This document shows positions 1-50,928 of a DNA stretch of 50,928 nucleotides, piece after piece. Each line of letters starts with the position of its first letter. Position 1 is the first letter of the stretch. The stretch comes from an uncultured Flavobacteriales bacterium. Lineage in GTDB: Bacteria > Bacteroidota > Bacteroidia > Flavobacteriales_C > GCA-002722245. The stretch covers positions 1-50,928 of the forward strand of contig CAWVWF010000004.1 of NCBI GenBank assembly GCA_963933885.1, written 5' to 3'. The notes under the pieces were generated by a model that was not told the DNA's origin, did no database searches, and saw only the letters and a program-made list of their open reading frames with translations. The position numbers were made by a program, and so were the translations under genes.

Positions 1-312
1 AGGTTCTAATCCTGCACCTAAAGCCATTAAAGGAGCAACTTGTCCATTAACTTCTAAAACTCCGCTTTGTGGTTTCATTATCCCAGCAATAGTTCTCAAT
101 AGCGTACTTTTACCACAACCATTTCTACCTAGAATCCCTAAACACTCTCCTTTTTTAATTGATAAGTTAAAACCACTCAAAACCTTTTTTTGCTCAAATG
201 GACTTTTCAAACCCATCGTTAAAATAAAATCTTTAAAGTTATTTATACCTGCTCTCTGAATAAAGAAACTTACTTCAAGATTTTCCGCTTTAATTGCTAT
301 CTGATCGTCCAT
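1..312 (-). CDS. wzt: Polysaccharide ABC transporter ATP-binding protein (Wzt-like), truncated by window edge
   Basis: Manual translation from ATG at 312 gives MDDQIAIKAENLEVSF...GECLGILGRNGCGKSTLLRTIAGIMKPQSG (Walker A); it lies directly downstream of the wzm permease. Confidence 0.9.
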   Translation of the reverse strand, partial: MDDQIAIKAENLEVSFFIQRAGINNFKDFILTMGLKSPFEQKKVLSGFNLSIKKGECLGILGRNGCGKSTLLRTIAGIMKPQSGVLEVNGQVAPLMALGAGLEP

Positions 313-314
313 AA

Positions 315-1094
315 TTAAAATTGAGATACAAACCCTCTTTCAAGTTTTTTAAATACTACAAAACCAATTGTAAATGTAACTACTGCTAGTATGGTACCTA
401 TTAAGAAATTTGTTCCATCAGGCATTCTATTATGATAAACAACATCTCTTAGTAGATTGATATAATAATAAAGCGGGTTTAGCTTAATCAGTAGTAAGTA
501 TTTTTCTGGTATTAAATCAGATGTAAATGCAATAGGTGCAGAATAAAAAATCGCAGGAAGAAATGAAGTCCATGCCAACTGCATATCTCTAAAATAAACA
601 TTTAATGAAGTCAGTATTAGAGATAAACCTAATGTAAAACCAGTAAATATTAATAATATAGGAATGAAAAATATTAACTCCCAAGAGAGTTCTAAGCCAA
701 ATAAGAGCATAAGTATCGTAAACGGTACAAGTGTAAATCCTAAACTAATTATTGACGCTAATTGAGCGCTTAAAGGAAATGCGATTGGGGGTACATTGAT
801 AGACTTCAAGACACCTGAATTATCAATTAATGATTCAGTAACTTGGATTGTTGATGTTGAGAAAAATGACCAAAAGACAATCCCGGTTAATGCATAAAGT
901 GGATATCTATCAATATCACCGAAAACTTTACTAAACACAAATGTGAAGATCAAAAGGTACATTAATGGATTTAACATGCTCCAAAAAAAACCTAGTATAG
1001 AATTCTTATATTTTAATTTTAAAGTTTTATAAGCTAATACCCATATTAAATGGGTAAAACTACCAATACCTCTCTTAGCTTTATCCTCGATCAT
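315..1094 (-). CDS. wzm: ABC-2 type polysaccharide export permease (Wzm-like)
   Basis: LKLKYKNSILGFFWSMLNPL and YFRD...P..YS...NPLYY motifs, multiple TM helices; ATG at 1094 preferred to the ORF-track start 1151, which overlaps the upstream gene. Confidence 0.9.
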   Translation of the reverse strand: MIEDKAKRGIGSFTHLIWVLAYKTLKLKYKNSILGFFWSMLNPLMYLLIFTFVFSKVFGDIDRYPLYALTGIVFWSFFSTSTIQVTESLIDNSGVLKSINVPPIAFPLSAQLASIISLGFTLVPFTILMLLFGLELSWELIFFIPILLIFTGFTLGLSLILTSLNVYFRDMQLAWTSFLPAIFYSAPIAFTSDLIPEKYLLLIKLNPLYYYINLLRDVVYHNRMPDGTNFLIGTILAVVTFTIGFVVFKKLERGFVSQF

Positions 1095-1104
1095 AACTCC
1101 AAAA

Positions 1105-2466
1105 TTAATAAACTGTTTTCTTGGATTTAAATAAGTCCAATATTGTTTCAAAAATAATTATAATATCAAAGATAAAAGACCAATTCCGTAAATAGAATCT
1201 ATCCATTTTAACTCTATTGTTTTTTGATTCGAAACTTTTTGTCTCTCCTCTAAAACCTCTTGCCTGAGCTAACCCCGTAATACCTGGCTTTATCGATTGC
1301 CTAACCATATATTGATCTATTTCATCGGCAAATGCTTCCGTGTGTAACAGCATATGAGGGCGAGGTCCAACAATACTCATTTGCCCAATAAGTACATTAA
1401 AGAATTGTGGTAATTCATCTAAAGAGGTTTTCCTAAGAAAACTTCCTATTTTAGTAACTCTAACATCACCTTTGGTTGCTTGTTTAATTCCTGATTCATC
1501 GTTAACACGCATTGTTCTCAATTTCAAACACCAAAATGCCAAATTATCCTTACCAGATCTTTTTTGCTTAAAAATCACGGAACCTTTAGAATCAAGTTTG
1601 ATCAACAAAAACAGAATTGGTAATAACCAAGAAAGAAGAAATAATATAACTGAAACCGAAAAGACAATATCAAAAGTTCGTTTAATAATTCTATTTCTTA
1701 AATAATCCAACGGCATTCGGACTATATTTAAAATAGGTAGATGACCAAAGTTTTCAACTTCAACTCCTCTAAAAATAAAACCCTTAAAATCAAGAACTAA
1801 TTTAAACTTAAAGAAATTATCTTCTGCAAATTGAACCAATGAATTCATTCTTCCATATTTCAATGAGTTGATTGAATAGAATATTTCATGAACTTCGTTT
1901 GAAGTACAAAACGCTTTTAACTGGGTATTAACTTCGTCAATATTTTCATTATTTGCATAAAACTCTTTAGCTACTTTATATCCGAAGTGAGTATTTTCCT
2001 TTAAAAACTCACAAAGTCCAGAATTCACTCCCTCCTGGTGAACAATTACAAGGCTTCTATAATTATATCCCTTCTTTCTGAAAAACTTAAGTGAAATAAC
2101 ATAAAACATTTTCCAAAAGAAAAGACTCAAACCTAGTACAGTATAAAAGATAGTAAGAAGCTCTCTAGAATACTGTAAATCACTCTGTGCTACGTAGAAT
2201 ACTGAAACAAATAACAAATGTAGAAAGACTATAACAAAGTGATTCCTAAACACCACCCTCATCTTGGCAACACGAGAGATCTTATAAGGCTTAATAAGTT
2301 GAGTAACAAAAAACCAAGTTAGGTTAATGTACATTAGCATTGACAAAAAAGGTTCAAAGAACCCATCGTGCTTCCAATAAAATGCAAAGACAAAACTTAC
2401 ATTCAGAAGAAGAGTGTCAACAAAGAAATTCACAACTGAAATTATAGCTGAATACCTTTTTAGCAT
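1105..2466 (-). CDS. Undecaprenyl-phosphate sugar phosphotransferase (WcaJ/WbaP family)
   Basis: N-terminal TM helices; C-terminal KRTFDI...KLRTM...D.RVT.IG.FLRKTSLDELPQFFNVL.G.MSIVGPRP...KPGITGLAQ bacterial sugar transferase motifs. Confidence 0.93.
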   Translation of the reverse strand: MLKRYSAIISVVNFFVDTLLLNVSFVFAFYWKHDGFFEPFLSMLMYINLTWFFVTQLIKPYKISRVAKMRVVFRNHFVIVFLHLLFVSVFYVAQSDLQYSRELLTIFYTVLGLSLFFWKMFYVISLKFFRKKGYNYRSLVIVHQEGVNSGLCEFLKENTHFGYKVAKEFYANNENIDEVNTQLKAFCTSNEVHEIFYSINSLKYGRMNSLVQFAEDNFFKFKLVLDFKGFIFRGVEVENFGHLPILNIVRMPLDYLRNRIIKRTFDIVFSVSVILFLLSWLLPILFLLIKLDSKGSVIFKQKRSGKDNLAFWCLKLRTMRVNDESGIKQATKGDVRVTKIGSFLRKTSLDELPQFFNVLIGQMSIVGPRPHMLLHTEAFADEIDQYMVRQSIKPGITGLAQARGFRGETKSFESKNNRVKMDRFYLRNWSFIFDIIIIFETILDLFKSKKTVY

Positions 2467-3752
2467 ATTTTCTCATTTTTCATAAAAATAAGAAAACTGT
2501 TTAAGAAAGAAAAAGAAATAATACCTACTTGCCTTGAAAAAACATTCTCAGTTAAAATACAAATGGAAAAAAACAAAATCAACACGGCACCAAATAATAT
2601 TCTTTTCTGAAAAGCAACAATTATAGATATTACAAAAAGAAGTATTAAAGAGAGTAAACCAAACACTCCATAGCTCAACCAGTAATCCAAGTACTGATTA
2701 TGCGTATTAAATTTATTTTGAAGATATAAAGGAGACTCAAAGCCTTCATAACAGGAGTTTAAATATACTTCACTTCCCCCAGCTCCTAGTCCAAATAACC
2801 AATTTTGTTTAATACCTGAAACTGTACATAATACGATACCAGTTCTAACATTAAAAGAATCATTACTTTTTTCAGTTGGCAATTTCACATTTGAAAATGA
2901 AACTTCATCGATTTTTGCTTTAAAAGAAGGATTAAAGGAATACGCCAGAACAAATATTGAAATAACCCCAATTGGACCAAACATAAGAAATCTCTTCAGT
3001 CCGATTTTTTGTATAAACAAGATTGAGATCCCCAAGAAAGTTGCAAACAAAGGCATTCTTGATGTTACAACAAACATACATGCCATTCCTAATATAAAAG
3101 CCGATGTAAGTAATAACTTCTTTAAAAGTGAAAATCCATTCCAAATATTGGGTGTAAAATATACAAATGAGATTAAGCAAATACCCATTATTATATTTGA
3201 ATAGGTAGGATGTACTCCTGAATATTTCGCATAAGAAGTACGAAATTGATGTTGAAAGTGGGGGATTTCTGTGAAACTACTTATTCCTAGCCCTTCACCC
3301 GAATCGTTAATAATCGTATTCATATCTATAAAAGCACCAATGATTCCCTTTATAAAAAGAAACAACATGCTCATACCTAGTATGAAAAATAGAATCCTTA
3401 GATGTTTTAAACCAAGTCGCTCTTCCTGCATAAAAAAAGTGAGCGGTATAAAAAGGAAGGCTAATGATTTCTCTACTGCAAATCCACTTTGCTTGGATGA
3501 ATCAATTAGGAAATATGAAAGTAGAATAACCAAAAAAGGTAGAATTTGGAAAAACAGTACGATTTGATTCTTTCTTTCTGCTCTCTTAAACCTTTCTGAG
3601 AATGAAGATGTATTGCTTAAGATTCCAAAGAGTGCCCATATAATAACGAACAAACTAGTAACACGCAAAGGAAATAATGGAAACAGGCATAAAAGACCTG
3701 AAAGCCAAAAAAATATGTTCTGTTTATTAATCGTTATATTTTTCGGTAACAT
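2460..3752 (-). CDS. O-antigen ligase/polymerase family membrane protein (WaaL/Wzy_C)
   Basis: Polytopic; T-SR motif, S...R loop, FGLGAG and HNQYL motifs typical of Wzy_C. Confidence 0.8.
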   Translation of the reverse strand: MLPKNITINKQNIFFWLSGLLCLFPLFPLRVTSLFVIIWALFGILSNTSSFSERFKRAERKNQIVLFFQILPFLVILLSYFLIDSSKQSGFAVEKSLAFLFIPLTFFMQEERLGLKHLRILFFILGMSMLFLFIKGIIGAFIDMNTIINDSGEGLGISSFTEIPHFQHQFRTSYAKYSGVHPTYSNIIMGICLISFVYFTPNIWNGFSLLKKLLLTSAFILGMACMFVVTSRMPLFATFLGISILFIQKIGLKRFLMFGPIGVISIFVLAYSFNPSFKAKIDEVSFSNVKLPTEKSNDSFNVRTGIVLCTVSGIKQNWLFGLGAGGSEVYLNSCYEGFESPLYLQNKFNTHNQYLDYWLSYGVFGLLSLILLFVISIIVAFQKRILFGAVLILFFSICILTENVFSRQVGIISFSFLNSFLIFMKNEKIC

Positions 3753-4827
3753 ATTTCTCGATCTTATTCTTAAAACTGTCTATAGTGAAATCATCAATAT
3801 GCCTTAGTAATACATCTTGATTAATTTTTAATGGGTTCTTTTCGAAATCATTAATAGTTTCTTTTAAAGATATAACTGTTTGTTCATCAAAAAAGACACC
3901 CGTTTCATTATTTAATACTGTTTCGAGATAACCTCCTTTTTTCAATGCAATTACAGGTGTACCACAAGCTTGTGCTTCGATACTTGTTATACCAAAATCT
4001 TCATTGGCCGCTAAAACATAAGCCTTAGCATTTTGAATTTTTTCAATCAATTCATTTTGGGCTAAGAAACCTAAAAACTCAACATTTGGAATATCTTTCT
4101 TAATTAAACTTTTAAGTTCTGGTCCATCACCTGCTACTATTAATTTCAAATGAGGTAAAAGAGCAAAGGCCTCAACAATTAAACTAACTTTTTTATAAGG
4201 TACCATTCTACAAGAAGTGAAGTAATAAGATTTTTTCTCTTCTTTAAAAGTAAAAACAGACACATCCGCCGGTGGATAAATAACAAAAGCTTCACGTTTA
4301 TAGATTCTATTAATACGCTCTTGAACATTATGAGAGTTTGCTATAAAATGATCCACATTATCAACAGTTTTTAAATCCCACTTTGCAATTCTATTTATAA
4401 TGGATTTAAAAAAAACTTTCTTAATAAGACCTAAATCATTTAAATACTGTTCTTTTAAATCCCAAGCGTACCTCATTGGTGAATGACAATAACAAATATG
4501 TAATTGCCTTCCTTTTTCTCGTTTTATTCCCTTTGCAACACAGTATGATGATGAAATAATTAAATCATATTCACTTAAATCAAAAGTTTCAATTGCTTTT
4601 GGAAATAAAAAAAGTAAATTACGATAATAGTGTTTTATAAATGGTAGTTTTTGAAGCCAAGTTGTTTTAGCCTTTTTACCTAATAATACTTTATTCCTAG
4701 TTGAATCAGGTAAAAAATCGATCAATGCAAACAAGTCTGCTTCAGGGTAAACATTCAGTATTTCATGCAAAACTTTTTCAGCTCCTCCTTCAACAATTAA
4801 CCAGTCTTGAACAATAGCAACCTTCAT
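3727..4827 (-). CDS. Glycosyltransferase family 4 (WbaZ/mannosyltransferase-like)
   Basis: MKVAIVQDWL...GGAEKV, CYCHSPMRYAWD, EDFGITSIEAQACGTPVIA (EX7E). Confidence 0.92.
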   Translation of the reverse strand: MKVAIVQDWLIVEGGAEKVLHEILNVYPEADLFALIDFLPDSTRNKVLLGKKAKTTWLQKLPFIKHYYRNLLFLFPKAIETFDLSEYDLIISSSYCVAKGIKREKGRQLHICYCHSPMRYAWDLKEQYLNDLGLIKKVFFKSIINRIAKWDLKTVDNVDHFIANSHNVQERINRIYKREAFVIYPPADVSVFTFKEEKKSYYFTSCRMVPYKKVSLIVEAFALLPHLKLIVAGDGPELKSLIKKDIPNVEFLGFLAQNELIEKIQNAKAYVLAANEDFGITSIEAQACGTPVIALKKGGYLETVLNNETGVFFDEQTVISLKETINDFEKNPLKINQDVLLRHIDDFTIDSFKNKIEKYVTEKYND

Positions 4828-5849
4828 AAATACCTTTTAAACAAATTTACTCTATCTATATTGCAAAAATAGTTAAATCTGTTATAACTAATTTGAGTTT
4901 CGCTTACATTTCTCAATGCTTTTTCAAAACCAACGCTATCATCTAAATTAACATATACAACTTCATCTCCACCTACCTCTTTATTAACAGGTATATTAGA
5001 ACATATTATTGGTCTATTAACACTCATTGCTTCAATTGTGGGTATTCCGAAACCTTCGTATAAACTAAAATTAACAAAACCCTTGGCATTAGTATAGAGC
5101 CATTTCAATTCTGACACATCACAGAAACCAACCCAATGGACATTCTTAAATTCTTTATTAATTGTTTTGAAATTCTTATTTGAACCACCCACAATTACCA
5201 ATTTAAAATCTGGATTTGAGTCAAAAAATTCACAAAGCCATTCATAGTTTTTTCTTGGATTAACAGATCCAACCACAAGAAAATATTCTTGATAAGGTAT
5301 AGTTATTTCTGTAGGTTCTGCATCTAGAAACTCTTGACTTACCTTATTGTAAACAACCTCAACTTTATTAGGGTAAACTTGGTATTCATCAATAATTTCT
5401 TTTCTCACAGTATTACTAACTGTAAGAACTTTCTTAGATCGATTAACCACAATTGGAATTAGCAAATTATAAATAAATCGAAAAGTAAAACTAAACCAAG
5501 CCTTATTCTTAATAAAAGCTAAATCATGAATCGTCACCCAACTGTTTTTTGCAAAAACAGGTGCCATATTACACAAGTTCAGTAATGTTAATCCTTTCTT
5601 GTTCGTATATAACGGTAATGTTAATTGTTCCCAAAAATAGCCATTACCTCCTTTAACAATTTTAATATCTAAATGATTTAAAGATTCATCTTTTAAGGGA
5701 AGATTGGGCACTAAAATCACACAATCAATTTCCTGAGATAACTCAAGTACTAAATCAATAGCAAACCGTTGAACTCCAGTTGGCTGTTGTGTTAAAAATC
5801 TTCCGTTAATATATAGCGCTTTCCTTTTGATAATGTTTTCGTTACCCAC
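4824..5849 (-). CDS. Glycosyltransferase family 4
   Basis: INGRFLTQ..TGVQRFA, VTIHDLAF, PRKN, SLYEGFGIPTIEAM; GTG start. Confidence 0.9.
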   Translation of the reverse strand: MGNENIIKRKALYINGRFLTQQPTGVQRFAIDLVLELSQEIDCVILVPNLPLKDESLNHLDIKIVKGGNGYFWEQLTLPLYTNKKGLTLLNLCNMAPVFAKNSWVTIHDLAFIKNKAWFSFTFRFIYNLLIPIVVNRSKKVLTVSNTVRKEIIDEYQVYPNKVEVVYNKVSQEFLDAEPTEITIPYQEYFLVVGSVNPRKNYEWLCEFFDSNPDFKLVIVGGSNKNFKTINKEFKNVHWVGFCDVSELKWLYTNAKGFVNFSLYEGFGIPTIEAMSVNRPIICSNIPVNKEVGGDEVVYVNLDDSVGFEKALRNVSETQISYNRFNYFCNIDRVNLFKRYL

Positions 5850-6162
5850 TACCTAAAAGTTATGAAACTAGGCTAGTTGGATGAAGAATAAAGATAGTGG
5901 TTAAACTACATATTAGCTTTATTTTTAACTTCTTTTATTTTCTAAGTAAATTGTAAAATGAACTTAATTTTTCAATCAACGGTTTAGAATTAAGTTTCTC
6001 GTTTTAATCTCAGAAAACAGGAACATTCCGAAGCTAGAATAAATTAAAAATAGTTGCTATATGGAAATGAAACAACTCCAGACAAAAAGAAAAAACTACT
6101 TCTTAAATAAATCTTGAGTATTCTCATTTTAATCTTATAATTTTACAATTCAACTAATATTT

Positions 6163-6747
6163 ATGGATCCTATCATTACTAATTCGATTTCTAACTCAAT
6201 TCAACTTAAGCAAGATGTTTTGTCTTCACCTAGTTTATTGAAAGTAATTCAAGATTCTTCACAAGCTTTGAAGGCTGCTTTTTTAAATAAAAACCAAGTT
6301 CTTTTTTGTGGGAATGGTGGAAGTGCGGGTGATGCTCAACACATTGCTGCAGAATTAAGTGGTAGGTTTTATTTTGATCGTCCACCTTTAGATGCAGAAG
6401 CTTTGCATGTTAATTCTTCATACTTAACAGCTGTTGCTAACGACTACTCATATGATGTTATATATGAAAGATTAGTTGAAGCTAAAGGAAAAAAAGGAGA
6501 TGTTTTAGTTGGAATATCAACTTCTGGAAATTCAGAGAATGTTCTTCGTGCTCTAAAAAAAGCGAAAGCATTAGGAATGACAACAGTTGCTATGACTGGT
6601 GAAGGTGGTGGTAAAATAGCTGATTATGCAGATTTTCTTTTAGCAGTCCCATCTAACGACACGCCTAGAATACAAGAAGTTCATATTTTACTAGGACACA
6701 TTATATGTGAAATTGTAGAAGAAGAAATGTTCGGAGATAAAAAGTAA
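6163..6747 (+). CDS. gmhA: D-sedoheptulose 7-phosphate isomerase
   Basis: CGNGGSAGDAQHIAAEL, TAVANDY, ISTSGNS.N, TPRIQEVH motifs. Confidence 0.95.
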   Translation: MDPIITNSISNSIQLKQDVLSSPSLLKVIQDSSQALKAAFLNKNQVLFCGNGGSAGDAQHIAAELSGRFYFDRPPLDAEALHVNSSYLTAVANDYSYDVIYERLVEAKGKKGDVLVGISTSGNSENVLRALKKAKALGMTTVAMTGEGGGKIADYADFLLAVPSNDTPRIQEVHILLGHIICEIVEEEMFGDKK

Positions 6748-9018
6748 TTACTTTTTTACTACTTTATAAACTATTGACTCCTTCCCCGATTTAATCTGAA
6801 TGAAGTAAATTCCACTTACAAAGTTAGATGTGTTTAACTTGTATACCTCTTGCACATTATCCTTTTGATGTATTAATTTCCCATTTATCGAAGTAATTTT
6901 AACATCATAAGATTCGTTACTACTTGGATTAAAAATCAATTGATCATCAACGGGATTCGGATATACTTCACCAAAGTTAAAAGCAAATTCTGAATTCCCT
7001 GTTGCTATAGGGGCACATCCATGAATTGCTTCTGTTGAATCTACACAGTAATCTATATCTACTACTGAATTTTCACTTGTTATATTAACTTCATAAATAG
7101 TATCTGCTGGTAATCCTTCAATTTCAATAGTAATTACATAAGTACCATTAGATAAATACATAAACTCATATTCTCCATTTGAATCTGTTACAGTTGTGGC
7201 AATTGTATTTTTTGAAGGAGGGATTCTGTCCAAAATCACGTCTAACCCAGCAATTGGATCTGTATTAAGCGTTTTATTCGTACCACCATCATCAGTTATT
7301 CTACCTTTAATTGAACCTGACCCTGGTGTAATCGTCCCATATTTTCTTGAAAATATATTTTGAGTATGTGTTGAACATGAATCTGTCATTACTATTGCTA
7401 TTCCATCATCCCATCTTAATGATCCATTATGATAACCAACAACATAACTAGGTTCTAACGATGAATTTGGAATAATTTTAATCCAATATTTTTCTGAATA
7501 CGGTACATTTTGAAAGTCGTAAGAACCATCATGAGATCCTGCTGAAATTCCTGCTAAATAATCTAGTTGTACGTTACTAGAAGTATCAGCATATAATTCT
7601 AACATTACATGTTTTATTGTATCTAATCCTCCATCAGTTACATAACCTTGTAAGGAAACAACATGATCATCTTTTAATCTAAATTCAGTAGCTCCTTTCC
7701 AAACTCCACTAGCTTGCCTAATATTACCATCAATATCAATTGTGGCCTCATTTATATAGTTATTTACTTTAAAATCAGTTAAACCTCCACAATCAAGCCT
7801 TAAATCGTTTGACATATCTCTAAAAGGCGCAATACCAAATGAAGAATTCGCATCTGGAGTAGAAGCTATACCTTGCCAAGCTGCTAACGATGTTTTTAAT
7901 GTTCCTTCATAATTTATTAAATCACCTGATTTTGAAAAATAAGAATTAAAATCATACTGAACATTAGGTCCTTCATTTGATATGCTAACAATAGCAAAAT
8001 TATCGTTATTAACTAGGATGTTATTTTGAATAATTCCATTTTCAAAATTGAAAATATTGAAAATATAATTGGTAGAAAGAGCTGAAAAAACAGTGTTATG
8101 AATAAATTTAAATCCATTGATATTAGACATTTGAAAGCATGGGCCGTTTGGTGTGTTCACAATATTGTTTCTAATTATAATATCTCCTTTCGTTACACTA
8201 ACATCATGATTTTGTATTACAACACCTGCTCCATTCAAAGAATTGATTGTATTGTTCTCAAAAATGAAGATACTATCAGCTTGCATTACTATTGCAGTAC
8301 CATCAGAACCCGTTATATTATTGTTCCCGATTATTCCATAATTATGATTTGTCATTGCTATAGAAGCATTCTCTTGATTCACAAAAGAGTTTCCTTGAAT
8401 AATTGTTCCAACTTGATTTTTACCATTGTCACCATTTATGGCTAATCCAACCCATCCTCCGTCAATCTTATTATTAAGATATTGGTTGTAATTTTCTTTT
8501 TCTCCTGAATGTTGATCTAATATTAAAGTTAAAGAATCACCACCATCGTTTGTTTGTGGAGAAGAAAAAAGACATCCATTAAACCTATTATAACTTGCTC
8601 CATTAGTCATTTCCGCAAGAACCATATAATCAGATGAATTGGTGATAAACGACACCTTTTCAAAGGTAACTCTCTTACATCCTTTCATTTGAACGATATA
8701 ATTATCACTGAGCGATGTTGCACTAATTTCAATTTTAACTTTATCAGCATCTGAAGAACTTGATGTGAAAAGAACTGTATCTAAAGTCGATTCTCCTGGG
8801 AAATTATTAATGCTAAAACGTTCAGAGTAAACTCCATCTTTAATATTAAACTTTACAGGACTTGTGATTCCTTTTAAATTTAAAGAATCTACAGCTTTAG
8901 AAATAGTAGGGAAATCCCCTCCTGTACCAATAGTATATGTTCCTGACAACTGTGCGTTTAGCGATAAACTTGTGATTATTGTGATACAAGTTAACGCAAT
9001 GTATTTAGTGAAATCCAT
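6748..9018 (-). CDS. T9SS type A cargo protein with right-handed parallel beta-helix and carboxypeptidase-regulatory-like Ig domains
   Basis: Signal peptide, LSGTYTIG..GDFPTI start, Asn-rich beta-helix repeats, TTVTDSNGEYEF, C-terminal VYPNPV...GIYFIQI...KVVKK. Confidence 0.82.
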   Translation of the reverse strand: MDFTKYIALTCITIITSLSLNAQLSGTYTIGTGGDFPTISKAVDSLNLKGITSPVKFNIKDGVYSERFSINNFPGESTLDTVLFTSSSSDADKVKIEISATSLSDNYIVQMKGCKRVTFEKVSFITNSSDYMVLAEMTNGASYNRFNGCLFSSPQTNDGGDSLTLILDQHSGEKENYNQYLNNKIDGGWVGLAINGDNGKNQVGTIIQGNSFVNQENASIAMTNHNYGIIGNNNITGSDGTAIVMQADSIFIFENNTINSLNGAGVVIQNHDVSVTKGDIIIRNNIVNTPNGPCFQMSNINGFKFIHNTVFSALSTNYIFNIFNFENGIIQNNILVNNDNFAIVSISNEGPNVQYDFNSYFSKSGDLINYEGTLKTSLAAWQGIASTPDANSSFGIAPFRDMSNDLRLDCGGLTDFKVNNYINEATIDIDGNIRQASGVWKGATEFRLKDDHVVSLQGYVTDGGLDTIKHVMLELYADTSSNVQLDYLAGISAGSHDGSYDFQNVPYSEKYWIKIIPNSSLEPSYVVGYHNGSLRWDDGIAIVMTDSCSTHTQNIFSRKYGTITPGSGSIKGRITDDGGTNKTLNTDPIAGLDVILDRIPPSKNTIATTVTDSNGEYEFMYLSNGTYVITIEIEGLPADTIYEVNITSENSVVDIDYCVDSTEAIHGCAPIATGNSEFAFNFGEVYPNPVDDQLIFNPSSNESYDVKITSINGKLIHQKDNVQEVYKLNTSNFVSGIYFIQIKSGKESIVYKVVKK

Positions 9019-9152
9019 GATTTTTTAATTGTAGTAATACAGTAGCTCTTCACTACGGGAATCACCCTTAAAAAGTTCTTTTTTTTTGTAACCGAGTTTT
9101 AATAATACCGTAGCTAGTAAATCGCTAGTACAAATTACCAACCAAAAAGAGT

Positions 9153-12100
9153 TTGGAACAAAAACAAAAAACTAAATCATTTATAAAAAGCATCCTTATT
9201 ATAGGGTTAGTTATTTTAACTAGCACCGTTGTTTCTGCCCAAAAATTCCCTTTTAAAAACTACACAGTCAATGAAGGTTTAAGTACCAATAAAATCATTG
9301 CTATTTACCAGAAAAAGAACAATGAACTTTGGTTAGGAAGTACTGAAGGAATTAACATTTTCGACGGAAACTCTTTTAGATCTTCTAATTCTTTATTTAA
9401 ACTTCCACACAGAACAGTATATGACATAACGGAAATTGATCATAAAACATACATTTCAACCAATGGAGGTTTATGTATATATGATGGGAAAGACACGATA
9501 GTTTATAGAGTAGCAAATGGGTTAAAGCACAACAGGGTATTTAAGACGTTTGAAGATAGCGACGGTGTAATTTGGATTGCCACTCAACAAGGAGTTCATA
9601 TTCTCAAGAATAAAATCACAAACGTAGATATTCATCCTGTGATTAACAATGAAGCAATCTATAACATCTTTGAAGATAATCAAGGAGCATTATGGTTTTG
9701 CTCAAATAAAAGTGGTGTAATTAGGTACTATAAAAACGAAACAACTCAGTTTTTAAATAATCAGTATCCTCATAGTTTTGTTGGTGGAGTTCTGCAATTC
9801 AACGATTCCACGGTATGGGCTGTAACTAGATCAGGCCTATATTCAATCAGTGGAGACCATGTAATTAAAGTTAAAACTGGAGCAGGTAATGAAACAAACT
9901 TTTATGATATAAAAAAAAGTAAAAATGGAGATATTTGGTTGGCCAGTAACGATGGAGTATTTGTTTACCGAAACAATAAATTCAGAGTTTTCACCACTGA
10001 AAATGGTTTGATAAATAATACAATTCTAAAAATATTTGAAGACAACGAAAACTCAATGTGGTTCGCTTCACCTGGCAACGGTGTTTCACAACTAATTAAT
10101 GAAAAATTCAATTTATTTGATGCCTCAAGTCTTTATTACCCTAATGTGACAAGTATTATTCCTAAAAATGATAGTATACTATTCCTTGGTTGCGAAGACG
10201 GAATCATTAAATTCAACAGATTATCCAATAAAGCAGATACATTACCTGTTCCTAAAAACATTTTCTACAATGGTTTTTATGATCACAAAACTCAACAACT
10301 CATAATTGGTTGTAATGAAGGAACATTGATAATTGATGATGACGACAATAGCTTTAAACACAAAAGAATTCGTTCAATTACAAGTGAAGGAAGTTTAAGG
10401 AAATGTTGGGACGTTGCCCGCGATGATAATGGGAAATTATGGTTTGCAACCTCTGAAGGAGTTGGCCATTTAAAAGATAGTTTGGTTTCCTTCTATAAGT
10501 CTTCTGGAAACTATCACGAATTTGTTTTAGACATTCAAAAAGATAGCACCGGAAAACTATTTTTCGCTACGGAACTTGGATTGTCATATATAGAAGATGG
10601 TGAAATAGTAAATTACTCTAAAGAGAAAAACTTCCATAACAACAGAATAAGACAAATTGCATTAGATAACAATGGTTTGATGTGGTTTGTGGGAGACAAA
10701 GGACTTTACAAGCAAAGTGCTGATTCATTTCAAATAATTGATTACCACCATATTAAAAACGAATCTTTGCAATCAATAGTTTTTGATAATAACAATACGC
10801 TTTGGGCAGGTGTCTCAAATGGAATTATAAATTTCGATTTTAAAAACGAGAAACCAGATATTAGATTCTATTCGAAATCAGATGGATACTTAGGCGCAGA
10901 ATGTAATTTATTCTCTATTTTCTCTAGCAAAAACGGGAATATTTATTTCGGTACTGAAAACGGGCTAGTCAACTATCAACCTACAAGTCAAATAGATAAA
11001 AAGATTATTCCTGAGATAAATCTAAAAATGAATGTAATTGGTATTTCAAACTTAAATGAATATTCTGATTCAGTTAATAAAACGGATTTACCTACCAAAC
11101 TTCATTTACCTCGCAACAATAACAATATCTCTTTTTCATTTAATGTTGTTAGTTTACGATATGGAGAAACAATTAAATTTAGACATCAGTTAGTTGGATT
11201 AGAAAAAGAATGGAAGAATTCCAGTAACGTTTCTGAAATTGAATTCAATGAATTACCATTTGGATCTTACACATTTAAACTTAAAATTATTGATCACCCG
11301 AACCTTAAAGAATCGGAAGAGGTCTCAATTGAATTTACAATAGAAAAACCCTTTTACCTTCAGACTTGGTTCATCTTCATTTGTACTATTATTATTCTTA
11401 CATGGATATACTCCTATTACCTTATTCAAAAGAATGTTAAGCTATTAAACAGACAACAAGAAATCATTATCTCACAAAAAAACACTGTTGAGAAAACCAA
11501 TAAAGAAATTGTAGATAGTATTACTTATGCAAAGCGAATTCAAGATGCTATTTTACCGAATGACCGTTTCTTAAATGAAATTCTCAATGAATACTTCATC
11601 TTATACAGACCATGTAATATTGTTTCAGGTGATTTTTATTGGGTTGAAAAATTAGGCGATGAAATTGTATTTGCTGCCGCAGACTGCACAGGACATGGTG
11701 TCCCAGGCGCCATGGTTAGTTTAATGTGTAGTAATTTATTAAGGAAAGTTATTCTTGAAGAGCAATGTAGCGATCCTGGATTAGTACTTGATAAAGTATC
11801 AAAAGATCTTCTTAAACGATTAGACGGACAAGATGAAACTGTAAATGATGGTATGGATATAAGCTTATGTTTTTGGAATCCAAAAACTAATGAACTCCGA
11901 TTTTCTGGTGCTAATAATCCGATGTTTTTAATTAGAGATGGAGAGCTTATAATTACAAAAGCAGATAAACAACCAATTGGATATTTTGAGGATAGAGTAC
12001 CATTTACAACTCATGAATCAGTTTTACAATCAGGAGATCAAATCATACTATTTTCTGATGGATATAAAGATCAATTTGGAGGGCCGAAAAACAAGAAATT

Positions 12101-12251
12101 CAGCTCTAAGCGTTTCAAACAATCATTAATAGATAATTCAAAATCAGATCTGAAATCTCAAAGACTTAATCTGAATAGTACGTTTAATGAATGGAAACAA
12201 GACGAAGAACAGATTGATGATATTTGTATTTTTTCAATTAGAATAAAATAA
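9153..12251 (+). CDS. Membrane sensor with two-component regulator propeller repeats, Y_Y_Y domain and PP2C/SpoIIE phosphatase
   Basis: Repeated GL..N.I..I.ED..G..W; LPFGSYTF; TM after KPFYLQTWF; SITYAKRIQ.AILP, VSGDFYW, ADCTGHGVPGA, DGMD, FSDGYKDQFGG, QIDDI; start codon (TTG) uncertain. Confidence 0.9.
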   Translation: MEQKQKTKSFIKSILIIGLVILTSTVVSAQKFPFKNYTVNEGLSTNKIIAIYQKKNNELWLGSTEGINIFDGNSFRSSNSLFKLPHRTVYDITEIDHKTYISTNGGLCIYDGKDTIVYRVANGLKHNRVFKTFEDSDGVIWIATQQGVHILKNKITNVDIHPVINNEAIYNIFEDNQGALWFCSNKSGVIRYYKNETTQFLNNQYPHSFVGGVLQFNDSTVWAVTRSGLYSISGDHVIKVKTGAGNETNFYDIKKSKNGDIWLASNDGVFVYRNNKFRVFTTENGLINNTILKIFEDNENSMWFASPGNGVSQLINEKFNLFDASSLYYPNVTSIIPKNDSILFLGCEDGIIKFNRLSNKADTLPVPKNIFYNGFYDHKTQQLIIGCNEGTLIIDDDDNSFKHKRIRSITSEGSLRKCWDVARDDNGKLWFATSEGVGHLKDSLVSFYKSSGNYHEFVLDIQKDSTGKLFFATELGLSYIEDGEIVNYSKEKNFHNNRIRQIALDNNGLMWFVGDKGLYKQSADSFQIIDYHHIKNESLQSIVFDNNNTLWAGVSNGIINFDFKNEKPDIRFYSKSDGYLGAECNLFSIFSSKNGNIYFGTENGLVNYQPTSQIDKKIIPEINLKMNVIGISNLNEYSDSVNKTDLPTKLHLPRNNNNISFSFNVVSLRYGETIKFRHQLVGLEKEWKNSSNVSEIEFNELPFGSYTFKLKIIDHPNLKESEEVSIEFTIEKPFYLQTWFIFICTIIILTWIYSYYLIQKNVKLLNRQQEIIISQKNTVEKTNKEIVDSITYAKRIQDAILPNDRFLNEILNEYFILYRPCNIVSGDFYWVEKLGDEIVFAAADCTGHGVPGAMVSLMCSNLLRKVILEEQCSDPGLVLDKVSKDLLKRLDGQDETVNDGMDISLCFWNPKTNELRFSGANNPMFLIRDGELIITKADKQPIGYFEDRVPFTTHESVLQSGDQIILFSDGYKDQFGGPKNKKFSSKRFKQSLIDNSKSDLKSQRLNLNSTFNEWKQDEEQIDDICIFSIRIK

Positions 12252-12284
12252 CTCGTAGTTAAATAAATACGTTACTTTTAAAAG

Positions 12285-12315
12285 CTAGAATTGATTCTCA
12301 GTTCTGGATTTTTTT
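12285..12315 (+). terminator. Probable intrinsic terminator
   Basis: CTAGAATTGA-TTC-TCAGTTCTGG stem (with G-U pairs) followed by a T-run, downstream of the PP2C gene. Confidence 0.55.
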
Positions 12316-12327
12316 ATTTCCATTCTT

Positions 12328-14028
12328 GTGAAAAACATGAAATACGCTTTAGTTTTATCCTTAACAATCTGCATTACAATATCAAATGCTACAAATTATT
12401 TCGTATCATCGTCAATTGGAAACGATAGTTATAATGGTACTACTGAAATCACACCTTGGAAGACTATTGATAAGATCAATGCTTTCCAATTTTCACCAGG
12501 AGATTCTATTTTTTTAAAGGGAGGAGATTCATGGAGAGGTAGTTTAGTTCCTAAAAGTGGAAGTGTTTCGAACAACATCTATTATGGTGCATATTCAATA
12601 AATTCAAAACCTGTCATTCTAGGTTCTGTCTCATTTAATAATTCTAGTAAATGGATTAATAAATCTGGGAACTTATGGGAATGTGATACAATATTCGACA
12701 GCAGTATCTTAGATATAGGTAATATTATTTTAAATAACGCAGAGAAAATAGGAGTCAAAAAATGGGATGAAAATACGCTTCAAATTCAAAATAATTTTGT
12801 TTACAATACCACTTTAAATAAAATAACTATTTACTCTTTAGGTAATCCTGCTATTCTATATAACAGTATTGAACTAGCACTTAGAGAACACATCATTAAT
12901 TTCGAAAGTAAAAAGCACATTACATTTGAAAATATTGAACTGAAATATGGTTCTGCACATGGATTCGGAGGTGGAAATACAGAAGGTATAACAATTAGAA
13001 ATTGTGACATTTCATATATTGGTGGCGGAGAATTAAATCAAAATCAAAGAGAGAGATTCGGAAATGGAATAGAATTTTGGGGAGGCGCTACAAATAATAC
13101 AGTTGAAAGCTGTAAGATTTGGGAAATTTACGACACTGGATTATCTAATCAGAATCATTCAACAAAGGCAATCCAACATAATATTAAATACAGGAACAAC
13201 ATCATCTGGAACTGTGGCTTAGCATCATTTGAATATTGGAATAGACATATTGATTCAAAAACTTCAGAAATATATTTTGAAAACAATACTTGTTTATTTG
13301 CTGGAGAAGGTTGGGGGAGTCAACGTCCCGATCTTCGTGGAATCCACGTTTTAATCGATAACAATGAGGCAGAAACGGATACCATTTACATCCGAAACAA
13401 CATATTCTATAGTGCTACAAGACAAATTTACACAGTAGAAAACAGTTTTGATGGTTTTATAAAACTGGATTACAATACAGTTTATCAGCCTAATCCTTCA
13501 GATACGCTTTACGCTTCATTTCCAGTTGTGACTCAATTCACGATTTCTCAATTCAATGATTTCCAAAACGCTACTGGAAAAGCCTCGCATTCCTTTGTAA
13601 GCGACCCATTATTTGTAGACATAAACAATTTAAATTTTCAATTAAGTTCAAATTCTCCATGTATTAATACTGGATTAACAACAGATTTAAATCATGATTT
13701 CTCAGGTGAATCAAGACCAAATCAGTCAGGTTATGATATCGGTGCGTATGAATTTTCTCAACTTACTTCAACAAACGATTTCAAATTAGATTTTAACATC
13801 TACCCAAATCCTGCCACTAAAACGTTAAGAATTTCAAACGCTAACTTATCAAACGAACCATTACAAGTGCAAATAATTAATTCTAATGGACAAGAAGTGT
13901 TATCAAATCAAACCTTTCAAAATGATGAATCAATTAACTTAGAAAGCCTACAAACAGGGTTGTATCTAATTAGAATAAAACACAACTCACAAACTAAGTA
14001 TGCAGGAAGAGTTGTAATATATAAATGA
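12328..14028 (+). CDS. T9SS type A cargo protein with right-handed beta-helix (pectin-lyase-like fold)
   Basis: Signal peptide, YFVSSS.GNDS..GT...PWKTI, beta-helix repeats, DPLFV...FQL...SPCI..G...DIGAYE, C-terminal IYPNPA...GLYLIRI; ATG at 12337 is an alternative start. Confidence 0.82.
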   Translation: MKNMKYALVLSLTICITISNATNYFVSSSIGNDSYNGTTEITPWKTIDKINAFQFSPGDSIFLKGGDSWRGSLVPKSGSVSNNIYYGAYSINSKPVILGSVSFNNSSKWINKSGNLWECDTIFDSSILDIGNIILNNAEKIGVKKWDENTLQIQNNFVYNTTLNKITIYSLGNPAILYNSIELALREHIINFESKKHITFENIELKYGSAHGFGGGNTEGITIRNCDISYIGGGELNQNQRERFGNGIEFWGGATNNTVESCKIWEIYDTGLSNQNHSTKAIQHNIKYRNNIIWNCGLASFEYWNRHIDSKTSEIYFENNTCLFAGEGWGSQRPDLRGIHVLIDNNEAETDTIYIRNNIFYSATRQIYTVENSFDGFIKLDYNTVYQPNPSDTLYASFPVVTQFTISQFNDFQNATGKASHSFVSDPLFVDINNLNFQLSSNSPCINTGLTTDLNHDFSGESRPNQSGYDIGAYEFSQLTSTNDFKLDFNIYPNPATKTLRISNANLSNEPLQVQIINSNGQEVLSNQTFQNDESINLESLQTGLYLIRIKHNSQTKYAGRVVIYK

Positions 14029-14061
14029 GAACTATTCAAGATTTCACTTTATAAGTAAGTC

Positions 14062-14571
14062 TTATAAGCCTCCATCAATTTTTAATAGAACCTCATTGAT
14101 ATTACTCAGAATTGATTTTCGAATGATGTACAAAAAATAACGGCTAAATATTTTTGTTTTATTATCTAGAGTCATAGCACATATTACAAAAGTTCCAGCT
14201 TCTTGCTCTTCAATATTAAATAAAATCTGACCTCTTTTTGATTTACCATAGTGAAAATCATAAGTCAAGGTATGATTTTCATCTGAATCTATTAAAGTAA
14301 GAGAACCATCTTTGATTTCTTTAATTTTACTTTTCCAGCTATACTTCGCTCCAATACCTTTTGAAACTTCAGAAACTGTTACATCCATAGACTTATCTTC
14401 ATTCCAGATAGCCCATTCATTCCAGTGACTAAAATCTTCTATTCTTTTGTAAAGATCTATGGCGTTACCACTCATATTCAAAGAGTTCGCTAGTGTTACT
14501 GTTGAAGGCAAAAACAATCCGATTACTATATAAGAAAAGATCAGAACTAATATGACTATCAACCAAACCAC
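14062..14571 (-). CDS. SRPBCC/polyketide-cyclase-like membrane-anchored protein
   Basis: N-terminal TM, DF..W..W..W motif, G.GAKYSW. Confidence 0.7.
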   Translation of the reverse strand: MVWLIVILVLIFSYIVIGLFLPSTVTLANSLNMSGNAIDLYKRIEDFSHWNEWAIWNEDKSMDVTVSEVSKGIGAKYSWKSKIKEIKDGSLTLIDSDENHTLTYDFHYGKSKRGQILFNIEEQEAGTFVICAMTLDNKTKIFSRYFLYIIRKSILSNINEVLLKIDGGL

Positions 14572-14574
14572 AGA

Positions 14575-15483
14575 TTAATCTTTTTTGAGATTTAAATTAA
14601 GAACATTATTATCCACCACCATATTAACTTTCTCCCCCAAAATCAGCGCTTTATTATCATTAATATGACCTGCAGGAAAACCAGTGAAAATTGGGATATC
14701 TAAATGCTTAACATAATCAAACACCATTTCTTCAACAGTTTTACCAAAAGGTACAGTACCATCTTTCATATCTGAAAAACTTCCGATTATAACACCTGCT
14801 AAATTTTCAAAGTACTTATTCCGCTTTAGGTTTTGCAACATTCTATCCGTAGCATATAGGTATTCACACAAATCTTCTAAAAATAATATTTTCCCCGAAG
14901 TATCAATACTAGATTCACTTCCACAATTACTATATAAAATTGAAAGGTTCCCCCCTACTATTTCTGCAGTTGCCTCACCGGTTTTACATAAATCATTATA
15001 TGTTGAGGACTCATTATATTCCATAACCTCATCCATTAAAACTGATTTCAATGAATTGATGCTTTCTTCCGAATTACTTGGGAAAAAGACAGGCATTGTA
15101 GCGTGAAGTGTAGGTATACTATAATTATTATGAATATGTGAATGAAAAGTAGTTACATCACTAAAGCCTATTATCCATTTTGGGTGCTCCTTGAAAGAAG
15201 AGAAATCTATATCATCTATAATTCTAACAGAACCATATCCACCTCTTGCTGATATAATAGCTTTAATTTCAGGATCATCAATCATCGATTGAATATTGTT
15301 CTTCCTCATCTCATCATTCCCTCCGAACTGATTCCAATCTGCTCCAATTGTTTGTCCTACTACAACCTCTAAACCCCAACTTTTAAACACAGAAATTGAA
15401 CTTTGAATTTCTGAAAAAGAAATTTTCTTTGCAAAAGCTGCAATACCAATCTTATCTCCTGATTTAAGTTTCGGTGGTAACAT
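14575..15483 (-). CDS. ldcA: LD-carboxypeptidase (peptidase S66)
   Basis: P.LK.GDKIGI, ARGGYGS, GFSDVT (catalytic Ser), GGNLS, LFLED, GH (catalytic His). Confidence 0.92.
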   Translation of the reverse strand: MLPPKLKSGDKIGIAAFAKKISFSEIQSSISVFKSWGLEVVVGQTIGADWNQFGGNDEMRKNNIQSMIDDPEIKAIISARGGYGSVRIIDDIDFSSFKEHPKWIIGFSDVTTFHSHIHNNYSIPTLHATMPVFFPSNSEESINSLKSVLMDEVMEYNESSTYNDLCKTGEATAEIVGGNLSILYSNCGSESSIDTSGKILFLEDLCEYLYATDRMLQNLKRNKYFENLAGVIIGSFSDMKDGTVPFGKTVEEMVFDYVKHLDIPIFTGFPAGHINDNKALILGEKVNMVVDNNVLNLNLKKD

Positions 15484-15560
15484 AATACTAAAGATAATTA
15501 TGCAACCGAAAGAAAATGGGATTACCCTGTATACTTGCTAACAAACTAGGTTTTAATAAC

Positions 15561-16751
15561 CTATTTGATTCGTCTAATTGGAACTATAGATGCTAAGCCT
15601 CCAATGGTACTCACAACGCCTAGTATTATTAAGACATCCATAAATTGAACTTCGAAAGGGAAACACTCCAACCTACCTCCTGATCCATATGCGAAGAAAC
15701 AAAACTCCCATTGAGCTACTATCAATAAATACCCAATAAATAAACCTATAAAGGCTCCAGAAAACGTAATCAACATTCCTTCTATCCAAAAAATAGATCG
15801 AACCATTTTTAAAGACGCTCCCATACTTTGCAAAACAAAAATGTCTTTCGTTTTGTCGATTACTAACATCGTTAATGAACCAATCACATTAAAAATCGCT
15901 AGGATAATTACTAGCGTTAAAATCAAGAGTGTAATCCACTTCTCTGCGTTTATAGATTTGAATAAGAATTCGTTTTGCTCAAATCGTGTTTTAACTGAGA
16001 AGTTCTTACTTAACAAGGTTTTAATCTTCAACTGTACGAGCTCTACATCAACTAAACTATCGATGCCAATTTCGATGGTATTAATCCGATCTGTAATTCC
16101 TAATAGTTTCTGTGCATTATCAATAGAAACGATGATGTACTTTCTATTGAAATCAGAATTAATATCAAATAAACCTCGAGGTAAAGATGCTGATTCTCTG
16201 AATAATTCCCCTGGTCCTACAGACGATCCTACCAAGTTTGGAATATACATCCTAATCGGATAATTCGCATCAGTGTTTATTCCAAGCTTCATTGCCAAAT
16301 CAAAACCTAAAACACATTCCTGTGATCCTCCAACGAATGGTCCATAATAACCATCAATGATAGACTTATTTATATCCGTCATTTTAGCAAAATCATTAGT
16401 TACCCCTTTTACAGTAGCAACTTCTTGATTTTCACCATATTTTAATAACGTAGTTTCTTCAATAGACTGAACAATAAATTGAACCCCTTCTATTTTTGAA
16501 ATTTCTTGAAAAGGAATTGAATCTGGATTAAAACGATTTCCTGTTACCTCTTCAATTTTTAAATCAGGATCAAAATTAGTGTACAGGTCCATCACTGAAG
16601 ATGACAATCCATTCATTGCTGATAAAATCAGAATAAGCGAACCCGATACAATAGCAACAACGGCTACCGATATTTTGGTAATCCAATTAATTACATTGTT
16701 ACTTTTTCGAGAAAATAAATACCGAAGTGCTATGAAAAACTGAAATTTCAA
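15561..16751 (-). CDS. LolC/E (FtsX/MacB-like) ABC permease
   Basis: FIALRYLFS, S.MNG, EK...LIL..A.FN.IGSLTML..DK.KDI..L.SMGA; adjacent to rbfA as usual in Bacteroidota. Confidence 0.88.
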   Translation of the reverse strand: MKFQFFIALRYLFSRKSNNVINWITKISVAVVAIVSGSLILILSAMNGLSSSVMDLYTNFDPDLKIEEVTGNRFNPDSIPFQEISKIEGVQFIVQSIEETTLLKYGENQEVATVKGVTNDFAKMTDINKSIIDGYYGPFVGGSQECVLGFDLAMKLGINTDANYPIRMYIPNLVGSSVGPGELFRESASLPRGLFDINSDFNRKYIIVSIDNAQKLLGITDRINTIEIGIDSLVDVELVQLKIKTLLSKNFSVKTRFEQNEFLFKSINAEKWITLLILTLVIILAIFNVIGSLTMLVIDKTKDIFVLQSMGASLKMVRSIFWIEGMLITFSGAFIGLFIGYLLIVAQWEFCFFAYGSGGRLECFPFEVQFMDVLIILGVVSTIGGLASIVPIRRIK

Positions 16752-16752
16752 A

Positions 16753-17088
16753 TTACTTCTTCAATAGATTATCAATCTCTTCGTAATAATCTAAAGAATC
16801 ATCAATATAAAACTGGAAAGCAGGAACCTTTCTCATTTGATGTCTTACTTGCTTAGCAACAATATGTCTAATTTCTTTACTCTGCTTATTAATATGCTGA
16901 ATAACCTCCTCACCGTTTGTACCTAAAATACTTAGGTAAACTTTAGCAAAAGACATATCTGTTGTTACCCTAACCACAGTAACTGTAATAAAAGCACCGC
17001 CAAACATTGATTTAGATTCACGCTGAAACAATGTAGCTAAATCTTGTTTTAGCACATTTCCTACCTTTTGTTGTCTTCTTGTTTCCAT
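16753..17088 (-). CDS. rbfA: 30S ribosome-binding factor A
   Basis: METRRQQKV, ITVTVVRVT.D.S.AKVYLS, RKVP..QF.IDDSLDY. Confidence 0.96.
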   Translation of the reverse strand: METRRQQKVGNVLKQDLATLFQRESKSMFGGAFITVTVVRVTTDMSFAKVYLSILGTNGEEVIQHINKQSKEIRHIVAKQVRHQMRKVPAFQFYIDDSLDYYEEIDNLLKK

Positions 17089-17189
17089 ATTTATCTAACT
17101 AAATGTTTTTTTAACCTAATTAAGATTAGGTTTACTTATTTTTACAGAAATGATATTAAAAAACCATTTGTGTAATAACACCACAAGTA

Positions 17190-17211
17190 CAAAAATAATT
17201 TTTTAATTTCG
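17190..17211. promoter_or_regulatory. Back-to-back Bacteroidota primary-sigma -7 boxes for rbfA (-) and exbB (+)
   Basis: TATTTTTG on - strand (17190-17197) matches TAnnTTTG; TAATTTCG on + strand (17204-17211) is a one-mismatch variant. Confidence 0.5.
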
Positions 17212-17285
17212 TGTTCGAAAGAAATTATTAAAAAAGCACAATATTTATTACAAACATACTTTTATTAAAAGTAAAATTTAACACA

Positions 17286-18110
17286 ATGAAAAAACTAATT
17301 TCTACATTAACATTCTCTTTAGTCTTAATGTTAGGTTTATTATCACCTCAATTAGCTAAAGCAGATACAATTACTAACTCTTCTGTTGTAACAGCAACTG
17401 CTACAACAACATTAAGTGTTGACAAAATCGAAATTGAAGAGATTCCTGTCGCAAAAACTGATATTGGAGAAAATGAAGCTCCAGGTTTTACGCAAGTAAT
17501 TAAGCAGCGTTTTATTGAAGGTGGAGTTGAATTCATGATTTCGGTTTTACTTTGTTTAATTCTAGGAATTGCAATATCAATTGAAAGAATTATCTACTTA
17601 AGTTTATCTACTGTTAATACAAATCAGCTCTTACAACAAGTTGAAGAAGCTTTATCATCAGGAGGAATAGAAGCAGCTAAGGAAGTTTGTAGAAATACAA
17701 GAGGACCAGTTGCATCAATTTTTTATGATGGATTAACAAGAGCAGATGAAGGAATTGTTCAGGTTGAGAAAGCCGTTATTGCAGGAGGATCTGTTCAAAT
17801 GGGGTTAATGGAGAAAGGAATTTCTTGGATTTCATTATTTATAGCGCTTGCTCCAATGTTAGGTTTCTTAGGAACTGTATTAGGTATGATTAACGCATTT
17901 GATTCCATCGCTGAAGCAGGAACAGTTGAACCAGCTTTAATGGCCGGAGATATTAAGATGGCTTTAATTACTACAGTAGCAGGTTTAATTGTAGCAATAT
18001 TCTTACAAGTTTTTTACAATATCATTATATCAAAAATTGATAATTTGGTTAACGCTATGGAGAATGCCTCAAATGTATTTGTGAAAATTGTTCAACAAAA
18101 AATAGCTTAA
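17286..18110 (+). CDS. exbB: MotA/TolQ/ExbB proton channel protein
   Basis: FIEGG, IERIIYL, IALAPMLGFLGTVLGMI.AF, ALITTVAGL. Confidence 0.93.
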   Translation: MKKLISTLTFSLVLMLGLLSPQLAKADTITNSSVVTATATTTLSVDKIEIEEIPVAKTDIGENEAPGFTQVIKQRFIEGGVEFMISVLLCLILGIAISIERIIYLSLSTVNTNQLLQQVEEALSSGGIEAAKEVCRNTRGPVASIFYDGLTRADEGIVQVEKAVIAGGSVQMGLMEKGISWISLFIALAPMLGFLGTVLGMINAFDSIAEAGTVEPALMAGDIKMALITTVAGLIVAIFLQVFYNIIISKIDNLVNAMENASNVFVKIVQQKIA

Positions 18111-18128
18111 TCTATAATTACTATCATT

Positions 18129-18521
18129 ATGGAAAATGCATTAAAAATCGGGAAACACTCCCTAATTGGTCTCGTTTGGCTAGTAATCGTTTTAGCTTGG
18201 TTTGATTTTATATCAATAGATGCTTTGATTACCTTTTCAATTGTCTTATTCTGGATTATTGGAGCTGTAACAGTTGGTTTTGCCATCTTTAATATTTTCG
18301 AGAACCCCAAAACAGGTCTTAAGTTTATAATCGGCGCAGTCGCTCTAATTATCATTCTTAGTATTAGTTTCGGTGTTTCTGATACTGTACTTGATGAGAA
18401 TGAAGAGGTCATTGCTGGAAGCCAATTGGCAGAAGCAGGGATTTACACGTTGAATATTTTATCAATTTCAGCACTTATAGTTATCGTATTAGCTGAAGCT
18501 AAAAGAATACTTAAACTTTAA
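18129..18521 (+). CDS. Small multi-TM membrane protein of the Bacteroidota exbB-orf-exbD-exbD operon
   Basis: Four hydrophobic segments, NPK motif, position between exbB and exbD. Confidence 0.75.
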   Translation: MENALKIGKHSLIGLVWLVIVLAWFDFISIDALITFSIVLFWIIGAVTVGFAIFNIFENPKTGLKFIIGAVALIIILSISFGVSDTVLDENEEVIAGSQLAEAGIYTLNILSISALIVIVLAEAKRILKL

Positions 18522-18524
18522 GTA

Positions 18525-19211
18525 ATGGGTAGAAGATTAGCTCCTGAAATAAATGCTGGTTCGATGGCTGATATTGCCTTCCTACTTTTAGTATTCTTTA
18601 TCGTAACGGCAGAAATGTCTAAAGAAGAAGGGATACTACAAATTCTTCCCGAGAAGGTAATTGACAATGGACCAACTGAACCTGTAAAGGAAAGGAACGC
18701 AATAAGAATTTTCATGAATGAAAATAATGATATTTTATTCGAAGACCAAGTTGGTTTAAAAATGTCGGCAATTCCTAAATTACTAAAAGAGCAAATTTTA
18801 AACAGGTCTGGAAATCCAGAGATGCCAGAAAACAGATTAGTAACTAGAGGGGAACTTCAAGTAATAATAGATAAAAACAAAGCTCGTTTAGAAAAAGCGG
18901 ATGAGACTAAAGTGAAATCTATCACGAAACAACTTAAGAAGTCTCAATTAAGACTAAAGGCTTTGGAGATCTTCGGCTCTGATTTTAAGAAATCAAATCA
19001 TGTAATAAGTATAACACCTGATAAAGGGGTGAAATATGGTTCTTACATCAAGTTAAAAGATATGATTGCTCAATCATACCGTGAACTAAGAAGTGAGTTG
19101 GCTAAGGAAAAGCTTGGTAGAACTTGGAAAGATTTAACATTGGAAGAAAAAAGAATGCTCGAAATGGTTTACAAGAAAAACGTTTCTGAAAGTCCAATCG
19201 AAAAAAACTAA
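18525..19211 (+). CDS. exbD: Biopolymer transporter ExbD/TolR family
   Basis: PEINAGSMADIAFLLLVFFIVT. Confidence 0.92.
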   Translation: MGRRLAPEINAGSMADIAFLLLVFFIVTAEMSKEEGILQILPEKVIDNGPTEPVKERNAIRIFMNENNDILFEDQVGLKMSAIPKLLKEQILNRSGNPEMPENRLVTRGELQVIIDKNKARLEKADETKVKSITKQLKKSQLRLKALEIFGSDFKKSNHVISITPDKGVKYGSYIKLKDMIAQSYRELRSELAKEKLGRTWKDLTLEEKRMLEMVYKKNVSESPIEKN

Positions 19212-19217
19212 ATACGA

Positions 19218-19718
19218 ATGTCTAAATTCAATAAAAATAAAAAGAAGAAAGATGGGCCAGGAATAACTACGGCTTCACTTCCTGATATTGTATTTATGTT
19301 ATTGTTCTTTTTTATGGTAACAACCAAAACTAGAACAAACGACTTATCTATTTCGATTTCATTACCTAGTGCTACTGAAACTGGAATTTTAGATGATAAA
19401 ACTCCAACTGCTTATGTCAATATCGGAGTTCCTGTAAAGGCACTTCAAGATTTATATGGAGATAATCCTAGAATTCAATTAAACGATGCAATATTAGATG
19501 CATCTGATGTAGTTGGCTTTATTGAAAACAAAAGAGCTTCAATAGAAAAGAGTTTTGAGATGGCTCAACCTGGTGTTGGAAAAGCTAAAGCAAGTAAGAT
19601 GATTGTTTGTCTTAAGGTTGATCAAAACGCTCAGTTAGGAACATTAGATGAAGTAAGAGAAGAACTGAAAACGGCTAAAGCTTTAAAAATTAATTACGTT
19701 GTAAATAAAGCGAATTAA
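19218..19718 (+). CDS. exbD: Biopolymer transporter ExbD/TolR family
   Basis: ITTASLPDIVFMLLFFFMVTT; C-terminal LKVD...G...ALKINY. Confidence 0.92.
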   Translation: MSKFNKNKKKKDGPGITTASLPDIVFMLLFFFMVTTKTRTNDLSISISLPSATETGILDDKTPTAYVNIGVPVKALQDLYGDNPRIQLNDAILDASDVVGFIENKRASIEKSFEMAQPGVGKAKASKMIVCLKVDQNAQLGTLDEVREELKTAKALKINYVVNKAN

Positions 19719-19725
19719 CGCTACT

Positions 19726-21141
19726 TTACTTCTCGATTAACTTAAGTGATTCCATAAATCTATTACTCGATACATTTCCTACTTTCTTTGTTTCAGAAAT
19801 TATTTGAAGCATGTATACCGTATTCTTAACAAGGTAAATTCTCAAGGCTATAATAAACATTCCATCATTGAAATCTATCGTTACCTCTTTTCCTGGATAA
19901 CCACTCAAGCTTAAATCTTTTTGAGTTAATATTTTACCTTTTACTTTAGATACTGCTCCTCCAATTGCACTTTCAAAAAAGCCATCAATTCCATCTTTAT
20001 CCTCCGAACTAACACTACCCTCTGGATATACAGAATGAATAACCATATAAATAATATTATCATCACCCTGCGCAGGTGTATGTGAAAACATATCCATTTT
20101 TAAATCTCCTAATTCTGATGGAACTATTTGATTTGTTATCGTTACTTTCCCTGGAGTTAAAGCTGTAAAACCTGATGCTTCACCATGAACAATTTCCCAC
20201 GCTTTAACAATTGGTTTATTTACTTCCTCTTCTCTTTTATTCCTAGTTATTACTAACTCACTTTCTTCTTCTTTTGAAACGCTTACTTGACTGATTTTAT
20301 ACCCTTTCTTTTCTAGCAGTTGTAAAATTCCATTTTCTCCATGTAAGTGTAAATTACCAACAAGAATAAACTCAGTCTTCTTATCACTTAAATAAGCATC
20401 AATCTTAGGAATCCAATTGTTATTACGATCTAGAAACATGGATTTATACATTGCTGGATATTCCCGTTTCATATCTTTTAACTGCTTTACGAAGTATTTT
20501 CTTTCTCCTTTTTTCCATGCAGCAATAATTTTTAAAAAATCACTTTGAAGTTTTTTAAAATCTTTAAGTGATGACAATACATATTCCGATTCGTTCCCCT
20601 CTCCTAAAGAAGTTATTAGATTAATTTGGAATTCAGCAGACTCAAGGGCTCCGATTTCTTTACCGTTCTTCTTTCCATGAATATCATAATACTTATCAAC
20701 CCCGTCTTGCTTTACACCAATCTTCTTTAACCCTTGCATTGTTAATGTTAAAAGAACCATTGAAGGTTTATACTTTTGCATTTTATCCACTGAAACATTT
20801 AGTTTCTTAGATTCCTTTACCAACTTATCATAAGCATCTTTTGATAATTCACTTTTCAAAGTTCGGTCATCAGAGTAAATGAATTTTTTCATCATTTCTG
20901 CAACAATATCTGGATTTGACATCTCATCTATATTTGTCTCAAAAACTAGCTGATCAGCAGCTTTAAATGCTTTTTCAAATTCGATTGGCAAAGGATAATC
21001 AACATCTCTTAATACATGAATAGTTCCCCCAATATATACTGTAGAACTATCACTTTCTACTTTCCAGACTGAAGATTGAGCAGAAATAATTTTAAAACTT
21101 GATAAAACTAGAAGAAAAAATATTGAGATTTTATTTTTCAT
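19726..21141 (-). CDS. TraB/GumN family protein with additional C-terminal domain
   Basis: Signal peptide, SSVWKV...YIGGTIH, FE, GVD, LES..FQI, RN.NW, VG.LHL.G..G.L.LL...GY; about 170 extra C-terminal residues. Confidence 0.85.
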   Translation of the reverse strand: MKNKISIFFLLVLSSFKIISAQSSVWKVESDSSTVYIGGTIHVLRDVDYPLPIEFEKAFKAADQLVFETNIDEMSNPDIVAEMMKKFIYSDDRTLKSELSKDAYDKLVKESKKLNVSVDKMQKYKPSMVLLTLTMQGLKKIGVKQDGVDKYYDIHGKKNGKEIGALESAEFQINLITSLGEGNESEYVLSSLKDFKKLQSDFLKIIAAWKKGERKYFVKQLKDMKREYPAMYKSMFLDRNNNWIPKIDAYLSDKKTEFILVGNLHLHGENGILQLLEKKGYKISQVSVSKEEESELVITRNKREEEVNKPIVKAWEIVHGEASGFTALTPGKVTITNQIVPSELGDLKMDMFSHTPAQGDDNIIYMVIHSVYPEGSVSSEDKDGIDGFFESAIGGAVSKVKGKILTQKDLSLSGYPGKEVTIDFNDGMFIIALRIYLVKNTVYMLQIISETKKVGNVSSNRFMESLKLIEK

Positions 21142-21378
21142 ATTATTTTGATTTAGAAATGAATTTCAAATCATTTCTTTTTGCTTTCAAAACCAAAGTT
21201 AGTTATACCTTCTCATAATGCCAACCTGAGAAGCCAAATGAATCAAAACTAATTTTCAAGTTACATGAATATCATTTTTCTAAAAATGAATCTATCATGC
21301 TAAAAAAATGACATCTCATAAAGCAACCTTAAAACATTTTATTAGTCTTGCTCAGTATAAACTAATAAACACAAAATT

Positions 21379-22194
21379 ATGAAAATCAGCACTAGATTAA
21401 TTTTAGGGACATTTATCGCCGGGATAGCGTTAACGTCTTGTAATAAAGAAAAAGATGATTCTACAATCTCTACGGAAAACAACACATTAGCAGATGCCGC
21501 TTTTGGGCATTTAAATGATGTTGTAGATACAGAAGTTGAAATTATTGAAGACAATATCTACGGAACGCAAAAGACTACAGCTATAGGAGATTCCTGCGCA
21601 AACATTTCATTTACATTTAGTAATGATAGTTCTTATATCGATTCAATAATTATCGATTATGGAACACTAGGATGTGAATGGCAAGGTAGAGTTAGAAAAG
21701 GAAAAATTATAATAACTCAAAACGGGAAAAAATCTGTAACTGGGACAATCACTAAAGTGGAAGTTGATCAATTCTTCATTGATGATTACCAACTTGAAGG
21801 TGTGAAATTAATCGAAAATTTAGGAGGAACTTTAATTCCATTCAAATTCGAAAATCATGTTCAAGTAATTGGCGGAAAAATTACAAGTCCAGATGGTACA
21901 AAAACGTTCCAATGGAATGCCGATAAAAACCACACTTTAGGTTTAAATGGTGGAATCCCTTACTTATTAATGGAAGGTACTGTAAATGGAATAAACACAA
22001 ATGGTGTAGCATTTACAATTAACACAACTTCTCCGTTAAAAGCTGTTTGGGGATGTCCAAGAATAGTTGAAGGAACTTTAGAAGTAACGCCAGCTGGTTT
22101 TGCAACTAGAACTTTAGATTATGGTAATGGAACTTGTGATTTTAAAGCAACAATTACGGTAAACGGAAATACAAAAAACATTATTCTTTGGTAA
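21379..22194 (+). CDS. Putative surface-exposed lipoprotein
   Basis: Lipobox LTSC followed by NKEKDD (charged Bacteroidota export-signal-like); IDYG..GC...GRVRKGKI and DYGNGTCD motifs. Confidence 0.8.
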   Translation: MKISTRLILGTFIAGIALTSCNKEKDDSTISTENNTLADAAFGHLNDVVDTEVEIIEDNIYGTQKTTAIGDSCANISFTFSNDSSYIDSIIIDYGTLGCEWQGRVRKGKIIITQNGKKSVTGTITKVEVDQFFIDDYQLEGVKLIENLGGTLIPFKFENHVQVIGGKITSPDGTKTFQWNADKNHTLGLNGGIPYLLMEGTVNGINTNGVAFTINTTSPLKAVWGCPRIVEGTLEVTPAGFATRTLDYGNGTCDFKATITVNGNTKNIILW

Positions 22195-22214
22195 AAAGAA
22201 TAAACACATAAAAT

Positions 22215-22250
22215 AAAAAATCCCGGCTCATATGAACCGGGATTTTTTTT
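22215..22250. terminator. Bidirectional intrinsic terminator
   Basis: AAAAAATCCCGGCTCA-TA-TGAACCGGGATTTTTTTT between convergent genes. Confidence 0.85.
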
Positions 22251-22276
22251 GTTTGATAGATATTTTCTTTTGAAAC

Positions 22277-25078
22277 TTATAAAGTCTTTAAATAGTCTGT
22301 AAAGCTGGTGTCATCGTCAAGCTCCCACTTCTTTTTCAAACGGTACTTCCTTTTTTCAACTGCAGCAACAGAAATCGTGAGTAGTTCTGCAATCTCTTTA
22401 TTTGATTTTCCCATTCTAACATAAGAACAAAATAATAAATAGGATTCACTCAACTTAGCATCCTTATCTTTTAACTTTTGGAAGAAGTTATTGTTCTTTT
22501 GATCAAAATGAACTTGGAAGTTATCCCAATTACTTTCATCATCCAAATTAGTAGAAATACTCCTTTTTAGAGATGTAACTTTCGTTCTTTCTTCATGTTC
22601 CATTTCTTTTGATAAAGAATCCAACTTACCTACAACACTTGCCAGCATTTCCTTTTTCTGAGTATACGACAATGCCATATATGCCAATTCATTTTCCTTA
22701 TTTCGAAGTTCAATTTCCAGCTTCTCAGCATTATGTAATTTTTCCTTAATCTCAAGCTCCCTTTCCTTTTCAGCTTGTAATATTTTGGCTTGTTTATCGA
22801 AGCGTTTTTTAATGTAGAGCGCAGCTATGATTAACATAATAAAATAACCAAACTTAGCTACTCCGGTTCTATACCATGGTGGTAATACAACAAACATATA
22901 AGATTCACTACCTAAAACACTATCTCCTTTCTTTGCTCTAACAACAAAGGTGTAATCACCTTCTTTTAAATTAGTGTATTCCCTGTAGTTAACCTCTTTT
23001 ACTGCTTGCCATCCAGTAATAGAATTTTTATTTACGATTAATTGCGTTTCGTAAACTACTTGATCCATCTCACCAAATGCAGGAATTGAGAATGTAAATC
23101 GAAAGTTATTATGTTCAAAAGGATAAGATAATAGTGTATTTGGTTTTCCATTAAATAATAACGAATCTACATTATCTCCAAGTAATTCAACTTCTCTAAT
23201 CAAACAATTAATACTCTCTGATTTCTTATTCGATTTAGGTTCATATATAGCAAAACCTTCTTGTGTTCCAACAAGATATTTATTGGGTGATATTTTATTG
23301 AAAAATTCAGCAGAACCAACTAGATTACTTTTTAAATATGAAACTGGTGTGCTTTTTAGAACCCATTTATCATTTACCTTATGAACGATATACGCTTTAT
23401 CTTTATAAATCCCATAGATTCCGTTTTCATCGTACTTCCTTGCTCTTCTAATATACTTGTATACCTCACTAAATGAATCATCTCTAATTAGAGAATCATT
23501 ATCTAAATAATACATTCCTCCAAATGTTGTAATATATATCTTGTTTTCAAAGTAAAATATATCATTAAAATAATCCGGACTAAACTTATATTTAGTAGCA
23601 TAATTAATTACAGATATAGCAGAATCTCTAGATGAATTAAGCTCTACACGATATAATCCTTTATTACCTTGGATCGCCCAAACAACTCCTTTGTGATCAA
23701 CTTCAAGAACTCTTGAAGATTCCTTATAACCAGCTATATTACTTTTAAAAGTCCACTTTCCGTTTTCGAAAACATACCTACTTGCTCCTAAGTAATGACC
23801 AATAAATGCTTCGTTTTTTTTGAACTTTTCTGAAGTTGACCAAACCCATGACCCTTTATTATCGTTTGGCGAAATCATTACGGGTTTCCCTTCAATAAGC
23901 GTGTACGTCTCATCTGATTGTGAGATTATTAAACTCCCATTCGAAACTGACAAATCGTTAATTGTATTTTCTGGAAGACCATCAATTTTAGTGAACTTCC
24001 TTATTTCGTCAAGACCTTTCTCCCAGTTATCCATAACGTATAAACCATAAGAAGTTCCAATATAAAGTTGCTCGTTATACACAACTCCACTATACCCCAT
24101 CCCTTCAAAGCCTTGAGATTTTGTGATATACTTAATAGGAGAATTCCATTTTAACATTCCAATTCCATTATTATATGCTATCCAAACGTTACCAGACTTA
24201 TCTAGGAATAGGTGATTAATATAATTATCTTCTAATCCATGTTTCGTAGTTAAATTCCTTAAGATCTTTCCCGAAGAGTTTAAAACATATATCCCCCTAT
24301 TTACAGTCCCTAACAAAAACTCATCATCTGAAATTTTCAAAACAGAAGTTATTTCAGAGTTTCCAATAATAGTATTTGCTTCTTCGAATAATTTTGAATT
24401 ACTAGTTGATCTAATTCCAAATTTCCCGAAAATCACATAATCTTTATTAATCCATTGAATCGAATTCACAGATTCAATAGAGTTTTCACTGAGAAAAACA
24501 GATGCTTTATTATTTTTAATACTTCCTAGTCCCTTACCTTCTTCCCAATAAACTAATTCATTGTTAATAGGAATTAAACTTTTCACTAAACTAGTATTTG
24601 AAAAGCCTGTTAATTCAATAATTGAATCTGATTCAGCCATATAAAGTCTAGACTTTGTCATGAAATAAATCGCCCCCTCAAAAGAAACAGCTTTATAAAT
24701 CTGCCCAAATTCTGTATCTCCAATTATTTTGTCCTTTAATGATATATATATCGTTTTCTGAGTACTGTCTTTCCCTAGATATCCAAACTCAGATGACGAA
24801 CCAACATATATTCTTCCATTATCATCTTTCGCGAAGCTTAAAGCACTTTTACCATTAACCAAAGGAATCTTCCTAAATGAACTCCCGTCGTATTCAAGTA
24901 CACAATAAGCATTCGCTATATATATCATTCCTGACGAATCCTGTGTGAATCCGTAATTAATAGAATGACTTTGATAATCTGTAGTTGTAAAATTAACTAT
25001 ATCAGGAACTGAGGCAAATCCAGCTACATTGAATAATAAAGTAAATACAACTTGAAATATAACGTGGGTTTTCATCAT
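22277..25078 (-). CDS. One-component transmembrane regulator: beta-propeller sensor, Y_Y_Y domain, TM, coiled coil, LuxR-type HTH
   Basis: Propeller repeats; REYTNLKEGDYTFVVRA; LPPWYRT TM; C-terminal F..HF...NNFFQKL...LS...C.YVRMG.SNKEIAELL.IS..AVEK.KYRL.KK. Confidence 0.88.
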   Translation of the reverse strand: MMKTHVIFQVVFTLLFNVAGFASVPDIVNFTTTDYQSHSINYGFTQDSSGMIYIANAYCVLEYDGSSFRKIPLVNGKSALSFAKDDNGRIYVGSSSEFGYLGKDSTQKTIYISLKDKIIGDTEFGQIYKAVSFEGAIYFMTKSRLYMAESDSIIELTGFSNTSLVKSLIPINNELVYWEEGKGLGSIKNNKASVFLSENSIESVNSIQWINKDYVIFGKFGIRSTSNSKLFEEANTIIGNSEITSVLKISDDEFLLGTVNRGIYVLNSSGKILRNLTTKHGLEDNYINHLFLDKSGNVWIAYNNGIGMLKWNSPIKYITKSQGFEGMGYSGVVYNEQLYIGTSYGLYVMDNWEKGLDEIRKFTKIDGLPENTINDLSVSNGSLIISQSDETYTLIEGKPVMISPNDNKGSWVWSTSEKFKKNEAFIGHYLGASRYVFENGKWTFKSNIAGYKESSRVLEVDHKGVVWAIQGNKGLYRVELNSSRDSAISVINYATKYKFSPDYFNDIFYFENKIYITTFGGMYYLDNDSLIRDDSFSEVYKYIRRARKYDENGIYGIYKDKAYIVHKVNDKWVLKSTPVSYLKSNLVGSAEFFNKISPNKYLVGTQEGFAIYEPKSNKKSESINCLIREVELLGDNVDSLLFNGKPNTLLSYPFEHNNFRFTFSIPAFGEMDQVVYETQLIVNKNSITGWQAVKEVNYREYTNLKEGDYTFVVRAKKGDSVLGSESYMFVVLPPWYRTGVAKFGYFIMLIIAALYIKKRFDKQAKILQAEKERELEIKEKLHNAEKLEIELRNKENELAYMALSYTQKKEMLASVVGKLDSLSKEMEHEERTKVTSLKRSISTNLDDESNWDNFQVHFDQKNNNFFQKLKDKDAKLSESYLLFCSYVRMGKSNKEIAELLTISVAAVEKRKYRLKKKWELDDDTSFTDYLKTL

Positions 25079-25268
25079 AATAAAATGTATGTCTCTCTAA
25101 TTTAAACGATAATATTTCACCGTGAAAGTTTAGATCAAAAATAATAGGTTTATTGAAGCAGACAAAAATCAGACACCTTTAATTTTTAATATTTAAATTG
25201 AATCATACAATGAGAAAAAAAACATCAAGATCACATCGTAACAAACTAACAAACAACCCAATAAGAAC

Positions 25269-25318
25269 TGTCTCATGATTGTCCTCTAACATTTTAACTA
25301 ATGTCTCAAGGTAGTCCT
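25269..25318 (+). promoter_or_regulatory. Direct-repeat operator candidate
   Basis: TGTCTCATGATTGTCCT (25269-25285) and TGTCTCAAGGTAGTCCT (25302-25318), 14/17 identical, 33 bp apart. Confidence 0.6.
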
Positions 25319-25350
25319 GCATTATTTTAGCGTTATCAAAAATTGAAATC

Positions 25351-25358
25351 TATATTTG
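25351..25358 (+). promoter_or_regulatory. Bacteroidota -7 promoter box
   Basis: TATATTTG matches TAnnTTTG exactly. Confidence 0.6.
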
Positions 25359-25363
25359 ATGAG

Positions 25364-25433
25364 CATACAATTATTCATTGTAGGTTTTAAAAAAGGTTAA
25401 AAGAACAGAAGTTAAGGTCTGTTCTTTTTTTTT
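25364..25433 (+). ncRNA. Candidate small RNA, about 70 nt
   Basis: Consensus -7 box, 5' hairpin TACAAT/ATTGTA, GGTTTT..GGTT linker, terminator hairpin plus T9; no ORF. Confidence 0.45.
25399..25433 (+). terminator. Intrinsic terminator 1
   Basis: AAAAGAACAGA-AGTTAAGG-TCTGTTCTTTT followed by further Ts. Confidence 0.75.
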
Positions 25434-25491
25434 AGACAATCAAGAAACTCAATATATTTAAAATCCGAATTCCCAAATCCGTGTTAACGGT

Positions 25492-25526
25492 AACTAAAAG
25501 GGTTCCAAGTAGCCCTTTTAGTTTTT
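25492..25526 (+). terminator. Intrinsic terminator-like hairpin 2
   Basis: AACTAAAAGGG-TTCCAAGTAG-CCCTTTTAGTT followed by TTT. Confidence 0.7.
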
Positions 25527-25564
25527 ATCTCATTATCAATAAGACGTTCTTTCAAAACTTACCC

Positions 25565-25593
25565 ATCCTCGCAAAGCGCGAGGATTTTTTTTT
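25565..25593 (+). terminator. Intrinsic terminator 3
   Basis: ATCCTCGC-AAAGC-GCGAGGAT followed by a T-run. Confidence 0.8.
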
Positions 25594-25689
25594 GCAAAAA
25601 ATGCAAATTTCTTTTTTCATCAGTAAAATTTAATTGAAAATAAGTCTTGAATTCGGTCAACTTTGTATCATAAACTAAAAACAAATATT

Positions 25690-26763
25690 ATGAAAAAGTT
25701 AAACTTATTACTCGTACTTATTGCATTTACATTTATAGGAAAAGCTGCTGAAAGAGTTGCAGTATTAAATTTCGATATTATAGGACAAGCACTTACAAAA
25801 CAACAATTCATTTCAATTACAAGAACAGAAATCGCAAAACTTGACACATTCCAAGTATTAGACAAATACACAGTTCAAGAGGTATTTGATGCAAATCCAG
25901 TAGATTTAGAAAAATGTTATGGTGTTAAATGTTTAACAGAAATAGGAAAAAAACTAAATGTAAAGTATGTAATTGCAGGAACAGCAGAGGTAATCACTGA
26001 TAAAGCAATTATTACATTAAGATTAATAGATATCGAAAATGAAACTGTCGTAAAAACTTCATATTCCGAATTCATATGGTCTGAAGCAAACTCACAAAGA
26101 TTAATTCAAATGGCAGTATTTAAATTATTTAACAGAGGAATCGATCGTAGATTAAAAAACTTATACGACTATGAAACTGTTAAAGAAGCTGCATTTGAAG
26201 GTCCAGAAATAATAAAATACAATTTATCAGGACCACGTTTCGGAGGAGCATACCAAACTGGGCTAATGGAAAATATCATAACAAACGGGACAAATAGCGG
26301 TGGATTTAACAAAAATCCATTTGTGACTGTAATAGGATACCAAATGGAAAAGCAATATTTATTCACAGGTGCATTCCAAGCAGTATTTCAAATGAATTTT
26401 TCTTTATCAGGTCTAGACCAACAAATGGCGATACCTTCAGTATCGATATTAAACGGATTCAGATCTTCAAAAGGGGGATGGGAATTTGGATTTGGTCCAT
26501 CGTTTAGATTTAGAAAAACAGCAGAAGGATTTTATAGAGATGGAGAATGGAATTTAGTTAACGAAGCTTTACCAGGTGAAGACATTGAAAAAGAATTTCG
26601 TTTAGATAGCAGAGGAAGTTTAAAATTCATTAGTTCATGGGTATGGGCAGTAGGAAAAAGCTTTAAAGCTGGTAATATGAATATTCCTGTAAACTTATAT
26701 ACGATTCCTGATAAGGACGGGTGGCAGTTTGGAATTTCAATGGGATATGCATTACATATGTAA
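25690..26763 (+). CDS. Exported protein: N-terminal CsgG/TolB-N-like domain plus beta-strand-rich C-terminal domain
   Basis: Signal peptide MKKLNLLL...GKA; VAVLNF, C.GVKCL.EIGKKLNV.YVI.G, ITLRLID.E...V; C-terminal alternating strands ending GWQFGISMGY; ATG at 25690 preferred. Confidence 0.65.
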   Translation: MKKLNLLLVLIAFTFIGKAAERVAVLNFDIIGQALTKQQFISITRTEIAKLDTFQVLDKYTVQEVFDANPVDLEKCYGVKCLTEIGKKLNVKYVIAGTAEVITDKAIITLRLIDIENETVVKTSYSEFIWSEANSQRLIQMAVFKLFNRGIDRRLKNLYDYETVKEAAFEGPEIIKYNLSGPRFGGAYQTGLMENIITNGTNSGGFNKNPFVTVIGYQMEKQYLFTGAFQAVFQMNFSLSGLDQQMAIPSVSILNGFRSSKGGWEFGFGPSFRFRKTAEGFYRDGEWNLVNEALPGEDIEKEFRLDSRGSLKFISSWVWAVGKSFKAGNMNIPVNLYTIPDKDGWQFGISMGYALHM

Positions 26764-26778
26764 AATCCAATAAAATAT

Positions 26779-26815
26779 AAAAAGGCAATAAGGGTAAACT
26801 CTTATTGCCTTTTTT
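26779..26815. terminator. Bidirectional intrinsic terminator
   Basis: AAAAAGGCAATAAG-GGTAAACT-CTTATTGCCTTTTT between convergent genes. Confidence 0.85.
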
Positions 26816-27317
26816 ATATTTTAACATCTGAAAAACCTTTCAAATCATTAAAATAAGGAAATACATATTTAGAAATTCCCTTTAAAAAAGGATAACAAAT
26901 TGAATCATTAAGTATTGATGTATCAACCAAGTTGAATTTAGTATTTACATTTTCAAAAAACAACAATACAACTGCTAAGATTAAAATAGTTTTACAAGCA
27001 CTAAAAAGAGCACCTCCAATTTTATTAAAAAGTCCTAATGCAAGAATATCAATAAACTTACTTAAAAGCTTCCCCAGAAAATACATACCAACCAAAACAC
27101 CTAAGAATGTTACAGCAAATGCAAGTAAAGGAATATCTAATTGGAATTTCTCAAATAACACTTCTGATGTAATGTGAGAAAACTTTACCCCTGCCCAAAC
27201 TCCAAGTACTAAACCAATGAGTGTTGCTATACTTAAGACTAAACCCTTGGTAAATCCTTTGTACATTCCAAATAGTAATGGAATTAATACTGCCAAATCA
27301 AAATAATTAAATTCCAC
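26814..27317 (-). CDS. cvpA: CvpA (colicin V production) family membrane protein
   Basis: N.FD...GF.KGL, LGLFNKIGGALF. Confidence 0.88.
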   Translation of the reverse strand: MEFNYFDLAVLIPLLFGMYKGFTKGLVLSIATLIGLVLGVWAGVKFSHITSEVLFEKFQLDIPLLAFAVTFLGVLVGMYFLGKLLSKFIDILALGLFNKIGGALFSACKTILILAVVLLFFENVNTKFNLVDTSILNDSICYPFLKGISKYVFPYFNDLKGFSDVKI

Positions 27318-28416
27318 TTCCTGTAAAAACTTTTATAATATTAGATGAAAGATCCAATTTATACGCTGGATTTTCACGACTCTTTTTTCTAATTGCATGA
27401 TTAGCATGATACAAGTCGCTAATAATTTCACACCCTATCCTTCGATCACTACTTTTCTGTTTTAAAACTCCTTTTATTTCTAATAATGTCATTTTCTGCA
27501 TAAAAACTGGAAGATGTTCTCTGACCAAATTTTTATAATTCACCTTTCCGGCATCATATAGATCTACCAAATCCCAATTAGATTTTACATTTTTATAATA
27601 GCACCCAACTTTATAAATCGACCGTGTTCCTATAACTTTAACTCCTATATTTTGAGCATATGAATCAATCAGTTTTATACGATTAAGCTGATCAAGTCCA
27701 ATAGAATTGAAAGGGATATAAGTTGAATTTAAAAAATCATTTTCTTCTGCAATCCTTTTTAAACTGGCTTTAATTTGACCACCCACTTTTTCATTTAAAT
27801 ATTGAGGTATTATCGTAATAATTCTACCTCCGGATAGTTCTGTTAAATGTTGCCAATACGAAAAGGCCTTATCTTTCTTCTTATGAAAAACGTATAATAA
27901 ATTAATTGCGATATTTTTCTTTTTAGCTTTCTTACATGCTTTTTTTGCTAATTCATATTCATCCTTAATAGTCCCGTTACCAATCGCAAATATTTGCTTT
28001 TTAACACCTGAATCCATATCCCAGTTTAACTCATCAATTGCCACTTTTAAAGCTGTCCCTACTTGATTATCTGCTAAACTACTTGTTAATGTCTTACTGT
28101 TAACATATTCAAAATAATTAGAGGGATCATCTTCAAAATCTTGCAATACTTTAACATACCTATTGTCCTTTCCAAAAACCTTACTTGAAAACCCTACAAT
28201 AGCCAACTCTAATCTTGTATTTGGGTTCTTATGTTCAAATTCAATATAAAATTCCCAGAAATTATTTCGAACAGCATCAGAGATATGTTGAGCACTCTTT
28301 GAAAAATCAACACATAACACTAATTGAGCCTTCTTTTTAAACGCACCAGGTTTGGGGTGAAATGAAAAGAACATTCCAACAAACAAAAATAATATGATCC
28401 TGATTTTAACTCTCAA
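27307..28416 (-). CDS. von Willebrand factor A domain protein
   Basis: QLVLCVDFSKS (DxSxS MIDAS), VG.AL..A...LNW, IFAIGN; signal peptide; TTG start. Confidence 0.75.
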   Translation of the reverse strand: MRVKIRIILFLFVGMFFSFHPKPGAFKKKAQLVLCVDFSKSAQHISDAVRNNFWEFYIEFEHKNPNTRLELAIVGFSSKVFGKDNRYVKVLQDFEDDPSNYFEYVNSKTLTSSLADNQVGTALKVAIDELNWDMDSGVKKQIFAIGNGTIKDEYELAKKACKKAKKKNIAINLLYVFHKKKDKAFSYWQHLTELSGGRIITIIPQYLNEKVGGQIKASLKRIAEENDFLNSTYIPFNSIGLDQLNRIKLIDSYAQNIGVKVIGTRSIYKVGCYYKNVKSNWDLVDLYDAGKVNYKNLVREHLPVFMQKMTLLEIKGVLKQKSSDRRIGCEIISDLYHANHAIRKKSRENPAYKLDLSSNIIKVFTGSGI

Positions 28417-28578
28417 TTGTAAAAATTCATAATAACCTTAGTTAAACTTACTCAAATATTAAACTCGATGTTCAATGTTTTCGATTAGTTATCAAAAACA
28501 AAGTCGTTAAAAATTATTTTTATAATACGATTTCAATAATCACTATATATAAATTTTAATAAGGTTAACTTTGTAAAT

Positions 28579-29418
28579 ATGAAACACTCAAAATTTTGTT
28601 CTGTTGTAATAATCTTACTTTTCACCTCATTTATTGGGAAAGCAAGTAACGATTCTATTTTCACTTTTTGGAACATTAAAGAAAGTAATAAGGGAAAGAT
28701 GTTTCTTTACTGGGGATATAATAGAGCTGCATATTCAACATCCGATATTAAGTTTAAAGGAAGAGATTTTGATTTCGAATTAAAAGATGTAAAAGCGAAT
28801 GACAGACAGACTCCCTTTAACTGGAATGAATATTTCCACCCATCTAATCTAACTATCCCGCAAACCAATTTAAAATTTGGATATTTCTTTAGTGATAAAT
28901 ACAGCTTTTCAATTGGTGTTGATCACATGAAGTATGTGTTGGATAATTCTCAAATTGGAACAATTACGGGAACAATTACGGGAACAATACACGATGGAGT
29001 TTATAATCAAGATCAGAAACCTTTAGACATAGGTTTTATAACCTACGAACATACTGATGGATTGAATTATCTAAACATCGAATTTAACAGGTTTGACGGC
29101 TTGGTTAAAACAAAAAAATGGTTCCATTTACAATCTGTTTTAGGTGTAGGTGCTGCAGCCTTAATGCCAAAAACAAGAGCTATTTTAATGGGAAGAGGTC
29201 ATCACGATGAATTTCACTTAGCAGGTATTGGAGTTAATATAAAAACTGGTTTGAATTTAAGTATTGGAAAGTATTTCTTTATCCAAACGGAAGGAAAATT
29301 AGGATATATTAATATGCCCGATATTCGAATAACTGAATTTAGTGATGAAAAAGCTAGTCAACAGTTCACATTTGCTGAGTATACAATTTTAGTTGGATTA
29401 AGCGTGAAAATAAAATAA
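28579..29418 (+). CDS. Putative outer-membrane beta-barrel protein
   Basis: Signal peptide; YWGYNR..YS.SDI.F.G, TIPQTN, DHMKYV, EHTDGLNY; amphipathic strands. Confidence 0.7.
   Translation: MKHSKFCSVVIILLFTSFIGKASNDSIFTFWNIKESNKGKMFLYWGYNRAAYSTSDIKFKGRDFDFELKDVKANDRQTPFNWNEYFHPSNLTIPQTNLKFGYFFSDKYSFSIGVDHMKYVLDNSQIGTITGTITGTIHDGVYNQDQKPLDIGFITYEHTDGLNYLNIEFNRFDGLVKTKKWFHLQSVLGVGAAALMPKTRAILMGRGHHDEFHLAGIGVNIKTGLNLSIGKYFFIQTEGKLGYINMPDIRITEFSDEKASQQFTFAEYTILVGLSVKIK
28957..28990 (+). repeat. In-frame 12-bp tandem repeat (about 2.8 copies)
   Basis: GGAACAATTACG GGAACAATTACG GGAACAATAC encoding GTIT-GTIT-GTI. Confidence 0.85.
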
Positions 29419-29422
29419 AATT

Positions 29423-29929
29423 TTAATCTAGATAAGACCTTGGATCTAGCAACTCTAACCCGCATTCATCTAATTCCAAGCCAACTTTTTTCGAAAAAGT
29501 ATAAAGCGCATCAGACACTTCTTTTTCATTAATAAGTTCTGATTTTGAAAGGATAACTAATAACCCAAACTCTTCACCTATTTTACAAGATATCCCTGCA
29601 TAGCTTTCAACGCTCATCTCAACAAGTAATTCATCTTTAGGAAATAACTTCGCTACATTTTTAGGATAAACAGATGTCCCTAATTTAGCAACGACTTCAC
29701 AAGGTGTATGATTTAAATCGTAGATTAAGGCATTGAATGAATTGTTCTCTCTTATGTAAACAATAGACTGGACATTATGTTTCTCTCTATAAACTTTTCC
29801 GATTAAAACATAATCAATATCTAGTGATTTAGAAAAAGCTAACATCAATTCTTTATAAAATTGAACTCCTTTCAAATTATCAGAAATATCAGAGCTATTT
29901 TTTCCTGCCTTCACAAGACAATTATACAC
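29423..29929 (-). CDS. Stand-alone GAF-like domain protein
   Basis: YDL.HTPC..V...YP..V..LFPKD..L..M.VESY.G...G...GLL pattern seen in GAF modules of sensor kinases. Confidence 0.6.
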   Translation of the reverse strand: MYNCLVKAGKNSSDISDNLKGVQFYKELMLAFSKSLDIDYVLIGKVYREKHNVQSIVYIRENNSFNALIYDLNHTPCEVVAKLGTSVYPKNVAKLFPKDELLVEMSVESYAGISCKIGEEFGLLVILSKSELINEKEVSDALYTFSKKVGLELDECGLELLDPRSYLD

Positions 29930-29931
29930 AA

Positions 29932-31071
29932 TTAAACTTTGTATTTCAAAAAATTACAAACCTTTAAACTCAGATTCATAAACGCAATTTTCGGATTTCC
30001 ATTCCTTACAATACCAGTATGTGTATGTTCAAAAACTTCAATTAATTCAAGAATATTCCCCCCATGGATAAATTGCGCGAACTTAGCGTTAAATACCGAC
30101 TCCTTATGGTGAAGTCTATTTAAATCTTTTGATGCGTAATTGTAAATAATACACTCCCTGAAAATCCTCATTCCGTACTCCAAAAACTTTTTTTGTTTTT
30201 CTCGCCCAAAGTCTTTTTTTGCAATTTCGTCAACTAATTTGTTCAATTTCAAGAAATCAACCGTATAACACAACCTCATCCAAGTCTGGAAAATTCCGAT
30301 AAAATATTCATCTCCATCTGGATTTTTCAACAATTGAATAGCTTCATAAAAGTTACCACTAGACATTTTAGCAAGCGACTGAGCTAAATCAACAGGTACT
30401 CCTTCTTTATCCAATAAACCTTGTTCAACATCAGCATCTGATAAATCTCCAACTTTTATAAGTTGAACCCTAGATATAATCGTAGCTAGAAGCTCATCTG
30501 TATTATGTCCAACCAATAAAAAAAGTGAATTAGGATTCGGTTCTTCTAAGATTTTAAGAATTTTATTAGAACAATCATTATTCATTTTCTCTGGCCACCA
30601 GATGATGTTAACCTTAAACTTAGCCTCGTAATTTTTCAGGGAAAAAGACTTGATAATATCTAAGCTGTCCTCCTTATTTAGGATAGCCTGTTTATTTTCA
30701 ATTCCCATAAAATCTCCCCAAGAAGAAAGATTAAAGTATTCATTCTCTTTTACAAAATCAATCCAAACCTTCGTAAGTTTTTTACTGCTCGGTTTTTCTT
30801 TTACAAAAGAAGACGTTGCTGTTGGAAAGAAAAAATTAAGATCAGGATGTTGTAAATTAGTATACTTAATACAGCTACTACATTTCCCGCAAGAGTCTTT
30901 TTCAACTGGAGACAAACAGTTCACATATTGAGCATATGCTAATGCCAATTGGAAGTTACCTCCACCCTCTTTACCCAAAAACAATTGAGCATGGCTAATC
31001 CTTCCCTTACTAACACTATCAATTAAGTGTTCTTTTAAATCGCTATGTCCTACAACATCTTTAAAAAGCAT
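29932..31071 (-). CDS. holB: DNA polymerase III subunit delta'
   Basis: [28 protein letters not shown] zinc motif, HPDL.F.FP, LKILEEP, TIISRVQ; ATG at 31071 preferred. Confidence 0.92.
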
Positions 31072-31205
31072 CTTACTCAAAGATAATATTCAGTTCGAGT
31101 ATATATTATAAAGTTGAACCTTTTTTTTCATGTTATCATAAACATTCGTTAAATTTGAGAGAGCTCCAAGCGAGTAATCAATTCGAAAACCTAATTTACG
31201 ATATT

Positions 31206-32396
31206 ATGAAAACAGTAAAAGATTATAATTTCTCAGGAAAGAAAGCAATAGTACGTGTTGATTTCAATGTCCCATTGGATGAAGATTTTAATATAACGGA
31301 TGATACTAGAATTAGAGCTGCTGTTCCAACTATCAAGGCTATTTTAGAAGGTGGTGGAAGTGCAATTTTAATGTCTCACTTGGGTCGCCCTAAAAATGGT
31401 CCAGAAGATAAGTCTTCATTAAAGCATATTCTTTCTAAGGTTTCTGAAAACATAGGTGTTGAAGTAAAATTCGTAACTGATTGTATCGGAGCTGATGTTG
31501 ATGCTGCTGTAGCTGATTTAAAAGCCGGAGAAGTTTTATTACTTGAAAACTTACGTTTTTATAAAGAAGAAACGGCTGGAGATAAAGCATTCAGTGAAAA
31601 ACTAGCAAGTATTGCTGATTGTTATGTTAACGATGCTTTTGGAACTGCACACAGAGCGCATGCTTCTACAACAATTATAGCTGAATCTTTTCCAAATGAC
31701 AAAATGTTTGGATTATTATTGGCTGGTGAATTAGAAAGTATTGATAAAGCACTTAAAACAGGAAAAGGTCCATTAACTGCAATTATGGGAGGATCTAAGG
31801 TTTCATCTAAAATTCAAATCATTACTCAACTTTTAGATAAGGTGGACAATTTGATTATCGGTGGAGGAATGGGATATACATTCTCTAAAGCAAAAGGTGG
31901 TAAAATTGGTAATTCAATTGTTGAAGACGATTTCTTAGATACAGCACTAGATATCTTAAAGCAAGCTAAAGAAAAAGGTGTAAATATTTATTTACCTGTT
32001 GATTCAGTTATCGCTGATGATTTTTCTAATGACGCAAATACTCAAATCGCTGCAGCAGGAACAATTCCTGATGGTTGGGAAGGTTTAGATTGTGGACCGG
32101 AATCAAGAGAGATTTTCGGAAAAGTAATCGAAGCTTCTGGAACAGTTCTTTGGAACGGACCAGTTGGAGTTTTTGAATTAGATACTTTTGGAAATGGAAC
32201 TAAAGCAGTTGCTAATTCATTAGTTACAGCTACTGAAAACGGTGCATTTACTTTAATTGGTGGTGGTGATTCAGTTGCAGCAATAAACAAATACGGTTTA
32301 GCTGATAAAGTTTCTTACATCTCAACTGGAGGTGGCGCTTTACTTGAATTATTAGAAGGTAAAGTTCTTCCTGGAGTTGATGCAATTTTAAAATAA
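31206..32396 (+). CDS. pgk: Phosphoglycerate kinase
   Basis: [62 protein letters not shown]; ATG at 31206. Confidence 0.98.
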
Positions 32397-32419
32397 GATT
32401 CATTAAAACATATATTTAG

Positions 32420-32454
32420 AAAAAGGGAGCACCATTAGGTACTCCCTTTTTTTT
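32420..32454 (+). terminator. Intrinsic terminator of pgk
   Basis: AAAAAGGGAGCACC-ATTA-GGTACTCCCTTTTTTTT. Confidence 0.85.
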
Positions 32455-32523
32455 GTACTTAACTGTCATGTTCTAATATTAATCGTATCTTGATATCGGA
32501 TTAGGGATTTATTAGGGGTAATT

Positions 32524-33987
32524 ATGAGAGTATTAGTTTCAGCACTATTACTTGTAATTAGCGCATCAACACATGCATTGACGTTTTCATACGGGCGATA
32601 CACGGGTGATGATGCGGCTACGCAAGCAATAACAGGATTAGGTTTTCAACCAGATTTATTAATTGTAAAAGCCGATGGCGCCTATCAAGGCTGGATGGTT
32701 CACAAAGACATGTCTGATGGTGATGCTAAAGGAATGGTTGGTTCTTCTGCTTTAGTAACTGATAGAATTTCAACTTTAGATGCTAATGGTTTTACTGTTG
32801 GAACTCATGATGAAGCTAATAAAAATGCAGTCATTTACTATTTTATCGCTTTCGATGCCACTTCCGATTTTGTTTTAGGAAGTTTTGTTGGTACTGGCGC
32901 TGAAACTATTTCCGGTTTGAGTTTCCAACCAGACATGGTTTGGCTAATGGGAAGTGCTGCTGGTGATAATGGAACTGCAGTGCTTAGATCCGATTTACAT
33001 GATAACGCAACATTAGCATGGGACGGCTACGATGCCTGGGATCATATTGGAAGTTTTACTTCTGATGGGTTTACTTCAAACTGGAGAACAGATGGAAGTA
33101 ACACATATTATTGGGTTGCAGTAGACGAAGGAGCATCTGGATTTGAAACTAATGAATTCACGGGGAATGCAACTGATGATCGAGAAATTACTGCTCCCGG
33201 ATTTCAACCCGAATTCGTTATGTTAATTGGAAATGGAGGTAATGATCCACAATTTAGACTGGGAAACATGGCTATTGATCAGTCAATGGGATTTGCTGCT
33301 TCTGGATTAGCAAATAATGGAATTCAACTAACAACCCCCACCGGTTTCCAAATTGGAGATGATAGTAAAGTAAACGGAAGTTCAACAAAAACAACTTGGC
33401 TTGCCTATGGTGGAGGTACGAACGTATTACCAGTTGAGCTTACAAAGTTTAATGTTTCTAGTATAGATAACAACGCTGTTCAAATTGAATGGGAAACTGC
33501 ATCGGAACTTAACTCATCTCATTTTGAAGTTGAAAGAGCATCGGACGGAAGTAATTTTGAATCAATAGATCAAGTTCCATCTTCGGGAACTAGTTTTGAA
33601 ACTCAAACTTATGAAGTTATTGATTATGAACCAATAGATGGAATTAATTACTACAGATTAAAAGCCGTAGATATCGATCAATCATTTGAATACTCTGATA
33701 TTAAAACAGTTTCTTTAAATCCAATTAACTTATCTAAAATTACAAGTTTCCCCAATCCAGCTATTGATCAAATCAGCTTATCTTTTAATTCCTTAGTTGG
33801 AGAAACTTACTTATTAAAGATTTCGGATAGTAATGGATTAACAATATATTCAGCGAATCTCCTAGGATTTGAAGGTCCAAATGAGGTTAATTTTAATATC
33901 AGTACCTATCCGCAAGGAATGTACTTTATAACAATATTATCTTCGACTAATAAAAAGCTTCAGGCCGTCAACTTTATTAAACGCTAA
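32524..33987 (+). CDS. T9SS type A cargo protein with three internal ~90-aa repeats
   Basis: Signal peptide; three FQP(D/E)-containing repeats; LPVEL..F...W.TASE.N..HF.VER..DG...YYRLK.VD.D Ig-like domain; FPNPA...GMYFI CTD. Confidence 0.85.
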   Translation: MRVLVSALLLVISASTHALTFSYGRYTGDDAATQAITGLGFQPDLLIVKADGAYQGWMVHKDMSDGDAKGMVGSSALVTDRISTLDANGFTVGTHDEANKNAVIYYFIAFDATSDFVLGSFVGTGAETISGLSFQPDMVWLMGSAAGDNGTAVLRSDLHDNATLAWDGYDAWDHIGSFTSDGFTSNWRTDGSNTYYWVAVDEGASGFETNEFTGNATDDREITAPGFQPEFVMLIGNGGNDPQFRLGNMAIDQSMGFAASGLANNGIQLTTPTGFQIGDDSKVNGSSTKTTWLAYGGGTNVLPVELTKFNVSSIDNNAVQIEWETASELNSSHFEVERASDGSNFESIDQVPSSGTSFETQTYEVIDYEPIDGINYYRLKAVDIDQSFEYSDIKTVSLNPINLSKITSFPNPAIDQISLSFNSLVGETYLLKISDSNGLTIYSANLLGFEGPNEVNFNISTYPQGMYFITILSSTNKKLQAVNFIKR

Positions 33988-34550
33988 ACAATCTTAATAC
34001 TGTACTTATTAAGTAAACCTGTAACTTCAGGTAGTGAGAATTTGGCGTTCTTGATCTTATTATTTTCGGGATCAATCGTATAATTAAATGCCGTTGTAAA
34101 GTTTGAATTCATCAAATTCGTTTTATCAAAAAGTGCATTTCCTAAATCACAATTACTGAAAACAGCACCAGATAAATTACTTTCTGAAAAATCAACATCT
34201 ATTAGCTTACTGTTTTTGAACTCAGTTTTAATTAATCTCATTTTATGGAATGAAGCGTAATTCAAAATACAATCAGTAAATTCAACTTCAAATCCAAAAT
34301 CATTACAATTTTCAAAACCAATCCCCATTAATTTACAATCTATAAATCTAGCATCTTGAAAAGCTGTTCCAGCTATATTTACCTCACTAAAATTACAATC
34401 GCTAAAACTACAATCAATAAATTTTGATTCAGTCAGGTCGGCTTTATTAAAATTACAATTTGAAAAAACACAAAACTCGTATTCTCCTTTCTCAAATTGC
34501 TTAATCGAATAATCAATGCCGTTTATTTCTTTCTCATAAAATCCAACCAT
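33984..34550 (-). CDS. Pentapeptide repeat protein (Qnr/MfpA-like fold)
   Basis: Continuous (A/C/S)(D/N)(F/L)xx repeats: CVFSN CNFNK ADLTE SKFID CSFSD CNFSE. Confidence 0.92.
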   Translation of the reverse strand: MVGFYEKEINGIDYSIKQFEKGEYEFCVFSNCNFNKADLTESKFIDCSFSDCNFSEVNIAGTAFQDARFIDCKLMGIGFENCNDFGFEVEFTDCILNYASFHKMRLIKTEFKNSKLIDVDFSESNLSGAVFSNCDLGNALFDKTNLMNSNFTTAFNYTIDPENNKIKNAKFSLPEVTGLLNKYSIKIV

Positions 34551-34551
34551 A

Positions 34552-35364
34552 CTACAACTCCTCCTTTAAAGAAACAAAAATCTCATCGTTCTTCATTGAA
34601 ATCAATAAGGTTCCTCCTGTAAAGTTTGTGTAATTTAAACACTCTTCAACCCTTAAAAAAGCAATTCCTTTTTCAACCCACATATTCTCTTTAATCTCGA
34701 TTTTCCAATCAGAATGATCACAGATACTAAGTAGAGATAAATATCGCTCAATAATTTTAACTTCATCATTTAGCATGATACTATCATCCTGTTTCCTATA
34801 GAGCTTAAACCTTAACACTTTTGATAGTGATGTAATAGACTTTACAATATTCTGAGGTTCATCTATCTCTTTTTCTAATTGTTGTAGTACACCTTCTACA
34901 AAAGGGAAACTCATCCCAACCTTTAATTCATTAATCTCATTATCTCGCTTTTGCATATAAAGTCTGTGTGCAACTTTAGTATTTTTAACCCATTGAAATA
35001 CCATTCTACTTCCAGTACTAAAAGTTATATAAAAAAATGAGATATGAATAACAGCTCCAATTTTGCTTGTTGAATTAACAATACTTGGAGTTATAAAAAC
35101 ATTTGGAAATAAATCATATAATGGATAACAAGTTGCAAAATGAATTAACGAATAACTAACTACCCAAATGAAAACTCTCGTAAATGTAATTTTATTAAGA
35201 ATGTTTGGTACAAGGATAAAATAATTAAAATAGAATGGAATAGCAAAAATCAAGGTGCTCATGATTTGTATACCTATGGGTGCAGTTGTAAATAATGTAT
35301 TCACAAATACGTTAAAAATCCAAAAGGAGAAATGGCATATTATAATAATCGAACTCTTATTCAT
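34552..35364 (-). CDS. Degenerate LytS-type membrane sensor (probable pseudokinase)
   Basis: Four TM helices like the upstream kinase; E...LK then GMSFPFV where QINPHFL is expected; LS.VLRF.LY...I.L.DEV..I..YL.L retained; no N/G boxes. Confidence 0.65.
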   Translation of the reverse strand: MNKSSIIIICHFSFWIFNVFVNTLFTTAPIGIQIMSTLIFAIPFYFNYFILVPNILNKITFTRVFIWVVSYSLIHFATCYPLYDLFPNVFITPSIVNSTSKIGAVIHISFFYITFSTGSRMVFQWVKNTKVAHRLYMQKRDNEINELKVGMSFPFVEGVLQQLEKEIDEPQNIVKSITSLSKVLRFKLYRKQDDSIMLNDEVKIIERYLSLLSICDHSDWKIEIKENMWVEKGIAFLRVEECLNYTNFTGGTLLISMKNDEIFVSLKEEL

Positions 35365-36397
35365 TCTCTATAGAAATTTTAAGGTTCACATTATATGTTT
35401 CATTTGAATTGGTAATAGATAAATCATGCTTGTCAGGATAAACAAATTCCAATCTTTTTTTAACATTCAGGTTAACAATTCCAGATCTTACTTCTACATT
35501 TTTAATCAAATTATTTTCTACAGAAAAAACCAATACTCCGTCTACTACTTGACAACCAATTTTAATTAATCCTGTTTCTGTTAAATCACCATGTTTAAAA
35601 GCGTTCTCTATAAATGGCAATAGCAACATAGGTTCAACTTTATATTTCTCCATACTTTTTGTAGGGAATGATAATTCGATTGGAACAGTGTATCTTATTT
35701 CATGCAAATTGATAAAACTTCGTAAAAAATCAAGCTCATCTTTTAAAGAAACTTTTTCTCCCGTTTTCATTAAAAATGCACTCCCTATTAATCCTCTTAG
35801 GTTTTTAATAGCATCAATTGTTTTATCTGATTTAACCATAGCCAAACCATTAATGCAACCTAACACATTAAAGAGAAAATGAGGATTAATTTGAGATTTT
35901 AAAAATTCGTATTCTGTCTTTTTCAATTCCTTTTCCAAGGCTAATCTTTCACTAATCCTTAGAACCCAAGTCTCCAGTAATTTCCATGTGAAACTAACAC
36001 TAAAAAAAAACGAAGATGCCCCTAGTACTCCGTCTAACATATTTCCCCATTTTTTAAAATCAAATGGTGAAAAATGGTTCCATGACCACATTAAAATAAC
36101 AAAATGTAATAATGTAGCTAGAATTATCCCTATTACGTAATGAATATATTTCCCTTTCGAAAAATATTTAGGATACAGAATGGAATAGTTGACATAAAAA
36201 TAACCTAAATGAGCTGAAAGGCAAACGATTGATGTAATCCAGAAATATTCACTTCCGTAAGAAGGTAGTTGATAAAAATAGAATACGATCCCTACTTTCA
36301 CAATCCAAAATAATAAATGATATAGCTTCCTATTTCCCTCCAAATGAATGGTTTGTTTTATCCTATTCGTCCAAATCTCGTAATAAAGATCGTGCAA
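35357..36397 (-). CDS. LytS/YehU-type sensor histidine kinase
   Basis: TM helices; LKSQINPHFLFN, VSL.DEL.F...FI.L...RY, PMLLLPFIENAFKHG; start codon uncertain. Confidence 0.9.
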   Translation of the reverse strand: MHDLYYEIWTNRIKQTIHLEGNRKLYHLLFWIVKVGIVFYFYQLPSYGSEYFWITSIVCLSAHLGYFYVNYSILYPKYFSKGKYIHYVIGIILATLLHFVILMWSWNHFSPFDFKKWGNMLDGVLGASSFFFSVSFTWKLLETWVLRISERLALEKELKKTEYEFLKSQINPHFLFNVLGCINGLAMVKSDKTIDAIKNLRGLIGSAFLMKTGEKVSLKDELDFLRSFINLHEIRYTVPIELSFPTKSMEKYKVEPMLLLPFIENAFKHGDLTETGLIKIGCQVVDGVLVFSVENNLIKNVEVRSGIVNLNVKKRLEFVYPDKHDLSITNSNETYNVNLKISIENE

Positions 36398-36411
36398 TAA
36401 AAATAAAACGA

Positions 36412-36441
36412 TTTACAATTGTACAAAAATACAATTGTAAA
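36412..36441. promoter_or_regulatory. Twin TACAATTGTA palindromes overlapping a -7 box
   Basis: TTTACAATTGTA-CAAAAA-TACAATTGTAAA; minus-strand TATTTTTG at 36424-36431. Confidence 0.65.
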
Positions 36442-36525
36442 CAAAGTAATAGTTACTCAGAAACTAACAATAGTATAATACTACACAATTCAACTATAAG
36501 AAATAAAAAACTGGTTTACAGATAA

Positions 36526-37164
36526 TTAAACCTCGCTAGGAATGTCGCAAAAATCAACTGCTCCAGTTGAAACATTATACATCGCACCAACAATTCCGAT
36601 TTCTCCGTTTTCAAGCATTTCATTAAGAACAGGACTTTCTTTCCTTATTTTTTCCATTGCATGTAAAACATTCACTCTTGCAACTTCATTTACATAAGGT
36701 AGATTCTTAGAGTTCTTTTCCCCTTCAACATTTTGAACTGCTTCAACCGCCGGCTGAATTTTATCTAACATACTTGTCAAATTCCCTAATTCCACATGAT
36801 CACAAGCACCTTTTACTGCACCACAACTTGTATGTCCAAGAACAACAATCAATTTAGATCCAGCAACTTTACATGCAAATTCCATACTTCCTAAAATATC
36901 AGTATTCACGAAATTACCTGCTATTCTAATACTAAAAACATCTCCTAAACCTTGATCAAAAACCAATTCAGCAGAAACTCTAGAATCGATACAACTTAAA
37001 ATTGCAGCAAACGGGAATTGACTTTCTCTTGTATCATTAACCTGCTCTAATAAATTACGATTAGCTTTTAAATTTTTTTGAAATCTCTCATTCCCAATTT
37101 TCAGATACGACAAAGCATCTTCTGGAGTCATTTTAGTTTGCGAATCTTTTGTTTGAGTTCTCAT
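36526..37164 (-). CDS. Beta-class carbonic anhydrase
   Basis: L..GN.RF, Q.PFA.ILSCIDSR, FDQGLGD.FS.RIAGN, GHTSCGAV zinc ligands. Confidence 0.95.
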   Translation of the reverse strand: MRTQTKDSQTKMTPEDALSYLKIGNERFQKNLKANRNLLEQVNDTRESQFPFAAILSCIDSRVSAELVFDQGLGDVFSIRIAGNFVNTDILGSMEFACKVAGSKLIVVLGHTSCGAVKGACDHVELGNLTSMLDKIQPAVEAVQNVEGEKNSKNLPYVNEVARVNVLHAMEKIRKESPVLNEMLENGEIGIVGAMYNVSTGAVDFCDIPSEV

Positions 37165-37218
37165 AATTAAAAAAGTAAATTGTATTCACCAATAATAGAT
37201 CAATAAGAGTAGACAAGC

Positions 37219-37246
37219 ATTAAAACGAGATTAGAATTTACTAAGA
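37219..37246 (-). promoter_or_regulatory. Direct-repeat response-regulator site candidate upstream of carbonic anhydrase
   Basis: Minus strand TCTTAGT-aaa-TTCTAAT-ctcg-TTTTAAT, 10-11 bp periodicity. Confidence 0.45.
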
Positions 37247-37253
37247 AATGAAA

Positions 37254-38600
37254 TTAACAACTTTCTTTTTTAAAAAAGATTTTTATTTCTGTTCCAACAC
37301 CAATTTCAGATTCAACTTTAATTTCACCACAATGAAGCTTCATAATAATCGAAATAAGTGAAAAACCAATACCTGACCCATTCATTTGTAAAGCATTCTT
37401 ACCTCTATAGAATGGAATGGTTATTTTCTCTAAATCATCTTTTGAAATTCCAATTCCACTATCCTGAATATAAAGAACATTTCTATCCTCACCTTCAATA
37501 AAACTTACATTCACAATCTTATTACCTGAGAATTTACAAGCATTATCAAACAGATTAATAAGTACTGTTTTAAGTAAATTTTTATTACCTCTAATCATCA
37601 AATCATTTCCAGAATCATCAATTACTATTTCATTCCCTGGATTGATAAAATCAAAACTACTTTTCACTTCAAACACAAAGTCTTTTAAACTAAGATCATC
37701 ATATCTTATATCCGCATCCTGACTTAAAACTCGTGATAATTGTAAGAGATTATTAACAGTATTATCTAAGCGTTCCGATTCAATCAATACAACCTTTAAA
37801 GCCTTTACGTAATCTTCCCCCTCTCTCTCTTTACTAAGTACAACTTCTGCTTCTCCCATTATCGCAGTTAACGGGTTCTTAATTTCGTGAGCAGCATTGC
37901 TAATAAAAGATTTCTGAGCCTCGAAAGCAGCTTCTAATCTATCAAGTAAACTATTAAAAGCTGTTGCCATCTGACCGATTTCATCATTCGGGTTGTAAAC
38001 ACTTAAACGCTCATGAAGGTTTGATGCTTCGATGCTGTTTGCACTTTCTATCTTCTCAGACAATGGTAAAAGTTCTCTCTTTGTAAAAATGAAACTTACC
38101 AAGAATATAAATGGGATACCAATAGCGACAAGCAATAATATAACTTGCTTTAAAAAAGATAGATTTTTCAATCCAACAGCATCTGTCGCCGTTACTATAA
38201 TCAAGTATTTTCTTCCTTTAACATTAAAAACTCTACACCTTCCTTCTCGATTATTGTGATCATATTGAATAACATCAACAGTTTCATGATTTTCAATGAA
38301 ATCTTCAGGGTAATCATATTTAAATATTAACTCAACACCTTCTATAATCTCTACAACCTCTTCCGTTTCCTCTGACAAAGTATGTAAGAACTGATCTGTA
38401 ATTTTAGCTAATTCAATAGCACTAAAAGACTCTTTTTCCAAGAAAATCTTTTCGGTTACAACAACCCTTTTTTCAAGGTGATCTTGAAAATCCTCACTCC
38501 TATGGTTTTCTGAAAATAGATATACAGTAAATCCAAAACCAATAAAAATTGAACTTGAAATAAGTGAAAAAACTAAAGAAAGTCTTGTTCTAATTTTCAT
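37254..38600 (-). CDS. HAMP-domain sensor histidine kinase (CusS/ArlS-like)
   Basis: Two TMs, HAMP (DEIGQMA.AFN.LL.RL), NAAHEIKNPL H-box, NLFDNACKFS, DSGIGI, FYRG, GSGIG. Confidence 0.94.
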   Translation of the reverse strand: MKIRTRLSLVFSLISSSIFIGFGFTVYLFSENHRSEDFQDHLEKRVVVTEKIFLEKESFSAIELAKITDQFLHTLSEETEEVVEIIEGVELIFKYDYPEDFIENHETVDVIQYDHNNREGRCRVFNVKGRKYLIIVTATDAVGLKNLSFLKQVILLLVAIGIPFIFLVSFIFTKRELLPLSEKIESANSIEASNLHERLSVYNPNDEIGQMATAFNSLLDRLEAAFEAQKSFISNAAHEIKNPLTAIMGEAEVVLSKEREGEDYVKALKVVLIESERLDNTVNNLLQLSRVLSQDADIRYDDLSLKDFVFEVKSSFDFINPGNEIVIDDSGNDLMIRGNKNLLKTVLINLFDNACKFSGNKIVNVSFIEGEDRNVLYIQDSGIGISKDDLEKITIPFYRGKNALQMNGSGIGFSLISIIMKLHCGEIKVESEIGVGTEIKIFFKKESC

Positions 38601-39283
38601 TCTCCGTCTTTAATTGTATATCCCATTCCTATAACAGTTCTAATAATTTTGGGTGTTCCTTTAACTTCAATTTTCTTTCGTAAATAATTGATGTAAACAT
38701 CAATTACATTCGTTCCCATATCAAAATTAACTTCCCAAACATTTTCTAAAATATCGATTCGAGAAACAACTCTATTCTTGTTATTTAATAAGTACTCAAG
38801 AAGATTAAATTCTTTAGCTGTAAGTACAACACTTACACCGTCACGTTTCACTTCTTTTGCATCTGTATTTACTTCAAGACTTCCATGGGATAACAAATGC
38901 GTCACTGCCTTCTTGCTAATCGATTTTCGTCTAATCTGAGTATTCATTCTCGCAAGTAATTCTTTAAACTTAAACGGCTTAGCCAAATAATCATCGGCTC
39001 CAGTTTCCAATCCAGTTACAATATCATCAGTTGTTGCTAATGCAGTTAACATGATTATTGGTGTTTCAATATGAAACTCATTTTTTAATTTAGAGCATAC
39101 TTCAATACCATTCATTCCTGGCATTATTACATCCAAAATAATAATACTAAAATCATCTTGAGTAGCTAGCTTCAATCCAGTTGTCCCATCAAAAGCTTGT
39201 GTCACTTTAAATCCCTGCTCCTCTAATCCTCTTTTTATAAAGGAAGAAACGTGTTGCTCATCCTCAATCAGTAATACTTTCAT
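38597..39283 (-). CDS. OmpR/PhoB-family response regulator
   Basis: LLIEDE, ILDVIMP, MLTA, GADDYLAKPF, LTAKEF.LL, TNVIDVYINYLRKK, TVIGMGY. Confidence 0.96.
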   Translation of the reverse strand: MKVLLIEDEQHVSSFIKRGLEEQGFKVTQAFDGTTGLKLATQDDFSIIILDVIMPGMNGIEVCSKLKNEFHIETPIIMLTALATTDDIVTGLETGADDYLAKPFKFKELLARMNTQIRRKSISKKAVTHLLSHGSLEVNTDAKEVKRDGVSVVLTAKEFNLLEYLLNNKNRVVSRIDILENVWEVNFDMGTNVIDVYINYLRKKIEVKGTPKIIRTVIGMGYTIKDGE

Positions 39284-39426
39284 GAATTTTAAATAATGAT
39301 ATACTACAAAAATAGAAAGAAAATCTTAAGTGATTCACTAATATATGTTTATAACAAAAAACAATCTATTCCTCTAATATTAAAAAGTGTACGTAACTTC
39401 AAAATAATATATTTATAGATTTTAGT

Positions 39427-40095
39427 ATGACCACTGTAATTGGAATTGTAAGTAGTAAAGGAGGAACTGGAAAATCCAGTATTTGCAATCTGTTTGCAAT
39501 TACTTTAGCAAATAAACCCATTGAAAAAAAGGTTTTAGTTATTGATGCTTCGGATAATAAAAGTTTAAGTTATTTAAATGTTTATAAGGAACAGAGCTTT
39601 TATAAAATCGTACAAAACAGTATTGATAATGTGCCTAAGATATTAGCTGCAGAATCGGATAACTTCGATCTTATCTTCATAGACTTTCCTAGCAATAGTG
39701 AATTAAATGGATTCAAAACAGCTTCCTTATGTTGTAATCGTTTTATAGTTCCAACAGGCGTTGGAATAATGGATCAAATTGCAACTAAAGAAACACTTTC
39801 GGAATTAAACGAAATCAAAAGCCTTAGAAACGCAGCTGGATTTTCTACTTCGGTAATGGTATTGCCTTCAAAAATTAATAATCAAAATGCAGTAAACGAA
39901 TTATTTGTGTTGCTAGACAAGCAAAAGATTCAACATTTTGAATTTCCATTATTAAACGATGAAGACCTAGCATATTTAATTGAACAAAACAGACCTATTA
40001 TGGATTATGTTACTGAAGGAATTGATTGGACTTCAGGGCAAGAAATATTTCATAACGTATTTATAGAATTTCATAAACAACTTGAATCAGAATAA
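39427..40095 (+). CDS. ParA family ATPase (short, type Ib-like)
   Basis: Deviant Walker A KGGTGKSS, VLVIDA, Walker B DLIFIDFP; no N-terminal HTH. Confidence 0.85.
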   Translation: MTTVIGIVSSKGGTGKSSICNLFAITLANKPIEKKVLVIDASDNKSLSYLNVYKEQSFYKIVQNSIDNVPKILAAESDNFDLIFIDFPSNSELNGFKTASLCCNRFIVPTGVGIMDQIATKETLSELNEIKSLRNAAGFSTSVMVLPSKINNQNAVNELFVLLDKQKIQHFEFPLLNDEDLAYLIEQNRPIMDYVTEGIDWTSGQEIFHNVFIEFHKQLESE

Positions 40096-40097
40096 TC

Positions 40098-40412
40098 ATG
40101 GCAAAAGGAAATATTTGGGAAGATAAAAATTTTAGTAAGCTCTCTGAAGGTTTAGAGAAAGTGGTTACTGATAATTTAGTTGAGCCAAGTGCTGTTACTA
40201 AAACAGCAAAAAAACGTAATCCTACACTATCTAAAGAAGCAAAAAAAGTAACTAAGTGGAAGGATGGGTTAAAAGATATCGTTAAAAAACCAATGATGAT
40301 TGAGAAGCATATCCACATAAGAATGAAACGTTACTGTGTAGATAAAGAAATCAATATTTTTGATTACACATGTGATTTGATAGATAGGGATTTAAAAAAG
40401 TACGGTTTTTAA
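40098..40412 (+). CDS. Small basic protein with probable C-terminal ribbon-helix-helix (ParG/omega-like)
   Basis: Starts 2 nt after the ParA stop; low-complexity N-terminus; KKPMMIEKHIHIRMKRYCVDKEINIFDYTCDLI beta-alpha-alpha pattern. Confidence 0.55.
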   Translation: MAKGNIWEDKNFSKLSEGLEKVVTDNLVEPSAVTKTAKKRNPTLSKEAKKVTKWKDGLKDIVKKPMMIEKHIHIRMKRYCVDKEINIFDYTCDLIDRDLKKYGF

Positions 40413-40459
40413 CTTGATCTCAATTAATTATAGTAAATTTGGGGTTCAATTTTATTGTT

Positions 40460-40828
40460 ATGAATAGTCCGAAAGCAAAAGAGCAAATCCTTAAAGTGAT
40501 TAGCGATATAGAAAAAGGTGCAGAAGCAGAAGCTGTAGCTAATGAAATGATGGAAATCAGAAAAATTGCTTTAGCAGAAGAAGATCCTTTGATGGTTAAA
40601 ACTTTCAGGATTATTGCTGATAAAATTAAAGAAGATGAGTCTTTAGATTTCGATATCGAAATCGAAATGCCAGTTGAAGAGGTTGAAGAAGGTGAGGAAG
40701 AGGAAGAATACGAAGCTCCAGATAATCATTTAACTTACTTGTTATCTTTAATGGCTGATTCTGACAACAAATACAACAGAGAAGAAATTAAATTATATAG
40801 AACGGCTATTTGGGACGATATCTATTAA
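40460..40828 (+). CDS. Acidic hypothetical protein
   Basis: Upstream TAAATTTG box, downstream terminator, Glu-rich loop, YLLSLM....NKYNREEI; ATG at 40460 preferred. Confidence 0.75.
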   Translation: MNSPKAKEQILKVISDIEKGAEAEAVANEMMEIRKIALAEEDPLMVKTFRIIADKIKEDESLDFDIEIEMPVEEVEEGEEEEEYEAPDNHLTYLLSLMADSDNKYNREEIKLYRTAIWDDIY

Positions 40829-40849
40829 TTAACGATTAAATAATATTTT

Positions 40850-40881
40850 AAAAAGCTGTTTCTTTTGGAACGGCTTTTTTT
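40850..40881 (+). terminator. Intrinsic terminator
   Basis: AAAAAGCTGTTTC-TTTT-GGAACGGCTTTTTTT. Confidence 0.8.
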
Positions 40882-40941
40882 ATGCCTTATAGTCTAGGGG
40901 CAACCTGTATCTTTAAATCAATCTTTGATTATAATTGAAAA

Positions 40942-42507
40942 GTGGGAATCAAAAAAATCACATTATTATTCTTAATTCTTATAAGCCTTCAAATTTCGGC
41001 GCAGGATACGATTCCTATATTTTTCAAATCTGGAAGTACAACGTTATCTCAAACTGCAAAACTTAAGCTCGAAAATATACCTAAGAATTATAACCTTAGT
41101 AAGGTTGATACTATAAAATTTATTGGTTCAAGTGACTCAACGGGAAATGCATTTATCAACTTAATACTGTCTAAGAAAAGAGCAAAAAAAGCTAAAAGTT
41201 ATTGCTTATTTTTTAAGGATGATATTTATTTCATGTCTCATTATCTGGGTGAAAAATTAACAGGTAAACTAAGTTCGAATCGCTCTGTAAAAGTCATCTT
41301 AAATTATAAAAATGATACGATTGAAAAAGACATTGATGTCGTTGATCAAGATATGGACTCTATAAAGCAATTCAAATCATTCTGCTATCAAGTAGACTAT
41401 GATTTAATTCGATCAAGTTCAATTCGGAAAATTAAATTCAACACAGGGAATTTCATTTACATAGAAGTTGAACCAGGTTCACATGATGTAGATAGTGCTA
41501 GATTTTACGCTGGATTTAATAAAAAAGATAGCTCATACAGTATCGAGAAACTAGAATGGGAAACGGCAACAACGGGTAATTTTTGGTGGAAAAAAAATCG
41601 GTTTTCCACTAAAATACCACTTCAATACTGGAATCAATATAGAGTTTTTAAAAAGGTTGATAATTGCTCCTCTTGCGCAAATTCATTTCCTACAAAACCG
41701 AACGATAAGTTTTCTAAATCATTAGAAACAGATGTCTTTTTAATGAAAAACTTTCAATATAAATTCAACTGGTTTAGATCAGGTTATAAAGTAAGAATCC
41801 CAAGAGAATTTGTTGATGAGAAGACTACTTATTACACTGGTTGTTCAGACAATAACAAGAAAATAAAATGGAAGCGAAAAAGATTCGGAAAGCGCAAGAA
41901 TTACTATTACACTAGGTTATCGTCAAAGAAAAGGAATAACTGCGCTGCTAATATAACAAAGGAAACATTGCATTGTAAAGCCGATAAAAGTTCAACTTGT
42001 GATAATTGTTTTATTAAATGTGGAACGCCTTCAGGGGGTGATTGTTTCGATTCAAAATATCGAGTAGCAATCGAATATGGTTTGTTACCGTTAAAAACCT
42101 CACTAGGTTTTATAGGAGCTTCTATTGGAATTGACAAGAAGAAATATTTCAGTAAATTAACAATAGGATCTAATGAACAACTTCATTTACATATTCAAGG
42201 TCAGTATAGCCGATACCTTATACATTTCCCTAATTCTGCGTTAAACTTTCTAAAGCCGTGGCAAAACCCTTCTAATTCTCCAATAAAGTCCTTAGGTAGC
42301 CTTTATACAGGTATCCAATATCGTACAACATTTGATAATCCTATTAGTGAATCTAAAACTAATTTGAACTTACACTTTGGATATGCATATCATAAAATCC
42401 GATATAATTTCTATTGCCAATCAGGATTACAATATAATTTTTCAGCCAATCAATTTCAGCCAATGATTCAAATCGGAGGTTCAATAAAACTTTTTAGCTT
42501 GAGGTAA
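40942..42507 (+). CDS. Exported protein with N-terminal OmpA-like domain and uncharacterised C-terminal region
   Basis: Signal peptide; IFF.SGS..L, G.SDSTG....N..LS.KRA, NRSV.V. Confidence 0.65.
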   Translation: MGIKKITLLFLILISLQISAQDTIPIFFKSGSTTLSQTAKLKLENIPKNYNLSKVDTIKFIGSSDSTGNAFINLILSKKRAKKAKSYCLFFKDDIYFMSHYLGEKLTGKLSSNRSVKVILNYKNDTIEKDIDVVDQDMDSIKQFKSFCYQVDYDLIRSSSIRKIKFNTGNFIYIEVEPGSHDVDSARFYAGFNKKDSSYSIEKLEWETATTGNFWWKKNRFSTKIPLQYWNQYRVFKKVDNCSSCANSFPTKPNDKFSKSLETDVFLMKNFQYKFNWFRSGYKVRIPREFVDEKTTYYTGCSDNNKKIKWKRKRFGKRKNYYYTRLSSKKRNNCAANITKETLHCKADKSSTCDNCFIKCGTPSGGDCFDSKYRVAIEYGLLPLKTSLGFIGASIGIDKKKYFSKLTIGSNEQLHLHIQGQYSRYLIHFPNSALNFLKPWQNPSNSPIKSLGSLYTGIQYRTTFDNPISESKTNLNLHFGYAYHKIRYNFYCQSGLQYNFSANQFQPMIQIGGSIKLFSLR

Positions 42508-42526
42508 AAAATGAAATTCGTTAGGG

Positions 42527-43870
42527 CTAATGAACGTCAACTCCATCAAAGGTAATTTCAGTAATAGCTGTTCTTTTACTTATCCCATGATACACTTCTA
42601 GAATTTCAAATCGAAAAACTAAATCTTTGTTATTCTCATAATCAACCACTCCAATTTTGAAGGACTGATTTGATTTTAAATCATCTAGTTTTAAAATTCC
42701 AAACGGGACTTCATTTACAAATACTTTCAAGGATTTCACTCTATTATGATAACGCCAAAGTGAATCTGATTCGAAAAAACCGTTGGATACTATAATTGTA
42801 TGAATCCTTGGGCTTTTATATTCAAAGTGATAGTCCAAATAAGAGCCTATCCCGTTATTTAAGGAATCACTTAACCAAGAAGTCTTATAGCTAAAATCGT
42901 TTGCTAAAACGGCTTCAGAATTCTTTGAGCTAACTATTTTATAGTTTCCTCCTCCACAATACCAACTGCATCCAGCTTCCATTACATTCCAAACACTTTC
43001 GTACGTTTCATCATACTTTTCGATTAAAGAATCCAATCTGATTTTTTCTATGCTAGAAAGAGAATCTTTTTCAAACAAATGGTTTCGTTCTACAAGTTCT
43101 AATTCTGTTGATAGACTTAAATTAGGGAAATAATAATTTGAAGCGGTGTGCATCCTTACCGATTTTTTTGAGATCGAATCAGCAAAGTTGAAATTCATTT
43201 GCTTAAACGATTTTTTATAAAAGCCCATATTTCCATCAAAGTCAAATTTCTTATATTTTAATATAAATTCTTTAGCGTTAAATTCAATATTTGGATTTGC
43301 GTTTCTATTAACTTCAATTACTATATTTTTCTGATTTGGATAAAGCTCTAAACATTCACGAATATGAGTTTTACTATCTTCAAAAACCCGAACCATATAG
43401 TATTTTGTCCCACCACCATTTGAACCTCCACCTAACAGCATATAAAATGTGCGATTCTTAAAAACAAATGTTTCGATTTTGTAATAGTATGCAGATAAGG
43501 AAGATTCATATGATTTAAACACTTCAAATATTGGGTTCAACCCTTTATACGCTATATAACTTGTAACATCAGATGAAGAGCCTCCATTAAAATTATCCCA
43601 TGAATAAATGCATAGTTTGTAATCTTTTGAAACTCTCCTTGCTTTGAAAAGGAAATTATCCTTAACACTATCTAAAGCGTATTGAAAAAATTCTGGTTCG
43701 GAAAGCAGTATTTCAACTGTTGAGTTAAATTCTACTGCTGAAGTATGGTTTAGTCTTTCTACTTTTAACGCGCGTACGACTTTCAATAAGGAATCTACTT
43801 TATCATTTTGAGAGACCCCGTCAAAAACAAGGAGGCTTAATAAAAATATAATACAGATTTTGAATTTCAT
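42527..43870 (-). CDS. Exported two-domain protein with C-terminal discoidin-like (NADase-type glycan-binding-like) domain
   Basis: Signal peptide; GCSWYCGG, D..YKT.W, GIG.Y, NG...S..LW....RVK.LK, FEILEVY.G...TAITEI.FDG. Confidence 0.6.
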   Translation of the reverse strand: MKFKICIIFLLSLLVFDGVSQNDKVDSLLKVVRALKVERLNHTSAVEFNSTVEILLSEPEFFQYALDSVKDNFLFKARRVSKDYKLCIYSWDNFNGGSSSDVTSYIAYKGLNPIFEVFKSYESSLSAYYYKIETFVFKNRTFYMLLGGGSNGGGTKYYMVRVFEDSKTHIRECLELYPNQKNIVIEVNRNANPNIEFNAKEFILKYKKFDFDGNMGFYKKSFKQMNFNFADSISKKSVRMHTASNYYFPNLSLSTELELVERNHLFEKDSLSSIEKIRLDSLIEKYDETYESVWNVMEAGCSWYCGGGNYKIVSSKNSEAVLANDFSYKTSWLSDSLNNGIGSYLDYHFEYKSPRIHTIIVSNGFFESDSLWRYHNRVKSLKVFVNEVPFGILKLDDLKSNQSFKIGVVDYENNKDLVFRFEILEVYHGISKRTAITEITFDGVDVH

Positions 43871-43882
43871 AAACAGATAAAT

Positions 43883-44251
43883 CTAATCCCAAAAACTATC
43901 AAGATCTCTTCTGTTCTTTTTGGTAGGACGTCCAAGCATTCCTTTTTGTCTTAAATCATTGTTCTCTTTTTGGACTTGCTTTAACATTTTCAAATCATCC
44001 TCATCTGTAGTTTCGATCATTAAATCTGCAACTAACTTAGCGCCTACTCTACTCTTTGGGATATCTCTAACCTTATAAGTTCTCCAAATTGGCAATGCTT
44101 TTATAGCGAAGGATTGATCAATCTTAATTTCTTTTGAAGACTTTTTTACGATAACCCCATTGATCTTGATATTCCCTGCTTCTACATTTTTAGCAGACAA
44201 CGATCTTGTTTTAAAAAGACGAACGCACCACAAATATTTATCTATTCTCAT
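43883..44251 (-). CDS. hslR: RNA-binding S4 protein, ribosome-associated heat shock protein Hsp15
   Basis: MRIDKYLWCVRLFKTRSL, GRPTKKNRR. Confidence 0.93.
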   Translation of the reverse strand: MRIDKYLWCVRLFKTRSLSAKNVEAGNIKINGVIVKKSSKEIKIDQSFAIKALPIWRTYKVRDIPKSRVGAKLVADLMIETTDEDDLKMLKQVQKENNDLRQKGMLGRPTKKNRRDLDSFWD

Positions 44252-44281
44252 ATTATAAAAAATGAAAGGTTCAATATGATT

Positions 44282-44974
44282 TTAATCTTCAAACAAAGGA
44301 GTTCCGTTTTCGTCTGTTGTTAGAATATAACTCATTAAATCAAAAAGAGGATGCATTGCCAAGAAAACAGCTGCTACCTTTTTATGAAAATCTTTAGATT
44401 GAACTTCTTCATCAGTAAAATCATGCTTAAGTATATGTTGTTTATACCTTAGTAAATCAATAGAAGATGCTTCTTTATCAAACCCTTTTGGAGCAGTCTT
44501 TAATTGATCTCCTAGTAATTCTCCGAATACTTCCTTAAATTCTTTAGAACCTAATATTTTTCTAAATTCACTTTCTTCTGATTCTATTCCTTTTCTAAGT
44601 TTTAATAAATCATCTTTATTTGGTCCCCAAAAACCTCCTGCTGCGAATGAATTTCCTGGTTCGATGTGAAAGTAAAAACCTCCTCTTAATAAATTAGTGG
44701 CTCTTTTAAACGAACCACTCCAATTGTTCTTATATGGTTCCTTATTTTTAGAAAACCTTACATCTCTGTATATTCTGTGAAGCGCTTTCTTTCCAGTAGC
44801 TGTTTCAATTTTATCAAACGTTTTAATTTCTTCCAATAAAGAGTCTGAAAATGAAATCACTTTCTCATGTTCTTCAATATACAATGATTTGTTTTCGTTA
44901 AACCATTCTCTATTGTTGTTTTTAGATAACTTATTTAAAAACTTAAAACTCGATGCTTGAATATTAGTGCTCAT
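44282..44974 (-). CDS. DUF2461 family protein
   Basis: FL..L..NNNREWF..NK..Y, RIYRDVRFSKNK.PYK, LKTAPKGF. Confidence 0.9.
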   Translation of the reverse strand: MSTNIQASSFKFLNKLSKNNNREWFNENKSLYIEEHEKVISFSDSLLEEIKTFDKIETATGKKALHRIYRDVRFSKNKEPYKNNWSGSFKRATNLLRGGFYFHIEPGNSFAAGGFWGPNKDDLLKLRKGIESEESEFRKILGSKEFKEVFGELLGDQLKTAPKGFDKEASSIDLLRYKQHILKHDFTDEEVQSKDFHKKVAAVFLAMHPLFDLMSYILTTDENGTPLFED

Positions 44975-45090
44975 CTTCTATAAATTAAATTCAACCTGAT
45001 ATTGTAAACTAGCCTTTACTAAAATAGCAAATAATTTGTGTTTCCTACTCAACTTCAGTTCCTATTTCTTGATTTGTGTATAGCTTGCCT

Positions 45091-46086
45091 TTATCGCTTA
45101 AAAACGGCTTTTAAAGTTTCCTTTATTGAAACTACATTTAATGGGAATTCCAATAATACATGAAGCATACTTATAAAAAATAACACCTTCAATCCTATAG
45201 AATAATTATAAAAATAGGTTCCAATTGCAAGAACGGAAACTGCAATTACAACAAGTAATCTAGGCTTTGTTAAACTTTTACCCCAACCTATTACCGATGT
45301 TTTTGAAAACCAATTTAAGTAATGATACAAGTATGCATAAGAGATGAATACTTGGGTTTTACAAGCTGTTAAAGGGGTTACTTTTTCAATCCCGATTAAG
45401 GACTCAAAATCCAAGTTTGTCTGTTGATGTGAGCTTTTAAAAATTCCTTTTATAGATTCAGGAATCGAATAACCTTCCGGATCTAATGGTACATACAATA
45501 CAATTATCGGTACCAAAACATGAAGGATAATAGGAATATAACCAGTTTTGTTCTTAGACTTGATTGCCCCGTACAGCATAAACATTCCTGTGAAAATATA
45601 AACATGAACCAAGGTTGGAAGGAACGTTCCAATTAATATATGGAAGTTATCTGCTTCCCTTAAAAAAGCGCCAACAAACATTGCTAATACCCCAACAAGA
45701 AAGTAAAACATCTTGTTATCAGTAAACACAACAGTTATCCCCAAAATTAACGATGTAAAAATAACTGGATCTCCCCATTTAGTTAATGCTATAACTTGAT
45801 CGTAAACATCTTTATGCGCTCGAGTCCATTCCTCAATACCTGGTAAGAAAAATAAATGTGGAATACTTAAAAAGGCGGTTAAACCTCCCAAGATCCAAAC
45901 TGTTGTTTTCTTTGATTTCGAAAAATAATTATTATCGTTTAACCAATTGATTTCCGTTAAATAATGAAGCGGTCCTAGAATGGCGTAAGAATAAATTAAT
46001 AGTCTGAATGGAAGAATATAAGCCAAGATTAAACATGCTGGAATAAGTATAATATTAAGCCGATCTATATTCTGATTTTTCACCAT
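45091..46086 (-). CDS. Uncharacterised polytopic membrane protein
   Basis: Many TM segments; LGPLHYLTEI.WL, PTLVHV, YHYLNWFSKT, LHVLLEFPLN. Confidence 0.75.
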   Translation of the reverse strand: MVKNQNIDRLNIILIPACLILAYILPFRLLIYSYAILGPLHYLTEINWLNDNNYFSKSKKTTVWILGGLTAFLSIPHLFFLPGIEEWTRAHKDVYDQVIALTKWGDPVIFTSLILGITVVFTDNKMFYFLVGVLAMFVGAFLREADNFHILIGTFLPTLVHVYIFTGMFMLYGAIKSKNKTGYIPIILHVLVPIIVLYVPLDPEGYSIPESIKGIFKSSHQQTNLDFESLIGIEKVTPLTACKTQVFISYAYLYHYLNWFSKTSVIGWGKSLTKPRLLVVIAVSVLAIGTYFYNYSIGLKVLFFISMLHVLLEFPLNVVSIKETLKAVFKR

Positions 46087-46100
46087 TCCTTAGTAAATCA

Positions 46101-47141
46101 TTAAACTGTTAATTCACCGATCCAATTGGTGGTTAGAAGTAATTCTATTTTAGATGCTTCTGAATAATTTCCGAGAACTACCATCAACTTCGTAAGTGCA
46201 GCTTCAGTAGTCATATCATTTCCTGAAAGAACGCCTATTTCTTTCAATACATTACTTGCTTCATATTTCCCAAGCTCTACAGATCCAACGTTACATTGTG
46301 ACACTGCAATAATCTTCACTCCTGATTTGATAGAAGATTTTAATATCTCAACACTCGCTTGAGAAAGGTTTACCGTTCCGGTTCCAAATGTTTCTAAAAC
46401 GACTCCTTTAACCCAACTAGAAGAAATTACTTGATCAATATACTGATCACTGATACCTGGAAAAAGCTTTAAGATAACAACGTTTTTTTCTAGCTTATTT
46501 AAAGACTGAAAAACAGCATCAGAAACGTTATTTATTAAAGCATCTTTATATTTAATATTAACCCCAGCAGTTGCCAATACTGAATAATTAGGTGATGAAA
46601 ATGCATCAAAATTTTCTGTATTGTTCTTTGTACTCCTAACCCCTCTGTATAATTTATTATCGAAAAACACAGCTACTTCTGGAACACGAGGTAAATTGTT
46701 TTTCTGAGCAATCGCAATTTCAATTGCAGTTACTAAGTTTTCATGCGCATCACTTCTTGGTTCACTAATTGGCAATTGAGAACCTGTGAAAATCACAGGT
46801 TTATTTAAGCCTTGAAGTAGAAACCCCAAAGCACTAGCTGAAAAAGCCATTGTATCTGTTCCGTGAAGAACGACAAAACCGTTATATAATTCGTAATTAT
46901 CTTGAATGATGCTTCTGATTTCTAACCATTCCTCTAAACCTACATGAGCAGAATCCATTGGTTCTTTAAAAGAAGCCACTGAAACATCAGCTTTTAGGTC
47001 CTTTAATTTTGGAACAAATTCTAAAACACTATCAACTGAAAAAGGTAAGTACGATCCAGAATTTTCATCCTCAATCATACCAATCGTTCCACCAGTATAA
47101 ATTAGTAATATTTTGGATTTGTTATTTGTACCAGCTTGCAT
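46101..47141 (-). CDS. ansA: Type I (cytoplasmic) L-asparaginase
   Basis: IYTGGTIGM, HGTDTMA, TGSQLP, F.SPN, DMT.EAALTKL; ATG at 47141 chosen (ORF track 47162). Confidence 0.93.
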   Translation of the reverse strand: MQAGTNNKSKILLIYTGGTIGMIEDENSGSYLPFSVDSVLEFVPKLKDLKADVSVASFKEPMDSAHVGLEEWLEIRSIIQDNYELYNGFVVLHGTDTMAFSASALGFLLQGLNKPVIFTGSQLPISEPRSDAHENLVTAIEIAIAQKNNLPRVPEVAVFFDNKLYRGVRSTKNNTENFDAFSSPNYSVLATAGVNIKYKDALINNVSDAVFQSLNKLEKNVVILKLFPGISDQYIDQVISSSWVKGVVLETFGTGTVNLSQASVEILKSSIKSGVKIIAVSQCNVGSVELGKYEASNVLKEIGVLSGNDMTTEAALTKLMVVLGNYSEASKIELLLTTNWIGELTV

Positions 47142-47634
47142 ACTTGATATAGTTATTTGCAATTCTGTTTATTTGTCCTTCTGCTAATCTAGGATCAACA
47201 TCTTTAATTTTCTTTGCTGGAATTCCTGCATAAACACTTCCTGGTTCAACTACAGTTTTCGCTGTTAGGATTGCTCCTGCAGCTATAATTGAGTTTTCGC
47301 CAATCACACAATCATCCATAATAATAGCTCCCATTCCAACCAGAACATTATCTTTTATTGTACAACCATGAACCATGGCTTTGTGCCCAATAGAAACGTT
47401 GTTTCCAATGTTTGTAGGTGACGTCTCGTAAGTTCCATGAATAACCGCTCCATCTTGAACGTTTACTTTGTTACCCATTTTAATATAATTCACATCTCCT
47501 CTTACAACGGCGTTAAACCAAAAACTACATTGATCTCCACAAATCACTTCTCCAATAATAGTAGCGTTTTCCGCTAAGTAATTGTCTTCACCAAACTTTG
47601 GTGTAAAACCTCTCACTGTTTTTATTAATGCCAT
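47122..47634 (-). CDS. Gamma carbonic anhydrase family hexapeptide-repeat protein (YrdA-like)
   Basis: AVVRGDVN.I, NVQDGAVIH, GH.AMVHGC. Confidence 0.93.
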   Translation of the reverse strand: MALIKTVRGFTPKFGEDNYLAENATIIGEVICGDQCSFWFNAVVRGDVNYIKMGNKVNVQDGAVIHGTYETSPTNIGNNVSIGHKAMVHGCTIKDNVLVGMGAIIMDDCVIGENSIIAAGAILTAKTVVEPGSVYAGIPAKKIKDVDPRLAEGQINRIANNYIKYASWYK

Positions 47635-47637
47635 ATA

Positions 47638-49017
47638 CTAACGCTTAACTGTTTTTATTGTTGATATAACTTCCTCATTTCTCCAGATTCTAAAGAAGTA
47701 CATTCCATAACGTAAATCATATAAATCAAACTGGACGGTTTGAGTAGCAAAATTTGTTTCTTGAAAAACGATCCTCCCTCTGATGTCAAAAATTTCAACT
47801 TTCATATCTGCGAAAGAAGTTCCTAAATTTATCCAAACATCTTTTGTAAACAGACTTGGTGATACTGTTAAACTTGGTAAGTTCGGAACAATTTTAACGA
47901 CATCCTTAATATCAGGGGGGACAGTACAACCCCAAGTTGTATCACTTTTAGTATTTACTATAAAACTTAAAAAGTCAAATATTGTATCGGAACCAAAAAC
48001 AGAACTAGCTCTGAAAGTAATAATGTTTCCGCCTTGCTGTTTATCGTTACCTAAATAATTTAAGGATAAAGTATCGAAAGCTTCTGTTCCTATTGAGCGT
48101 GATTTTTCAATACCATTAAAATATAAACTTGGTTTATAACCTCCTTCTACTTCTAAAAAAACTGAATCTGCAAAGAGGTTTTCATAACTAACCATAAAGT
48201 CTTCATTACCTGCTCCGTTAAAATCATAAACGCCAGCAACAGTATTTAAAATCGGTGTAAAATTCCCTCTTTCGTTTTCATCATCATCTACAAAAACTGG
48301 AAAATCAACAACTGAATGTCCGATTTGAACTCCATCTCGATATTCTGCAATTTCATAAGCGAAAATGTAAATCCCCCAAGTTGGATTATCCCAACTAAAG
48401 AAACCTGTCTGTTCATCTATACTAACCCCAGAAGGGGTCCAATAACCTGCAACTGGAAATCCATTTAATGCTTTAGGGCTTATCAATTTAAAACTCAAAC
48501 TATCTCCTTCTTCATCGTAATGTGCTAGGTTCATCTGAAATGGATCACCTGATTTCACCCACATGTAAGGATCATATAATGTTTTAGCAGAAGTATTAAT
48601 ACAATAGCTCAAAGTATCCGCAACGGCTATGATAGCATCGAAATACAAGACACTCGTTCCTGATTTCCCACTCGTCATATTATTCACATCAAACATTCTG
48701 TATATGTCCTGAAAGATTACCTGATAGTTTCCTTCATCTGCATATTGATGTGTTGCTTCGTAAATATTTTTCCTAACTCCTGGGTAAATATTATCTCCAT
48801 TCCCATTCGTTCTTAAAAACCATTCTTCTTCACCATCTCCCCATCTAATCAAAACAGAATCTCTATCAGAATTATTAATATCATGATCAGCGTAAGTCAC
48901 TATCTCAACGTGGTAAGTATAACCACTAACATGCGTGTAATTTATGTATCCTCCGAAATAATGATCGGCAAACGCACAAAACGGCATTAGAAGAAAAAGT
49001 GCAAGAATTCTGTTCAT
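47638..49017 (-). CDS. T9SS cargo protein
   Basis: Signal peptide; H..GG.I.Y...SG.TY, D.EGDSLSF, IDEQTG...W, EYRDG; C-terminal IFDIRGR...GMYFFRI...KTVKR. Confidence 0.78.
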   Translation of the reverse strand: MNRILALFLLMPFCAFADHYFGGYINYTHVSGYTYHVEIVTYADHDINNSDRDSVLIRWGDGEEEWFLRTNGNGDNIYPGVRKNIYEATHQYADEGNYQVIFQDIYRMFDVNNMTSGKSGTSVLYFDAIIAVADTLSYCINTSAKTLYDPYMWVKSGDPFQMNLAHYDEEGDSLSFKLISPKALNGFPVAGYWTPSGVSIDEQTGFFSWDNPTWGIYIFAYEIAEYRDGVQIGHSVVDFPVFVDDDENERGNFTPILNTVAGVYDFNGAGNEDFMVSYENLFADSVFLEVEGGYKPSLYFNGIEKSRSIGTEAFDTLSLNYLGNDKQQGGNIITFRASSVFGSDTIFDFLSFIVNTKSDTTWGCTVPPDIKDVVKIVPNLPSLTVSPSLFTKDVWINLGTSFADMKVEIFDIRGRIVFQETNFATQTVQFDLYDLRYGMYFFRIWRNEEVISTIKTVKR

Positions 49018-49096
49018 TATATCTTAACGATTTTTAATTTCTGTGAGTATCACAATTCAAAAATACTACCTTTAGAGGACAATTAATTTTTTACGG

Positions 49097-49441
49097 ATGA
49101 AAAAGATATATCACTTAGGAAGTTGTTCTACTAATATCAGAATTTTAAAGGGTTTAAACCTCGATGGAATTGAATTACAAGATATTAAAAAGGTAACAAT
49201 GACTGCTGAACAAGTTGATGAAATGAAAGCTTTGGCTGGATCCTACGAAGCATTGTTCTCTAGAAAAGCAATGAAATACCGTTCTATGGGCTTGAATGAA
49301 ATGACCCTTACTGAAGAAGATTATAAAAATTACATAGTACAAGAATACACGTTTTTAAAACGTCCTGTGGCTATTATTGATGATAAGATATTTATTGGAA
49401 ATTCTAAAGCAGTAGTTGCAGAATTAACGGAAGAACTTTAA
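49097..49441 (+). CDS. ArsC/Spx-like family protein
   Basis: KIYHL..CST..RI, DIK, LFSRKA.KY, FLKRPV. Confidence 0.85.
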   Translation: MKKIYHLGSCSTNIRILKGLNLDGIELQDIKKVTMTAEQVDEMKALAGSYEALFSRKAMKYRSMGLNEMTLTEEDYKNYIVQEYTFLKRPVAIIDDKIFIGNSKAVVAELTEEL

Positions 49442-50640
49442 TTACTTCCTGCTATAAATCCTGTAGTCCAAGCTGCCTGAAAGTTAAAACCTCCGGTAAC
49501 ACCATCGATATCTAAAACTTCTCCTGCGAAAAACAGGTTTGGAACAACTTTACTTTCCATCGTTTTCATATTAATGTCTTTCAAAGAAACACCTCCACAG
49601 GTAACAAACTCTTCTTTGAAGGTAGTTTTACCATTAACTTCATAGGTAGCATTCACTATATTATTGATCAATATATTTTTCGCTTTTTTGCTTATTTCTC
49701 CTGCAATCATGTTTTCATCGATCTCAGAAATCTCTAGGAAGTACTTCCAAAGACTGTTAGGTAATTCAAAAGGAATAACATTAAGTACTTTCTTCTTTCC
49801 GTAGTTGTAAAAAGACCTATTAAGAAGCGTTCTCACCTCATCTTCATTTGAATTACCAATCCAGTTTACCTGAACACTGAAAGTATAATCTTTCTCAGAT
49901 AAGTTTCTAGCTTCCCATGCTGATGTTTTAAGTATCGCAGGTCCACTCATTCCCCAATGCGTAACCAATAGAGGCCCATTTTGAGACAGTTTAGAACCTT
50001 GCACCCTTACTATTGCATTTTTAGAAACAACGCCTTGTAGCTCTATGATTTTCTCATCAGGCATATTGAATGTAAAAAGCGATGGTATAGGAGGAACGAT
50101 TTCATGCCCCAATGCTTTTAACCAATTTAATCCACTTGCTTTTGGAGAACCTCCAGTTGCAACAATTACTTTATCAAAAGCATAATATATTTCATCAATT
50201 TTCAACTTAATTTGATCTCCATCAGGTTTAAGTTCTTGAACTACTGTTTGTCTTTGAATAGTAACTCCTAAACGAAGTGCCTCATCTAATAAACAGTTGA
50301 TGATTGTAATGGATTTGTTTGATTCTGGAAACATACGATTGTCAGCTTCAGTGATCAAGTTTACACCTCGATCCTTATACCAAGCAACTGTATGATTTGT
50401 ATTGAAAATATTAAATGATTTTTTTAGCTGCTTTCCACCTCTTGGATAAAACTTTACTAAATCACCTACTTTAAAACAGCTATGGGTAACGTTACATCTT
50501 CCTCCACCAGACACTTTTACTTTCGCTAAAATCTTATCAGACTTTTCGTAAATAGTAACTTCTGCTTTAGGATTATTTTCTTTTGCTGATAATGCTGCAA
50601 AAAATCCTGCTGCTCCACCTCCAATAACTGCTATTTTCAT
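49438..50640 (-). CDS. BaiN/YhiN (HI0933) family flavoprotein
   Basis: GGGAAG, KV.VSGGGRCNVT, R.FP.S, ATGG, THWGMSGP, VTCGGV, GEVLDIDG.TGGFNFQ.AW.TG. Confidence 0.95.
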   Translation of the reverse strand: MKIAVIGGGAAGFFAALSAKENNPKAEVTIYEKSDKILAKVKVSGGGRCNVTHSCFKVGDLVKFYPRGGKQLKKSFNIFNTNHTVAWYKDRGVNLITEADNRMFPESNKSITIINCLLDEALRLGVTIQRQTVVQELKPDGDQIKLKIDEIYYAFDKVIVATGGSPKASGLNWLKALGHEIVPPIPSLFTFNMPDEKIIELQGVVSKNAIVRVQGSKLSQNGPLLVTHWGMSGPAILKTSAWEARNLSEKDYTFSVQVNWIGNSNEDEVRTLLNRSFYNYGKKKVLNVIPFELPNSLWKYFLEISEIDENMIAGEISKKAKNILINNIVNATYEVNGKTTFKEEFVTCGGVSLKDINMKTMESKVVPNLFFAGEVLDIDGVTGGFNFQAAWTTGFIAGSN

Positions 50641-50743
50641 ATTACAAATATATGGTTTTTAGTGAAGATCTAGTTTCAAATAATAAATCGATATTACTGT
50701 ATTTGAAGCGGAGTTAGTTAAAAAGTATACAACAATACTTATT

Positions 50744-50820
50744 TGTCATTCCTGCGAAGGCAGGAATCTAGACGCCTAATTAAGCACAGTATACTATTGG
50801 TTTAGATTCCTGCCTTCGCA
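50744..50820. repeat. REP-like palindromic pair (inverted doublet), right arm interrupted
   Basis: TGTCATTCCTGCGAAGGCAGGAATCTA (50744-50770) and inverted TAGATTCCTGCCTTCGCA (50803-50820); GC-rich in an AT-rich background. Confidence 0.8.
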
Positions 50821-50928
50821 CACTACTGTCCGGAATAAATAGATCTATAATTCACACAGTTAATGTCCCGTTATTCTTATTTCATTCTCATTTGAAAATG
50901 ACTTAGAATTCGTAATGGTTTAAAAAAG

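Follow-up and report, generated by a model that had tools for sequence, protein, structure and literature searches.

A candidate non-coding RNA locus beside a membrane-spanning regulator gene in an uncultured Flavobacteriales bacterium

The DNA analysed here, referred to as the window, is a stretch of 50,928 nucleotides from an uncultured Flavobacteriales bacterium (GenBank assembly GCA_963933885.1, contig CAWVWF010000004.1, positions 1 to 50,928). It carries a gene, single-copy in the genome, for a membrane one-component regulator (Table 1). In order along the protein, the regulator comprises: 1) an N-terminal hydrophobic, signal-like segment; 2) a propeller sensor (Pfam Reg_prop, 31.5 bits, above cutoff); 3) a Y_Y_Y domain (24.4 bits, below the cutoff of 26.6); 4) one transmembrane segment, the only internal hydrophobic segment by hydropathy, at about residues 738-756; 5) a charged linker; and 6) a C-terminal LuxR/GerE-like helix-turn-helix, for which residues 887-927 score 18.3 bits with GerE (below cutoff) and 20.2 bits with Sigma70_r4_2. 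No kinase or receiver domain (HisKA, HATPase, receiver) was matched in the regulator, and a phmmer search of the PDB returned 4a2l, 3va6, 3ott and 3v9f (E 7e-11 to 2e-8), all of them periplasmic sensors from hybrid two-component systems. The block around the probable −7 box of its own promoter, TCAAAAATAAT.GGTTTA, is kept in the two closest relatives, L046 and L047 (alignment A1).

Divergent from the regulator, across a gap of 611 nt, lies a gene for a FlgO-like lipoprotein, which occurs in 19 of the 21 family genomes; in the 18 relatives carrying it, no regulator was found within 1.5 kb upstream. The initial annotation of this DNA saw in the gap a series of regulatory elements and no credible ORF, and all the items it listed are present where it placed them. 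The longest ORF of the gap has 50 aa, opens with GTG and runs through hairpins 2 and 3, followed by ORFs of 41 and 39 aa; the sister loci, L046 and L047, have nothing that corresponds to them, and no conserved small ORF or small protein was found for the gap. A tblastx comparison of positions 25170-25600 with all loci and with the genome itself gave nothing below E 0.3, and no second copy of any piece of the gap was found in the 271-contig assembly. Two ways in which the initial annotation thought that its reading might fail, namely that the hairpins are dispersed genomic repeats or the leftovers of deleted genes, are thus countered by the single occurrence of these pieces and by the lack of tblastx coding similarity to relatives.

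Table 1. Features of the regulator gene, the divergent gap and the neighbouring gene.
Feature	Position	Strand	Description	Basis
Membrane one-component regulator	22277..25078	-	933 aa	Pfam, hydropathy, PDB phmmer
Gap	25079-25689		611 nt, between regulator start (25078, - strand) and ATG at 25690	
Likely −7 box in the promoter of the regulator gene	25136..25143	-	TATTTTTG	Read from sequence
Candidate operator	25270..25316	+	Four GTC half-sites at 25270, 25281, 25303, 25314 (offsets 0/11/33/44)	
P1 −7 box	25351..25358	+	TATATTTG, 37 nt past last half-site; predicted start near 25363	
Unit 1 (RNA1)	25363..25433	+	~71 nt without ATG; 5' part unpaired, then hairpin (25399-25428) and U run (25425-25433)	
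Unit 2	25434..25528	+	TATATTTA box 25453-25460 (7/8), unpaired stretch, hairpin 25492-25523, short U run	
Unit 3	25529..25593	+	Motif CGTTCTTTCAAAACTTACCCA 25545-25565, hairpin 25565-25585, U run 25586-25593	
FlgO-like gene promoter block	25586..25689	+	TTTTTTGCAAAAAATGCAAA, CAACTTTG (25658-25665), short leader	
FlgO-like lipoprotein gene	25690..26763	+	357 aa; neighbour of the cassette, not a member	Pfam FlgO 25.5 bits

A DNA similarity search with the gap in 60 relatives gave short, mostly T/A-rich matches only. No Rfam 15 family reached its gathering threshold (highest value in the gap 24.2 bits, with 55 required), and ten related loci returned tRNAs only. Just two metatranscriptome runs contained any part of the stretch, with 9% and 6% of sampled words, a cover too thin for any inference, and under this thin cover the four metatranscriptome contigs in 23000-27300 all fell within coding sequence and left the gap uncovered. 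As the initial annotation had remarked, susC and susD are missing nearby: neither was found among 41 distinct window ORFs scanned, a set that takes in every ORF above 170 aa and all but seven of those of at least 110 aa.

Ahead of the promoter that we call P1 are two phased repeats spaced 33 nt apart, TGTCTCATGATTGTCCT (25269-25285) and TGTCTCAAGGTAGTCCT (25302-25318). The initial annotation took them for operator-like, and they prove to form a predicted operator of four half-sites that is conserved beside the regulator. The −7 box is placed here at −12 to −5, as given in the promoter description of PMC9723704. The TAnnTTTG box taken alone occurs often, 0.62 times per kb and strand. Twenty loci next to the regulator were examined, and 11 have the full arrangement of half-sites at offsets 0/11/33/44, then TAnnTTTG at 37-38 nt: the window, with 37 nt, and G014, G010 (where the box was identified by eye) and eight loci of the genus g3, all with 38 nt. 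The P1 box picked out earlier therefore stands at a distance from the operator that is fixed across the family, and the linkage to the regulator extends to 10 other family loci, where the same geometry lies beside orthologous regulators. In the 3.44-Mb genome itself the four-half-site arrangement has a single occurrence (control pattern, 0), and this uniqueness of the full operator to the gap fits the local output that had been suggested for the regulator. Among 401 class-level genomes, the composite pattern with the 38-nt spacing was present in eight, all of them g3 (8 of 8 sampled), with zero control matches and zero genomes of other families.

Downstream of P1 are three plus-strand hairpins with stems of 11 bp, 13 bp and 8 bp (the last with 5 G-C pairs), all of which have the G+C-containing stem-loop and following T run predicted for an intrinsic terminator. 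A scan of 2 kb gave five terminator-like sites where shuffled sequence predicts 0.4, and units 1, 2 and 3 have fold energies of −16.1, −20.1 and −13.0 kcal/mol (z −3.2, −4.3 and −2.8), each with a long unpaired 5' part and then the hairpin. Hairpin scan and folding thus bear out the three units, each closed by a terminator-like hairpin, proposed for the ORF-free gap. Unit 1 has what is expected of a small-RNA gene, an ORF-free stretch with its own predicted promoter and terminator; the consensus −7 box is found for this unit only, and a promoter is weakly indicated for units 2 and 3. With crude ORF calls, any such hairpin was found in 34 of the 347 divergent intergenic regions of the genome and three or more calls in four of the 347, and at least three strong hairpins on one strand were seen in this gap, C21 and C83, so that the array is rare, not unique. 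Further ORF-free terminator arrays in this genome are C21, C20 and C83.

The regulators of L046 and L047 are 76% identical to that of the window and the regulator/FlgO-like pair is kept, and these loci lack both the hairpins and the P1 box and show a single half-site or two. The cassette is likewise absent in G001, G005 and G012, three of the six g2 loci, and the operator is absent in g4 and g5, which makes the module dispensable. A lack of conservation, which the initial annotation had set against its own reading, is accordingly seen in the closest relatives and not in more distant ones, which have the cassette. At one stage the absence from L046 and L047 led us to regard the hairpins as lineage-specific debris, an idea dropped given the loci beside more distant regulator orthologues.

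In three genera a predicted non-coding, terminator-closed RNA lies past the operator and P1 whichever protein gene comes next, be it the FlgO-like gene (window), an oxidoreductase gene (g2), a convergent gene (G014) or an AraC-type regulator gene (g3). Unit 1 is the positional counterpart of the g2 RNA1 and of the g3 unit A. In sequence, conservation is strong within g3, within g2 and for the motif of unit 3, and absent across genera for RNA1 and unit 2. The window RNA1 has only 21-28 of 74 positions identical with g2, and the RNA1 copies of G008 and G010 share 63 of 74 (85%), compared with 15 of 33 and 17 of 42 (~40-45%) in the flanking spacers. Unit 2 is lineage-specific: alignment A8 shows it inserted with respect to g2, and no relative of it was found anywhere. 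By eye its GAATTCCCAAAT is like GAATCCCCAAT of the g3 RNA; homology between the two is not supported by the model of g3 unit A (R1), which gave no detection in the window units (12.2 bits, E 0.26; unit 2 9.3 bits, E 1.4). The unit 3 motif, of 19-21 nt, is common to the window and to three g2 genomes, G008, G010 and G014, in all four of which it lies 340-470 nt upstream of the regulator. Behind every copy stands a stem of its own, perfect or nearly so, and a T run, so that the hairpin turns over with its pairing kept; these stems were read directly, as MAFFT did not bring the four hairpins of differing length into register. In 22 genomes the pattern of this motif also gave three control matches and one chance match, and its weight comes from position, not from count.

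In g3 the 22 nt from the predicted +1 are identical in nine of nine genomes. In the hairpin that follows, 93.8% of cells are paired and three of nine pairs have changed on both sides, a structure assigned by hand on nine rows; RNAalifold found no pairs in a 12-sequence alignment with three rows out of register. At least three g3 genomes contain two operator-plus-RNA copies each, and the extra copies are flanked by unrelated genes, which marks them as independent genes.

We propose, with a probability that we put at about 0.55 from the sequence evidence, that the gap is a stand-alone non-coding RNA locus and that the membrane sensor-regulator next to it has this locus as its principal direct target. 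The C-terminal helix-turn-helix of the regulator would bind the four GTC half-sites, which lie on one helix face, and the bound regulator would activate P1. Transcription would start near 25363 and in most cases finish at the first terminator, for an RNA of ~71 nt; longer species, with 3' ends at 25526 and 25593 and the conserved unit 3 motif, may arise by read-through or weak internal starts. The three terminators would also stop P1 transcripts short of the FlgO-like gene, which is served by a promoter of its own. The RNAs might act in trans, as the initial annotation supposed. The regulator-driven tandem cassette of small RNAs proposed in the initial annotation is in part upheld, in its operator, its P1 spacing and the terminator-closed RNA predicted in three genera; its tandem aspect fares less well, since unit 2 is unique and the consensus box is confined to unit 1.

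An alternative, which we regard as unlikely, is that P1 is or was the promoter of a protein gene, with hairpins that are neutral insertion leftovers, or roadblocks shielding the FlgO-like gene, and short RNAs that are by-products with no role. This would account for the absence of the cassette, despite an intact regulator, in five of nine g1-like and g2 loci, and for G012, in which the two remaining half-sites are directly ahead of the oxidoreductase gene; in G005 the same gene is directly upstream and the half-site pair is absent. It also agrees with unit 2 being a lineage-specific insertion, with an RNA1 sequence unconserved across genera and with the other ORF-free terminator arrays of this genome. 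However, the 22 invariant nucleotides of g3, the excess of identity in RNA1 over its flanks between G008 and G010 and the conserved unit 3 motif all point to selection on the RNA, and tblastx gave no trace of an earlier coding sequence.

The initial annotation had itself offered another possibility, a triple-attenuated leader, in which P1 would transcribe into the FlgO-like gene and the three hairpins would be attenuators relieved by an antitermination signal. All three hairpins are oriented toward the FlgO-like gene, and three g3 loci have their second hairpin 15-25 nt ahead of the ATG of the AraC-type gene, where it is leader-like. Nevertheless, the FlgO-like gene has a −7 box of its own, as had been noted, inside a promoter block that is 82-86% identical in L043, L044, L046 and L047, all of which are without hairpins, which makes the leader improbable. 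The downstream gene moreover varies by lineage, and in G014 it is convergent, so that the RNA of G014 cannot be a leader. In the gap we saw neither an alternative antiterminator pairing nor a leader peptide. Least probable are chance or mobile hairpins, that is dispersed palindromic repeats or the 3' ends of deleted genes, for although the hairpins fall in parts of the window that L046 and L047 do not share, they have no second genome copy and no similarity to coding sequence of relatives, and unit 3 and the operator-P1 module are positionally conserved in other genera.

On the protein side, the closest described parallel to the regulator is BguR, a membrane-spanning one-component beta-glucan regulator of Formosa agariphila presented in a preprint (bioRxiv 10.64898/2026.01.10.698779). 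The two proteins are alike in size (940 aa for BguR) and in domain order, with signal peptide, propeller, Y_Y_Y, one transmembrane segment, linker and GerE-type helix-turn-helix and no phosphorelay domains, and a candidate binding motif of BguR lies in the intergenic region divergent from its gene, a likeness of position. The window regulator thus has the propeller and Y_Y_Y, and the single transmembrane segment and helix-turn-helix free of phosphorelay domains, of this type of regulator, with Y_Y_Y and GerE Pfam scores that are below cutoff; a beta-glucan locus with susC and susD was not seen beside it among the 41 ORFs scanned. BguR activates a SusC/D polysaccharide utilisation locus, whereas past the operator of the window there is predicted non-coding RNA, and the reported homologues of BguR come only from beta-glucan loci. 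The first description of membrane one-component sensors of this build dates from 2026 and casts them as activators of glycan-utilisation loci. A GH64 beta-1,3-glucanase is found nearby in two g3 relatives, L075 and L081.

On the RNA side, the window RNAs are predicted to be short, with a TAnnTTTG promoter, an intrinsic terminator and limited conservation, much like other Bacteroidota small RNAs. The transcriptome map of Bacteroides thetaiotaomicron reportedly contains short independent transcripts with the same kind of promoter and terminator. The Rfp RNAs of Flavobacterium psychrophilum are described in the same terms, with conservation in the genus or slightly beyond, and the parts of that account drawn on here tie them to no dedicated membrane sensor that has a fixed operator (PMC9723704). 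A further difference is that no Rfam family matches the window or the ten related loci. A sensor with a conserved operator that feeds non-coding RNAs would tie extracellular sensing to post-transcriptional control in Bacteroidota, and such a locus would add RNA families missing from Rfam 15. Regulation by small RNAs has hardly been explored in Flavobacteriia-like bacteria, in which the usual RNA chaperones are, to our knowledge, missing. Binding assays, reporter fusions and a regulon search could all start from the fixed operator-promoter geometry.

In the GacS/GacA-RsmX/Y/Z and BarA/UvrY-CsrB/C systems, a regulator with a LuxR/NarL-type helix-turn-helix has as direct targets essentially a few small-RNA genes with an upstream element, sometimes in multiple copies, and the RNAs sequester CsrA/RsmA via GGA loops. 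The likeness lies in the helix-turn-helix regulator with its predicted upstream element and in the paired RNA-gene copies of at least three g3 genomes. The difference is that those are phosphorelay systems, whereas the window regulator is one-component. We speculate, as a doubtful extension of the proposal above, that within the family there is a branch of BguR-like membrane sugar sensors that has lost direct control of utilisation genes and acts only via small RNAs, in which the sole full operator would drive the RNA cassette and RNAs with repeated AGG motifs and conserved unpaired stretches, 5' or ahead of the terminator, would set many genes post-transcriptionally. Were this true, an RNA-only sensor output would amount to a Gac/Rsm-like or Qrr-like relay in Bacteroidota, a phylum for which we know of no sensor-to-RNA circuit of either kind. 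Three AGG motifs can be counted by eye in the window RNA1 and in every RNA1 of g2. In an exploratory target search the 12-nt complement of the g3 seed matched almost only the RNA genes themselves, and an exploratory duplex scan gave candidates only, among them the 5' leader of C26:22035, to which RNA1 is perfectly complementary over 17 nt.

The initial annotation described the gap divergent from the regulator, a membrane one-component protein, as lacking a credible open reading frame, as holding three terminator-like hairpins and as lying apart from any susC/susD locus, and as a whole this observation is confirmed. An ORF scan of the gap found no credible reading frame, three forward-strand sites with a hairpin and T run are present where shuffled sequences lead one to expect 0.4, and no susC/susD-like gene occurs among the 41 window ORFs scanned. 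The gap has no Rfam match, a second copy of its sequence was not found in the genome, and the metatranscriptome RNA contigs found for the window region map to coding sequence. Elsewhere in the genome, further stretches without ORFs each carry three or four terminator-like hairpins on one strand (C21:24349-25549, C20:23097-23351 and C83:8903-9207); Rfam detected nothing in them besides a tRNA in the C83 stretch, and the C21 gap, which spans 1.2 kb and has three strong hairpins, adjoins a 2669-aa ORF.

Features of the window discussed in the text
Feature	Coordinates	Strand	Remarks
Surface-polysaccharide synthesis cluster	315-5849	-	ABC-2 transporter, sugar transferase, Wzy-like polymerase, two group-1 glycosyltransferases
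Second propeller/Y_Y_Y sensor protein	9153-12251	+	1032 aa; SpoIIE/PP2C-type phosphatase output, no DNA-binding domain
Regulator gene	22277-25078	-	933 aa
Gap	25079-25689		611 nt, between two divergent genes
Putative operator	25270-25316		four GTC half-sites
P1 box	25351-25358	+	TAnnTTTG type
Unit 1 (RNA1), predicted	25363-25433
Unit 2, predicted	25434-25528
Unit 3, predicted	25529-25593
Near-palindrome	25588-25607
FlgO-like lipoprotein gene	ATG at 25690	+	357 aa
Best g3 RNA model match	45843-45907	+	20.7 bits, E 0.0019

At its N-terminus the regulator has a hydrophobic segment, followed by a propeller/Y_Y_Y sensor, one internal hydrophobic segment (near residues 738-756), a charged linker and a LuxR/GerE-type helix-turn-helix, the last being a weak match, and a domain search of the protein found no kinase or receiver domain. 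In a PDB search, its N-terminal half matched periplasmic sensors from hybrid two-component systems of Bacteroides. The same build was recently reported for BguR of Formosa agariphila (bioRxiv 10.64898/2026.01.10.698779), which is the nearest known system for the regulator itself. Orthologues occur across the family, in the groups here named g2 to g5, at 58-60% (g2), 48% (g4, g5) and 36-40% (g3) identity.

Many of these orthologues bear on their divergent side the same signature as the window, namely the operator, the box, a short non-coding stretch, a hairpin and a U run. The four GTC half-sites lie at offsets 0, 11, 33 and 44, and the TAnnTTTG box follows the last of them by 38 nt in the relatives and 37 nt in the window. 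Among 20 regulator loci chosen by hand, the full geometry is found in 11 (the window, the g2 genomes G014 and G010, the latter with the box TACTTTCG by eye, and eight g3 loci) and is missing in L046, L047, G001, G005, G008, G012, one g3 paralogue, g4 and g5, with G008 having a variant spacing. Two unbiased genome scans agree with this survey: the 3.44-Mb genome has a single instance of the four-site arrangement, the one at 25270 (control pattern, 0 matches), and the composite pattern with 38-nt spacing matches 8 of 401 class-level genomes, all of them g3 (8/8 sampled), with no match outside the family and controls likewise at 0. From this linkage we infer that the regulator binds the putative operator. 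The module is patchy, being present in the window, 3/6 g2 loci and 9/9 g3 genomes and absent from L046/L047 and beside the g4 and g5 orthologues, and therefore the regulator must function without it in some lineages. The two g2 species G014 (L056/L068) and G001 (L057/L069) differ by a stretch of about 200 nt with the P1 box and the two RNA units, which is cleanly present in one and absent from the other, its flanks being alignable on both sides.

Sequence comparison suggests that the RNA itself is under selection, as judged from an invariant 5' end and paired-change hairpins in g3 and from RNA1 identity in g2. The 22-nt sequence AAGAAAAGTAGATTGAATCCCC is the same in 9/9 g3 genomes and starts exactly at the expected start if the box is placed at -12 to -5, as in PMC9723704. 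In the hairpin that follows, 93.8% of cells are paired and 3/9 pairs have changed on both sides, while a second module consists of TATAATAGGTTAAA and a hairpin whose stem sequence varies between loci with pairing kept (by eye, alignment A3). RNA1 of G008 and G010 is identical at 63/74 positions, against 15/33 and 17/42 in the flanking spacers.

When the window is aligned with g2 (alignment A8), the operator, P1 box, unit 1 and unit 3 lie opposite their counterparts and unit 2 is an insertion. Window RNA1 is unalignable in sequence to g2 (21-28/74 identical), and a covariance model of its g3 positional counterpart, unit A, detected no window unit. The best g3 model match in the window, antisense within an ORF and with two broken pairs, is probably chance. 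The window, G008, G010 and G014 each have a single occurrence of the unit-3 motif CGTTCTTT-N-TTACCCA. Its distance upstream of the regulator is always 340-470 nt, and directly after it comes a stem, a different one each time (ATCCTCGC, AACCAATC, AGCCATCTAG, CCCAATTGGC). As the reversed control gives 3 matches in 22 genomes, the weight of the motif rests on position, not count; a fifth match (G001), in apparent coding sequence and with no hairpin after it, was taken as chance.

The cassette could instead be a leader of the next gene, and in three g3 loci, where the second hairpin lies 15-25 nt before the next ATG, the second module may act in this way. For the cassette, an independent RNA locus is favoured, since both the FlgO-like gene of the window and the oxidoreductase gene of g2 retain a promoter box of their own in cassette-less relatives. 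The following gene also varies, being FlgO-like in the window, a two-domain oxidoreductase in G008 and G010 and a membrane AraC-type regulator in g3, and in G014 it is convergent and encodes a secreted protein. A second copy, in which three of the four half-sites can be read by eye, is present in at least three g3 genomes; that of L103 lies between two co-directional genes, neither a regulator homologue and the downstream one dnaN-like (by eye), and is therefore an independent gene. Lineage-specific debris, a first reading suggested by L046/L047 alone, was revised on finding the signature beside distant regulator orthologues.

The post-cassette gene conserved in g3 (L073-L075, L078, L081, L085, L089) encodes 360-372 aa with an N-terminal membrane segment, and in all three scanned (L074, L078, L085) the C-terminus carries a helix-turn-helix of the AraC type. 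A GH64 beta-1,3-glucanase gene is convergent to it in L075, and a same-size ORF has the same place in L081, which fits a beta-glucan theme for the regulator family.

The proposal that the sensor's local output is a non-coding RNA, here a predicted one, gains real comparative support; that it comprises three small RNAs acting in trans exceeds the evidence. We take GacA-Rsm or LuxO-Qrr to be the nearest known regulator-to-RNA logic, by analogy. A duplex scan for targets gave leads only. Within the unpaired part of unit 1, 17 nt (25382-25398) are perfectly complementary to C26:22012-22028, positions -23 to -7 in the leader of a gene whose 520-aa product has a signal-like N-terminus. The match is A/U-rich and could be chance (BLAST E 0.019).

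On the FlgO-like side, four metagenome contigs with FlgO-like proteins 80-83% identical and sufficient upstream sequence were used. The divergent regulator is retained, at 76% identity, in two of them, L046 and L047, where the gap is shorter (about 424 and 369 nt) and contains no terminator hairpins. Conservation in alignment A1 is confined to the two ends, one being the regulator's own promoter side and the other a block of 104 nt that precedes the FlgO-like gene. A near-palindrome, TTTGC[AG]AAAAATGCAAA, precedes the FlgO-like ATG by about 80-100 nt, is invariant in L043-L047 and may be where another regulator binds. Copies with 1-2 mismatches occur at C23:7942, C107:5099, C191:257 and C2:49918 of the same genome, where two of the four sites precede genes with signal-peptide-looking N-termini and the other two are further sites.
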